DNA from: Vezdaea acicularis
Lineage: Eukaryota
Length of the DNA: 64,000 nt
Direction of reading: 5' to 3'
Assembly: GCA_026025075.1 (NCBI GenBank)
Contig: JAPEUI010000011.1
Location: 124,001 to 188,000 of the forward strand
Part shown: positions 1 to 64,000 of the stretch, in pieces
Layout: every line of letters starts with the position of its first letter
Numbering within the stretch: position 1 is the stretch's first letter
Made by a program: the position numbers and the translations under genes
Notes under the pieces: model-generated
Databases searched by the model: none
What the model was told of the DNA's origin: nothing
Seen by the model: only the letters and a program-made list of their open reading frames with translations

Positions 1-2455
1 CTTCCTCTAGAGACCTCATGAGCTCCAAGGCAAGCATTTTCTCGTTATTATGATCTGACGCAAAGCCCGCCATGAATATGGGGAAAGCCATAAAGCGTAA
101 TTGTGTGCGTTGGAAGTTGACGACAGATTGGGCGAGCTTTAGCGTTTCTCTCACACAAAACGCGATCTCTTCTATGGAATCGGGCCCAGTTCCCACCCTT
201 TGAGCGGCGTACATGCTGGTATGGCTGAAAATGATTGTAGCTCGAAAGAGGGCACAAGCCTGGGTGGTCAGCGGGCGACATAAAAGGAGTCGGTGGTGAT
301 GGCTCATACCTGCTCGAATACTCCTAGCGCTCGGGGCTGCAGATCAGAGGCGTTGTCCATCCCACGCATTAGGGCAATTGACGGCATTGAAGATGTCCAC
401 GTATGTCTCAAGGCTCTGCGCAACTCGGCAATGCGATTATACCTCTCTATCATATCGATACCCCCAGCCGAGAGCATGTTATTTGTGGCGTAATCTTCAG
501 CACGTAGTTCTCGCGCAAGATGGCCTATTTGGGAGGCTAGAACGAAGATTTGCTGATTGAAGCGAAGAACTGGGGGTAGTATCTCGCGCTCTTTTGGATT
601 GAGGCTTTCGAGGAGACTGTCGACAGCCAAAGAAGACATTGGGAGGAAGTCATTGTCAAGTATTGTCTGAACAAATTGACCGTTCCCGCTAGAGCTCAAC
701 AAGGCTGTCGTATCTATGATGCAGACAAACCAGAGGATAAAGGTATATGGCTCGTGTCCAAACCTCTGGCATCGCAATGAGATGATCGTCAGCAATTGAT
801 TCAAATGTGGACTCCAAAGGTCATCTCCTGAATGGGTGGCTGCAGCAATCTAATTCGGTGGTTAGAGGCTTGCAGCTTTCATTGGAATTGGGGAATCAAT
901 ACTTCGTAGAGGAGTAGGAACAGATTGGTGAACAGAGCCCCATCCGATGAGAGGTCACTCGTGCTTTTCAGGGTGGCGTTCAACGATGGAAGGGCCTGTT
1001 GGTAGTGTTGAAGAGCATCCACGTTCTGTGCTCCGTCTCGATGAGCAAGGCTTAATGCAGATAGTGCCATCATTGCATGATAGAGCTAATCCAGGTCAGC
1101 TCTAAGATACAGACAGTATGGAGGACCCGAGAGAACATACAGGAGGAAACTCATCCGCCTTTTGCTCGAACGAGTCCTCGATCCCTCCACTCCCATAAGG
1201 ACCCTGCTGAGAAAGGTGAACAATCTTGGGCGATATAAATTTTCGATAGTGGTCCAAAAGTCTCGCATCGTGCCCACCGCGCCTCGCTGCCTGTAGAGGC
1301 GACTGTGGAGATGTGATCCCAAGAGCTGTCGTAAGATCATCCGCTAACGCTACTGTAGCTGATCCAGGATTCTGTGGGGATATGACTTTGGTAGTCTTCG
1401 CCGTGGTGCTTGAGGGGATACGCCGGACACAATCCTCAAATTTACGCAGTATGATGACATTTGGATCGTCTATATCGGTTGTCTGTATCTTCAACGCTGG
1501 TATTCCCCTTTCGTTTTCGTCTTCAATGCCTGGAATTGGGAGACTTGGTCGTCTCGATGAAATGATAGACGGTTCCTCTGTGTATTCCGGGAGAGATTGG
1601 AAGCTCTCATGGTTCACCACGACGTGGTAAGTCCCTGGACTCTGGAGCTCCGCCTGTCTCTCTCGTTCCTCGTCAGTAGTCAGGGAATTGAAAGGTGGAA
1701 GCAAGTCTTCTGAAGATCGACGTCTCGTCCTTTCTTCCACCCGTTGCTGAGCTAAGATGTAACGAGTCAGTCAATGCTGGGTCTGCAGCGCATGGTCACG
1801 TACGGTCCCAGACGTTGCTCCCCTCGACCGAGACCTCTTGCATACGCTCAATGACTCTTGGGGTGTCATCACGGAAGATCAGTCGAGGACTGTAATCACA
1901 CATGTGCTGGAGCCTTGCACATTGCTATCAAGAGGTAAGCTAGGTGCCGAGAGAGAAGGGGAATATTGCGTCTCCGTCCAACCGTACATACGCTGCAGGT
2001 AGGACGCTGTTCGTCACATTTTACCTTCCGAGTCTATCCGAAGTTAGATCATCCATCACTGAAGGTAGAGCTCGAGGGTCAAGGGGTGAAGCCATACTCG
2101 GCAAGTCCTAAGGGGACAATTAATGAGGACTGAAGCCGAGGAAGCTTCCAGCTAGGCACGGATTCACTCACCAACAACCAGTTCGTGATCGTGGAGGCAG
2201 TCGAGTTCGAGGAAGCTCAGAGCCGAAGCTACTTGAAAGAGGGACGGTGGGATTGGATAGTGGAGACGCAGGCTGTTCATCCTTCGGGGCTATCGTTGGC
2301 AGTCGGCCGCCCTGCTTGCGGGTCGGGTCGTCACGCCTGCTCTGCATTTGCCAGCCAGGTCGGCCGTCATCAGCGGCCAGAGGTTGATAGAGGGTCGGGT
2401 AGAGTGGAGGGATAAAGGGCCGAGGAAGAGCGGTGGCGGCCAGGACCAATACCAT
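1..2455 (-). CDS. Zn(II)2Cys6 fungal transcription factor with C-terminal fungal-specific TF domain; multi-exon, 3' end runs off the window
   Basis: Splicing small exons (..2172, 2107-2098, 2033-1992, 1924..) at canonical GT/AG sites rebuilds [33 protein letters not shown] (CxxCx6Cx6CxxCx6C). Downstream exons match ORFs 1102-1740, 879-1073 and 304-804. The frame ...FMAFPIFMAGF...EKMLALELMRSLEE is still open at base 1. The start could be ATG 2455 or the downstream ATG of MQSRRDD. Confidence 0.9.
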
Positions 2456-2870
2456 GAGCTATGGCCAAACAAGCACGACGACGGCGATGAAGCCGGCCCA
2501 CACAGGGAAGGGCGAGGTACGCCTATCTGCACGATCGATTCTCGAGGAGAGGACCAGCCACAACCAAGCCTCGAGCAGACTAGCCAAGATAGAGGGATCC
2601 AGTATTCCGAGCAAGGGCGTTCTCGGTCCGATGCCAACAGACTGGCCGCTGTCTTGAGAGGGATGGGCCAAGTGGGAAGACTTCAAGTAGATGTAGAGGA
2701 GAGGAGAAGAGAGGGAAGCAAATTGCTCGAGAGAAGGTATACTTTTGGGAAATTTCTTGAAAAACTCTAGTCTCGATCAGCAGCAGACCATGGCATGACA
2801 GGGTATAGCAGCGTGCAGCAGGGGTCAGCAAGGCATTGGCAGGGCTCCGAGATGCCCATGTATGGCTTAT

Positions 2871-5800
2871 TGAGGATGTAGGGTGGGCAGTCTATTAGCG
2901 AAGAGGGTGGGGCACCCAAAAGAACGGAATGGGAGGGACCGGGGGCACGGTAAAGGAACGGGGAAAGGCAAAAAGAATCGAATTGTCGAAAGAACCCGTC
3001 GCGATGCTGCTGCGGTGCCGGGGTCTTACGCATGCGGCGACCTGCCCTGAGATCGAGCAGGCTGAAACGGGAGTTGTTCCCCAGTCAAGGCACTTCCCAT
3101 CGAGGAGCGGTCTGCAGCGTCGCCGGCATCAGTGGGCGTGAACGCGCGCTGCCCCCTCCATCTTCAGCCCAGCTGGCTGGATCGCAGCGCCTGATACCTC
3201 CGGTGGCTGCAGGGCGGCTCGTCATTCAACGGGAGACAGGGACGGGGTGGCGGCGGAGAGGAAAGCGGACGGAGGGTGGAGAGCGAGGTAGATGGAGCGG
3301 AGTTCCGCCGAGAGGAGATGATCAGGTACGCGCACAGGCGGGGCGGATGTGGAGCTGACGAAAGAGCATGGGGAATGAACAGCCCACGCCTTTTCCGGGG
3401 CTGACCAGACCCCTCCCCCCCCTCCCCCCACGCGCCCTTTTCTTTCCCGTTTCTTTTCTCCTGCTTTCCCTTTACTTTGCCTTTGCTTTCCTTGGCTGGC
3501 CCTTTTCGTTCCCACCTCCTGCTCGTCCTGGCCGCCACCTCCCTCCTCTGGATCCTAACAAGCGCGGACGGCATAGGGCGATAGAGGGCGTGATGGGCCT
3601 GCAACTCGACACGAGACTACGTCCGATTAGACGCAGTGGGGAGGCGGGACGGGCAAATGTTTCCACCGGAGGGATTATCAAATATCAAGGAGCCAAGAGA
3701 GCTGAAAAGGGAAAGGGAACGCGAGGGTTTCCCCCGCCAAGCTCGGGCCCGCGTCAACATTGCGCGAGGTGGCTTCTCCCTCTCCTTCTGGCTTTCCCAG
3801 TCGGGAAAGACCCGGCCAAGCCACTGATCCAGCCTGGTGGGTGGAGGGACCGGTCCCGAGAGGGAAGGCGCAGCGTGCGTGCCTTGTCATCATCGCCGCA
3901 TCCTGTCCCATAAGGAGCGTTCGAGACCCCCGCCGCCCGCCCGCCGCTTCACGGCAGGGGCGACGGCGGGCGCTGATGGTAACGGCAGTTTCGAGAGCTC
4001 CTCGGATCGACGACGCCCTCGCCGTGTCCCCTGCACCCGTCCGGGATCCCGTCGAGGGCAAGCGCCGCGTGTTCGGGACTGGTCGTGGAGGTGAAGGGGC
4101 CCGGCGCGTCGAGAGGGTTCCGCCCCGGCCATCCTGCCGCCGAACACATGGGGTTCCGCCATGCGGGAGCAACGTGGGAGCCGCTCAGCACCGTGCCATG
4201 GCGGACTGAGCCGGAGATGCACGGAGCCGAAGCAGCCGCCAACGCCGCCTCCTCTTTCCACAAATGTCGACTGGGGATATCCGCGATCCCCCCTACCGGG
4301 CCATGGTGATGCCGATGTCTTATGCAAAGGGATATTTTCACCAGAAACGTCTCCGGCGCTCCGACCGTTGGCCTGCCTCTCCCGCCTTTCCACCGGTCGA
4401 GAACTTGGGTGCGGTCGAGCGGACGATCGGGGACCTCAGAGCTGCAAAGATTGGCCGCCCGTCCGCTGCAACGGTTGAGGAGAGAAGTATCGCCGAGGAT
4501 GTACCGTATACCTTTCAACGACCAGCGCGCGTGGTTGCACCGCAGAGTGACTCGACCTTTCCCCATCGCCGCGGGAGATCGTCTTCTTGGGGTCGCCCCA
4601 AGTATCTGCCCGAGGGTCGTCCTAGTCATGCGCCAGCTCCTCCGACGGTCGAAGCCCCTTGTGCGTTTATCGGAGCTGCATAAGGCCCGCCCAGATGTGG
4701 CATAGCGCACGGTCGACGCCACATCCAGATGACTTGCCCGGAGTGGGTGTCGGGAGCTCACATGGGTTAGTCGTTGTCGCAAAACTCGTGGATGCCTTAT
4801 TTACGCGAGTGAAAATCTTTCGGAGCCACTCGCGGCCAAATACAAGATCGGGAAGCTGGTCGGACTCCCATCCCTGAGGATCGTCCATCCCAAACCAGGA
4901 ATTCAGCAATGATCACCTGTAGAGAGTAGATATACTCAAAAGAAGGAAAACAAAATCTGTTCGACTGGCCACTTTGGTGTGTATCTGTGCCCAACATGCA
5001 ACCTCGACGTCGTACTCAGTACAATCGAGAGGCGTGATGTGCAGGGTGCCTTCGTGACGACAGGCAGCCGCGCCAAACCTTATTCGGGCGGTAAGGAGGC
5101 CGAGCCCGAGCCAACGTGCACCCTGTTCACGTTGATCTCGAGGTGACGGGCAATCCGCAAGAGGGGGATACGGCGATCAAGCCAAGGTGATTGCACAATT
5201 CTGGTCTCGTCAGCCACTCTAAGTCCATTTGAAGACGGAAGCGCGTCGACTCGCCCCGTCGCCATTCGTCCTCCGAGAGAGCTGGGCCGATGAAGGGGCG
5301 GGGACTTCAAGCCAGACACCTTCGTATTCCTTGCCGTGAAACGTTGGAGGCGCTTCGCCGGATGATTTGATATCATTCGAAAGCTACACATCGAAAGCAA
5401 ATGGGGCTCGATGAGGTTTGGGTCGTGAAAAACTTTGCGTACTATGGCGCCCTTCTAGAACAATTTTAGCGAGAAAGTAATCTAGGCTCTGGTACCACCA
5501 GCACGGCCTGGACCAAGATGCGTCAGGCGCTCTGGCTCACATCAGTTTCGATGCTTACATAACAAGCAAGGAACCTCGTCAACCTTGTCACTTCAGGGTT
5601 AGTTCACGACCGGCATGTGTTCTTGGACGCAGGGTTCGTTTGATCATGCTCAATTGTTCGTTGTCCAGCGGCGGTGACTTTGGGTGGCGTCCCGAAACCA
5701 TGGATCGACCGCTGAGCTAGACAGGGGTTTAGCTCTGCATTAGGGGCAAAAAGGGCTAGCCCTTTAACGGCAGCTCCCCCGAAAAGGTCACCCGAATGAG

Positions 5801-5960
5801 TGCCGTGATTCCTGCAGCCCACGTCGTTTCGACTTGAGCTTTCTTGGAACTATCGTGAAAAGACCTGCATGGGTTATGGTAGTGCTCCTACCGTTTTCGT
5901 ATCCACCTGCACCATCCTTCACCTGACACCTTGCCCCTCGCCTCTTCCCCCACGTCACAA
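2871..5960 (-). ncRNA. Putative telomerase RNA (long structured ncRNA, ~3.1 kb); ends approximate
   Basis: Template-like CUAACCCU at 5602-5595. Adjacent helix 5610-5603/5859-5852. Terminal helix 5947-5932/2914-2900. Many nested long-range helices whose G-U pairs work only on the minus strand. AUAAGC 5' splice-like site at 2870-2865 with GCUGAC branch at 2829-2824. No credible protein-coding ORF. Confidence 0.65.
5595..5602 (-). other. Putative telomerase template (5'-CUAACCCU-3', would encode TTAGGG repeats)
   Basis: Plus strand AGGGTTAG; 8 nt = one repeat plus a 2-nt alignment region, followed by GA that could wobble-pair. Lies directly 3' of a predicted helix. Confidence 0.55.
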
Positions 5961-6413
5961 TCTAAACGGCGCAGCATCTGACAAGCCAGCTCGGAGAAGG
6001 AAAGGAGATGTACTTGGCCTGGAAGATGCCGTCATTCACAATAGGGCCAAGCGCGGGAGGAAGAATTTTCCGCGGGCCTATCAAGTCTCAGGCGCCAACG
6101 AATGGTATGCGCCAAGCCCATTTCTGACTAGCGCTGGCATTTCTAGACCCTTGATTTTCCGAAAGATTTTCCGAGGGACATGGGGGACCGAGAAAGAAGA
6201 GCCGGCCGTAGCTGACCCACGGATGCGATAATGCAAATACACCGCATACGCCTTTTTGTGATACATATCTGCATCCTCGAACCCAAATTTCCCACCTCAG
6301 AATCAAGTGACTGACTGTCCTGTAGGAGTGGCGCCTTAGTGACAAGCGCGCATGGCTACCTCATATACTGGTGTCTGACAGCCGCCAACTTGCTTCGTCG
6401 GAGGAACAAGGTT

Positions 6414-9400
6414 TTAGACGCGTTCTAGAACGGCCTTCACAGAGGAAGCCCGCTCCATCGCAAGCCATGCTTCCTTGACTTGATGCTTTCGGGCCGCGAG
6501 CTCTTCGCTTTGAAGGCCGCCACGCACCATCAAGCCAGAATACGTCTCTAAGAGTACCGCACGTTTCATGCGAAATGTCTCAACGCCATCGCCGAGCTCT
6601 GAGATGAGTTCCAAGTATCCCTGCGAGGCCTTTTCCGCCTCGACAGTGGCAAACAAGCCTTTTGTGACTATCTGTTCCAATCTTCCAAATACTTCTTGGA
6701 CACCTTCACAAACGGCTAGTTGTACGACTGTTGCTCCGGCTGCATTCGCTGGTCTAGTAAGCTCCAGTGATTGGGAAATTCGCTTGAAGAGGTCTTCAGG
6801 AACATCTGAGTCAGCGGCTAAACTTGTCGTGTGAATCAGCCGTACATACCTGGGCTTGGTATCCGAATTGATCGATGCAATGCAAGCAATGCATTTGCAA
6901 TTGTGATGGATTTCCTGTTGGCGTACTTTAGCTCAGCCTGCTTCCATGCACGCGGTTCCAGGTAAAGAGAGAATTGCAAGATTAAGCGAGTGCACGTAGC
7001 GCTCAGCAAGGTCGCGAGAGAATATGAGAAGTAAACCGGAAGGATTTGTTGCTTACATAGATTTAGATGAGGCCTCTCCCGAAACAGTGGAGTCAATATC
7101 CATTTCCTCACTAGCGGCTGAAAGTTCATGCAACAGCTTCGAGACGACGGCTTGAACGTCCGTAAAGAGATCAAGTTCGCATGATAACGCAAACTGGCCC
7201 AAGCTTACAAGGGCATGCCGTCGATAAATGACGTTGTTTCGCTTGCTTTCACGAAGTATTATCTTAGATAGTTAGCAAGGCTTGAGTCAGTTTTGCAGTA
7301 TTCCGAATAAGACTTGGTCTTTGCATACCTTCTTCATCTCCGCGTCTATCTCAGGCTTACTATCTAGAAGTTTTTTCCCCCTCTTCCTGAATTCCACGAA
7401 AGCTTCTAGTACACGCTCCTTTCCTTCCCAAGTCTTGCCACTAATGGCCCCTTCGAGGGCACGGTAGATTATCTCGCCGTCCTCGACACTCAATTGACCA
7501 GCTGAGAAGGACATTTGTTAGAGTCTGACGTTATGTGCTAAGGCCTTTCCTGGGCTTACCTGAGGATGAGGCTATCTCGGCAATACTTAGGGCTGATGTA
7601 TGTTTTATAACCCACCGAGGCGAATCAAGTTGCTTCTCGGCTAGAGCGACGATCTCCTTGAGGTATAGTGAGATTGCTCGAGACCCTCCAACATTCTCAT
7701 TCCACGTGCTCTCAAAGATTTCTTTCACAGGTTCGGAGGAATCGTGTTTCGCGACGAAGACGAAAGGGAGAAAATCGACTGCTACGGCTGCAAATCGATC
7801 TGGCGAACTATATTGTTGTAAGGAATTAATGCAAAATGCTGATATGCAATTCTTGCTTACTATTTAGCGATTGCGTATACGATTTCACCAGAAACAATCC
7901 TATGCTTCTCATCTATATTCCATAGTGTCAACATAGAAACCTCAGTCAGACTCAGGTTTGAGTGTGATACATACCTTCCGCCTCAAAGTATAGACGTTCG
8001 GCAAACTTTGCCACAGTAAGAATTGCATTTTCAGAAGCTAGGCGTGCTAAATAGCCTGCTGCGGTCGCATAAGAGGAGGATATTGTCTCATTTCGATCAA
8101 GTACAGCCCTTTCCACCGACTTCAAGAACTGGTCTGCGTATGATCTGAAGAGGAAGTTGTGGCGTGTTGACAGACTCACAAGGACTCGACTACAGCCAAC
8201 CTAATTGAGAATTAGCCTGCATGCTTGTAGATAAATTCAGAAGTTACATCTTGCCTTTGAAGGCATCCCAACAGTTTGTTTGATGGAGCTCTCAAGGCGT
8301 GGGATGAATCTCTCCATAGTTGGTTGATCTAACAGGTCAAGGCACTTTTCGATAGCTTCCATCATGGGAGAGCTTCGAACACTCTTCAGGCGTTCAGCAT
8401 CAATCTAGAGGAAACATGTTAGGCCGAATTTTGAATCCAGCTTCTGCACTCACCTTTTCTTCTGTCAAATTATATTTAGATGCGTTCAAGTGGAGATAAT
8501 TTATAGCTTGAGGCTCTAGCGAGCTTAGCATACCCAGTAATCGTTCGATGAGATCTGGAATGAATGGACGCAAGGCTGAGCCAGCCTCCTTGATAAGATC
8601 CAATAAAGTTGTTAAAGAGAACAACTGAACGTCCTCTGCTGAAGCTTCTAACTGCGATTGCAGGAACGGCATGACTTTATTTAGCATATTCTCCGACCTC
8701 TTCGAAGACGATCCAGTCTTGACTATCCGTACCAGAGACGCGGACAAGATTTGACACAGCTTCATTGCCGCTTTCCGAACTGAATCCTTGATATCGTCTA
8801 GAACTTTGAAGCCCAGAGTCCAAATCCGGTTAAGGTATTTCTCGTATTTTTCAAGTGCTCTCCCCTGAACCAAATCAGCGATCGCAGCACAGCTAGCCTG
8901 CCTCATTCTCCACTCTTTTCCTAGAATTGTTCGAAGAAGATCCTCCATGATTTCACTAAAATATCTCTCGATGATTTCGTTTGGGTCCTTCACAAGGGCG
9001 GTCCAGATCTCATTCATCGACCTGCGGACGTTACTGTTGGGGTCGAATCGATATCGAAAGAGGCTCGAGTAAAGTTTTGGGTTCTGAAAAAGATATCCGT
9101 TCACGTCAGAGTCCGCTAAGATATTACCCAGCCCAAAATTTGCCAACGCAGCCCTGCTCGTCCAAATGGCATTGTTCGCAGCGAGCGACATGAACTTATA
9201 TACCAAGCTCGGGTCTCCGACCTCTGAGGCAAGGGACATGATATCTTGATACGTTGAGATAGAACCGTCTCCTGTTGGAAGAGCACCGGGAGCGAAAAGC
9301 TCTGATTCTCGTGTGACTGTCCCAGAAAGATTGGCACTGGTTCCCGTAAACGTTCCTACAAGGTCGCGTACGAGGTCTTCCTTAAGCTCTCTATCGCCCC

Positions 9401-12400
9401 TCTCATGCACAAGGGCCAAGCCTCGGGCAGCAGTCTCTCTAATAAGATCATCGCGATCAGAGAGAAATGATTTGAAAGTTACCTGAAGTTGCCTTAACTG
9501 TTTCTGAATAGGCGGTAGATGACCACAATACTGTATCAAGCAGATCAGCCAGATCACTGATGCTTTCTTGAGGGACGGTTTGGTGCTTTTAGCGTCATCA
9601 AGGACGTGATCGAGAATGAGCTCTAGAGTATTGTGTCGCTTGGCCATTGGTGGCGGCAAGCCTTGGATATCAAGGGCTGAAAGTAGAGACTTTGAGGACC
9701 ACCCTACAGCCAGACAGCTTAACCCTTCGCCTACTGTAAAGTGGACTTCTGGTTGACGTAGTTCATGGAGGTCGTACATTCTTTTTGTGATCTCTGAGAG
9801 AAACGCTACTTCGCCTTGCGGCAGAGTGTCAACTTCATCGTATATCATTGCATACCTAGATAGTGCTGTGATCGCTCTTTCGTTGCCTGCTTTAGCCTTC
9901 GATGCAACTTTTTCGACGATGGTGCCGCTGTCGTAGGGCGTAGGGATTTGGCCAGAAGATAGGGCCCCGAAAAGACAGAGCTGCTCTAACGCGCTGAAAC
10001 ACCCATCTAGAAGGAGGTTGTCGGTCGAGCCTGATAACACATCTAAAACAAGTCCAATATACGCAGTATAGTGTGCCGAAATGCCTCCCTGTATTCTCTG
10101 GCGATGATGAAGCCTGCTGAACAAATGTGCCAGAGCAACGATCGACCCATGTACCTGATTTATCTCCGCCCCGATTGCACGCTTCCAGTTATCAACTCGC
10201 TTCAGATAAGACGTTAACAGCCACTCGATCTTTTCTTCCGTGCACACGGGATGAGACCCCAAAACGCCGAATGCCGATGAGGCTACTGATCTGATATGAA
10301 ATCTATTAGATAGAATTGATTCTTGCAGCTTTTCGACCTCAGTTGCTATATGAGAGAGGGTTCTATCGCCGAGCAAAGTGCACATTTCGGCAAAGTGGCC
10401 TCCATATTCCTCACCAATCTTTCCATTGTCAAGTCCAATACTTTCAAAGGCCGCCCGTGTGTACGCTAGTAAAGCTTGCTGATCTCGAAGAGAGCCCACC
10501 TCTAAACTATTTATAAATTCATGAATTGTTGACCGATTCGATTCCTCTGTTAGTAGCGCCGCATCTACGCGCCTTTCATAGTTTGCATCGATTTGAAGAG
10601 CCTTAGCCGAACTTGAAAGAGCCTGGTATACAAGTATTCCTCTACAGAAGGAGACTGCAGGGCCAGTTGCGTTGACTTTGCGGCCCTCATAGCTAATATC
10701 GTTCAGGTTTAGGCGGATGCCACGTTCTGAACCACTGAAGAATGAAAGGACTGCATCTTGAAATCCGGGAAACGAATATTTGGATACCTCGATACTATGC
10801 TTTTCAGAGTCGGCGCGAAGCCCTCTAGATGATGGGTTGAGCATCCTATACCAATAGGGATCCAGTCCTCGTCTGGCTTCTTCGATGATCTCGCTTTTAC
10901 TGTTAAATAATCCGAGTAGGTTTATCCACCTCGCCACTAAGTCGTTGTATAGCAGTGCTCTGTTTGCGTATCTTGTTGCCGTATATTTTGAACTTCTGAC
11001 TATGCGAAACGTTTGGTGACTAGTACTCTCCTCTTGTACTTCCAGCTGTGCTTGATCCTGGAGTAGAGACCTCATTTTCTCTCCCATTGCTGGCGTTAGG
11101 TTGTCGGCGAAGCAATTGAGGATAGCACCAAGAGCTTCCTCGATACTAACTGAAATGTTACCTCCTGATGCGTCCTCGCTGAGTGACCGGAACAAGAAAT
11201 GAAGGAGCTCAAGTTCTGGATCAAGAAGCACCTTCTTCGGACTTGCTTTCGCAAGCGTGCCTAAGGTCTGATACGCAAGACCTCGTAAAGTGTTCTCTTT
11301 CGATATTTGCGTATCCCCAACAGCACTGGGCCATCCCTGCTCTTCAATGTAGCTACGAAGCCTTTGAACTAGGTTAGGCGCAATGGCTTCGAGATCAGAT
11401 GGAGACCCGATGCGTCCAATCCAATTCATGAAGGAGAATATTGCCTCCCTAAGTTTCGCTGCCTCTCTACCAGCCGAGACTCTAGGCTCAGGTTGTGAAA
11501 GAGACAGTCCTCGCTCAACTAGCTGCGTGACGTATCCAGGGAAGCTAGAAGACGCTTTAGACCTTGAGAGAAGACCAATAATTTTGATTTGCAAGGATGG
11601 TCTAACTGGAGGAGCCTCTACATTACCGAAGTACAGGCTGTAAAGTCTTTCGACGATATGCTTGTCATTGAGTGAAACTTTCGGCAATGATCTCTTCAGA
11701 ATAGCATCCCCAGGCTCAGAGATACGAGAGTTAACATCAGCTGAGGCGAAAAAAGCTGCCATAAACCTTTCATCGTCTTTGAAAGCGCCCGAGGAAAGAA
11801 AGTCGAGTAGTTTCATTTTTATTTCTGTGAGGTTGAGGCCACCTTCTTTCGATGAGTCCCATGTATCAACCTTGCCTAGGGTTAGAAATGTGTAGTCTTT
11901 TGGAGTTAGTCCTGGACAAGTGGTAGGAGAATTTGGTTCTGTAGGGGCAGATCTATGGCTTGTCGTAAACAGAATCAATAAGGAAGAGATTTGTGCAATA
12001 CAAGCAGCATCTTTTGGTTCATGGTTCAAGCCAAGAGTTTCCCGCAGTTCGCCGTCCTCCTTACTGCCCTTCAACGGGAGAGATATGGAGGGAAGCAACT
12101 TCAAGAAAAGGTTGAATAAAGAAGCACCATCAGTGGGAGAGCGTGCCAAATCTGTTGCAAAGCCATTCAGGATGATAGATAAAAGTTTGAGGCGTTCTGA
12201 AGATGGAGTTTGTCCAATCCCTTGCTGCGAATACAGCAAATCCATGTGTCGCATAAGCGGAACATCTTGAGCCTTGAATTGGCTGAGTAGTGCTGCAACA
12301 GGAAGTTGTATTGACCTTTAGCGCATTTATCAGTACAAGCAGTCTTGGCTGACTATCGGAGAGACAGTAGACATCCGTGAGAAGATCTTACAGTGACTTT

Positions 12401-12738
12401 ATTCTCGCGTTGATATGCTGGCATATTGATATGACCTAGAAGCAATGCCAGCGCATTAGTCCCAAACATCATGGTCCAATAAGTATGCCATCATCTGCAG
12501 CCGAAGGATATGCCATGACCGCCCAAACATCATGAAACTATTGTGCGTAGATCTGTGTAGATGAGAAATGAGCTACCTTATTTCGTACTGCAAGATGCTC
12601 ACTGGCACACTTAAGCAACAAAGGGACTAAATATGTCTTCAAGACTAGCTCTAACTTTGCGTCAGAGTCTGCTAGGGCTATACGAAGCTCAACTTTGGAT
12701 AGCAGACTGAGCTCCTTCGCCTCTGACGTGCCTGACAT
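6414..12738 (-). CDS. ECM29: Proteasome adaptor/scaffold Ecm29 (HEAT repeats), multi-exon
   Basis: N-terminus MSGTSEAKELSLLSKVELRIALADSDAKLE..YLVPLLLKCASEHLAVRNKV. The 1284-aa exon has YKFMSLA, LFRYRFDPN and KEWRMRQASC motifs. Further exons are bounded by GT/AG down to TAA at 6414. Confidence 0.95.
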
Positions 12739-13422
12739 TGGTATAGTTGATACGATGATCGTGAGATAAAGAGAAGGCTATGATACAAACGGCAGTTTTG
12801 TATTTGAAGCTACTTTAGACTGGCCGGTGAGTGACATTTATCTTGAATAATATTCAATAATTGTTTATATTAGACATAAGTGCCTGAAATAGCTTAAGGC
12901 AAATGTCAGCGAAGCGCCCATTCGCTCTGGTTACTGAGTCTTACAAAAGGTCCAGCAACTTCTCTCAAAAGTCTCCCCCATAACAGAGTTCTAAAATGTA
13001 TTGAGGACTGAACAGATTTCTAAATTGGTTGAGCAGATGATCCTGACGGAATTTACAGCTCTTAATTAGGACGAAGTAAATCGTAAGTTGATTGGGCAGT
13101 GTTTAAAGTTATAGTGTTGCCTCGCGTATTGGTACTCCAGGCAGAACAAGATGACGCCTTGTATACACCCAGAGCCGATTTCTCACCATAAATTGACCAG
13201 GCAATAATAAGATCACCTAAGAGTTCAACACAGGTTCTTACACCCTCACTACTCAGCTCGCATATGATGCGTGGATATTGCTCTAGTGGCGCTTTCTGAT
13301 GCCGCACATGAAGCAGGCCATTGCAATGCGTTCGACTCTTCTCTCTTAATCGCTACAACGCCGCTTCTATGATCTTTCGCCGAGACTCTCTATATCTTCG
13401 CTTCTCTTAGTGAGACCTAGAA

Positions 13423-13431
13423 AGTGGCAAA
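13423..13431 (+). promoter_or_regulatory. PACE-like (Rpn4-type) element AGTGGCAAA in the ECM29/UBX divergent promoter
   Basis: One mismatch to the yeast PACE GGTGGCAAA, located between two head-to-head proteostasis genes. Confidence 0.35.
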
Positions 13432-13666
13432 CACTAGTGAACCTTCAATTCACCTTACAAAACCCAGTCTTTTTCTTCTGCATCTTTTCGAGGGGGCGCT
13501 AATCAAACCTGCAAACACATCTTGGGCTCGCTCTCGTTGAACACGTTTGTTCATAAGGGCCTATTTCGACCCACCTTTCCTACCTTTCTTTACTTCGGAC
13601 ACCTTCCCATCTTCTCCTTCATCCCCGATCACCACCCTCTGAAAATCTTCGAGCTAGCACCTTAAC

Positions 13667-15463
13667 ATGGACGAAGCGGTGGAGCAATTTGTGGCATTTA
13701 CTGGAGCTACTCCAGAGCAAGCTCGGCAATATCTTCGTGTATCTGATGGAGACGCTCAACAAGCTATTCAACTTTATTTTGATACTGGGGGTATAGATTT
13801 AGAAAGCCAAGATTCTGCTGCCGCCTCAACGCTGCCAGTGTCTCAAGGAAATCGAGAGATATCGTCACCGTCTGCCAACTCAGAAAGGACAGGGCGTCAA
13901 CGACTTTTGAGTCTTGATTCTGATGATGAGCTGGTACCTGACGTCGACGATAAGGATGATGAGGTAGTCATAACGGGGGAGAGGCCAGTTAACCCTTCTG
14001 CACGCACTGCCGCTTCGACCGCTACCGGACGAACACATCACAATGGGGGCATGACTGATGACGAGGCGATGGCGAGAAGACTTCAAGAAGAACTTTATGC
14101 TGGTGCTGAACGATCCGTTGGATTTGATGATGATGGAGTCCGGGCACCTATCCAGCGACATACAGAGACATTAGTTGGGCCAGGTGCGGATTATGGACCC
14201 GACGATATGAGGGCTGCGGTTGAGGCGCAAATGGCAACACGAAGGAGATTACAAGGTAAGTGTATGCCGCGATCACTTTCTAAGCCCTTTCATTCTAGGA
14301 TCTTCGAACTTTAGGCTACTATAGAGCGGGCTAATATAATGTCAGGCGGGCGGGCAGGTATATTCAATCAGCGGCCTACACCCCCGTCAGTCTGGGACAG
14401 CCCCCAAGCCGACCCGACTGCTCGTCGTCAACATCTGGCTCAAGCAACTGGGGGGGCTTCAGAAGCATCCTCGAAGGCATCTGCTTTAGCCGAAATGTAT
14501 CGACCACCTCATGAACTCATGTCTCACTTACCTTGGGACGATGCGAGAGAGCAAGGCAAAGAGTCGGAAAAGTGGATCCTTGTAAATGTCCAGGACTCAG
14601 CCGTGTTTGATTGCCAGCTTCTTAATCGAGACATCTGGAAGCATCATGAAATAAAAGGAACAGTGAAGGAGAATTTCATCTTCATGCAGTATGAAAAAAT
14701 GGATCCGCGAGGAAGTCAGTATGTCCAGTACTACTTTCAAGATCGAGACAACCAAGACGCATACCCCCATATAGCCATCGTCGACCCCAGAACTGGTGAA
14801 CAGGTAAAAGTGTGGTCTGGGCCGCCTGGTCCAAAGCCTATGGAATTCTTAATGCAGCTGCATGAGTTTCTCGACCGATATAGCCTCAAAGCAAATGCAA
14901 GAAACCCAGTGGCGACTAGGAAGCTTGAGAAGAAGAAAACAGTGGACGTAGACCGAATGACAGAAGAAGAGATGCTGGAAATGGCGCTGCAAAACAGCAT
15001 GGATCCGAATTCTCTTTTGAACAAGAAGAGTCAAGGGTTTGACCCTGACACTTTGACTAAAGCTGCGAGACAAGGAACTCCTATCTCTGTCAAGGATAGT
15101 CCCAGAAGTATGGATTTGGCTGGAGAGAAGCCTACCAATGGAGAGGGCAGTAGTACAACACAATTGAAGACTCCGTTCTCCTTGATAACGTCTTCACGTC
15201 CACATGAGGAGCCGGCCAATGGGCCCTCTACGACACGCATTCAGTTCCGACATCCTGATGGACGAATTATACGAAGATTTCATTTATTTGACCCTGTGCG
15301 GAGGATATATGAGTGGCTGAAGGCAGAACCGTTGGAGGGGAAGGTTGGAATGGAGTTCCAGCTCACATGCATGGGAGCGAACTTAATGGAGCAGGTTGAG
15401 CTAAGCATTGAAGAGGCTGGCTTGAAGAACCAAACGGTCATGGTTGAATTCGTTGAGGAATAA
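13667..15463 (+). CDS. UBA-UAS-UIM-UBX domain Cdc48 adaptor (Ubx5/UBXN7-like)
   Basis: N-terminal UBA-like region (FVAFTGA..A.QYL), UAS region (KWILVNVQD..FDCQLLNRDIW), UIM (MTEEEMLEMALQNS) and C-terminal UBX (TRIQFRHPDGRIIRRF). Intron 14256-14345. Confidence 0.92.
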
Positions 15464-16871
15464 GGGCGCAGCGGCATTGCAAATTGATCGGATGGCGTTC
15501 AGACATCATGGATGGGCAGCGCTTATTTCAGAAATCTTTGTTCCAGAAATCTTACGCCTTGGCTCCTTGGGAAAGGAAGCTCGTACGTAGAGTAGACACG
15601 CAGTAACCTCATTTACTTTCATACTAGTTCACTTACGTGAAGCATGCAAGCTGCCCGGTAATGCGTTACTGCCAGTGTATAACGCGTAAGCCACACAAGA
15701 AAGTCGACGGCACAATCAAAGGATAGAAATTGATTAGGTTGCATTTCCATTTCATGTAAGGTGCTAGATCTTCAGGAAACGCAATAGTCTACGAGGTACA
15801 ACACCATTGCCATTGTGCTGAAACCGGGTCTTAACCAGGTACCATTGTTTGATTGGTTATGGAGCAATGTCTGCATCCTACTGGTTCGGTAGAGGGCCAA
15901 TGAAATAGGAATATCCTTGTTTGGAATTGGTGATTGGCTGACATTCCCTCCCACTTATTTCCCTTTCGCCATCTTTAAATCATGTTGTCCCTGATGTTCT
16001 TGCACATCATCTAGAATAGCAAAAGCCCCTTCTCAGCCCTCTTCTCGTCCAATGTGAGAAATGATTATCTCTTATGCGTACAACGAGGAGTCAAGGGGGG
16101 AGCACTTTGTAAACTCATGTGGCCTAAAGCGGCATTTGTACCCAGAAGCCCCCATACGTTGAAAGACCCTCTGTACGTGACTTAGCAACTTTCCCATAGA
16201 TCTTTTCCGTTTAAAGTGGCTGAAGGGCCATCATTCCGACTTTTAGAGAAAGGACCACTTTATGCAGCGGACTTGATGGTACCATTTCAAGAAGACACTT
16301 TCCTCACTACTTATAGTTCTGAATTTGAGCCACGTTGTGAACATATTGGCTACGAGATGTTGGATTTAATCTCAATTCAGTAGGCTGCATGTACGAGGTA
16401 TGAAGGTATGGGGAAGAATTGTTGGTGGTCCAACCATTCCATGCTCGCTTCTTCGCTTCACTCGTGTAAGGAGTAAATAATCCGCTTGAAGAAGGCCTCG
16501 AAAAGGCGGCCACATCCCCATTTGTAAGTAACAACAGTCCCAAATCAACAGGCAGATTTAGGTGCCTTCCCATCCCAAAAATTGGAATTTACAAATCCGT
16601 TCCCCTGTCTCGTTCTTGAACAATCTTCGGAAGGAACAACCAAACCTCCAAAGCACGATATCAACGAACAGCCCTTTTACACTCGACTTAGGCAGACAGT
16701 CCAAGCCAGACATTCTAATCACCACATATGACCGATAGTAGTCGCAAGACCCTGTAGAGACCAACTACTGCGCTCTTCTCTATCACAGCCACCCCGCGCG
16801 TCAACTCAACCCGCCCCTCCAAGCAATCAAACGAGTTGTTCCACATATTAGCCGGCAAAAGCAGGTCTACA

Positions 16872-19232
16872 ATGGACACAGGCGGAGTAGTAGATCCGGA
16901 GAGTATATACACAAAGCAGAATTGCATTGGTACAATGCCAAGTTTGAAACTTGAAGAGCCTCCTGCTAATGCCGTCACATTGTCTAGGGGGAGGAAGCTT
17001 CGGCAAGGTCTATAAAGGGTACGGTTGATCTCCTGTTGGACTACAATTTCATTGGTCTAATTCGAGGGTCTTAGAGTGGATAAACGAACCGGCCAATCCG
17101 TAGCTATCAAGGTCATCGATGTGGAGAATGCAGAGGACGAAGTCGAGGACATCATTCAAGAGATATCGATCCTCTCCGAGCTCAGCTCCCCATTTGTTAC
17201 CAAATATCACGGGTCATTCCTGAAGGGGTCAGACCTATGGATCATAATGGAGTTCTGCTCTGGTGGGAGCTGTGGGGATCTGATGAAGCCAGGCCTCATT
17301 GCTGAAGACTATATAACGATTATTATGCGGGAGCTCCTTATGGGTCTCGAATACCTACATGCAGACAAGAAGCTACATAGAGATATAAAAGGTGAGAATT
17401 GGTGTTGATTCTATGAGATTGTCGCCTCTGTCACCTGCTAAAACGATTGCGCAGCTGCAAACGTCCTTCTAAGCTCCAACGGTCAAGTCAAGTTGGCTGA
17501 CTTCGGCGTTTCTGGTCAACTGTCCGCCACAATGACTAAGAAGAACACCTTCGTCGGCACTCCTTTCTGGATGGCCCCAGAAGTGATCAAGCAATCTGGC
17601 TATGACCACAAGGCCGATATCTGGTCCCTCGGAATTACAGCGCTGGAGTTAGCTAAAGGCGAGCCACCCTACGCCGACATCCATCCAATGAAAGTATTAT
17701 TCCTTATACCAAAGAACCCTCCGCCAACACTAGAGGGTAATTTTACGCGGGCCTTCAAAGATTTTATTGAGCTTTGTCTAAGAAAGGACCCGAGGGAAAG
17801 GCCGACAGCCAAGGAGCTTCTCCGCCACCCCTTTATTAGAAGGGCGAAAAAAACTACGTATCTGACGGAACTCATCGAACGGCATGAGCGATGGGCAGCT
17901 GTGCATGCAAATCGGGACTCCGAAGACGAAGACGATGGGTCATACGCAAATGATCAGGAACAAAAACTACACGACGAAGATCTATGGGACTTTGGGACGG
18001 TTAGGCCAGTCGGAGGTGTGAAACACAACGGGCTCAAGGCTATGAATGATGCAGCTGCTAACGCTCGCTCGCTTGCGACGGAAGAGCATTCAAACAAACC
18101 TACTGCACCGCAAACCTCAAGATTGAGGGTAGATGTCGGAAACAACAGTAGAGATTCTGGCTACGGCGAAACGGTAAAGGCTTCTGACTCTCCCAGGACA
18201 TCACAAGGGCCGCCATCCCCTGTTAGGAAGCCGGTTGCTTCCTTAGCAGTTTTGAGCCCTGGTGCTGCTGCAAAGATTCCACTCCCCCCATCACCAGCAA
18301 AGCCATTTCGAATGGGCCAAGCACCCGAAACTCCAAAGAGGGTATTGGAGGCAGAAATTCCTATGGCGTCAACACCAGGCTCATCCGATTATGACAAGCT
18401 CCTACAGCAATCGCTAGCAAAGGAAATGGGCTTCTTGAACCTTGATGGAAGTCCATCAAACAAGAAGGCCCAAATTCAAAACCAAAGACCAGCTCAGAAA
18501 AGTCCACAAGCTGCCTTGAAAGCTTCACCACAACTATCCCAGGCTATCAACCTCCAGCCAATCCCTCCCTTCCAGGGCAAGCCATTGGCCAAACCGCTCA
18601 AAGAGCTCCCTGCACAACCAACCAACATCCGGCACCAGCCCCAGCAACCCCCGCCAGCCTTCACTCCTCAGCAGCCCTTACCAGCCTTCGATCCTAAATC
18701 AGCTGCAAGCTTCGCCCCACCCCTTCAGCCTGCGAAACCACCAAGTAAAGACACGAATCTTCCCTCATCCCGAACCTCCCTCGAATCTAACCTCTCCGCT
18801 GCCTCCACCCCTCCCACCCACCAGAGCAGCCCCACCACCGAGCTAACAGCCTTGAATTCCGTCCTAATCCCCGCCCTCGAAGCCTCGCTCCACCGCCGGA
18901 CATATCATCTCAACCGCCCGCTCCCGAGCGCATCCAACCCCAACACCGCCACCAACACCAACGGCACCAACCCCACCGACCCCAAACTCACCAAGCCCAC
19001 CCCCACCACAGCCGACGCCCAAGCACAAGCCCAACTGCAACATACCCGGCAGCGCGCGCACGACAAGATCAAGAAGCTCGTCATCAAGGCCGCCGGCATC
19101 TTCCGCGACATCGAGGAGTGGGACCGTCAATACCCCGTCGGTATGGGTGGGGAGATTAACGGCTTCCTCGAGGGCTTTTTGGAGGAGATGCTCGTGCGCA
19201 TCGATGCTGAGGAGGAGGCTGTGGGGAAATGA
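16872..19232 (+). CDS. Ste20/GCK-family serine/threonine kinase (STK24/MST3-like)
   Basis: Spliced kinase domain with [25 protein letters not shown] and [10 protein letters not shown] (Ste20 signature), then a Pro/Gln-rich tail. Three short 5' introns. Confidence 0.93.
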
Positions 19233-20198
19233 TTGATGCGAAGACATCAATATAAGTGAAAGGCAGGAGTCGGCTGGTCGTTGCATTTATCTCTCAGCAG
19301 AGAAGAGAGCGAGCTGTCTGCGTGTGTCTCACAGGTGTATGCATACTCTCCCTGGCGTTGTTTTTTGCTTTCTTTCTCTCTTTGCTGGGCGGCATTGCGA
19401 GGGGATCGATCAGTCGGCGAGGGGATGGGCCGGCATGGCTTCTTCTTCTTCTGGGTACTGTAGGAGCTTGGTTGGTCGGTTGTCGTGCGCATGGAATAGA
19501 GAATTGTGTCTCTGTTATATTATATATATCGCACACGTCCTCCCAAAACCTTCCCAATGCATTTACTCACTTACTTATACCCACCGAACCGCCGAGCGAG
19601 GCAAGCACGAATGAGAGCCTCGATGGGAATAGAGTATTATATTGACGCGGTGCCGTACCATACCATACCATACCACAACGTAACATACCATCCAATCAAG
19701 GAAGCAGAAGTAAAAAAGAGAAGAGCCCAATCTTTTTATTGTGAAGTGGCTTTCTTCCTAGCCTGCCGTGAGACATTCATTCCTAGTCTAGAGAAAGTGC
19801 GAAGGGGAACAAAAAAAGGACGAGACAGGAAAGACGAGCACTGAACGAGCCGCAGTTACCGCCGCCGCCTAAGAAAAGTGTGTGTGTGTGAGCATGCAAG
19901 AGAGTCAAAGCCAATCGAGCGGACCGATCCCAAGAAAACAAGAAAGGGCAGACGAGCAAAGAAAAAGCCCTATTCCAGCTCTCCGTCCCATCCAAAACAA
20001 GGAATTCTCGCCCTTCAAGATTTTTTATTCAAAGTGCCGATCGCCGTATATTTTTCCTCCTTGCGAACACCTGCCCCCAAAAAGCCCGTGTAATACCTAT
20101 CCAACCACCTTAACAAAAAAAAAAAAAAGAAAAACGCCCAGCACGCCCCACACAGACGCAGACGCATACCCCCAGAATAAATCCCGCCGCGTCTGGTT

Positions 20199-21608
20199 TT
20201 AATCGTCATTTTCATAGTCCTCGCGATTACTCAGGGCCTTGGGCCCGTCCTTGCGGATGGGGATCTTGATGCCTTGGGTGGCGAAGCATTTGCTGAGGCT
20301 GGTGCTCTCGATGACGCCGGGGAACTTCTTGGCGGAGAAGACTTGGAACATGTCCGAGTAGGTGGAGGCCAGGACAGGAGCGCTGCCTTGGTTTAGTTGC
20401 GAGCCGCTGCCGACGTTTACGAAGTTGAGTTTAAGTCTGTGGGGGAGTGGGTTTGTTAGTTGATTGGGCGGTGGGGTATGGAAGGGCATGGTTGGAAAGG
20501 AGGGGAGGATATGGCTTACCGGAAGCTGCCTTCTGTCCTGACGGAGAGGTCTTGGAGGATAAACCAAACGCCGATCTTGTTGTCGGGGTCAGTCAGTTTG
20601 AAGGCACTAGCGCTAAGGCTGCCGATTAGATTCCTGGTGAACATGCCTGAGGGCTGCCCCTGTGGCTGTGCCGTCATAGTAGTCATTGGTCGAGGGTAAG
20701 AGTATCCATTGCTTTGCATAGGTGCAGCGGGTGCCATAGGGCCATTTGATATAGGTCCGTGGTTGTAATAGCCGGGTTGGGACGGGGGAGGGGGCGGTGC
20801 GTATCCGTTCTGGTGGTGGCCGATCGGTTGGCCATACTGGTTCAAGTATTGTTGTGGCTGGTAGTAGGCACTCTGAGGAGACGGTTCTGGTGGGGGTGGA
20901 TAAGAAGACGAAGTTGCGGCAGAGATAGAAGGAGATGTGGCAGAGTGTCGGACCAGGTTGACTTCCCGATTGCCGTCGGCGGACCACAGATCTACCGTGA
21001 GAACAAAGAAAGAAGTGTCCACCTCGCTATTAGTCTCAAGTCAGCATTGACTCGAGCAAAGCAGTATCTGTTCGTCTATGTCGAACATGAAATGCACAGG
21101 GAGCGCCCTCAGATGTGCCGTAGCAAGATATACAGCAGGCAAACATACTTGATGTCAACTTCTTTGCCTGTGGCCTTGTCTCTGACGATGAGCCTTACGC
21201 ACGGAGGTGGAGTGATGGGTCGACGGTCCTGCAGACTCCCGTTAGTCTTGATCAAAAATCAGCAAAGCTAGAGCATTCCAACGCAGTGTACCTTATCGCC
21301 AAAGCCGCACATGCGTGCCCGAACTGGTTGCTGGACCACATCAAGACTTTGATGAAGCAAGACCTGTCAGCTACCATGACTGGATATCTGGTTTTCGGGA
21401 CTCCTGCTCACAAGTACGTTTTCCCATCCACAGTGGTAGACACTGGCGGCGGTGGTCCGCTTGAACGCTCGGTGAGGCTTGGTAGCACAGCAGGCGGAGA
21501 TGTGGTGCTCATCAAGTAGGTAGAGTCCCCGTTCTGGGTCAAACGGGTGGTCGACATCGGTCTTTGAGCTTGCGAAGATTGTCCTTGTCCTCCTGGGGCA
21601 ACAAACAT
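20199..21608 (-). CDS. velB: Velvet complex subunit B
   Basis: Spliced velvet domain VVQQPVRARMCGFGDKDRRPITPPPC, interrupted by a Pro/Gln/Tyr-rich insert, then FTRNLIGSLSASAFKL..GVWFILQDLSVRTEG.FRL and FQVFSAKKFPGVIEST.LSKCFA.QGIKIPIRKD. The split velvet domain is typical of VelB. Four introns. Confidence 0.95.
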
Positions 21609-22981
21609 GGTAATGGGAAGAGCAGGACGGGCGGGTTTGGAATTTATACTTGAGAGAACCCAACGGATAGAGATACTCGTGGCAGGACTAAGGAATGTAA
21701 CAATCGCCGTCCAGGCATGTGTTAATGAAAGATGTGGTGCAGCTGCAGCTCGATGACACAATGGAGTCACGGACGTTCAAACACCACCCTGAGATCATGA
21801 AGGCAGATTGTAGTAAGTTAGCTGGTGGGGTAAAGAAGAGCTGTTGATCCATGCGGTCTTTGTGAGGTTAGGTCGAGTAACGCTTGGTTGAGCTGTGCGC
21901 CAATCTTGACCAATCGTTGACCCGGAGCTCGCGTTAGCGGCGGAGCACATGTACGACCGTCGAAGCCAGACGTTGTCTTGGCTTACAGATGCCATCAAAC
22001 TCGACGGTGTTACGGCACTTTCCCAGCACTGCATTGATCACCGACCCATCTGCACGAATCCTTCTCTCTGGTACCTTTTCGCGACGCCACCGCAGACATT
22101 AGGTAGCGGTCCGAGCCATGAGTGAATACCGGTTGGAACAGGCTGGGGAAAAAAACGTCGAGAAAGGCTCTGGCCTGGTACACGGATTGCCCCGCGTTTG
22201 ACGGTGGGGGGGTCCTAGACCTGGTAACTAAACCCGTTCGAGCGGTAGGCGGGCGCGTCTGCAGCTTCGCGCCGAGAAAAAATATTCGCAGTTAGAGCGA
22301 TAAAATGCGTCTCCGTCCAGATGAGCCACGGTTCCCCTGCGTCGTGGGCAACGTCACGAATCGACATATACGTTGAATCGGTCATTGGTCCCGTTGCGGC
22401 TTCGACCGTTTTGAGAGGCTTGCGCGGGCGGTCTGCGTTAATTACCCAGTAGAATATTGCCTATCTGGCGTCCTGCGACGCGAAGCATGAGAATCTATCG
22501 TGCGAATGCATCTACTGCACACCGATGCGTCTACAGAGACCTAGGTTTGAGCTGAGTTGGTTCTTTGGGCATGCAGCTCGAAAGGGACCAGGCACGCTTG
22601 AAGAATTCTGCACCCCCCCCGGTCTCCTCATTTCCGCCACGACCGACGGCGCTTTGCTTTCTCCAACTTAACGGGAACCTCACCCTCAAAGCGGACGTCG
22701 ATCTCGATCCTTAACGACGACCCTTTTCTTTTGTGCTTTGCGCAGAGTTCATCGGTGATGGTTATAAAAATTTTAGATACAGGGTCATAAGGTAAGAAGA
22801 GCAGCTTCCCGCGCCCAACGCCGTCAAAGTCAGCCCGCGGAAATTCACGCCAAGTACCGCTAAACCATGCGGATGATGTACTTTTAACGTCCCGTAGAAA
22901 ATCAAGTGAACCCCATTGGCGATGCATTGAATCAAGTTGTGGTTGTTTGATGATGCTCCCATACCTCCTACCGCGACGCCG

Positions 22982-23705
22982 CTACAGCTTCTTCCGGCGG
23001 CCGAATAACAGCTCCTTGCCCTTGTCGGCCCATCCCCGATAGTCCATCTTCGTGTGGTCCACGGGTGCTTCGTCGAGGTGCGAAAGCTCCCACCTCAGCC
23101 TCTCCTGCTTCGCCGCGAGAATCTCGGCGTCGCTCGGTTTTGTCGGGTTCACAGCGCCACCTAGATCAGGAGCGATTGCTCGTCAGCCTTGATTTGAATA
23201 TTCGGGGGTTTGCCCTAGCATGCCCCCGACAGTAGCATCCAGTGCCGTGTCTTTACACACCTCGACCTAGTGGCCAGTTGCTATTTGAAGACCCCTCGGA
23301 CGTCGATGGTCGCTCTTGAACGTAGATATTGTGTAGATCCGACGTATTCCTCGCCTCCTTCACCTCGCCTTTTGCCAGATTGCCGCTTGAGCCCCCATGA
23401 CTGCTGCTTGCGTAGAGTTTGTCCTTGGCATTCGTCGGATAGAAGTCTGGAGGGTTGAGTTCTTTGATATCAAAGCCTAGTTTACCCAGAGGCATCGGCG
23501 TGATCAGCCGACGAAAAGATATGATATGAGGTAATGGATGATGGTAAAACGAATTGTGAGCAATACCTGGCCCAGCGCGGCCATGAGTGAGGACGGGAAG
23601 GTCCGATCGCTCCGACTCACGGGAGGCGCGGCGTTTGATCGGACGCATGCGACCTAGGTGTCCTGGCATGACTTGTCGACGCCTGTCAAAGGTGGGAAAA
23701 GTCAT
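22982..23705 (-). CDS. Small hypothetical protein (2 exons; possible third exon beyond the stop)
   Basis: ORF 23705-23253 has donor G|GTGTGT at 23260, branch GCTGAC and acceptor TCTAG at 23161. Exon 2 continues in frame (GAVNPTKPSDAEILAAKQERLRWELSHLDE...RRKKL) to TAG at 22984-22982. The start may be the internal ATG of MPLGKLGFD. Confidence 0.55.
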
Positions 23706-25896
23706 GAACGAGGATGGGAAGCGGAGGATTGATATTAGAAAAGAGGGAAACGAGGAGATGACTGAGGGAATGAGGTCTAGAGCCGGGTCCGTGGCCGGTC
23801 CCTAGGTCGAGTCGAGGATGCGCGGAGGGTGAGAGATATTCAGGCGTTGTTTCCCCACAAATGAGAAGGAATGGACCAGCAGGCGCTCGTAGCACCCGGT
23901 GGGGGCAACCAACTTTATACGACGAGACACGAAAATCCTGACGAGCAGCCGTCCAGGCCCGGGAGGGGCTAAATCTGCGCTATGAAGATACACGAGCACG
24001 CAAGTCGTCAAGCGATATGCCGCTGTGGCCGACATGGAGGCAGGACTGATCGTCTTCGCCCTTGCAACATCGCCAGCTCTAATTCAGACTTCAGACGCCC
24101 CCAGCCCGACTAGGCCATAACGGTCGCGACTAGTCGGCAGGCAGAAAAAGAAAAAGATCGAGGAGGTGACGAATAGAAGGGCGGCCGTTTGCTTCCAAAC
24201 GGCCGGGAAAGGATTCGTGCCTCCTTCTAGACTGGAAGAGCGTTCCACATACGAGACGCGCGCGCGCTCGAGGACCGAACATCCTCATTCAAAAGGTGTC
24301 ATCGGCGGGCCTAAAGGCGCCGGCAAAGCAACGACGAAAGCAAGGACGAAAGCAACCGAGATGGCCGGGGGGAGTTGGCCGGTACCTCGACTTTGTTTTT
24401 CTCATGGCCGGTCGAGGCTCGCGGATTGACTTCGGTGTGAAGTAATAGCCTTGCTTACCTTGCTTGCCTTGGCTGCCCTACGCGGAGGTGACGGAGACGG
24501 CGCAGCCGATGCGGCGCCAGTGCCTTTGCAAGTGTCCCCCGAAAGTGCCTCGACAATGCGTCTGTCCTCGAAAGGGAGGTGTTTGCGTAGCGCCAAGGCC
24601 GCCAGACGAGAGACATTCGTTGCTTGTTTCTCGCTGCCCCGTCGCTCCGTCGCTTGCATAACGTAACGGAAACCGCGCGATGGCTTCGACGTGCTGCTAG
24701 TCTGCGCTGTCGCCATGTCAGTCAGCTCCCCATGTGCGCCCTCTCTCTCGAGAAATTGCCCGTTCGTGATCAGGTGGATCAGGAGTGCTCCAGCGGGCTG
24801 ACGGAACCTCCGAAGCTGGGACCAAACTCTTGCTCACCATCTCGGCGATGCGTTGCTCGCGAGGAGTGAGGAAGGGCCGAAAAGCAGGAGGAGCTGGACG
24901 GAGGATCGATGTCTCCGCGACGTGATCTTCACTACGCCCAGTCCGCCGCAGAACGGGTACCGACATATCGATGGGCCAGATCTGTGACGACGGTATGTCT
25001 TGAAGGGACGGCAAGCCCCGCGGATGAACCTGCATCAGATGCTAGAGGGCGCCGCTGAGATGGAGGAGCGAGCCAGATGGAAACACAACAATACAACCGT
25101 ACAGCCATACAGCCCAAGGGCGGCCTTCCTGCGGGCGCCGGGCGGTTGTAATGCTGCACTGGATAGGTAACGGATCTGACTGGAGAAGCCAGATAGGCCG
25201 ATTGGGATTTTGCTGAAACACTTGCTGGTGGTAGTAGCGCCGATCAAGCAAATATGAAAAAGATGCAGGAAGGACCTGAAAAAAGTGCGAAAGGTGCCAA
25301 TTGCCAATGACGAGAATTGCTTCTGCCCCACCCAAGCGAAGTCGGTAGCGCCATCGTCCGGCTACTCGATTCATTTGCTATCTGCCAGCCTGACCCCAAC
25401 CAAATGACGGCGACACCCGCAGCATCCAAGCCAGGAGGAGAGGGGGGCCCTCTCACCGATCAGGGGTCGCTGACGGAGTAAAAAGCACATCCTAGCCCCG
25501 GCCGGCGCTGATCGAATCTTGTTGTTGTCCGGACAAGATGACGGGCGTGGCCGACGGAGCAGGACTGAGAATGAGATCCCGCCCCTGACTGGCCAGCAGC
25601 GCCGTCGAGACATATTCTTCTCCGCACTCACTCGGCGGAAGTTAGGGCAGGATGCCAGGCCCTGCGTCTGGCAGGGGACGAGGGCCTCGAGAACATTGAA
25701 GAGGTGTGCTGAGAAGGCCTTCATCGGATTGCCGGGGCGGCCGTGCTCGAGATCCTCCCTTGGAGGCGCTTGGTGGGATCGATGCCTTCGGCCCGTCGCC
25801 AGCACCTGAGACCGCTAGAAGCGAAAATCTGGGGTACATCCCCCGTGCTTCCGATCCTTCACCGCGGCTCATCTTCAAAATAAAGACTCGTCACGG

Positions 25897-25938
25897 TGCG
25901 ATGGGAAGCATGCGATGGGAAGCATGCGATGGGAAGCA
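25897..25938 (+). repeat. 14-bp tandem repeat (TGCGATGGGAAGCA)x3
   Basis: Three perfect copies read directly. Confidence 0.9.
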
Positions 25939-26308
25939 AGCGACGGAGTCCTCTGCGATCCACCATCGCGGTGGCCACTGCAACATCTTCCACGCTCCTT
26001 TCCTGCGAGTTCAGCCGGTCTATGTTGGTTTCAAGGAGGACATGTCGCGCGCCACATGGATCATCATGAAGAGCGCAAGAGGCGCTCTTCCGTACGGTTA
26101 ATGGCAAGGACGGGCATAAGATTCGTGGGGAGATCTGTGCTAATTCCCTACGTGGAAAGTCTAGACATTTCTAGTCATCCTTGAACCCAATGTTTATCAA
26201 ACATCTGGCTTGAAAAGCGAAGCCGTATCAAACCGCAATGCAACACCAGAGGTCCCGCGATCATCCCTTTGTGAGCTACATCCTGAACTTGATGAGAGGA
26301 AGGCACTT

Positions 26309-28733
26309 TTAACCCACGATCTCCTCTGTCTCCTCAATTACCTCCTCGAAGATCTCCTCTACCACAGCATCCTCCTCGTCGGCCACTCCATGTGCGTCAA
26401 ATGAATCATTAATGTCCTCTGGAAGTCCCATGTCCATGCGCTCCTCACGTAACATTTCCTCTTCTTCTTGTCTCCAGGCCAACCATTCCTCGATTTGACG
26501 TCGTCGGGTGTCCACGACCGCAAGGTTAGCGGTGTCAAGCTCATATTGGTCTTCCTCCTCAAACACTCTGCTCAGCTCCCGGAGATTCTTTCGAATTTGC
26601 TTTTGCTCCTCCTTTGAAAGAAGGGTTGGTGGTCGAGGGCGCCACACCCATTGCTTCAAGCGATCAATTGGCTCTTCCCGAAGTTGCATCCCTTTGAAGT
26701 CGTATAAATGATAGCCAGTTTCCATCTGCAGGTTCAAATAAGCTTGTTTGTAACTCAAGAAACTGTTCCCCTATCATCAATCAGTCACTTACTGCGTTTT
26801 TCCACATTGATGCGCTTGTTGCCACATAACGACCAGTTGGGTCCCAGTCAATATCGGTCACACCGTAGTGCTCCGCTGTAGCCATCAACTGCAGGTTGGC
26901 GGTCAGATCTTTGTCCGTTTCTGCTCGCTCGCCCTCGAAATCCAGATCCCAGAAGTCCATATCGAAGCTCTGCTGTGAATGAACGGTAGCCACAATAACG
27001 AATCTACCCTTCGGCGACCAATAGATCCCATTGCTATTTTTCTTATCGACAGTGCGGATGTGTTTGAAATTACCGACAGATGGACCTTTTGCTTTCTCGG
27101 GGCAGAAGAAAGATACCGAGGTCTTGGGAGGTACTGCTGTTGCAGCTAACACTTCGGCGGTAGTGATCAAGACAAATCGGTCACCTTTAGGCTCCCAAGC
27201 GAAGTTGATAACAGTATCCTTTATTGAGTCCACGACTTCGACAGGAACCCCTTTCTCTCGAACGCGAAAGATTTCCAGATTCGTCGCAAGGGACTTCTTC
27301 GACTTAGAGTGCCGGTCGACTTTGACGCATAGGTAAGCAGACTGAGATTGCCAATGTAGCTTTGCATCAGATACGTTGAAGAGATTTCTTGTCCGAACAA
27401 TCTCTTTTGATGGAATACTCATGAGCCCCACTTTTGCTGGGTTACTTCCGATCTCCGGAGTCCAATAGCAGAAGAGCTGTTCATACGTCTTAACTCCATC
27501 CCGTTGCGGTGACGATGGAGACCACTCGAAATCTACAACACCCTCGATCTTAATGCCCCCTCTATCGAGTCCTTTCATGCTTGGTAATTCGTAGACAAAG
27601 ATAGCTTGGCCAGGAGTCAGTCTGGCGACGTATTTGTCGTCTGATGACCATTTGAAGGCTGGCCACGTAAGCTTACGTTTACTTGGATTACCTGCTTCAT
27701 CGGTGGGCGGACCAGGTGCATCGATATTTTTGAATGATCGAAGTGGTTTCCCTGTCTCAAGGTCCCAGATGATATAGTTTTTTTCTTCCTCTTCAGCAGT
27801 TAGGATTGGAATCCTCTCATCAAGTTGAATGGGCTTGTTTGACCAGGTTGTAATGTACTTTTCGCCCGGCGAAAAATCAACCAAATTGACGAAAGGATGG
27901 GGAAACCGTTTCAGTTTTCCCCATGATTTTCCTCCCCAAAGCTGAACTCCCTGCTGGTGCATTGATGTAAGGTAAGTCCCCATTGGCGACCACTGCACAA
28001 ATGACTCCGTCCAGAACCTCCTATCGACAATATTCTCTGGAGTGTCCCGTTTCCTATTCCAGAAAACGCCAACATTGTCGCCCCGATACATGACAAATTG
28101 ATCTCGTCCAGCAGCACCATTTGCGTCCCCTATCCACCATCGAAGATGTTCCTTTTCAGCAAATGGCTCGAGATGAGGTGGCGTGTACTCTTCGTTCACT
28201 CTGCCTTCTCGACCATAGCGATCGATGTCAGTAAGCTTGTTAAATGCAAGAGTATGCCTCCTGTCAAGCGCTGTTCCGTGCAGAGTCCTCACAGCCGCTG
28301 TCGCTTGATCGGCGTTCTCGAACTCGACAAATGCAAATCTAGAAAACAGATGATTTAGTGGTGCCCTCAATAACAGATAAGCCCGACCAACCCTTCCGTT
28401 TTGCCCTCTTCACCCAGCGGCATGTAAACCAGTTCTTCCCGTGTTCTTCCCACACTATTTAGTTTCCGCAGCAGCACCTTTATAAGCTTTGATTTGGTAT
28501 CTTCGTCAACAACAGGCAGTCCGTCAATTACTACAAAGGCGTCTAGCCCTTCTTCCAACCGAACCTCATACTGCTCTCGGAGATCTACAGGTACTGGTAT
28601 TAGCAAACCAAAGAACTCCAGCAAATTGTCTTGAGGAAATAAAGCACTACTTACCGGAGAAGTCTAGCTCTTCGTCTTCGTCTTCGTCATATGAATCGTC
28701 CTCCTCCGGTAAATCCTCAAAGCTTGGGGCCAT
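26309..28733 (-). CDS. PRT1: Eukaryotic translation initiation factor 3 subunit B
   Basis: MAPSFEDL start, RRM ([16 protein letters not shown]), beta-propeller ([24 protein letters not shown]) and C-terminal [17 protein letters not shown]. Introns near 28652, 28391 and 26790. Confidence 0.96.
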
Positions 28734-29347
28734 GCTTGTTTGCTGGATCGGTAAACGAGAGGATTCTAAGACAGATCGGCTCAAAACATATCAAGGAAAA
28801 TTCTAGGCTCCTGAATGAACTAACAGTCTACGTAAGCAGAGGTAGATTTTTTTGATCGCTACGCCAGAGTCGTAAAAGTGAGTTGATAAAGGCAAGACCT
28901 AAACTTTTCGCAGTCCTCGCTAAAATCTTGGCATGGCACGACATGGATTATTCCGCCGAAACGTGCACTCGGCTAGCCACTTATAGGATCCTTCTAGAGT
29001 CGCGATGGCCCGCTGATCGCATGGTGCGAAACAACCACAAGCCACTTCGCGCAAATCGTTACCAGCCTTTGCTACCAGACATCTCTTGTCCCCTAGGGTC
29101 TGAAGACTTTACAAGCGCATCTGCCTCCACTTTTCTGGTAACGTAGAGCTCAGTGGTCTATAAGCTTATACTTTACATCACAACTAGAACAACGGGGCTG
29201 CCTCACCGTGGATCGCGTCGCTAAGGCCTTCTCGGCTTCAGCCGCCGCTACGAAGATTGAGGATACTGTGGTTGGCCTAACATCACTCGAGCACAGCCCT
29301 TTGTATTGGTGAATTGAGCAGGAAGTCTATAGTATCTAACGTCCACT

Positions 29348-30441
29348 ATGTCATCACGTATGTTTATGCTAGATTCTGCATGGTCTCATGTTGGAAGCAC
29401 GTAAGCTCATATCAAGATTTTCAGTCCCCCCAGAGGTCGAAGCGTCGTACGCGACGATCATTGATTCCATACTTGCTGCAAGTGATATCAATACGATCTC
29501 AGCAAAGCAAATTCGAAAGGGTTTACAACAAGCAGTTCACTATGATTTAACCCCTCAGAAGGTATGTCACGGTGGGGAACGTAGCGCCAGGCCAATGCTG
29601 AAGAATGTTCACCGTAGGCTCTCATCAATGAACTAATTATCTCCCGCTTTGATAAGTACAACAGCAACAAGTCCGCGGCCAATGACTCCAGTGAGGATAG
29701 AATTGCGGTAAATGGACATTCGTCCGACCATAAGCGCGTAAAGCGAGAGCCTGCCCAGGAAGCCTCACCACCAACTTCAGGAGTATATCGTGAGGAAGAC
29801 AATTATGAAAATGGCGTGTCAGACGCCGATGTAGAGAGGCCTTCAAAGTCACCAAAAAAGAAGCGAAAACTGGAGACGGTTGACGAGGATGCCCGGCTAG
29901 CAGCGAAGCTGCAGGCCTTAGAAAACCAGAATGCTAGAGCGACACGTGGAGGAGGCCCAAGAGCAGCTCCCATAAAGAAGAAGCGGAGTCCCATAAAGAA
30001 AAGCAAGGACTTCATAAACGCGGACGAGGATAGTGATGTTGATTCTGAATTGGGTTCTGATAAAAAAAGGAAAGTAAACCGATCTGGAGGTTTTCATGTG
30101 AGTCTTAATGTACTACGCTTGACCGGCCTTCATGAGCTTACCAGTTGAAGAAACCTTTCAACTTGTCAGCAGCGCTTTCACAGCTGCTCGAAGGTGAAAC
30201 TGCCGTGAGTAAATAAGTCCACATATTCGAGACTTGACTCACGTTGTGTTCGTAGTTATCACGCCCGGAAGTTGTCAAAAGGATTTGGGCATATGTCAAA
30301 GAACGAGGGCTGCAGAATCCAAACGACAAGCGCTATATTGAGTGTGATGCTGCCCTTAAGACAGTCTTCAAGCAAGACAAGGTTCATATGTTTACGATGA
30401 ACAAATTACTAAGCCAGCACTTATATCCTCAAGACGAATAA
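29348..30441 (+). CDS. DEK-C + SWIB/MDM2 domain protein (Tri1/Uaf30/Spp27-like)
   Basis: Spliced MSSLPPEVEASYATIIDSIL..TISAKQIRKGLQ (DEK-C), then GGFHKPFNLSAALSQLL..LSRPEVVKRIWAYVKERGLQNPNDKRYIECDAALKTVF..VHMFTMNKLLSQHLY (SWIB). TAA at 30439-30441. Confidence 0.9.
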
Positions 30442-31294
30442 TCGATACACTACTTTCAATAAAGTAAAGTGACTGTCTGATTAAAATTCTACTGGAAGCA
30501 AGCTTAGACCTTCAATGATGGACGCATGCAATGTCGTTAAAAAGGAGCATGACAGTGATCGATTCCAATCTTTAATCTGAACTCTTGATACCCAGCAGGC
30601 CGAAGGCCGCTATGAATTTGTACATATATCACTTGGCGTTCATGGGAGCCTCATTCAAGGGGATACCTACAGCTTCATCTAGCAAAATTATCTATAAGGG
30701 CTGGAATCTGGGTATACGGGGGCTGCAGCTCTCGGGCAAGAAGTGACGATGCTATTTGATAGCGCTGCATATTGCGAGTACTTTTCTTAGGCCATTGCGC
30801 GGTCCAACAAAATGAAACCGAAATTTTAGAACAGTGAACTGAGAACAAGTCTTGTGGACTGGAGCAATACAATCGTTGTAGCTTACTAATGTCTTCCGTA
30901 GGCTGATACTAGGCTGAATGTTGACCAATTAAGCGATATCCTCTTTGACATGACGCATCGCTGGAACATTCTCGCCAAGCCTTCGAGAACTCCACTGCGG
31001 AATATCTGAGCCGTTCGGTGGTGCCCTAGCAGGCCTGGGGGTGAGTAACTTGTCTAAGCCCCACTTTCAACGTCTCCCTTTAAGTAGTGTGACTGCTCTC
31101 AATGACATATATTGAAGACGTCCCTAGTATATCTCAATTCCCAAAATTCCTCCTTCCTTCACTTAAGACTACCAACCAAAAAGCCCTGAGTAACAAACGC
31201 TCATTTCAAGTTGAATACAACATTGAGGAAGATTACGTTGATTACTACGACAGCAGTAATTTATTTCATTCAAGTACATCGTTCTGTTGCTGCA

Positions 31295-33708
31295 ATGAGC
31301 GCCCCTCCATCTACGGAGCCGTCACGCGGAGGGATTATGATCGAGGAAAACGGGGGCGGGGAGAGAACTGTGGGTGACAATAGAGCTCGTGGTGGAAGGA
31401 AATCTGGACGTAATTGGGGACGAGGGCGAGGAGCCCGTGGAAGTAGCGGAATTGAGAATGGTGCACGACCCGGAACACAACCCTTTACGATGAACCAGCG
31501 CAAGCCGGGCTCGGTTCCTTCCGATAGAGTCTCTCCATCTCTAGGGCGCGGGCAGGTTCCAGAGTTAGGTAAACCTCAATCAGAGGCTTCTGGGGATATC
31601 GAAGCGGAAGTGTGCTTTATATGCGCTTCGCCCGTTCAGCATACTGCAGTATCTCCGTGTAATCACCGGACGTGCCATATCTGTGCATTAAGACTAAGGG
31701 CACTTTATAAGACGAGAGCTTGCGCTCACTGTCGGGTACGTGTGTTGCTCGGTTCGAACTATAGATCATTACTAACATCAATCGTCCTCAGACAGAGGCG
31801 CAATACGTCATTTTCACTGACGACGCCACGAAACGTTATGAAGATTTCACAGATGCAGACTTTGCTAGAATAGATCAGAATATCGGAGTCAAATACGAGA
31901 ATACGGAGATTTATGAAGATACGGTACTTTTGCTACGATACATTTGTCCAGAGGAAAGTTGTGATGTTGCCTGTTTAGGATGGCCTGATCTACATAGACA
32001 TGTTCGTTCCGTTCACCAGAAAGTCATGTGGTAAGTCTTAGCTTCTCCTTAAGCTTATTCATTTTTGCTTACTCTGGGCAGTGATCTATGTGCTCGTAAC
32101 AAGAAAGTCTTCACTCATGAGCATGAGCTTTTCACACCGTCTGAGCTTCGGAAACATGAGAAATTTGGAGATGATCATCCTGGAGCTGTAGATCAAACTG
32201 GTTTCAAAGGGCATCCAGAATGTGGCTTCTGCCGCCAACGATTTTACGGCGATGATGAGCTCTATGCTCATTGTCGTGATAAACATGAGAGGTGCCATAT
32301 TTGTGACAGACGCAATCCAGGACGCCGCCCCCAGTATTACGTGAATTATGATTCCCTCGAGGCTCACTTCAGGAAAGATCATTTCTTGTGCTCCGAGAAG
32401 GAATGTCTGGAGAAAAAGTTCGTCGTCTTTGACTCGGAAATTGATCTCAAAGCTCACCAACTTGAGGTTCACCCCTCCGGACTGTCCAAAGACGCCAGGA
32501 GAGATGCTCGAAGAATCGACATGTCAGGATTTGATTATCGGGCCCCTCACCAGCTGGAGGGGCGAGGTGGAAGAGAAGGGCGTGGACGAGGGCGTGGTAG
32601 AGATCCAAACACTGAGCCTATTCCTCAGTCAACAGCGCAACCCCTTCGACGCGACGAACTTGCTTATCAAAGGCAGATGGCTATTCAAAGCGCACAAAAC
32701 ATAGCGCCTCGTTCCTTTGGCGGCCGGCTGACTTCCGAAGATGTCCACCAAGCCCGAGATGAGATCAGGGCGAGTGAAAGAGAGAACAACCGTTCAACCA
32801 CTACAACTACAACCCCCCCCCCTAGACCGTTGCCGCAAAATGTTTCGCCACCTGGTACAATATTACCACCAACTCACGCCCCAACGCCCGAGGAACAGGC
32901 CCGTCAATTACGACACGCGTCAGTCACAGAACGCGCCACGAGGATGTCGCAAAACGACTCATCGACACTGGATGAATTTAGAGCTAAGATATCCTCTTAC
33001 AAAACCTCCCAAATCTCTGCAAGTGGATTAATCGAGTCTTTCTCTTCTCTTTTCAATACCACAGCCAATGATTTGGGTATATTGATAAAGGAGCTTGCAG
33101 AGATCTTTGAGAATGAAAGTAAACGCCGCAATCTTCTGAAGGCTTGGAACGACTGGCGGGCAATCAACGAGGACTATCCGGCCCTTCCTGAAGGTATACC
33201 TTCCACTACATCTTCCGCCTCATGGGGCGGTGGCACTCGAGTACTACGGCTGAAAAGCTCTACCGCGCAATCATCTCGATCAACAACAAATAGAAATAGC
33301 AGCTGGGGTACTGCGGGCGCCGCAAGTCCCTTACCGTCCGCGACAAGCGCGTCAGCGCAACGTACTGGTGCAGGTGGTCAGGTCACTACACCTTGGATTA
33401 AGTCAAACTCCAATCGCCCATCGCCAGCTACGTCTCGCCCTGCTTCAAGACCGCCAAATGAAAGAGCCCCAGAAAAAGCAACAGAGGCATTTCCGGCGCT
33501 TCCAGTTGCAGCGAAGCCAGGAATCAACTTCGGTTACGGTCTCGGACCCAGGGGCGCGGCCAATGGAACCCCTTGGAGCATCTCGGCGACCAATTCACAA
33601 TCTGCTAGTGCAGCTGGCAGTGAGAGCGAAAGTTGGCCGAGAGATGATGCGGCCGATAAGCGGAAAGGCAAGAAAAGCAAGAAGCAGGTTCTGTATCATT
33701 TTGGTTGA
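31295..33708 (+). CDS. HEL2: RING/C2H2 E3 ubiquitin ligase Hel2/ZNF598 (ribosome quality control)
   Basis: RING CFICA..PCNHRTCHICALRLRALYKTRACAHCR, GFKGHPECGFC..FYGDDELYAHCRDKHERCHIC and C-terminal KKSKKQVLYHFG. Two introns. Confidence 0.93.
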
Positions 33709-36428
33709 CCCGCAGCTTTTGGAGATCATCACGCATTCCTCGTGTTGGGTCTAGCGATGGCGTTGCGAGGATACCATATGCTCGATCTATGGCTGGGGTC
33801 ATTCGGGTAGTTTAAACAAAGGGTAGAGTCTCTCAATAGAATACACTGGCTTCACGTAGAGTTAAACGCGATTTTCAGCCCTATTCCTAGGCTTGTGCTG
33901 GGGGTGAAAAGGATAAACAATGCTAAAGGTAACTTACCTTATATGAACATTGCAATTGTAAGAGATCAGTCCATATTTTGATGAATTAATTAAACGTTGG
34001 CTGACTGAAATCCCGACGTTCTCCCCTCGATATGGATTATATGGTTAAATTGCCCACCCATAGCCTGTGTCCTACGTCTAACCCATGATGAAGTTTCGGT
34101 CGAGTCAAGCGTGACAGGGAATTACAATTCTTCACAAGCGGTATCTTGACACAATTGTCGAACCCATGATTGAGAAACGAGGAAACATATAAATTGAGAT
34201 TATTCTATTTTGAGCTTCCTCTTGGTTACTTTATGCACGTGTAGGTTAGGGTTCAGTCACGGGATCCCTTCTCTACTGGGAAGTTACGGAGGTACTTTTT
34301 CCACACCAACCCTCAATTGTGTCACAGAAAATCTGCTGCAACAACGAAAAACTCATTTACTAAAAGAGAAAATACCGCCGTGGGGCCTGTGACATCTCTC
34401 CACCCACATGGGTAACATAATCGAGGAAACTCTACAACCAATTCTCGAAATACCCGGTGATCGCATTGGCCACCGGCCTAGAGTAGCAGTCGAGTGCGTG
34501 GGGACACTATTGAAAAAAAAAGATTCCTTCCTCCTGCTGTCTTCAGCCAACGCTACGTATGATCCTCCCGTCTTTTCTGTGTTCAGCTTTCGAAGGCTTT
34601 CATGAAGTACCGCTAAGGGTCTGGGCTCGATAGCGTTGTCAGGACGGAGATGGATTTGCCAGAACAGCCTGAGAGCTGAGCCATGGTTTCGTCAGTCACT
34701 GCCAAGCATAGAGCCAATTACGCAGGCAACGCAGAGGAAAGGTTTAGTGCCTGTGCGGCTAAGAGGCCCCGAAAGCCCTTCTATGCACGTCTGGAATCTC
34801 CCGCATTCTTTCCTACGTGAACATTTTCGGAGAAAGACTATGACCATTCGAGCGACCAACAGCAAGAACTCTGACGATGCACGTACCGAAAAACTTCACT
34901 GTGGGAGAGCAACCGAAGTCGCTTGGCCCGGTTTTCGCCTCGTGCCGCTTCGCGCGTGGCATGCCGCTTTTCTGGGCAAAGATTGCACGTCTGCACGGCA
35001 TGACTGGCGGACTAACGAAGTGTCAATTGGATGATCCGGCCCAGGCCTTTTCGGTGCTTGCGAATCGAAGCAGGACGGCTTAGTCCACCTGGCTTTCGAC
35101 TACGATCCCATTCGCCAATCGAGCGGTAAATCTGGGGGAAACATGGGGTCTTCTTCCAGCCATCTTACTGGATAAAGCATGAGGCCGGCTCTGTACCTTA
35201 CGCCACTTTTCTCCATCTTTTTTCGGTTTTTTGCTTCCTATCAGCCCGCGGCGACTCGGACGAAGGGCTAATCATGGGCGCATGGCTGGAGAAACAGAGC
35301 AGGATTCAGCATCACACCATCTCTGGCCATCTTTCCTCAAAAATTTTCCACACACTCTCGGTAGGGTGTCAAGCAGAAAGGTTGTCGCAGATTCTGCTGT
35401 TCGAATGAAGCCGAGATGTCGAGTCCAAACTCTGATAAGGCCAATTTTCGACATTCCATGACCGCCCTGGCAATATTCTCCGTACAAGTTGATGGCTCTG
35501 CACCACAAGCCACCAGAGTGCAATCCGGCTGAATGCTACAGTAGCTTTCTTGAAGCGCGCGGAAGAGATTGGGTGACCACGCGCACAGGCCACGTTCTGA
35601 ATGCCTGCTGCATGCCGATCCGTGCCTGACTACTGATCAACCGTCCAAAGGGAATATGCTCGATAGAGGAAGTAAGTGCACACCAACTCAGTACCTCAAC
35701 AGCGCGGCACATCTGACGGCGATTTGGCAGACCAGATGGCAGGTAGTGAATAACGGGTTCCCGGTTCGCGGTACTGCCGTTATCTGCTTGAAGCAAAGCA
35801 AGATGAGGCTGAAATAGGCCTTAACAGCTCGTAGATCGGGCCAAGGGCTTACGTAGATGTTCAGGACTCTAACGTCTGAAGCAGATGTTTCTATCGACAG
35901 ATACGAGAAAGAACGTCGATCGCACGAATGCCATAATCACGTGAGTACGGCCTTGCTCGAATCAGGATCGGAACAGGATTGGTCGGCCACGAAGAGATAA
36001 TGCAGGTCATTCGAGACGGCTCGTTTCACGCCACGCACGGAGGGAGGACGGCAACGGCAATCACCCCCCGCAGCAGGCAGAGGAAGAATGCCAAGCTTTT
36101 CTTTGCTGCAGGGCTGCTTCATTTTTGGCCACCGTACGGTCAAGATGCAAATGGTCGGTCCGGGATTATGGTGCAGGTCCTAGGAAGAACGGAATGCATA
36201 GAACATCGCCTCGTGCGTAGTCCCTCTCATCGGATTGATACAGATGCCCGCTCGCCACGGGTGACGGACAGGCTTCCCTGCAGGAGAATCTCGTGGAACG
36301 GATGCAAGCTGTGGTGTCCGTGTTTCGGCAGGGTTTCTCATCGATCTCGCAAAGGCTGAAGTCGAAGCCATGCTAGACTATTACTCGGCATCCTTTCTCC
36401 GTCCGCGGCTTCTTGAAGCCACGCGATT

Positions 36429-36468
36429 GTCCTCAGTCCTCGGTCCTCAGTCCTCAGTCCTCAGTCCT
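36429..36468 (+). repeat. Imperfect 7-bp tandem repeat (GTCCTCA/G)
   Basis: gtcctca gtcctcg gtcctca gtcctca gtcctca gtcct read directly. Confidence 0.85.
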
Positions 36469-38174
36469 ATGCATGACTTCGATCGGCCGCTCTCTCTCGG
36501 CACGGGCAGCCATCGCAGAGGGTTAGAACCGACGTCGCACGTGCGGCAGGGGCTCGCGGACGGCTCCCCAGTGCACGCCACATGCGGGGCACGGTAGCAG
36601 CAACGTTGGCGTGTCGTTAGGCGGGGCAGAGAAATTTCTTCACTCGCCTAAGTCGTCTGGAGGGTTAACAAGAACGCTGGGCATGCTCAAGACGCCGCGC
36701 CCCTCCTTCACCAATTGACTTTGAGTTTGACTTTGGCTTTGAGCGCCGGTGCCGTTCCGTCTGTCAGGGACGGCACTGACAGCGAGCAGCCAGCGACGCT
36801 CTCGCCCGCGACTGGACGGCGACCGAGCTCCTCCGTGCGAAGGGGGCGGGCGGCGAAGGTGCAGCGTGCGATCCCAGATCTGGCTGCAACGCTAATTGAG
36901 CCGCGATCGGGGTTTCCGATCCTTCGGCCGCACGCTAACGGCCTCCCCACCACCGACACAACAACGACAACGCGCCCTCTGCCCGCCCGTCAGTCCCATC
37001 AAGCCTTCGCAGGATGAATAGACGTCGTCCAGCCGCGAGCGATGGCCTCCCTTCTCCAATATGACGAGATCGCACCAGTACTTTATCCGCACGCCCCCAA
37101 CCCGGCATTGTCTTGGTCGCCCAGCGTGGAACTACTGTAGCTCGTCGCCCGGCCTTTTTTGCTTTCTGCTTGCTGCAGAACATTGGGCAAAAAGGTGGGG
37201 AGGGGCACACCAGCCAAGAGCAGAAACTCGACGCCACACAACGGCCTTTTTCATCCAGCCGAAAAGTATCCTGCCCGTCCCATTCGCCGTGTCGTCGACG
37301 GGATTGTCCTCCGTCGTGCGGATGCGTGCCAGACAGAGGCTACGAGGTGTGCTCGGGGGAATTGGAGACGAGTTGATCCGCCAGACATGGTCTCTGGCTG
37401 TTCCCGATCAGCGGTGAACCAGTGTATCTCGGATAAGGAATGGGGCCGCATCGCCTCTGAACACTCAACACGAACGACGCGAGAAGGACGGAGGGAGCGA
37501 GCAGAGAGCAGAGAGCAGGAAGTAGAGAGCATCTCCGCCGACAGCGCCGTCTCAAAGTCCTTCGCTCGAACGTGGCTCTCTGTTGATTCCAGCCGGCATT
37601 TAACCCGCCGGCTTGCGCGACTAGCGTCGAACTATCAATTCCGTCATTCCCCTTGGCCGGCCGGTGGGTTCTGGCCGCAACAGCACTAGTCTCTGTGCGG
37701 GGAGACCGCTGGTGCTGCGCAGCTGTCGCAAAGGGGGCATGGGAGAGCTCGTGGATCCTGCAATCAACGATGCAAGCCACCTGCAGACCCATCCCGACCT
37801 CCACGCCGTTTTCTTTCCTTTTCCACCTCGAGCTGGGGCTGGCGAGACGGCACAGAACCCTCGTCGTCGACCCATGGCTGGTCCGGCCATTCAGCCATTC
37901 ATTTGTCTTTGGAGATGCCGGCGCTGAAACCTCGCCATGCGACGGAATACTTGAACGACCGTCTCCCTCACCTTCTAGACATTTTGGAGCAGACGTCTAA
38001 CAGCTCTCCGTCTCCGGAACACTCTCGGGCTTGGCCAACTCATATCGTGGGACTCTCATTGTGGGAGACTGCTTCGTTCACTAATACTACCCTGCATCGT
38101 ACCTCCCTCCATTCGGCCCTAACTACCTCCACCTTTCCCACTATCGCGAGCTTCACTGCCCAGCACATCTCCCT

Positions 38175-38660
38175 TGACGGTTGATATCTCGCGAGACTCA
38201 ATTGATCATGACGAACAGCTCGGCCCTCCTCGGCCACCCGCCAAATACACAGCGTGATGTTTATATCCTGCACTACCTCTTCAAGGGCAAGGTCCCCAAG
38301 ATTGCCCCGCCCCCAGGATACGTCTATGAGACGCGAGGCCCCGGGATGGCCGCCGGCATCTCCGTCGCCATCTTCCTCGTGTTGCTTTTCACCAGCGCAA
38401 GACTCTCGGTTCGAATTTTCCACAAGAGGATGAAGTTCGGCGCTGATGACTGGTTCATCATTCCTGCGGCAGTAAGTGACTCTTCCCTTTCCTCTGGCAT
38501 TCAGAAGAGCATATGCCGTCTGCTTGTCTCATGAGACGCGAGCTGGATGGCAAGGAGGCGATGAAGCATGTAAAGCACCACGCTGTGTATTTGGCGGGTG
38601 GCCGAGGAGGGCCGAGCTGTTCGTCATGATCAATTGAGTCTCGCGAGATGTCAACCGTCA
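38175..38660. repeat. Long inverted repeat: 38175-38256 vs 38579-38660 (82 bp, 2 arms, 1 mismatch) plus ~25 bp degenerate inward extension
   Basis: The reverse complement of 38579-38660 equals 38175-38256 except T/C at 38185, which is a G-U pair in plus-strand RNA. Confidence 0.97.
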
Positions 38661-39779
38661 GAAAAGGAATACATCGCTAACGCTTTGATCGTTTAGTTGC
38701 TCCAAATCGCGTACCTCGCAACTATCATCGTGCGCGTGCCTCGCTCCGGCGCCGGAAAGCATCTTTGGGATGTTCATTATGAAGAGTTGAACGGCTTCTA
38801 TACCGTGAGCTCCATTTGACTGATACTCCTCTACCGAGCTTGGCTGACGTCCTTTGCTAGATTGGCAATGTTGGGCAGGTCATTTTCTATGCTGGAGTCG
38901 CTTGTACCAAGATTTCGATTACCCTATTCAACCGCCGACTGACGGGCATCTCGTCAAAACCATGGATGATGACGCATTACGCCTTCCTCGCTCTGCTTGG
39001 CGTCTGGTTAATTCTGGCGGTCTTCATGAACACCTTCCAATGCAGCCCCACCATCTACCGCTTCAACTACTTTTTGCGTGGGCAAAACCCGAAGGCGTAC
39101 AAGTGCTGGGATCCGGCGAAGCTTGCGAACGCTTTTGCGATCTCCAATGCCGTACAAGGTCAGTCCGGCCGTTTCTTTTACATCTGCTTTCTCTGAGATT
39201 CTGTTGCTGACTGTATTCGTAGATTTCATGTTGTTGACCGTCCCCATCATCGTCTTGTGGCGCGTTAAGCTTCCCATCATGACCAAGGCTCGCCTCATGG
39301 TCCTCTTCGCCATCGGCACCGTTTCGTGCGCTTGCGCCGCCATGCGCGTCGTCGCCCAAGGCTATAACACCTTCGACTACACTTGGAGCTTCCCGCAGAC
39401 GATCGGCTGGACGATCGGCGACGGCGTGCTCGGGGTCATCGTCGCCTCGCTGCCTGCGCTCAACACGCTGCTTGACATCGTCTGGCCCTCCAGCTGGAGC
39501 AAGCGCAGCCGCACCTTCGGCTCTGTCGAGAAGAGCTACGGCTCCAACAGCACCGGCGACCGCTCCGTCGTCGAGGCCACCCCCACCACCGCCGAGGGCA
39601 TCCGCCGCCGCGACGAGGTCGAGCTCGGCTACTTCCCCGCCGAGGACATGTCCAAGGAGAGACTCCCGCCCGGCCAGATCCCCGAGAGCCTCCAGGCCGA
39701 TGGCAAGAAGAGCGATGTCTACTGGTCGAGCCGCGTCGTCGGCAAGAACGGCTCCAAGGGATCGGCGGACAGCGTTTAG
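38208..39779 (+). CDS. PTH11-like/fungal rhodopsin-domain 7TM integral membrane protein (no CFEM domain seen)
   Basis: ARLSVR..FGADDWFI, GAGKHLWDV, KISI, FQCSP, DFMLLTVPIIVLWRVKL..KARLMVLFAIG and VIVASLPAL motifs. Introns 38472-38696, ~38805-38860 and ~39159-39221. Confidence 0.9.
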
Positions 39780-40333
39780 CTTTTCTCTCTCCGCCCTTTT
39801 TTCCTTTTCTTATTTAAAAGAAAAGCGCGCTCTGTGTGTTTGCCCCCGCTCTCGCGCGCGAGTCATGACGGGCGTCTAGTTTTAGAGTACTGATGGCGCC
39901 CAGTGGGCTGCCTTCCCCCTCTCCCCCCCGTCATGTGTTTCTGTACATGACGATTCTTTCACGAGCGAGCGGCTTCGGGGCATGAACGCGTTTCCTTGCG
40001 GCTGTTAGGCGTCCGTTGTGCTGTGTTCTTCTTTTGGTTTGTCGTTCCGTTGCCCGCCACCTCTCAGTGGTGCTCGTTCATACTTTACATACCCCTACTA
40101 CTATACTATACCGTGTCAATCGATGTTTTTCAAAAAGAGCAGGGTGTCTGGTTGTTAGGGGGTTTTCTTTTTGGTGATGTATGGAAGGAGGCGAGAGAGC
40201 GAGGGGGAGGTGGGGTTGTATATGTATGAATGACACCAAGTGCAAAGGGTGTATGCGCAATGTAGTAATCGAATGAATGGAACATATGTCTCTTACATCG
40301 GTGTATGAGCGTGCTTTATCGTCTTGAAAGCCT

Positions 40334-40372
40334 CCCTCCTCCTCCTCTCCTCTCCTCTCCTCTCCTCTCTTC
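40334..40372 (+). repeat. CT-rich microsatellite (CCT/CTCTC repeats)
   Basis: ccctcctcctcctctcctctcctctcctctcctctcttcc in the low-complexity intergenic region between the two convergent genes. Confidence 0.8.
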
Positions 40373-41721
40373 CCCCGCGCTTGCCAATATTGACATCACC
40401 AGCTCATGCAGAGGCTTGGTCGGGTTATATACACACTCTCCCCTCCCCTTCCCCCCTCTCCTCCCTCTGCCCAACTACTATATCATTCACTGCCTGCCTG
40501 CCCGCCCGCCAGCACATCACCCCAACGCCTCTCCCCGGCCCCGGAATCCTGGGGTATGCCTCTCCCGCCTTTCCCGCCCCGCCGATCGCGGATCCGTGGA
40601 TCACCCGCCCCTCGCGCCAGTACATTTGTATGTTTTCCTGCTCTCAGCCTTTCCCCCCCCCCGCCGGCGGTCCTCCTCGCACTCACTGGGGCGGAGCACA
40701 GCTTTGAAGGAATGGGTATGGTTGGGGCGTGTGGCGCTGGGCTGCAGGACTGCCTTTCCCGTGTTTGGTATGAGTTTCGGATTTTCATTGTTTATTTCTT
40801 GATTGGATGGGGAGGGGGTGGGGGCATGATTCACCACGAAGAAGAATTCGACATCACTGGGTTGCAAGGGTTACGGTATTAGCAAGCGGATGGATTTAGT
40901 TGGCGGTTCTGTGGCTACGACGTCTTGCCCCCGAGTGGTACTCTCGCGAGTGGTTTTTTTGTGTATGAGCTAGCCCTGTTAAAATCCCCTTTTCCTGTCC
41001 ACTAAATGCTTTCAGAGCTCCCCTCGAGCTTTGGGCTACGGCCTGAAAGCTCGAGACTGAACCCCCAACCAAGTCATGCGCTCATGACTCGCGGAGGACA
41101 TTGTTACGCCCCAGTAACGTGTCTGATGATACAAGCCAGGCCAGGCCAGGCCATGCTGAGTTGCCTCTCCCGCTGTCAAACGCCTCCGCTCTCTGGCCAG
41201 AAAGGGGGGTACGTCATGCAGGATACCGTATCAGACACGATTAGCACGCCCAACGGAAACCCTTCGACAGCGTGGCTCCACTATGAAAAGCCAGGTGAGG
41301 GCCAGGCTTCCAATTGGGCTCATCGACGCCCGTTTTTGGTGTGCTTGGGACAAGCTGAGGAGGTGGGGGCGCTCTTGTCTGCCTTATTGCACTCAGACAT
41401 TCTCATGTGTAGCTGCGTCGGTACGTGGCGCTAAGAGGGAAGGGTCTTGGCGATAGTGGTTGAGATCGGAGGAGTGAGTGGGGTTCGATGAGGCTCTGGG
41501 CTACATGGGGCGAGATGCTGGGAGGGCGGGAAAGGCAGATCGGAGATGTTGATGAGGCTGGTGGAGGATATAGGTGTCAGCAATATCGTCACACAGACAC
41601 AGACGCACACACACAGCAAGAGGAAAAAGGAAAGAGGCAACAAGAATCAACACCAACCTTCACATACTCTACACGACGGGCGAGGCACATCAGAACATCT
41701 TAACATTCCAGATCTCAAACG

Positions 41722-43273
41722 TCACGACAACGCGCCGCCATCGAGTTTCGTAGCTTCCTGCCCCCGATTGAGCTGCACCCTCTTATCTTCGCCCGCGCTC
41801 ACAATCCCCACCGTCGCATCCCACACGACGCCAAAGACCTTCACGCCCTCACCACCCACGCGCCTCCTCTCTTCCCCCTTTGCGCTCTCGCGAGATATCG
41901 TATACAGACTCTCGCCCACCGGTCCGCCTTCCCCGCTCTTGGTCGCGCGCACGTCCCATACCCGGCATGTGCCGTCGTGGCTGGCGCTGACGAGGCCCCA
42001 AGGGCTGGCGGGATCGGGGGCGAGCGCGATGACGGCGTTCGTGTGGCCGCGGAGGGTCAGGGGCGAGACAGTGGCGGCCGAGGCGCGAGGATCGATGAGG
42101 GTGATGTGGCGTGCGGAGGTGCCGGCTGCGAGGAGTTTGAAGGTTGGGAGGGCGGTGAGTGAGAGGAGAGGATGCGAGGTTGTGCGGATGTCAACGCTGG
42201 ACTGGACAGTTAGGTCCCAAGTGCGGAGCGTGTGGTCCCAGGAGGTGGAGTATGCGACTGTGTTATCGGTTGGGGAGAAAATCGTTGCAGAGACTGGGGC
42301 AGTGTGGCCTGTGAAGAAAGATAGGGGGCCGCGTTGGGGTGTGTTCACTGATGCTGCTAGCCGACGCTTCTTACTACGAGCAGAGGGGCCGGAGGAAGTG
42401 TGTGATGGTGGGATGGCCGGCGCATCTGACTTCTTGCATGACCACACGCCTATAGTGTTGTCCGTGGACGCAGATAGGACTCGATTCGAGGGGCCGTGAA
42501 CTGCCAAACCATTGACACTGCCTCGGTGCCCATGCAGTTCGAGGTAGGGCTCTATATTGGCGGAGGAGGATTCAGAGGAATCCGTGTACTTCCATATCCG
42601 AACCGTTCTATCCGAGCCCGCTGATGCTATTCGGTTAGGAGAGATAAATTTCGCAGCAAGGATAGATGATGTATGGCCACCTGCATTCGCAGACGCAGAG
42701 GTTGCGAGGACCTCCGAGGACATATTCCACACGCGTAGTAGGCCATCATAGCTTCCAGACAATATTCGCTCCTGCCCCGGACCTATGAGAGAGCCGTTTT
42801 TGGTCCATGTCCGCGCGGGGGAGGTGTCTGAAAGGACATCCACAGAGCTGACCCAATCATCGTGCTCAAAGGAAGCAAGGTAGAGTGGAGGAATGAGACT
42901 TCGGACGCATTCGAGAGTAAGTGTACTCTCGGAGGAGAGACCATTCGCGGTGAGGTGCTCGTCGAGGGTCGTTCTTAATAACGTTCCAGAAGAGAGAAAA
43001 TCGAAAGGTGTAGGCTTCTCAGTTCCGACAAGATGGTTTACAACTGACGACAAGCCATACCTCCGGAAGCCTAAATAACATATAAGCACATTGCCCCAAT
43101 GGTCTTGGACAGGGACTCATTCACTCACTGGTGGGCACTAGAATTGGTGCTAAATCTTGGGGAAGCGTGATATCTGGTTGTCTAGTGGTGAAGTGGATTT
43201 TGACTTGCGCTGTTGAAGGGTCTTCACCCGCTTTTGACCCGGGGGTTAATTCAACTCCTCCTTCCGCTTCCAT
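41722..43273 (-). CDS. YTM1: Ribosome biogenesis WD40 protein Ytm1/WDR12 (PeBoW/Nop7 complex)
   Basis: NLE-like N-terminus ([34 protein letters not shown]), [10 protein letters not shown] repeats ([31 protein letters not shown]). One intron ~43128-43073. Confidence 0.95.
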
Positions 43274-43350
43274 AGCCTCAATAAAGTCCTGTTGTTGGCG
43301 GTAGACAGTATTCAGGAAATTCTAAGAGCTGTGGTGGAATTTCGAGGTTC

Positions 43351-43363
43351 GCGAAACTTTCGC
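43351..43363. promoter_or_regulatory. Palindromic GCGAAA-C-TTTCGC element in the 180-bp YTM1/MSM1 bidirectional promoter
   Basis: Perfect 6-bp inverted repeat with a 1-nt spacer, almost midway between the two ATGs (43273, 43454). Confidence 0.45.
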
Positions 43364-43453
43364 TGGATCGTCTATCGGGACATCTTTAATCCGATAATAA
43401 TCTTCAAGCCATAGAAAGCTTGACCTGATCATGCTTCTACCACTTTTACCCCG

Positions 43454-45300
43454 ATGCCCCCACTATCCTCGATACTCTGTATCAACGCAAGACTTCAATT
43501 TGGTACAAGGGCAAGCTTCCGGATTCTCCACAGCAGTCTCGTGCCCCAATGGAACCAGACTCGCGGCAGAGGTCTCGCGAGCGTAGCGCCGAGTAAGAAA
43601 CCGTACTATATAACGACACCCATTTTCTATGTCAACGCCGGTACGTGGGCCACTTCCGGGATATCTGTAATCATCCATGAGTGGCAAATATGTTGACTGG
43701 GAACTAGATCCTCATGTCGGCCATCTCTATACTCTTGTCCTAACAGATGTCTTGAAGAGATGGCAGGTCCTATGCGGCAAGGAGGCCATCCTTTGCACGG
43801 GCACGGACGAACACGGCATGAAAATACAACAAGCTGCGGCGAGGGCAAAGACTGATCCAAAGACTTTTTGCGACAAAGGCGCGGAGACCTTCAAGGATCT
43901 AGCTAGAAGGATAGAGATCTCTAATGATCATTTTGTTAGAACAACAGATTCGGATCACCGAGATGCTGTCCAACATGTTTGGCATCTTCTCCAGGAGCGC
44001 GGCTACATATATCAGTCGAAGCATGAGGGTTGGTACTCAATAAGTGATGAGGCATTCTATCCCAAGTCTGCGGTTCACCTGATTGTGGACCCTCCCACTG
44101 GACGCAAGATAATGGTGTCCATCGAGACCGGGAAAGAAGTCGAATGGACTTCTGAAACGAACTATCATTTTAGATTGTCTGCATTCAAGGACAAGCTACT
44201 AGACTTCTACCAACAGAATCCGACATTTATAGTACCGCAAGCGCGCCACACAGCGATAGTAAAAGCAGTAGAATCTGGGCTGGATGATCTGTCCGTTTCA
44301 CGCCCAGCTGAGAGGTTGTCTTGGGGAATACCTGTGCCTGGCGATGAGAGCCAGATGATCTACGTCTGGCTTGACGCTCTGATAAACTACATCACAAAGG
44401 CAGGCTTCCCCTGGGCACCTGGGAAAGAGAGTATGGGCGGCTGGCCCGCTGACTGCCACGTTATCGGAAAGGATATCACAAGGTTTCATTGCATATACTG
44501 GCCGGCCTTCTTGTTGGCACTTGACATACCACCTCCCCGCCAGATCCTCACTCACGCACATTGGACTCTAGGCCATAGGAAGATGTCAAAATCTACTGGA
44601 AACGTCGTCAACCCATTCTTCGCACTTGATCGCTTTGGCGTTGATACAATGAGATTCTATCTGATTCATGATGGAGGCTTAATGGACGATTCAGACTATG
44701 GGAATGAATTCATCATTCGTGCGTATAAGAAGAGCCTCCAGGGCTCACTTGGCAACCTTTCGAGTAGAATTACCAGAACGAAACAGTGGAGTGTTAGAAA
44801 GGCTGTCCAGACGAAAGACTCAACGAGCTCAGATCTCGATGACCAAAGAATGCGCGAGCTCATTACAGAACTCCCCAACCTCGTTTGTGAGAAGATGGAG
44901 AAGCTGAACCCCGGTGCCGCCTTGAAGGATATAATGTCCTTGACTTATAAGGTAACCTTTGGTTGGCTCGCTGCTTGTGTTAAATAGTGGCTAACTATAT
45001 TAGACGAATGCGTACATAACAACTACAACTCCCTGGAGCATGGTCAAGCAGGGCCATGAGCAGCGAGCTAATCAAATTGTCTTCCTTGCCGCAGAGAGCT
45101 TGAGAGTAACTGGCATCCTTCTTCAGCCGTACATGCCCGAGAGGGCGGCATTCCTTCTTGACGTGCTCGGTGTCGATCCATCGCGGCGAACCTTTGATGA
45201 CGCGAAGTTTGGCCTGGATAAGGATTTTGGGGAGAGTAGGATACCGATCGAGAAAGGAGAGAATGGGATGATGTTCCCTCCCTTATACAGTGAAGTGTAG
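43454..45300 (+). CDS. MSM1: Mitochondrial methionyl-tRNA synthetase
   Basis: Arg/Ser/Leu-rich presequence, YITTPIFYVNA|DPHVGH (HIGH), GTDEHGMKI, YVWLDAL, IGKDI.RFH and KMSKS. Introns ~43641-43708 and ~44952-45003. Confidence 0.95.
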
Positions 45301-45445
45301 AATTCGTTCCTCTGTACCAATAGAATGTATCATATCATCTGAGAGTGGCTAGCCATCCCTTGGCATCAGTTCAGTAGCACCTCAACTTCTAATAAACTCA
45401 CCTTACTTTCAATTTTCAACCTCCAGTCAAGTTTTCTAAAGCTTA

Positions 45446-45578
45446 GATCACGAAGGTGATCGAAGAGTCGCCTACATATCAAGCCTCAGCGTGAGATATT
45501 GGCAACCCCCCCGAGCACTGCTCGGAGCCCACCAACGCAACCGCGTTATTATTCGCAGTTGCGCTGATGGATGGTTGT
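45446..45578 (-). ncRNA. Candidate small structured ncRNA (four contiguous hairpins) with upstream TATA box
   Basis: Stems 45570-45554/45545-45529 (17 bp), 45527-45520/45516-45509, 45508-45501/45472-45465 and 45461-45456/45451-45446; G-U pairs favour the minus strand. TATATAA at 45627-45621 followed by a pyrimidine tract. Confidence 0.55.
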
Positions 45579-46072
45579 GGAGGAGAAAAGAAGGGAAGAA
45601 GTCAGGGAAAGAGTGGGGGGTTATATAGGCAGAAGTCTGGCGCTAGTGGCGCACGTGCTGTTCATTCACTGTATGCATAGCTATATGGAAACTCCCTTAG
45701 CTTAGCTGAGTGAATGCGGAGAAGCAATACGTACACGTGCCATCATATGAGTTTCATGGTCTGTTTAGGTGATGCTATGTTTTATTCTGAGCTTGAAGCA
45801 TTTGCCAAAGATCACTCAGCCCCGTAACGCCCCTCTCCCCAGCCTCGACTTCCAAATACAATGCAATACTTCTGAGCCATCCTCGAAGAAGCCGCCTTCC
45901 TCTTACCTTAACCTCAGCTCATCCAATCAAAGCGGATGCGAAACATCTGCTGTGAAACTTCTCAGAAGTCTAACCAATCACCTCTACTAGAGAAGCAAGC
46001 GAAGTAGCAAGTTCAGATCAACAAGATCTGTGAACAGATAAACCGAACGAAAGTTCCTTCGTCTCCCAGCAA

Positions 46073-47148
46073 TTACGCGGCGGCAGCGACTATAAGGGTC
46101 TTTCGATAATTCCAGTAATTGGCCCGAACTGGGTCGTAAGTATCCGCTAACAAAGTCAATGCTTTGATGGCATCCTCTTTCTTACCATCCTCTTCAGCAT
46201 AAATCTCTGCGAGGATGTCGAGAGCATGGGAGGATTTGACATTATCAGGGCTGTCAAGGGGGGCAAACTGCTGAGCAAACTCCTTGATCTCGCTCAATGG
46301 AATCCGCGCCTTCCCTAAGACTCTGTTTCACGGTCAGCGTTTAGTCTGCGGGCATAAGATCATGCGTACGCACCCTCGAAGGTAGTTCCAAGGGCTCTGG
46401 TTCTGTGGAGCTTGGAATATAGCAGTCTTGATGTACCTATCGATAGGCTAGCATAAGTATTATATGATATGATATCACATTGATCAGAATATCCTTACTC
46501 AATTTCTTTATCAATCGTCTCTTGGCTCGGCGGAGTATCTCTTGCGAAAAGAATAAAGAACCTGTGATTCCACGCCGAGTTATTCCGCACATCTTTGCGC
46601 AAGAGCTCGTCAACATCAGGCATTTCCGTATCCCAGAGATTATATTTGCGGACGAGCCATTGCCGATACGACCACACATGATAATTTTTCGAGTCCTCTT
46701 CAAACATTTCCATGATGAATTCCCTCTCGCCTGTCGGATCTCCCAGCCGCTCCATTAGCAGCTGACGATGATGCCAAATCTGGTAATTCTTTAGGTTGAG
46801 CAAAGCGATATTGTTTAGCCACTGGATTTCCGCTCGCAGATCACTATCTAGACTGAAAAGAGTCTGGGCTCGGTATAACCAGACGGTATAGTGTGCGGCG
46901 TTCATCCCCACCAAATGGGCGGTCAGCTCCAAAACTCTCTCCGAATGCTCATCCTTTGCCATGACTGCTCGCAAGTAGTCCATAGCGTCAGTATATTCCT
47001 CTGTATAAGCTATGGCAGACAATGGGTTGGGCCCGCCATCATCTTGGGGTAGAGGTATAATGTCCGCCCATTTTGGATCCGCGTGGTACGGGATTTGTCT
47101 CGCAATGCGTTTAGCCTTGCCTTTCTTCACCATGGTTGAGGATGCCAT
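46073..47148 (-). CDS. RAM2: Protein farnesyltransferase/geranylgeranyltransferase-I alpha subunit
   Basis: PPTA repeats: AHYTVWLYR, KNYQIWHHR, KNYHVWSYRQW, RNNSAWNHR, QNQSPWNYLRG; C-terminal DPVRANYWNY. Two introns. Confidence 0.95.
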
Positions 47149-47504
47149 CGTGTATTCAGCCCGAGATTGAGAAACGAGTTACTGGGCAGATTCCCTTCGT
47201 TGGAGATCTCCAGGTTCGCGATTTCTACAGCATGTTCCCGAGTTTAGATGGGTTTATAAGGCAGAGTCGCTCGGACTGTTCGCTTTGATAAAGCAGGACA
47301 ATAGTAATTTCGGACAAAGCCTAAGCTTTGCAACTTTTATGCAGGGCTTATTGGCCTTTGAGATACATTGCATGAAAATTTCTGTAAGATAAGTTCTTGT
47401 TATTATTTAGTACAACTATGATACACTCTAGAATTATTTGTAACAGCCCTGGACCTGCCCCAATGATATGCGCTCTAAAACTGAAGGAATTGACGAGGGG
47501 GGAT

Positions 47505-49172
47505 CTAAGGTCGCCAGAATTTCCAACCTTCCCTTTTTTTCGTGACTCCGACTCCAACTCCAACTAGTTGCTCTAAGGCGGTATTATCTTTCGCCTTCAG
47601 AAACTTCTCTTGGTCAATCTCCTCCCCCCCCTCTTCATCAGACCCGTTCTTCAGCACCGCCGGCATTAAAACTCCGACCCCATCGCCACCTAATGTTGTC
47701 TCGTATCTTTCGAAGTTCTCTGCATCAAGTTTTCTTTCGAGCTCTCTCAATGTTGAAGATTTGATTTCGGGTTTTAACATTGTGATAGCACACCCACCAC
47801 CACCAGCCCCTGTCAATTTGGTCCACCCAATGCCGGCATGATCCACGAGCTCACGAATACGGTCGAGCCTTGGATGAGAGACACCAAGGGATACGAGGAG
47901 CCCATGGTTGATTCTAATAAGCTCTCCCAAGTGCCGTAGGGTTGCAGGATCCATTTTGTCGAATGTTGGTGACCGGATAAGCTCATGAGCAGACTCGGTA
48001 ACCTTATCGATAGAGGAAAGCATCATTTCTGTGACAATCGGATGAGCTTGCTTCAGCGCGCCTACGCGCGCAACCTCAACTGCGGTGGAGCGCGACTGTC
48101 TCGTGTTTACGAGAAGTAGTGGCAGTTCAGGGAAATTTCGCAAAGGAGTAACGGCCGGGGGCTTGTTATAATCTTTTCGTTTGAAAACCACAGCCTTGCC
48201 CCCCGATGACACTGTATTGTCGACGCCACTCGGGTTTCCATGTATACACATTTCTCCAACAAAAGCCCACCTATTGATGCGCTCAAGTTGGAGTTCGGCC
48301 TCGTTTGAAGGTTGATCAGGATGTGGACCAGCCAATATCCGGATTTGTAGAAGCAGGGCTGCGCTCAGACACACGCTGATGCTAGCGCTGCTTCCTAAGC
48401 CTGCGCCAATTGGTATCGTGGACCGCAAGGTGTATATACATGCAGGGCAGTTGTGCGATCCCAAGCTAAGGAAAAGATATAGAAAGGCTGACGCAGCGGC
48501 TTGGTGTATTTTCCTCGTCTCTTCCGGAGCATCTAATGAAACCGTCGAGATATGAGGTTTCATTGCAGCAACCAGGTCTGGATCGAGACTTGAAACCAAA
48601 TCATAGTAGTACTTCTTCTTGGACGGATGTGCGAATGTATCCCAAGGTAGAGAATCGATATTCCAAGTGTGGTCCAGTGAGATGTCAGGAAACCTTAGAG
48701 TGACAGTTCGCCGCGATTTTGATAAAGAAGTTACAAGAAGATAGGACCGGAGAGAGATTGCAGCAGCTATTGCAGCCTATGCCGTTATTCAGTCAGCTTT
48801 TAGACAGCATCAGGTACAGGAAAGGGTGAAAGTTACCTTCCCATAAACGACGGCATGCTCACCGTAGACAATGACTTTGCCAGGCGCAGACACCATGAAA
48901 GCCGGCATCATTGGTGAGGAGTTTCTCCGGTCCAGGTGTGTCTTTGGCCGAGTTGTTGCAGTATTCATCTCTTTCAGACCATTGACGTGAACCTGCTGAT
49001 GAGTGCCATTGGTAATCCCTTCTGCTCCAACCATATTATCAATGTTCGCAGAGACACTGGACGGCCTTTCAGAAAACGTTCCTACCATCGTCATTGTTCC
49101 AAAAGCATGTCTTTGGCAGCTTGTGACAATGACGGAAATAGTCGTATGGTTATGGGACGATATCGTAGGCAA
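47505..49172 (-). CDS. ERG12: Mevalonate kinase
   Basis: SAPGKVIVYGEHAVVYGK|AAIAA, PIGAGLGSSAS (GHMP ATP loop), HGNPSGVDN and KLTGAGGGGC. Intron ~48836-48777. The true start may be a downstream ATG (~49094 or 49088). Confidence 0.96.
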
Positions 49173-49938
49173 GTCAAGACTCGGGATTAGGGAAGCCGAA
49201 AATTGGAGGCGAGGGTAGGCTAGCTTGAGCAGGGGTGGCTACAGTAGCTCGCATGCATGATGATGAGCAGAAACCGAGTCAGCTCTTCGGGAAGGACTTT
49301 AAGTACAGCCTTCGGACCATAAGGAGTTCCGCGCGTTCGGTTTCGGGCCATTTCACTTGGACCGTTCCCGCGAAATTTCCAACACGCACTCTCTGTCTAC
49401 ACATGTGATACGAGCTGCAGTGTCAACGTTTTGGTACATGCGAGGCAAGGTCGGTGCTTCATGTTACCAATTATAGATAGGTGCGCTCTACCATATATCA
49501 ACCTAAGCTGAGATATGAGAGGCCAACTTACAGCGTCCTGGGGATGAAAGGCTGGTAGGTGAATAGAGCGCACGGGGCAGGGGCCTGGACCTTGCTTGAT
49601 TATAGAGCGTTACAATAGAGCATATACCAAAGATCTGAAAAGCCTACACATATATACTAGGTTAGAGGTCTATAAAGATCGTATCATGCATCTTTAGCAA
49701 TGAAGGCGTAAAACTAGCTTAGTTCCCCCTGTCGTCTTGAAATGGTCCCTGACCCTCAGGTGGAATACCGTAGTACGCGTAGTTGCGCTACGGTGTGCGC
49801 TACGGTAGACGCGAGCACCCCATGTTAGCACCAGGTCGCAAAGTGGACACAGAATGCCTTATTCGCTCTCCAACATAACAACCTTCACTTCTTCATAAGC
49901 TTCAGGGCTTGTACAGCTTTACTTTACTCCTTTCTGGA

Positions 49939-51513
49939 ATGGATATTCTGCAGGTGAGACCCGCTCTAAATCCTCTTTATCATCGTGTCTAAATAAAAGC
50001 TGGTAGCGCCTTGCGCAGGCCCTTGATAGGCCGCTCTTTCCATGGAAGACACTCATTGTCGGCTTTTCTCTGGGACAATATGCTTTTGAAAGCTATCTCT
50101 CCTGGCGTCAGTATAAAGTTCTCCAGCAAAAGAAACCGCCGAAAGCACTCGAGTCCGAAGTATCTCAAGAGGTGTTCGATAAAAGTCAGGTAGGCAATCA
50201 TCTCAAGCTTGACGATGCTCCAAGCTCAGATATATCTTCACAGGCATACGGGCGCGCAAAGTCTAAGTTCGGTTTCGTCAGTGCTCTTTACGGCCAGGTT
50301 CAGAATCTAGCAGTCATATATGGAGACTTTCTTCCGAAAATATGGGCACTCACGGGGGTCTGGCTTGCTCGCTATGCCCCAACCCGGTTTTCGGGCGAAA
50401 TATCGCATACGCTGATCTTCTTTTTCACCTTCAACATCATCCAGACAATACTGTCCTTACCGACCTCTTACTACAGTACATTTGTCCTCGAAGAGAAGTT
50501 TGGCTTCAACAAACAGACGAGGACTTTGTTTTTCACAGATCTACTGAAGGGCCAGGCACTGATGGCTGTCCTTGGGGGTCCCATCTTGAGTGCTTTCCTG
50601 GCTATCATTCAAAAAACCGGCAACAGCTTCTTCTACTACCTTTGGCTGTTCGGGATTGGCGTCCAGGTTTTCATGATCACCATTTACCCCATCGTGATCC
50701 TTCCGCTTTTCAACAAATTATCTCCTCTGGAGCCAGGTGCTCTAAAGACAGGGGTCGAGAACTTGGCGAAGCGTCTTAAATTCCCTCTAAGTGAGCTTCA
50801 TGTCATTGATGGAAGTAAACGTAGTGCACACAGTAACGCATACTTCTATGGCCTACCGTGGAAGAAGCACATTGTCATCTACGATACTCTTATTGAAAAG
50901 AGCGATCCGGAGGAGGTGGTCGCGGTATTGAGCCATGAGCTTGGTCACTGGAGTTTGAGCCATACAACAAAGCTCTTTGGCATTGCTCAGGTGAATACAT
51001 GAAATTTTTGAGATCATACGAGCTTGAGCTAACGAAAGCTCAGTTCCATATGTTCTACATATTCGCCCTCTTCTCTGTGTTTATCAACAATCGTTCGCTC
51101 TATCAATCGTTCGGTTTCTTCAACGAGTTTCCGATTATTATTGGCTTTATTCTGTTCTCTGACGCCTTGGCCCCTATGGATACGGTGGTCAAGCTTCTGA
51201 TGAACGTTCTTAGCCGTAAATTCGAGTTTGAAGCGGGTATGGTGCTATGAAGTTGAACTTAAATAAGTATGCTAACTCATATGCAGACGCATTTGCCATG
51301 AAACTTGGCTACTCTACCGAACTCGCCAAGTCCTTGATCAAACTTCAGATTCAGAACCTCAGCACAATGGATGCTGACTGGGTTTATGCAAGCTATCACT
51401 TCTCCCACCCAATCTTGACAGAACGCCTGGGAGCGATCGGATACTACGGTGAGAAGAGTGTCTCTTCAAAGCAGGACGAGAAGGTCATCCAAGCAAAAGA
51501 TCGGGAGTTATGA
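49939..51513 (+). CDS. STE24: CAAX prenyl protease 1 (M48 zinc metalloprotease)
   Basis: MDILQ|RLAQALDRPLFPWK start, EEKFGFNKQT, DGSKRSAHSNAYFYG, HELGH (HExxH), SRKFEFEAD and SHP.L.ERL. Four introns. Confidence 0.96.
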
Positions 51514-51649
51514 CGAGTTCCACTTCGAGTTCATCAACAATAAAAGCTGGGAATATAGAATAGGGTCACCATACCATAGAAAAGTCTCTCTTCTTGGATA
51601 CATAAGATGAATCATGTTGATTATTACTGCCGCCTCGACTAATGAGAAG

Positions 51650-52180
51650 CTAATGCTCCTCTGCGGCCCGCTCCCGCTCTCGCCTCCCACGCTTCTGTTT
51701 ACTCCTCCGTTCGTTCTTCAGCCTCTTCCTCTCTGCTTTATCGATTCGGTCGTGAGACATTTGGTTACTGGAGTTTGTAATGTCGCCTTCTCTTCCTAGG
51801 ACATCGCCGCCCTCAATACTCTGCTCCCGCTGATATGTCTCTAAATCCTGCCAATCCCCCTCTGCGCCTCCGTGCGGGACTTGGTTCAGCGCATCTGCAG
51901 TAGGTAGATTGGGTTCATCACTTTGACTGAAATCCGTAGGATCTGGTGCCAAACGCTCCCCACGAAGGCCAACCTCGATTCGACGCAGGTTGTGAAGAAC
52001 GAGACCGCCTGCATGTGTGCTGCTAGATTCTTGAGGTCCTTGGTCCGTTAGGCGGGCGTTCGGTCGGAGGTAATGTTGCTCGTTTGCTTCGGAGAGATAT
52101 TCTTGAACCAATTTTAGAGCCTCAGACTGAGAAATTTGACGAATTGCATGCGTAACTTGTGGTGCATATGAATGTGACAT
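51650..52180 (-). CDS. Probable RNA polymerase I subunit Rpa14-like protein
   Basis: Single-exon 176 aa; ISQSEALKLVQEYL.. and LHNLRRIEVGLRGE resemble the two conserved helices of fungal Rpa14; basic C-terminal tail. Family assignment is from recollection, not a search. Confidence 0.55.
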   Translation of the reverse strand: MSHSYAPQVTHAIRQISQSEALKLVQEYLSEANEQHYLRPNARLTDQGPQESSSTHAGGLVLHNLRRIEVGLRGERLAPDPTDFSQSDEPNLPTADALNQVPHGGAEGDWQDLETYQREQSIEGGDVLGREGDITNSSNQMSHDRIDKAERKRLKNERRSKQKRGRRERERAAEEH

Positions 52181-52335
52181 TGTGATACGCCCTTGGCTGG
52201 CTTCTGAAGTGTTTTAGGTATTTAAGGTTGCGCAGATCTCATTAGCGACATGTCGTTAATGGCATCGTGGACATTAGCGGTTCCCCTTCAAAACCACTAG
52301 AACAATTGGTCAGCTCTTAGGGAGCGCCTGGAGCA

Positions 52336-52752
52336 ATGCTCACGAACTCGTCATGCCTTAGAATGTCGTTAAGGTCGGCCCAGAGAATTCATAAGAGGTG
52401 AATATGGTCAGCTCCATCATTGGACCCACGCTTACCTTACAGGGCCTTCACATCTCGCTCTCTCCTTCGTCCGCGCACACTCCCTATGCACCTCGAAGCG
52501 CCATCTTCGACACAAAAAACCTTGACAGTAACCTCTCCTGGCTCAACAATAGCCGTAGACTTGCTACCGAGAGTCTCTACCCATCCTGCATTGCGAGCTC
52601 TGCAAGTCCGAAATGGGCCACGCGATACGTACGACCCCAGCCATCGGATTCGAAAGAGGAGACACGGATTCTTATCTCGAGTGCGAACAAGAAAAGGAAG
52701 GAAGATACTAGCAAGGAGGAGGCTCAAGCGGCGAACAACACTGAGTCATTAG
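52336..52752 (+). CDS. Mitochondrial ribosomal protein L34 (bL34m)
   Basis: Presequence-like exon 1, intron 52398-52442, then TYDPSHRIRKRRHGFLSRVRTRKGRKILARRRLKRRTTLSH (L34 signature). Confidence 0.93.
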
Positions 52753-54985
52753 GAAGAATGGGGAAAATGTATTATGCTGGACCAAGTAGACTCTGAGGAT
52801 CAAGGAGGACTTATAAACAATAACAAGGTGGATTACTAGACATTAGTGGTTATGAGTGTGGCTTTGAAACAAATCTTAGCATATACAGTCCAGTTTATTA
52901 AGCTATGGCTTTGGCATAAACGCCTAGCCCTTTCCTCCAAATCCTTGTCAAAGGATACTCAATCTCATAACGTGGATAAAGACCTCTGCGGCGTGCTCAA
53001 GTATTCTTCTAGTAGCTAAGATTACTATCAGAATATGAACGTTTCAAATTTTGTTCTCATTGGTTCTGGTTACGCTGGTCTAGGCCAGTGATGGTCGCAT
53101 CTCTAGTCAAGGCAGCGATTGAGCTATCAAGGACAGCGCGGCAACTCAGGAGGTTACAAGCCCAGTCAGGTGTGAACAATTTTCTGTTGCTCCGTTCTCC
53201 GTGGGCGCCATCCTGGGGTTCTGGTAGCATATCCCCCGACAGCACCAGGCAAGGTGGTAGTTGACTCAAGATTAACATCTTTTTGGCCATCTCTTTGACC
53301 TTATCCAGGTCGTGAAGGAAGCCCAAACAGGGTTTGCTGGACGTGGTGGATGACTTTGTGACAAGGGGGTTACGCAGGGAGTCCTACCAAAAGTTCTATC
53401 TTGACTAAAGGTCGCGTGTTCGAACCTTAGTGGGAGTCAAAATGATTTTCTATGAAAATTATACCCATCGTCCAGCCTTGTAGAGCTCATGGTCTATGTG
53501 ATGCATAGTGCATCACAAAAAACGGGATCTATACTAGCGTTCCTCTATTTGCAAACGTATGCCCTCACGCGCATTGATGGCAGCTGGTAACTAAGCAGCG
53601 CCTGATCTGGGATAGCGACAAAACTTATCCAAGGACGGGCCTTCTTTCTCTCTCCAACGCCCCCTTTCCCCAACGCAATCGTTCCCTTAAACGTACTCAC
53701 CCCTTCCAGATAGAGAGACATTGCTAATTAAATAGTATACTTCTAAGACAACTTGACACCTTTCCCAAAACTATGGTAAGCTGAGCTTTCGCTCTGACTC
53801 CATACCTTCCTCGTGCATTTCTTAGTTGACTGATCATGCAAGAGATCTTTATAGTAATTCTCCTACCTGATCCACCAGTCCTCTCGCCGGCCCGGAGATA
53901 GCACCCATCTTGATGGCAGCTAGTGCACTGAGCAACACGTCACGTGAGAACGGAATAAAAGTCATCTAAGGATGCACCCACATATTGCTCATCCTTACAC
54001 CAACCCTCCCTACTACCACCCCTGACTTTGGATAAGAGACGCATTACTGGTTGGTAATTCTCCAATAATCTAGCATTTTGGCGTCTTTTCTACCACAACA
54101 TCTTCAAGCATTCCTCATCATTGATCACTGAGGGTGATCTATAATCAGGTCAGATATTTTCTCTTCTCTTCTTTTCATCTCCCTACGTAAAAGTAAAAGC
54201 TCGATGAAAAGAAGGTCTTGCCGATATTATACATCGGTTGGCCACTTTCCATAGTGAGGTGATAAAGTTCCGAACCTTCACTTGATTTACTTTTCAGTTC
54301 TACAGACGGTGCCTTTCAACCTTAACCCCACTACTGATCATGAGCCAATCTATGAGATTACTTCTCAATGAAGGCATAAGCTTATTTTGAGATTTGTTCC
54401 CGGGAGTTGCTTATCAATAATCATCTCTAGTGAGGTGATGAATTGCCACAATCAAGTTCGGTCAATTTTTGTCCTTTCCTCATATTTTCACCGTATCTTT
54501 CTTTCTTAGAAACCGTTTCTAATCATATCTCTATTCTTAGGAGAAGGCCACAGCGCATTTCTCCTCAGTGAAGGTCAGACATTGCGACTTGGTCTCGTTA
54601 CGAACTGAGGTGAGGCATAGCCTAGGCTTGTGACGAGGTTGTATTGCTATGGCTACACTGCTCGAGCACAAGAGCAAAGGCCCACTGTGGTCATGATTTT
54701 GGATATTTTCCTTCCCTCGCACCGTTGCTGCAGTAGTGTTGTTGGGGGCTCTCTTTCTCTCCGTAGCAACACCGCGCCCCCTCAAGCTACGCATGGGGTA
54801 ACCTTAGGGAGCTATTGCGGCTTCTTCAGCTTCCCTGTGTTGCAGACTTCAGGTCCTCTCATTCGGACTTTGCATCTGCACCAAAATCTGGCACATTACT
54901 TTCTCCAGATACAATCCGTAGCTTTAATCTAACGGGAAGAATTGCTGACTGAATCCTTTAGCAGAAATATCAAGCTTGATTGGCC

Positions 54986-57205
54986 ATGAAGTGCGTTGAT
55001 GACCGACTTTCAAGGGTCGATGGAAATGGCAATGGGGTTGCGGAGGTTTGCGTCTTCGTCGCGAACAGAGACACCAAATGCCAAGAATATGGTCATCTAA
55101 TTAATGATTCTTATCTTTCTTGCTACATTGCTCTAGAAACGGACGACAAGATCGAAGTCGTCTGTTTACTAGAGGACAAGAAGTGCTTTTACACCGTTGA
55201 CTTGCTGGTAGATGGACTGCTCTGCAGGACCATGCTTTTCAAACCCAAGAAAAAAGCGAGGTTTCCAACCACATTTGATACAATAATTGGCAGGAAGACT
55301 GCAGCAAGAAACTGGACTAAAGGCGAGATGGTTATTGAGGCCGTCTCTGATGCTGTAGAGGTGTCTACAGTTGGCCATTTCCCAAAAATAGGAATCATTG
55401 AGGTAATGGTATACCGCGGCGACCCGGGCAGCGTAAATACACCTTCCTGCAAAAACCTAGCACCGAGTGTTATGGGAAACACCTTTTATCCGCCAAAGCA
55501 AGAACCTCATCCAGAAATCTTACCAAAACACAGGGTGATGTGAGTACCGTCCTCGCCCCTGCGCTCATTGCGAGGATATAGCGAGGTAACAGCAATGATC
55601 ATGCGTTAACGTGGCTGGCTTCTATAGTGTCACTGACGAAATCGAAATGAAGGCGTCAGCGTGTACTAGAGCAAGAAGGGACTTCGCTGCCGATCGTCCT
55701 GGGAATGGTCCTTGGGCTACCTTCTGCTTTTTATATAGAAGTTTGGGTAGGCTCACTGCGTTGATTTGTTGCATTTGCTCGCTAAAAAGTCATAGAATCG
55801 ATCCAAGGCTGTCCCACACGTACTTTGAAGGCTTCCTCAAGTCTTTTACACTTCTGTTCATCCGCCCCAACGCTTCCTCTCACGAGTCAAACCGACGGCC
55901 TTTTCGTTCAGAGAGGGGAAAATGAAAGCAGTGAAGATGAGGACACAGAAGAGTCTGATGGTCAAGAACAAGTAGATGAAGCGCAATCACAAGCCCAGGG
56001 AAGGCATATCACTCAACCAAATGCTGTCAAGAACAAATCAGTCTCGGCTTCAGGCGAAATCGCTATTCCTTCAGCCCATGGTAGATATCGATTTGCGCAG
56101 TCAGAACTCATCCCCAGAGAGGATTCTCCTACGTTGTCGGGCTCTACCAAAACTTCAGAAATAAAGACAGAAGAACCGGTTAAGTCCACAATCCAAATAA
56201 GACCGATGGAGAACGTTCCTAGGGATACCTCGCTGCAGCCAAGCCAAACCTCAACCGAGAGCATAGCTTCATCAAGCTTCGACAGTATTCAATGTTGTCC
56301 CCTTTCATTTTGCCAAATCAATATACCCAGAGGTAACCCCCAAACCACAGAGAAAGATGGGTATGAATCTCGAATTCAAGCCGGAAAGCGACCCAAGCAG
56401 GTGACTGAGAAGGAAACCGAGGCGGTAACTGATGAGTTAACAGAAGAGACAACTAAGAAGAGGTCCGAACAACAAACCAGCGAGACCGAGAAGGAACTTC
56501 GGGAAGAAAATCCGCCCGCTGCTCTCGATCACCTTGAAAAAACTTTTGCGACACATAATCTTGATGAATCTCATGAAAAAATGCACAACCTGGCTCAGAA
56601 ATTAATTCAGACCCCTCTCCAGCCGAAAGCTCAGTCTGAGAATCCCGCGTTTGCCAGCTCCCACTCCTACTCCCAGACTCAGACAACACTGCAACATTCA
56701 ACTCTACCAACTACTGATGTGGCACCTTATCAAGTCGCTCTCGTGCCTTGTAAGTCAGATTCCCTCAAACGCGCCAGCTCTGCTGGGCGACCAGAAGGAG
56801 AACCTGATGCAAAGAGGGCCTGTAAGTCAACTTCGCCAAAATCTGGGGATATCGAGGCGCTAAAGGCCAAAATCAACGAGACCAAAAAAAGAGGCTTGAA
56901 GAAGCAGGAGGAGAACAGGAAAATGATTGCAAAGATCGAGGCAAGTGAAGCGGAGAGAACTCTTAGGGTGAGGCGTGAAATGTTATAGCTCTGGAGGCAC
57001 GTACTGACGTGGTGCTCACAGAAGGAGTTTGCTGCTCTGCAAAAGCAACTTGTGGAAGCCGATCGCTTTCTTGCTGAGCAGGATGAAGAGGAAAAAAGAC
57101 TGAAAGTGAGCACTAGGGACTTCTGATCCCTCGTCCCCTAGCGGGTTCATAAGTACTGACTACATGCAGCGACTTGACGAAGAAGCGAGTGACATGGAGG
57201 AGTGA
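54986..57205 (+). CDS. Hypothetical protein: N-terminal beta-rich domain (EY..GIIEVMVYR..ATFCFLYRS), disordered middle, C-terminal coiled coil
   Basis: ORFs 54980-55543, 55611-55925 and 55825-56988 plus small 3' exons 57022-57105 and 57170-57205 joined by GT/AG introns with CTGAC branch points. Internal junctions are approximate. Confidence 0.65.
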
Positions 57206-58401
57206 TAGAAGCAGCGATTGTAGCATCAACCTTTTCCATGGATCTAGTACGTTCGTGGCTCCCATGAAAGGTGGAATATACATGGAACATGCATATGGAT
57301 AATACAAATTGATCAAAGATATACATTAACCTTAGCTATCATGTCGTGTTCAGACGTCTCACAGGAGAGTGATTATATATATATGTCTGATGTATGGGAA
57401 CAACAACGCATTTTTAGATGCTCTCGATCTTCCTCGTAATAGTTGAGGCCTCTCCTGCCATGCGCATTCATCAAATATACCAGCAGTCACCATTTACAGG
57501 AGTGATGTAGGGGTCATCTTGACCTTAAATACCTTCTCAAACCGCTCTCGGATATTAGGTACCTGTACTTTTAGGAGATTTAAAGGGTTCGCAATACCAC
57601 TCAGCGTCTGCTCTCGTATACTTGCTCAAAATAAGGAGAGATCACAATATCATAAGACAACAACTTCGAATACAAGCAACTGGCTATAGTCCAACAAGCA
57701 ATGTGCGTTCTTCGAATGAGGTGATGCTTGCTCTTCTGTTGAGTCAGGTGAGGGCTTACTGAGTTCGAGCTGTAGCCTTACCCTATCTCTTTATCCTCAC
57801 AAGCGACCCAACAAGGATCATCCCGGCAACTCACTTTTTACTCCTAAACACCACTGTTTGAGGTCCAAGGCTAGAGCTATCCCAATACCAAGTTGACATT
57901 CCATTCTCACTTGCACAGATCCAGGTATCTTCAAGCAGATCCTGAAAAGTGCCACGAATGGGCGCATCCAGTTGTGAAACGCGCTTTTTGGCAAGGCATA
58001 AAGGCGCCGGATAAATTGATACAGTATTATACCTCGCTGCCAGCAGCAACGCCACAATGGTATATAGAACCATGTAGGATCCATGTTTCACATTCCTCTC
58101 TCGGGCCGCTTCTAGAAGGTGGGTGGGTGTTTGAGAATACGAATTGAGCCTTACGTATGAAAGCTGACGTATACATGGATGTGCACATGTTAATGCAATA
58201 TCAAAGTTGTGCAGGTGAAGTTCGTGGGAGCAATTTAGGCTTGTAGATACAACTAGGGGCTCACTAGATTTTTTGCATCAAGCTCGAAAGTAAAGTAGGG
58301 GTATCTTGTTACTCAGAATGCACCAACGCCAAAATCTTGCCCAAATATACCCAAAGAGTAAACCAGAATGAAATCAAAGAGTCGAAAAGCAAACACTCAT
58401 T

Positions 58402-60222
58402 TCATCCGGGCGATAAGCCTCGTGGAGTGACCGGTAAAGACTTATTTGTTGTTAGAGCGACTGGCAGCGACATTTGCCCAGAGCTCTCTCGAAGGATTTC
58501 GGTCGTCTCTGGCTCATGCATGGCATATCGTGATTGTGGGGGGCAAGTTGTAAGACTAGTGCGTACGCTGGAAAACTCGCGTGCGTAGTCTGGTCGTGCA
58601 TTGCGCATCAACGGGATGTGTCTTGCTGATACATCTCGCACGGAAGGGACATGCTGAAGATCGTATTGTCTATCAAAGTCACGATAAGGGTCCTGGAACG
58701 CAACCACGCGTTGAACACTCTTTGGCTCATTTCGTGAGACAGGCTCGGTTTTAACATGCTGTGTTGTGATGTTTGTTAAGGGTTGTCTCATTGAAGAAGG
58801 TTCGTCAAGACTTACTAGATCCGTCCTTATATGTACGCTGTGCTTCGGATAGTCATCTTCACTGCTGCTAGAACCATTACTAGCCTGCTTCGAGTGCAAG
58901 CTATTTCCTTTGCCAGCAGAGAAAGCTGATGACCTAGTCCCTTCGAATGCAGAAGGGGTATGAGACCCAAACCTCACATGTTTGTTACGCCCCCTAGAAT
59001 GCTCGGGTTGATCACCAGATGCGTAGCCACGGCCATATCCACCAGAGCTGTAGGATCCGTTTGCCCTAGTAAACAGTGCTTTGAAGCTAGCAAGCGAACA
59101 TACGATGACGGCTGTGAAAAATGATAATAATTAATAGAGTCCGGTGAGGTGAAGGCCTCAAGTTCAGAGGAAGACGGCTTACCAACAGAGGACTCAATGG
59201 CTGACCAGGTGGCCAACCATGTAGGCTCAGGATGTGTTCCGGTAGTGTTTGTAACGATGACTCGAATGATCGCGAATACGATGATGATGATCCCCAGCGA
59301 GAATATACCTGCTAGAGCCCATTTTCTATTTAACAATCAGCACTATTTTCATGTAGAAAATTTGACGAAGGCTGCTCACTGTCGAGGGGTAATCTTCACC
59401 TTCCACAAGAGATGGATCGGCAACGCAATGACTACGTAATATTGAGTATAATTTTTATGGGATAGATTTGTACAAAGTCATACTCATCATATCGGAAAGG
59501 ACATCGACGCTAGTGGAAAGCTTCAGACTGAGAAGTGAAAGGTCCACGTTGCGCTTCGTACTGCACGCTCCTGTTTTGAATAAGTACTTTGTTAAGGTGG
59601 CTCAGACAGTTTTCACCTACCAAGGACAAATGAAGAACATGATATCGGATAGCTAATAACACACCTTCTTTGCTGTCAGCGTTGTCGGTACAGTTGGTGG
59701 TTTTGTGGATAGGGGCTTACCCTATGTAAGATAAGATCACAAATCCGAGCACAAACCACCAAGCGTATTGTTGACCTGACAGGCCAGAGCTCAGTCTTCG
59801 AAAGAAGGCCAAGAAAGAGAGTTTGACTGTCCAAAGAACGGACCAGAACAGCAGCGTCAGGGCAAACTGGAGCTTGAGGTACAGGCTGGCAACGGCCAGA
59901 AAATCCTCCTTAGGTGGCTGCAACCCCGAGGCAACCCTTACTATAGTGAACATCGGCATAATACAGTACTGATAGGTGACTGCAGAAGCCACTAGCAAAA
60001 ACAGGGCCACAAGGACCAGAATGTCGTCCGAGTATATGCGCCCAAACATTCGTACGCGAATGGCCATGCGAGCCACGGTAAAAAACACTGCGAACGCTGC
60101 TCCAGCCCAGACCACACCCTTGGAGAAGGAATTAGTCTTGTGCAAAATTCATGCGCGCAAACATCGAGGCATACCTCGAGTGTGCGCTCGGTCACGGTTG
60201 GCGGACGCTCGGTTGAAGCCAT
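58402..60222 (-). CDS. PTH11-like/fungal rhodopsin-domain integral membrane protein
   Basis: ARMAIRVRMFGRIYSDDILV, LWTVKLSFLAFFRRL, D.LSDM, ALPIHLLWKVKI, GIFSLGIIIIVFAIIRV and WSAIESSVAVIV motifs. Several short introns; Ser-rich tail ends at TGA 58402. Confidence 0.88.
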
Positions 60223-62926
60223 TGCACGAAGCGTTTATCAGCCTATCTGATGCGAAATTGTATTGCGGGTCTCAATAACCGTGCACCTGAGATATGAGCA
60301 AGACAGTTGCAATAAGCAGAGTATTAATTAAAAGAGATTGAAGGAAAATGAGATGAGGAAATAGCAAGTCCATATAACAAAGCCCTCTTCTCTACGATGA
60401 TACAAGATCTCCTAGCTAGAGTTCCCCGCTTCTTCTGCGACAATGCAGGGGTTTTGGGCTCCATGATATGAGAGGCAACTGCGCTCATAATGGTGGTGAA
60501 GCAAGCCCGGCCTTTGAAGAATAGTGTTCTCTCGTCCAGTCCACTCATCCTAGAAATTGCATAAGGTGGACTCGGTCTTCATCCGGCTTGCCAGCAAGGC
60601 ATAAGAACCTTATTGTGAAACGACCAAGTGAAAGCGGGAAATCAGGAAACGAGAGGCTCGAGAAATTGGTGAGAGTAGGGTACAGTATACCCTGTCATAA
60701 AGGCTGACATTCAATGTCAGTCCAGCTCTGCATGTAAGAGAGAATCTCGAGATTTCCCTCATATAATGAACCGAAATCAACAAGCTTTTACACTTATCAG
60801 CAGAGTACCAACTATCCGAACGGTACACATGCTCTACTGCCTCAACAGTAAAAGCTACTAGCCCCTTACCAGAGTTTGCGGTCACGTCATCTAGCGTCGT
60901 CGAAAAGTGCCAGCCTAAATTGATGCTCAATGAATACAGTCGGCTGTCCACTGCTGGCCAGATGCGAAGGCCAAGATCAACGATGAGACATCAATTCTCC
61001 TCATAGCGGAACCGATCATTGAGCTTATCGGAACAACACTGGAGAAGGGGGAAAGACGAATCTCTGCCGTCCTATGAGGTGAATCTTGAGACTCCGTGTG
61101 GGTGTTTGGTCATATGGATGAGGTTCCCTGTCCGTACCGAAGAGGCGCATCCTCCGTGGAGTGGTCAGTGCGAGCCTCAAGTCTCCCGTAAATCCGAACA
61201 CTTTAACCGCAAGAATGCTTGTCTAGGGAAGTCACCGTGGAAGCATGAATCTTGGTACATGAAACATGCCAGGGTGAAGTGGAGAGAAGGTTCCTCTCAC
61301 GTTCGAGAACGCCATACAGCTAGGTATAGAGTGTTGGCACAAGAACCAACCCCATCACCACATTTACTTTCGATTGCCCGGGCCGGGGATAGACATCTCT
61401 GACGCGTGGGCCAGGCTAAAATAATGCTCAGGAGGCCATGAAGACAGAAGGATGACCTCGAGAAAGACCGAAAGGAAAACCACAAAGCGAGTTTTTTGGG
61501 CGATCGCCAACCCGAAGCGTCGCGTTCACTTTTGCCGACCTCCTGTAGATAGTCACTCTTTGATCAACATGGGCTCAAATAGTTCTTTCCTGGGATTCTT
61601 GGTTAATGCGGCATATTGGGTTCAAGCACCAAATTGAAGTCTGTGCAACGACACTCAATGCAGCACCTCCACCCAAAACTGTCAAGAAATTATCTTGATG
61701 GTAATTTGCATAGCCCACAGGCGTCTCTGTGCAAGTTTGACTTTTGGTGTATAAAGTTAAAGACAAGGTCCGAAAGCTTATTGCTTGAACCGTGCTTTCA
61801 AGTGCGGTTCTCAGTCCCTAGTCCCTACCTAGCTAGTGCACGAAAGAACTCCATCAAAGGTCGCAAAACACTGTCGAACGCACTAGTATAAAATCCCGCG
61901 ATACCCTTGATCCGTCAAAGAGGGGATCAGTGTTAAGTGTGTCTCATATTCAGATAGACTTCACGAATCAGTGAGCGAGGAAAGTTTACTAACTAGTGGT
62001 TTTCAGGCAATCCCGCACAATCAGGAGTTCGGCTTCTGTGCATAGAGCAATACTGGACGATATGTATCACTGTGTGCACTGGGAGAAAGGGTGCAAGAAG
62101 CTGTATGAGGCTAAAGGATAGAAGATCAGATGGGCAAAAACACTCTACGTTACAGTAATCCACTGGCATTGTGATGGTCTAGTGATTTAGCCACGGATAT
62201 GGGTATCGTGTTTACATTGGATCCCCTCCCTTTTCACTGCCGCAGAGCGAAGCTTGAACTGCCTACAACACGTGGGATTGGATCAAAAGCACCAAAGACA
62301 TAAGTGATCGGTCCCTGGGAGACCTAAGAGCAGCCAGCGCGTAAAAAAATAGTTTACGATCAGATCAACTGGCGCACAAAACGACGCTATGCGAGCATCT
62401 TAGTAGGGTACTATGGGCTACGCAATACTCATGTCAAGAACCAACTTTGCACATTGGGGTCCCGCCCAGGCATATAGGAGGAGCGGTCCTGGGTCTTTGA
62501 CCACACCAATGTCCGTTGCAGAGCATGCCCCACTCCGAGAGCCTTCTCCTACTAGCAACATGGCGAATTTGAGGGGATTGTGTGCGCTTGCTGGTACTGA
62601 GCGGGTACGTTCGTGCCCCGTTCACCTTCGGCGGAATTGCTTGGGACCAAGTCGCGCAAGCCTACCCATCTTCACATTGCTGGGTGCAGGCGATTTCCAT
62701 AATTACGAGCAGAAATCCGTTTGACAGTTCAATTACAGGCGCTTGATGCTGATTTCCGTTGCCTATACAAAGTCTCAAAGGACCCGGACTTACACGAAAG
62801 ATTCAATCAATCTTTATCGTGGAGTTCATTCCTTTATAACCAGGCCACGCATCCTATTCGTTATTCTGTATTAATTGTGCTTTTCCTTTTTGGACCCTTA
62901 CACTCCTTTTATAGCATTTAGCCAAT

Positions 62927-64000
62927 ATGCGACCAACTTTCGTGGCTGCAGCAGCCCTTTTTGCCGCAGTGCCGGGCTGGGCTAGCCCTACAGATCCGGC
63001 GGAGGCGTCGAGACTATGGGCGCGAGCCGATGCCAGCAGTAGCGCAACCGTATACTGTGTACGTTCTCCATGTTTGAAGAATATTCGAGATCCGAAGCTA
63101 GCATCCGGCTGCATCAAGTGCATCATGGCTGATACATCTGTGAAACTTAGTGTAACGCGCTTAAGGCCGCACTGGGAGATTTCAAGGTCTCGTATGAAGG
63201 GGCCAACAGCTACAATTCCTCTCTTCAGACGTATTGGGCCTTACAGCAAGTGGAGCTTAACCCGTACTGCATCGTCTCGCCAGAAACGCCGCAGGATGTC
63301 TCCAAGGCAATCGCAACGTTAACACAGGCGACATGGTACTCGGAGAAATTTGGCGAGTGTCAGTTTGCGGTTCGTGGAGCTGGCCATACACCATGGGCTG
63401 GAAGCTCAAATGTTCAAGATGGAATCACTATTGACCTTGGGGCTATGAAGAACGTAACGGTCAGCCCTGACCGCTCAATGGTCTCCATTGGGGGCGGAGC
63501 TCGCTGGATGGATGTGTATATGACGCTGGATGCTCAGAACTTGTCAACCTCGGGTGGTCGCGTTGCCGATGTAGGGGTTGGTGGTCTCACTCTTGGAGGT
63601 AGCTTATATCCCTTATTGCAGTATTGATACAATGAGGCTAATATTTGTTTCTGCAGGTGGAATGTCTTTCTTTGCTCCACGCTACGGATTTGTCTGTGAC
63701 AATGTCCTCAATTACGAGGTTAGTAGAGCTCATGGAGACTCAGTTTGACTGCTTCTTCTACTACAATGAGCATTGCTGACTTTAGTGAAGATTGTAACGT
63801 CAAACGGTACTCTGATTAACGCCAATGCTACCTCTTATCCAGATCTCTTTTGGGCGCTTAAAGGCGGATCAAATAACTTCGGCGTAGTCACTCGCTTTGA
63901 CATGAAAGCATTTGAACAGGGCAAGTTCTGGGGCGGTTTCATTGTTTATCCTGGCCAGTTGGCGCCGCAGTTGATCGAGGCATTTGTTGCATTCAATAAT
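62927..64000 (+). CDS. Secreted FAD-linked oxidase (VAO/BBE-like FAD-binding domain), 3' truncated by the window
   Basis: Signal peptide MRPTFVAAAALFAAVPGWA, P.CIVSP, FAVRGAGHT (covalent-FAD His motif), GGRVADVGVGGLTLGGG, YGFVCDNV.NYE and DLFWALKGGSNNFGVVTRF. Confidence 0.92.

Follow-up and report, generated by a model that had tools for sequence, protein, structure and literature searches.

Intron 1 of a fungal rhodopsin-domain gene in Vezdaea acicularis carries a near-perfect reverse-complement copy of the start of the same gene, from its 5' leader through the ATG into the first codons. The repeat was found in a 64-kb window, which is the whole stretch of DNA (64,000 nt) that was analysed. 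It is best explained, in a reading that we hold with moderate confidence, as a one-off inverted micro-duplication, probably produced by a replication template switch before the split from a close relative, which has since been tolerated and has decayed near-neutrally with no selected function. We infer both the template-switch mechanism and the neutrality of the effect.

A single near-perfect inverted repeat joins the gene start to intron 1

The repeat search identified two 88-nt arms that are 97% complementary and lie 310 nt apart (Table 1). Ungapped comparison under the pairing rule i+j = 76835 showed three mismatches over the 88 positions, and the original prediction of an 82-nt stretch (38175-38256 against 38579-38660) with a single G-U difference was correct on this comparison. 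The 88-nt repeat is the sole near-perfect inverted repeat in the window: the only other inverted repeat of at least 28 nt within 3 kb, across the whole 64 kb, was a 28-nt pair at 79%. An 81-nt pattern from the left arm had two exact matches in the window, one on each strand, and none of 100 shuffles contained any match. No Rfam model matched the arms or the intron at gathering score in a search over 36000-41000, where the lone match with E of 1 or less, to a lncRNA model at 40343-40436, reached 27.4 bits against a cut-off of 55 and lies outside the feature.

The boundaries of the repeat are sharp, because neither flank is similar above chance. The inner flanks had 12 matches in 19 positions plus one gap, giving an anchored score of 3 that was reached by 481 of 3000 shuffles and by 274 of 3000 random 40-mers from the window, and their local inverted alignment was weak, with a score reached by 32 of 500 shuffles. 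For the outer flanks the anchored score was 0, and the local alignment score was reached by 403 of 500 shuffles. The decay of similarity over a further ~25 bp, which had been described earlier, is thus not above chance.

Table 1 Positions in the window of the host gene, the repeat arms and other intronic features
Feature	Position	Strand	Remarks
Left arm	38175..38262	+	33 nt 5' of ATG, start codon, codons 2-18, one base of codon 19
Right arm	38573..38660	+	reverse complement of left arm, within intron 1, ending 15 nt before the branch-site motif
Perfect core, 71 nt	38186-38256	+	pairs with 38579-38649
Mismatch	38185/38650		U-G wobble in RNA
Mismatch	38257/38578		A-C
Mismatch	38260/38575		U-G
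Start codon	38208..38210	+	not 38209; inside predicted pre-mRNA duplex
Exon 1, 88 codons	38208..38471	+	57% identity to P0001 residues 1-88, gapless
Intron 1, 225 nt, phase 0	38472..38696	+	donor GTAAGT 38472-38477; branch GCTAAC 38676-38681; acceptor AG 38695-38696
Exon 2	38697-38804	+	gene model
Intron 2, 56 nt	38805-38860	+	gene model
Exon 3	38861-39158	+	Fung_rhodopsin, E 1.3e-10 vs PF20684
Intron 3, 64 nt	39159-39222	+	gene model
Exon 4	39223-39779	+	Fung_rhodopsin, E 2.7e-13 vs PF20684
Short direct copy of exon-1 segment 38322-38350	38526..38551	+	score 29, reached by 0/500 shuffles; found post hoc, weak
Small extra hairpin	38514..38552	+	-21.1 kcal/mol, z -3.5, 0/200 shuffles; segment chosen after seeing the fold

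The host gene encodes a PTH11-related protein in the broad sense

The gene product is a protein of 409 aa with a Fung_rhodopsin domain (PF20684), for which exons 3 and 4 both exceed the curated cut-off. The nearest proteins, P0001 (Sarcosagium) and P0002, both bear PF20684. The proposed gene model with its first intron was borne out by the alignment with P0001 on both sides of that intron, exon 2 picking up at residue 92 after the gapless alignment of exon 1 with residues 1-88. Intron 1 is, as had been noted, about four times the size of its two neighbours, and its donor, branch and acceptor signals are intact and in place.

PTH11 proper carries an N-terminal, cysteine-rich CFEM domain. A Pfam search with the 88 aa of exon 1 returned no family at E<=0.1, CFEM included, so the gene is PTH11-related only in a broad, CFEM-less sense. 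A protein search with exon 1 against longer proteins gave 41 candidates, none at E 0.001 or better.

The repeat is carried by contigs of other runs and by a relative

Contigs from two moss-metagenome runs (X1 and X2), built with k=31 independently of the window's assembly, were compared with the window. Those of X1 covered 37600-38215, 38186-38256, 38227-38608 and 38620-39686, the layout expected of a k=31 graph in which an arm, a spacer and a second arm lie between two flanks. The core formed a separate 71-nt contig with no differences from the window and a depth of 15.7, which is 2.5-2.8 times that of the flanking contigs (5.56-6.2); since this exceeds twofold, a further (third) copy elsewhere is possible. 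A contig of X2 begins at 38620, the same point as in X1, and both junctions of the right arm with unique intron sequence were contained in X1 contigs and partly in those of X2. These contigs, from the same organism, are not simply the window's own assembly, because a few letters differ. An air-metagenome run (X5) contributed no more than 37998-38263 plus some unrelated pieces, at depth 2, and was uninformative on the right arm.

A relative (X6, organism A) is ~94% identical to the window upstream of the gene and 92.5% identical across it. One of its contigs (38251-39846) spans the whole of intron 1, arm included, with a single 1-nt insertion in the intron. Its right arm has 8 substitutions and no indel, and none of the substitutions in the intron stretch falls at the donor, the branch site or the acceptor. 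As the X1 and X2 contigs and the X6 contig carry the structure, the repeat is genuine, and the assembly fold-back that had been named as its possible undoing fails. Recombination between the arms could flip the 310-nt spacer, and k=31 contigs are blind to a flip across the 71-nt core.

The intronic arm is the derived copy

Homology of its codons to the N-terminus of P0001 (57% over 88 residues) and to that of the gene at locus L002, the start of which they resemble, marks the left arm as the native copy. Among the matches listed, none of five related metagenome loci (37-51% identity) had an inverted repeat of at least 16 nt, and in L001 and L002 the intron at this codon measures 55 nt and is free of the repeat. 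The absence from these five distant loci and the 55-nt intron indicate that the repeat is derived. From these sequence comparisons, the right arm is the derived copy and is older than the split from X6.

We propose that an 88-nt piece (33 nt before the ATG, 18 codons and one base) was copied as its reverse complement into intron 1 of its own gene, landing about 400 nt downstream of its source, in an ancestor shared by this moss-associated ascomycete and a relative that differs from it at ~1 in 8 neutral sites. A replication template switch, in which the growing strand folds back on itself and uses nearby DNA as its template, would be the most likely route. One simple switch would not be sufficient for the extra length of the intron, because 137 nt remain when the arm is taken away, and perhaps it was part of a more complex, multi-switch event in which an intron of originally ~55 nt also grew to 225 nt. 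Passages in PMC8794818 and PMC10710096 describe template switching as a process that in a single step, often within an intron, generates perfect hairpins and reverse-complement copies, and part of PMC13100816 describes its expansion of imperfect inverted repeats in yeast. At the junctions themselves, the complementarity beside the inner junction (12/19 plus one gap) was not above chance, and the outgroups are too distant for a four-point reconstruction. Reported template-switch events are, by our impression, mostly much shorter than 88 nt.

After the duplication, the intronic copy would have drifted near the neutral rate, with selection acting on the splice signals and on the coding sequence. 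The unspliced transcript would fold into a very stable duplex of ~88 bp over the start codon that is tolerated by the cell, and any effect on expression, such as a mild self-dampening via dsRNA, would be a by-product rather than a selected device.

Folding predicts a duplex over the start codon in unspliced RNA

The arm-arm duplex in the pre-mRNA was predicted at -182.4 kcal/mol. The predicted probability that the AUG is unpaired was at most 0.001 in the pre-mRNA, compared with 0.15-0.60 once the 5' end is spliced. Bases 1-4 of the 5' splice site were predicted to be unpaired in the loop with a probability of 0.86-0.98. Folding therefore agrees with the original prediction of an unspliced transcript whose duplex buries the AUG and loops out the 5' splice site. 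The left arm, its first 33 nt included, is probably transcribed.

Such a fold raises the alternative of a selected cis-antisense device, in which ~88 bp of dsRNA would cover the 5' end and the AUG in unspliced RNA only; we regard it as unlikely. The putative device might act through self-siRNAs made by Dicer, through a translation block of intron-retaining RNA or through a lariat tethered to the mRNA, and would tie the output of a receptor-like gene to the speed of splicing. The predicted stability and the AUG that is essentially never unpaired in the pre-mRNA are what such a device would need, and hairpin RNAs are described in part of PMC3733888 as able to set off silencing in filamentous fungi. 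Two species, moreover, retain the full intron (225/226 nt) and the arm, which is free of indels. The repeat was, however, absent from all five distant relatives listed and is unique in the window.

The intronic arm diverges at about the neutral rate

Between the window and X6, the intronic arm differs at 8 of 88 sites (9.1%), the rest of the intron at 17 of 137 (12.4%) and third codon positions at 12 of 94 (12.8%). The arm was indistinguishable from the rest of the intron (p = 0.52) and from third positions (p = 0.48, both by Fisher tests), which suggests that it drifts near-neutrally, at about the neutral rate. Within 38297-38804 we saw 14 exon differences, 12 of them at third positions and 11 synonymous, so purifying selection has acted on the gene while it carried the repeat.

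At the two inner mismatches, the right arm of X6 bears the base that pairs with the window's left arm, and these mismatches are thus recent changes in the window's right arm rather than old decay. When changes were polarised by the window's left arm, 2 fell on the window's right arm and 6 on that of X6 (binomial p = 0.29). Scored against the same left arm, three of the six X6-specific changes keep a G-U pair and three break pairing unless compensated. The changes in the right arm of X6 include those at 38591, 38619, 38622, 38639 and 38655. The arms of X6 share no 31-mer, because an unbroken contig crosses each arm.

The two arms of the window differ at 3 positions against about 8 expected, with a Poisson P(<=3) of about 0.04 by hand calculation, an expectation that takes equal branches, a neutral divergence of ~12.5% and a left arm evolving at ~45% of that rate. 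This low divergence could reflect homogenisation, selection for pairing in this lineage, or a shorter branch, and the excess likeness (3 against 8) is a weak hint in favour of homogenisation or selection, as the original prediction had it. The argument then given, that a perfect core with a decayed flank implies one or the other, does not hold, as the flank similarity is not above chance, the inner mismatches are recent, the arm is near-neutral and the X6 arms are without a common 31-mer. The case for selection or ongoing homogenisation is weak.

For the cis-antisense device, these comparisons therefore cut both ways. The two arms of this gene resemble each other more closely than expected under a symmetric neutral model, and three of the six X6-specific changes retain G-U pairing with the window's left arm; but the arm diverges between species as fast as neutral sites, the other three changes break pairing unless compensated, the X6 arms no longer share a 31-mer, and the decayed-flank argument is lost. 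Rather unlikely, too, is an old neutral repeat whose arms have been kept alike by concerted evolution, through gene conversion or repeated template switching, with a functionless duplex. Parts of PMC13100816, PMC8604942 and PMC8794818 report that template switching homogenises imperfect arms, and such a process would account for the mere three mismatches in the window despite an origin before the split and for the fewer changes on the window's right arm than on that of X6. The 2:6 split is, however, not significant, the two inner mismatches are new changes left uncorrected, the X6 arms have diverged and nothing points to an older, larger repeat, given that the decayed flank is not significant. 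A splicing-gated hairpin, in which nascent or slowly spliced transcripts would form 88 bp of dsRNA covering the AUG and the cap-proximal leader, which is diced into small RNAs against the gene itself or holds the lariat on the mRNA and so exerts negative feedback linked to splicing kinetics, the low arm divergence then reflecting selection or conversion, seems quite improbable.

An RNA-mediated origin would have an antisense cDNA of the mRNA 5' end (a cap run-off) captured at a break in the intron, with 38175 as the transcription start. Transcription in filamentous fungi often starts directly after a C/T-rich tract, and capture of cDNA at chromosome breaks is known in yeast. The copy indeed begins 33 nt upstream of the ATG, just after such a tract (about 38100-38174), and ends sharply, but nothing sets this origin apart from a DNA template switch and the intron's short direct copy of an exon-1 segment is left unexplained, so that we consider it very improbable. 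An assembly fold-back, or a MITE whose terminal inverted repeats surround exon 1, is hardly credible: chimeric reads can make inverted repeats, and a layout of 88-nt arms flanking 310 nt is in outline like that of a small TIR element, but both right-arm junctions occur at normal depth in contigs of other runs and also in that of the relative, the interior is the host gene's conserved exon 1, the left arm encodes a conserved N-terminus, the flanks TCCCT and GAAAA are not a target-site duplication, and the window holds two arm copies only, with no multi-copy family.

Comparison with known systems

In the yeast RPL30/L32 and RPS14B pre-mRNAs, pairing between leader and intron regulates splicing through short structures, which mask the 5' splice site and are bound by the gene's own protein product. 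Leader-intron pairing before splicing is common to these genes and, by prediction, to ours, but here bases 1-4 of the 5' splice site are predicted to be left free and the stem arose by recent duplication. Plant ihpRNA constructs are engineered, intron-containing hairpins used for silencing. Like the predicted transcript of the gene described here, engineered intron-hairpin and fungal hairpin constructs, as partly described in PMC3733888, have sense and antisense arms in one transcript together with a spliceable intron. In those constructs the arms stay and the spacer is spliced out, whereas here splicing removes the antisense arm itself.

An inverted-duplication model for plant miRNA genes was reportedly proposed by Allen et al. 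in 2004. Young plant miRNA genes under this model, in the passages of PMC3237417 and PMC4211545 (miR163), are likewise inverted copies of part of a protein-coding gene, which form a long, near-perfect hairpin against their founder, and such founder-complementary hairpins, in plants and here, could be a source of self-targeting small RNAs. Both arms of such a plant gene lie at a locus away from the founder, on which they act in trans; in our gene the founder itself supplies one arm and its intron the other, so the duplex would exist only until splicing is complete. The internally symmetrical (stw)introns of Hypoxylaceae, with terminal inverted repeats of 45-55 nt (sections of PMC8469720), are also spliceosomal introns with long repeats that could form dsRNA, but both of their repeats sit at the intron ends and they belong to a proliferating multi-copy family, whereas here one arm is outside the intron and the other is a copy of the host gene. 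A symmetrical (stw)intron or introner-like element was rejected, as one arm lies in the 5' leader and exon 1 and the two are not both at the intron termini.

The closest likeness in origin would be to template-switch hairpins (Monttinen & Loytynoja for the first two papers cited here), which in passages of PMC8794818, PMC10710096 and PMC13100816 are reverse-complement copies in cis with an instantly perfect stem, and can lie in the intron of a host gene in sense-strand position, hence transcribed with it. Unlike in those passages, one arm here consists of the gene's leader, its ATG and the codons that follow, and the stem of 88 bp and the loop of 310 nt are long by our impression. Keyword searches of open-access full text found no natural case of a gene with its own start region antisense in its own intron. 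If it is a relic, the repeat would be a clean natural example of a single local inverted duplication giving a gene a very long self-complementary stem, which persists apparently harmlessly across speciation in a short-intron fungus; it would be a useful, though not a surprising, data point for template-switch mutagenesis and intron growth. Should the stem be in use, engineered intron-hairpin silencing constructs would have a natural counterpart in this gene, and splicing would be coupled to translation or RNAi in fungi by a new route.

Other features of intron 1

Folding of introns 2 and 3 (56 and 64 nt) was unremarkable, and no short inverted repeats were reported within intron 1 at seed 6. 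The spacer part of intron 1 contains the short direct copy and the small extra hairpin listed in Table 1. The palindrome GTCTCATGAGAC lies at 38526-38537, inside the short direct copy, and an exact 12-mer is shared between 38531-38542 and exon 1 at 38326-38337.

Inverted repeat at the start of the PTH11-related gene

We found that the start of the PTH11-related gene recurs as its reverse complement inside intron 1. In the repeat search the two arms matched over 88 nt (97%) at a spacing of 310 nt, and the ungapped comparison located three mismatches and a perfect core of 71 nt, which confirms the near-perfect antisense copy of the original prediction. The 81-nt left-arm pattern had two exact matches in the window, one on each strand, and none in 100 shuffles. 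No second comparable inverted repeat was present among pairs of at least 28 nt within 3 kb in the 64-kb window, where the sole further pair was 28 nt long and 79% identical.

Positions of the inverted repeat and its host gene (window coordinates)
Feature	Position	Remarks
Left arm	38175-38262	
Right arm	38573-38660	
Perfect core (left arm)	38186-38256	71 nt
Arm mismatches	38185/38650, 38257/38578, 38260/38575	
Start codon	38208	ATG
Exons 1-4	38208-38471, 38697-38804, 38861-39158, 39223-39779	409 codons in total
Intron 1		225 nt
Intron 1 donor	38472	GTAAGT, intact
Intron 1 branch site	38676-38681	GCTAAC, intact
Intron 1 acceptor	38695-38696	AG, intact
Intron 2		56 nt
Intron 3		64 nt

Exons 3 and 4 matched the Pfam Fung_rhodopsin domain and exon 1 had no Pfam match, leaving the gene without a CFEM domain. 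The nearest database protein was P0001, a hypothetical protein of 407 aa from a Sarcosagium campestre MAG (66% over exon 3), followed by a Vezdaea aestivalis protein (49%). Because residues 1-88 of P0001 align without gaps to exon 1 and exon 2 resumes at residue 92, the position of intron 1 is fixed where it had been predicted, and its splice signals were likewise undamaged in the sequence. P0001 also carries about 19 additional residues (approximately 125-143) exactly at the intron 2 site of the window, opening with a similar V-S-S, and its annotation probably retained intron 2 unspliced. In the ~4.4 kb upstream of the gene (33750-38200), all plus-strand stop-to-stop frames were at most 182 aa, a long gene-poor stretch by the standard of this window.

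The repeat in contigs of other sequencing runs

Sequencing runs sharing 31-mers with the locus comprised four moss metagenomes of one study (X1-X4), an air metagenome (X5) and a close relative, organism A (X6); the contigs of four runs were compared over 37600-39900. X1 contigs covered 37600-38215, 38227-38608 and 38620-39686 (depths 5.56-6.2), with a 71-nt piece, 38186-38256, at depth 15.7. This pattern is exactly what a k=31 graph gives for an inverted repeat, running from flank through arm, spacer and inverted arm to flank, with breaks one k-mer past each arm mismatch and a roughly doubled depth of the common core. One X2 contig began at 38620, as in X1, and another (38285-38600) extended from the spacer into the right arm. 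Each contig of the same organism in X1 and X2 departs from the window at 1-3 letters, which shows that these contigs are not a mere copy of its assembly; coming from a single study, the two runs count as one independent source. The X1 graph with its core depth, together with the X2 contigs, rules out an assembly artefact, and the fold-back named as a risk in the original prediction was not found, the repeat being present in both runs.

The X1 core stood at 2.5-2.8 times the flank depth, not 2 times, and a third core copy may exist at another genomic site or in a co-occurring strain. Contigs of X5 (record 17) and X6 (record 19) ended 2-3 nt beyond the left arm's inner end at 38263, and the next X6 contig began at 38251, overlapping by ~16 nt instead of k-1. 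These ends may be a coincidence or a local graph feature.

Predicted folding of the pre-mRNA

Folding of 38100-38760, which presumes a transcription start upstream of 38175, gave -323.5 kcal/mol (z=-18, 20 shuffles) with the arms paired end to end, and the duplex of both arms alone gave -182.4 kcal/mol. The predicted unpaired probability of the AUG was at most 0.001 in the pre-mRNA vs 0.15-0.60 in the spliced 5' end, the first four bases of the donor remained unpaired (0.86-0.98), and the bases directly after the branch A were partly open. By these folds, the unspliced transcript would bury its AUG in a duplex with the donor in a loop, as originally proposed; the cis-antisense role attached to that structure is not supported by the available comparative data and seems unlikely.

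Presence in relatives and origin of the intronic arm

Relative to the window, organism A had 38 differences in 664 nt upstream (~94% identity) and 119 in 1596 nt across the gene (92.5%). A single contig of it (38251-39846) spans all of intron 1, with one 1-nt insertion (behind 38484) and an indel-free right arm, so the repeat is older than the divergence of the two fungi. The ortholog check that had been suggested found the repeat in this close relative and not further away: an inverted repeat of at least 16 nt within 800 nt was found in none of five metagenome loci chosen, among the matches listed, by exon-1 products 37-51% identical. Two of these loci, L001 and L002, carry a 55-nt intron at the codon where the window has intron 1. 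Since the N-terminal peptide of the L002 product closely resembles that of the window and P0001 aligns to exon 1, the left arm is native and was copied into the intron.

Three papers describe replication template switching: one event suffices to copy neighbouring sequence as its reverse complement and to form a perfect hairpin (PMC8794818), hairpins newly born in this way sit for the most part in introns of host genes on the sense strand (PMC10710096), and in yeast imperfect inverted repeats are expanded by the process (PMC13100816). A replication template switch probably made the intronic arm, a case that fits this published picture. Past 38262/38573, the best anchored alignment had 12/19 matches with one gap (score 3), equalled by 481/3000 shuffles and 274/3000 random window 40-mers, and the outer flank scored 0. 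With flank scores not above chance, the boundaries are sharp, as expected of a single event, and the decayed flank once described around a perfect core is not confirmed.

We lean towards the feature being a tolerated, slowly decaying inverted micro-duplication. Two post hoc findings hint at a more complex, multi-switch event: intron segment 38526-38551 is a short direct copy of exon-1 38322-38350 (score 29, 0/500 shuffles) with an exact 12-mer and a 12-nt palindrome, GTCTCATGAGAC, and a small hairpin lies upstream of the big arm at 38514-38552 (-21.1 kcal/mol, z=-3.5, 0/200 shuffles; segment picked after viewing the fold). Without the right arm, intron 1 is still 137 nt. An RNA-mediated origin, in which a cDNA of the mRNA 5' end was captured, predicts a transcription start at ~38175 and appears very improbable. 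A MITE is excluded, as conserved exon 1 forms the interior and a target-site duplication is absent.

The repeat works like a template-switch-born intronic hairpin. In outline it resembles both engineered hairpin constructs (PMC3733888) and the path by which young plant miRNA genes arise from inverted duplications (PMC3237417, PMC4211545). Membership of the symmetrical (stw)intron family of Hypoxylaceae (PMC8469720) is excluded, since one of the arms is not intronic. No Rfam family matched the repeat, and a limited keyword search of open-access text returned no natural example of a gene with a copy of its start region antisense in its own intron.

Selection, homogenisation or drift

Positions were compared for 40 of the 158 differences between the window and organism A, apparently the complete set for 38297-38810, in one contig. 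The right arm differed at 8/88 sites (9.1%), the rest of intron 1 at 17/137 (12.4%; Fisher p=0.52) and third codon positions at 12/94 (12.8%; p=0.48). Of the 14 exon differences in this interval, 12 were third-position and 11 synonymous, indicating that purifying selection acts on the repeat-bearing gene. At 38575 and 38578 the X6 right arm carries the base pairing with the window's left arm, so the two inner mismatches arose newly in the right arm of the window. With the window left arm as reference, X6-side changes occurred at 38591, 38619, 38622, 38625, 38639 and 38655, three leaving G-U pairing possible and three not. Because an unbroken contig crosses each arm, the X6 arms have no common 31-mer. 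Ongoing homogenisation or selection is therefore unsupported by the available comparative data and seems unlikely, the arm diverging like the rest of the intron and the flank matching at chance level.

One comparison cuts the other way and counts against plain drift: despite their pre-split age, the window arms differ at 3 sites vs ~8 expected (Poisson P(<=3) ~0.04, a hand calculation assuming equal branches, neutral divergence of ~12.5% and evolution of the left arm at ~45% of that rate). A shorter window-lineage branch would remove this tension; right-arm changes numbered 2 in the window and 6 in X6 (p=0.29, not significant).

The 664 nt of 37600-38263, left arm included, differed from X6 by 5.7%, with an 11-nt deletion at 37717 in addition. 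This divergence is roughly half of the neutral rate of the intron and third codon positions, and the promoter/leader region, or something else in this stretch, seems constrained.

Follow-up and report, generated by a model that had tools for sequence, protein, structure and literature searches.

A putative orphan RNA gene of four abutting hairpins between converging MSM1- and RAM2-like genes in a fungal genome

Introduction

Curated small non-coding RNAs of filamentous fungi are represented in Rfam, for example, by the 'Afu' families of Aspergillus fumigatus, and Sm-class snRNAs such as U1 are RNA polymerase II (Pol II) products of approximately 150 nt with four stem-loops. Stable hairpins also act in fungal transcription units. 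In fission yeast, the RNase III Pac1 cuts nascent stem-loops and thereby triggers termination that does not depend on poly(A) at snRNA genes and at some snoRNA and protein-coding genes; it processes the 5'-leader hairpins of C/D snoRNA precursors as well (PMC8421224). Pac1 substrates are described as having a helix of 20 nt or more, with stems of 23 to 32 nt and loops of 3 to 5 nt predicted adjacent to snRNA genes (PMC8421224). Fungal introner-like elements are introns within genes, longer than normal ones and present in tens to hundreds of near-identical copies with splice signals; compensatory changes maintain the unusually stable structures predicted for them (PMC3609843). Finally, replication template switching is reported to make perfect stems in one step, the described cases, which include de novo miRNA genes, being single hairpins (10.1101/2021.04.15.439925; PMC10710096).

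Here, we analyse a four-hairpin element in a window of 64,000 nt, by which we mean the whole stretch of DNA under study and to which all coordinates refer. A first-pass annotation, made from the letters alone, had proposed that the element is an independently transcribed, small structured RNA of no recognised class. We find that its anatomy is that of a putative small orphan non-coding RNA gene.

Results

The element lies between two converging genes

The DNA of the window is nuclear and fungal; its introns measure approximately 55 nt and have branch points of the form CTRAC. The hairpin cluster is contained in a spacer of 770 bp between the stop codons of two converging genes that had been labelled MSM1 and RAM2. 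Both labels are reasonable by Pfam, which identifies the first gene as a class I methionyl-tRNA synthetase (PF09334 and the anticodon-binding PF19303) and the second, ending at approximately 46073 on the minus strand, as a prenyltransferase alpha subunit (PF01239 repeats). A GHMP (mevalonate-type) kinase gene is located upstream of the RAM2-like gene. The landmarks of the spacer are:

45004..45300, plus strand: last exon of the methionyl-tRNA synthetase gene (MSM1-like), with PF19303; stop codon at 45298-45300
45391..45396, plus strand: AATAAA, probable MSM1 poly(A) signal, 93 nt past the stop codon and ahead of the hairpin cluster
45781..45786, minus strand: AATAAA, probable RAM2 poly(A) signal, 287 nt past the stop codon and upstream of the promoter-like block and its distal CACGTG
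46073..46327, minus strand: last exon of the prenyltransferase alpha-subunit gene (RAM2-like); an upstream exon carries the PF01239 repeats

Each AATAAA is the sole copy on its strand in 45000-46300, against a background of 14 and 15 copies per strand in the 64 kb. Since each neighbour's signal stands between its own stop codon and the hairpin unit, neither neighbouring mRNA need include that unit. The positions of the 2 signals outside the unit are consistent with a separate transcription unit and, taken alone, have no significance. The hairpin cluster begins 146 nt past the MSM1 stop codon; on the sense strand of RAM2, the hairpins lie 500 to 630 nt past the RAM2 stop codon.

Four hairpins form an exceptional minus-strand structure

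RNAfold places four abutting hairpins on the minus strand from 45571 to 45446 (126 nt):

45528..45571, minus strand: hairpin 1, 18 bp including 4 G-U pairs, loop AAUAAUAA (8 nt)
45509..45527, minus strand: hairpin 2, 8 bp (CUCCGAGC/GCUCGGGG) including 1 G-U pair, loop AGU; a variant site, 45511, lies in the 3' arm
45465..45508, minus strand: hairpin 3, a composite stem of 8 outer bp and an inner helix; 17 pairs in the minimum free energy (MFE) fold, 3 of them G-U
45446..45461, minus strand: hairpin 4, GAUCAC-CUUC-GUGAUC, 6 bp; palindromic, so the same on both strands

The motifs listed by the first-pass annotation, together with its pyrimidine tract, its ACAACCA, and its four hairpins, were all found in place. 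The 17-bp stem it described reappears in the RNAfold structure with an additional closing U-G pair, giving the 18 bp of hairpin 1. All four stems were returned, but the inner pairing it gave for hairpin 3 (AUAUC/GAUAU) is one of two alternative registers, the other being that of the MFE fold, and is therefore ambiguous. Hairpins 1, 2, and 4 are uninterrupted helices without pockets. Taken together, the helices are nearly devoid of the internal loops and junctions that functional RNAs use for recognition, which counts against an RNA gene.

The minus strand (45580-45440) folds at -70.0 kcal/mol compared to -42.3 +/- 3.8 kcal/mol for 200 dinucleotide shuffles (z -7.32), none of which was as good. 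When the 64 kb were scanned on both strands in 140-nt segments with a step of 20 (6,388 folds), the element ranked first after GC correction (-31.9 kcal/mol, -4.63 sd) and fourth by raw energy. The structure is also sharply bounded, with the 160 nt past hairpin 4 folding worse than shuffles (z +1.45). In 857,332 bases, both strands included, hairpin 1 is the only non-microsatellite uninterrupted stem of at least 17 bp with a loop of 3 to 12 nt; the other stem of that length is a TA/TG microsatellite in a related locus (L019). The hairpin structure is thus beyond chance and statistically exceptional.

A promoter-like block precedes the hairpins

Upstream and downstream of the hairpins, the following features were located:

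45734..45739, palindromic, no strand assigned: distal CACGTG of the E-box type, putative upstream promoter element
45652..45657, palindromic, no strand assigned: proximal CACGTG, approximately 25 nt upstream of the TATA box
45621..45627, minus strand: TATATAA, putative TATA box, adjoining the pyrimidine tract
45576..45623, minus strand: pyrimidine (CT) tract of 48 nt, transcription start predicted at or just past its 3' end
45349..45401, minus strand: possible 53-nt intron (GUGAGU ... CUGAU ... AG) downstream of the hairpins, weak; its size and signals resemble those of the MSM1 and RAM2 introns

None of these motifs is unique. The 64 kb hold 9 CACGTG sites, 8 copies of TATATAA, and 5 comparable tracts (at least 40 of 45 pyrimidines), both strands being counted for the last two. 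What distinguishes the block is its arrangement: a stretch of 165 nt, read on the minus strand, contains in canonical order two of the 9 CACGTG sites, 82 nt apart, one of the 8 TATATAA copies, and one of the 5 tracts. Four bases separate the end of the tract from hairpin 1, and ACAACCA precedes the hairpins. One core-promoter design of moulds joins a TATA box to a pyrimidine-rich region that reaches to the start site, each part mattering in mutational tests, and in the Aspergillus nidulans transcriptome, pyrimidines are enriched directly upstream of start sites (PMC9703631). By analogy, the order of CACGTG, TATATAA, and pyrimidine tract is the usual core-promoter layout of filamentous fungi, making the block a putative promoter. 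Given that in this design the tract leads to the start site, and that the tract here ends near hairpin 1, transcription is predicted to start at the foot of hairpin 1. The other pyrimidine tracts of the window, inspected for a local promoter style, showed no clear pattern.

The absence of an open reading frame, also claimed at first pass, is borne out: the longest ATG-initiated frame downstream on the minus strand, ahead of the MSM1 coding region, encodes just 16 aa, so that a hidden small ORF was rejected. No 3'-end signal of any known type was found after hairpin 4, and this we count against an RNA gene.

Pairing is biased towards minus-strand RNA

At least six G-U pairs that form only on the minus strand had been noted at first pass, and 8 of the 49 pairs in the MFE fold are of this kind, one of the 8 hanging on the ambiguous inner register of hairpin 3. 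By contrast, no A-C oppositions occur inside the helices. Under a strand-symmetric model, i.e., that of a DNA palindrome, in which both kinds of mismatch are expected to be equally common, this imbalance has a two-sided binomial probability of 0.008. As RNA, the plus strand folds at -49.2 kcal/mol (z -3.17), 20.8 kcal/mol weaker than the minus strand, whereas with DNA parameters the strands differ by just 4.8 kcal/mol (-33.1 versus -28.3 kcal/mol). Because of this G-U bias and the strand gap under RNA parameters, the sequence looks as if it had been shaped to pair as RNA, or had mutated under transcription, in the minus direction.

Distant relatives lack the element

Relatives were collected by scanning metagenomes with the large MSM1 exon, and we analysed the best 80 of 288 confirmed loci. 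Their methionyl-tRNA synthetases are 49% to 73% identical to that of the window, i.e., they are distant, and the last MSM1-like exon can be aligned to them in nearly all of the best 80 of 288 loci. RAM2 is present in 3 of these 80 (partially in L004; also in L064 and L065) and converges on MSM1 in none of them, indicating that the interval itself is not conserved. Searches of the best 80 of 288 loci by blastn and nhmmer, with the interval and with the RNA, returned nothing beyond chance (best blastn E 0.041 over 33 nt). A covariance model built from the single sequence (R1; 134 positions, 49 pairs) had no match at E <=10 in the best 80 of 288 loci under default filters, which structure-only analogues could escape; in 857,332 bases, its only hits were the element, at 163.4 bits, and hairpin 1 read on the reverse strand, at 17.2 bits. 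Position gave no better result. Among the best 80 of 288, 61 loci extend 500 nt or more downstream of MSM1, and none of these has a comparable structure within 900 nt after that gene; their best fold reaches -3.85 sd, in a stretch of 72% GC, versus -4.51 for the window on the same scale. Downstream of RAM2, such a structure is likewise absent from both loci in which that gene is complete. The MSM1-RAM2 interval of relatives, to which the first-pass annotation had pointed as the place to look for conservation, thus yields no match and no shared arrangement within the distant best 80 of 288 loci. At 49% to 73% identity, such absence says only that the element is not ancient or not syntenic, and it is no test of selection.

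We also folded the related loci without regard to position (best 80 of 288 loci, 793 kb, step of 40, 39,194 folds). A single element, shared by L031 and L033, beats that of the window, which scores -4.37 sd on this scale, with the next locus at -3.87. The L031/L033 element looked like an analogue, with a TATA-like box, a leader, and one long and three short hairpins, but it is a 35-bp perfect palindrome with nearly the same energy on either strand (-110.6 versus -110.1 kcal/mol) in a promoter region between two diverging ORFs, and it was rejected as strand symmetric. As a plain DNA palindrome, it shows that a strong fold in these genomes need not be an RNA gene. Its symmetry contrasts with the strand bias of the four-part element in the window. 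Another candidate, at 4159-4020 of L059, was discarded since it sits in apparent coding sequence.

A natural variant of the element, C>T at 45511 (plus strand), is present in contigs of two runs that belong to the same study. It turns a C-G pair of hairpin 2 into C-A; the same four hairpins are kept via a register shift in a G-run, at -65.1 instead of -70.0 kcal/mol. A further run, X6, contains a relative with approximately 92% to 98% identity in the neighbouring parts. The variant at 45511 is 1 polymorphism in the 134 nt of the RNA, whereas the remaining 1,267 nt show 3 substitutions and 1 indel. Polymorphism is therefore not rarer in the element than around it and there is no detectable constraint, the numbers being too small to weigh. 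That the element's sole polymorphism breaks a C-G pair is an observation we count against an RNA gene.

One rival possibility is that the element is neutral palindromic DNA, left in the spacer by replication template switching or local inverted duplication, never selected and yielding no functional RNA, with promoter-like motifs that are incidental or drive cryptic transcription only. The reported one-step origin of perfect stems by template switching would account for helices that are near-perfect and free of the internal loops that old functional RNAs typically have. An origin of this kind would also fit the comparably stable, strand-symmetric intergenic palindrome of L031/L033, the lack of detected conservation in the best 80 of 288 loci, and the pair broken by the variant. 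However, four separate abutting hairpins in 126 nt would need several independent events, and neutral decay should mostly disrupt pairing on any given strand, whereas every one of the 8 non-Watson-Crick pairs reads as G-U on the minus strand, with no A-C among them. In addition, the structure starts where the block of TATA box and pyrimidine tract ends, and the polymorphic allele still gives four hairpins. On balance, we regard neutral DNA as an unlikely explanation.

The neighbouring genes account poorly for the hairpins

The hairpins lie on the sense strand of RAM2, between converging genes, and both strand and position would suit an element acting on RAM2 read-through transcripts, in which cleavage by an RNase III of the Pac1/Rnt1 type would provide entry for a 5'-3' exonuclease and end Pol II transcription before it reached MSM1. 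Several details count against this. Pac1-type cleavage takes a helix of at least 20 nt, bulges being tolerated; the longest helix here has 18 bp, although stacking on hairpin 2 could extend it, and its loop of 8 nt exceeds those of the snRNA-adjacent stems. The AGNN tetraloop is the signal for Rnt1, and no such tetraloop is found among the four loops (AAUAAUAA, AGU, UGAG, and CUUC). The RAM2 AATAAA is situated 215 nt upstream of the hairpins, with the complete promoter-like block between them, and no strong structure follows RAM2 in the 2 relatives in which that gene is complete. We consider a role in RAM2 read-through to be quite doubtful.

Seen from the other side, the cluster could belong to the plus strand as part of MSM1, for example as a 3'-UTR or termination structure; it starts a short distance past the MSM1 stop codon, and its plus strand does fold better than shuffles. 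Yet on that strand, 8 pairs are lost to A-C mismatches at a cost of 20.8 kcal/mol, the plus-strand AATAAA comes ahead of the cluster, and, as described above, none of the 61 loci from the best 80 of 288 has anything comparable after MSM1, making a plus-strand element very improbable.

The element fits no tested RNA family and is present once

The element fits no described family among those tested. With Rfam 15 (4,227 models), there was no match at the gathering threshold anywhere in the window; relaxing the cut-off to E <=10 for 45100-46000 produced three unrelated families with 16.4, 15.1, and 15.0 bits versus thresholds of 47, 81, and 39. No tRNA was found. Box C/D snoRNAs have a C box (RUGAUGA) near the 5' end, a D box (CUGA) near the 3' end, and a short terminal stem; on the minus strand from 45640 to 45200, no C box is present within one mismatch, leaving four CUGA sites without a partner. 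Box H/ACA snoRNAs consist of a hairpin, an H box (ANANNA), a second hairpin, and an ACA 3 nt from the 3' end, with a pseudouridylation pocket in each hairpin. Here, hairpins 1, 2, and 4 have no pockets and no ACA follows hairpin 4 as it should, the nearest sites being at 45578 and 45328. For Sm-class snRNAs (U1, U2, U4, and U5), the search patterns were the Sm site, RAU(3-6)GR, and the single-stranded motifs specific to each snRNA family; 45640-45250 contains no Sm site, even in the loose form AU(3-6)G, and no U1, U2, U5, or U6 motifs.

Genes of RNA polymerase III (U6, RNase P/MRP, SRP, or SINE type) should have an oligo-T terminator directly past the RNA and none within it. They were rejected because TTTT occurs in the leader, whereas the hairpins are not followed by any run of T; this TTTT, at 45589 and thus upstream of the hairpins, is the sole minus-strand run of four or more T in 45000-45700. 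Transcription of the element by Pol III therefore seems unlikely from its sequence. A telomerase RNA should have a template of approximately 1.5 telomere repeats, and the one 6-nt permutation present (UAACCC) overlaps the TATA box and is not extended, assuming TTAGGG repeats, which may not be those of the host. Altogether, the earlier statement that the element belongs to no known class holds for Rfam and for the snRNA, snoRNA, Pol III, and tRNA tests.

The element is also single copy. The sequencing runs in which the locus was traced are all of DNA type, 6 runs from 3 studies. In one of approximately ten-fold word depth for the organism (X1), a single contig of 3,358 nt spans the stretch, and nothing else among 4.4 million contigs resembles any part of it at a likeness of at least 80%. 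Within the window, the hairpin 1 arm is found a single time, and the covariance model detects no further copy there or in the best 80 of 288 loci. Exact-pattern scans for the hairpin 1 arms in genome and viral contig collections without fungi gave 0 and 0 matches, a result of little weight. Many genomic copies, which according to the first-pass annotation would indicate a MITE or SINE, are thus not seen in the run, in the window, or in the best 80 of 288 loci.

Repeats were searched for directly as well. Solo LTRs, MITEs, and foldback elements were rejected, since 45250-46100 contains no TG...CA element that combines terminal inverted repeats with a target duplication of 4-6 bp, and an introner-like element was rejected because the sequence is single copy, intergenic, and free of GU...AG at its ends on the folding strand. 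LTRs do have TATA boxes and structured R regions, and introner-like elements do have stable folds with compensatory changes, both of which we counted in favour of a decayed mobile or multiplying element with its own promoter; being present once, outside genes, without splice signals or TG...CA candidates, and made of four local hairpins rather than one long terminal inverted repeat, the element leaves that explanation largely refuted.

Discussion

Our preferred explanation, held tentatively and with slightly less than even confidence, is that Pol II transcribes the element independently of its neighbours into a non-coding RNA that is restricted to its lineage. The product would be either a small RNA or a longer transcript, antisense to MSM1, whose structured 5' domain the hairpins form. 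Of what a generic independent Pol II non-coding RNA gene should show, namely its own promoter, a discrete transcript, and no ORF, the sequence displays a promoter-type architecture and lacks an ORF. The original proposal of an independently transcribed small structured RNA survives in this form as the leading hypothesis: structure, strand, promoter motifs, poly(A) signal positions, and the absence of an ORF, a known family, and repeats all speak for it, while the conservation search in distant relatives lends it nothing. We infer from these features that the element is transcribed, where both ends of the RNA lie, how large it is, which polymerase makes it, and whatever function it may have.

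On the preferred explanation, both CACGTG sites would act together with TATATAA and the pyrimidine tract of 48 nt as the promoter, and Pol II would start where the tract ends or directly beyond, at approximately 45585-45572 on the minus strand. The nascent RNA could then fold into the four local hairpins (45571-45446) in the order of their synthesis. No long-range pairing would be needed, and the resulting non-coding RNA would be compact, largely double-stranded, and likely nuclease resistant. Two versions of this reading share our confidence about equally. In one, the product may be a stable RNA of approximately 126 to 140 nt that acts in trans, binds protein, and is mostly double-stranded; in the other, the transcript may be longer and possibly spliced, with the hairpins forming its structured 5' exon and the remainder extending in antisense into the MSM1 3' end.

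A bolder proposal, to which we would assign a low probability, is that the element is a lineage-specific, Pol II-driven small RNA gene that arose de novo and that its product, made almost entirely of four consecutive perfect hairpins without an Sm site, snoRNA boxes, or junctions, represents a new class of fungal structured small RNA. If so, the RNA might, for example, be a double-stranded RNA mimic that binds or titrates an RNase III or a dsRBD protein, or a multi-hairpin precursor of small RNAs, and the element between converging housekeeping genes may set their boundary.

The spacer between the converging genes is short, and any transcription in it would matter to both neighbours. If the element is transcribed, a filamentous fungus would provide an orphan structured RNA gene of unusual clarity, with promoter, start, and fold readable from the sequence. 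It could then serve as a model for the origin of new RNA genes from hairpin-forming DNA, and for the ending of short Pol II transcripts in fungi that lack the Nrd1-Nab3-Sen1 pathway. Should there be no transcription, the element becomes a cautionary case, showing that near-perfect hairpins beside promoter-like motifs can arise in fungal spacers by mutation alone.

Comparison with known systems

Like the filamentous-fungus families in Rfam, the element is a candidate small non-coding RNA outside coding genes; it differs in matching no Rfam 15 family. With Sm-class snRNAs such as U1, it shares its size, a Pol II-type promoter, and a run of stem-loops after a short single-stranded 5' end. The hairpins of U1, however, form a four-way junction, whereas those of the element abut linearly, and no Rfam snRNA model matches the element even at E 10.

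The Pac1/Rnt1 hairpins of fungal snRNA and snoRNA genes are similar in belonging to ORF-less Pol II units with a stable, local RNA hairpin on one strand, either at the start of the transcript or past the mature RNA, the Pol II unit and the action as RNA being predictions for the element analysed here. Those systems have one hairpin with a shorter loop (PMC8421224), unlike the four hairpins, the 18-bp stem, and the lack of C/D boxes, H/ACA boxes, and an Sm site in the window. The introner-like elements of Dothideomycetes are likewise fungal non-coding sequences of approximately 100 to 150 nt with exceptionally low folding energy (PMC3609843), but they lie in genes, in many copies and with splice signals, whereas our element is intergenic, single copy, and lacks such signals at its ends.

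Hairpins made by template switching, including those of de novo miRNA genes, resemble the element in their near-perfect, young-looking stems and in having no detectable homologues (10.1101/2021.04.15.439925; PMC10710096). They are single hairpins, in contrast to the four found here, which show no sign of source sequences. Template switching is nonetheless a plausible route by which such a gene could have been born, and the G-U bias would then point to later changes, after the stems had formed, that kept RNA pairing on one strand.

Metagenome coverage of the four-hairpin candidate RNA

Contigs of the air-metagenome sequencing run X5 were compared with the 1.4-kb stretch around the four-hairpin candidate RNA. 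Only one contig matched, a sequence of 184 nt that corresponds to window positions 45521-45704, differs from the window at a single position and has a word depth of 6.2. Hairpin 1 and the upstream pyrimidine tract and TATA box all lie within this contig, which contains no sequence from the flanking genes. The contig probably represents the same species at patchy, low coverage.

Other folded elements in the window and in related loci

With the candidate RNA left aside, the segment at 58510-58690 on the plus strand ranks second in the window by GC-corrected structure (-2.96 sd in a scan of 6,388 folds covering both strands). It is predicted to fold at -67.4 kcal/mol (z -3.57) into a long closing stem with two internal hairpins, and a search against Rfam returned no matches at this position. 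The segment is overlapped by a minus-strand stop-to-stop ORF of 242 aa and may therefore be coding. In raw folding energy, both strands of the window reach their minimum within a GC-rich block at 3760-4260 (66-74% GC).

Folded elements were also seen in metagenome loci that carry MSM1 relatives. In L031, a 35-bp near-perfect inverted repeat is followed by three short hairpins (10900-11110), and the same element is present in L033 (approximately 8880-9060). The two strands of the L031 copy fold at -110.6 versus -110.1 kcal/mol (z about -10 versus -8.7), and the neighbouring COQ10-like and methyltransferase-like ORFs both diverge from it. The element is probably a palindrome of foldback or template-switch type within a shared promoter region. 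Another such locus, L043, has an almost perfect palindromic hairpin of 16 bp on the minus strand (8511-8550), with one G-U pair, an 8-nt loop and CACGTG within its arms.

Isoprenoid gene neighbourhood

On the minus strand of the window (46073-48776), a mevalonate-kinase-like gene adjoins a prenyltransferase alpha-subunit gene in the same orientation; both belong to isoprenoid metabolism. Among the metagenome loci, L004 has this gene order at its edge (1-1701), and in L065 the two genes lie on opposite strands, approximately 7 kb apart.
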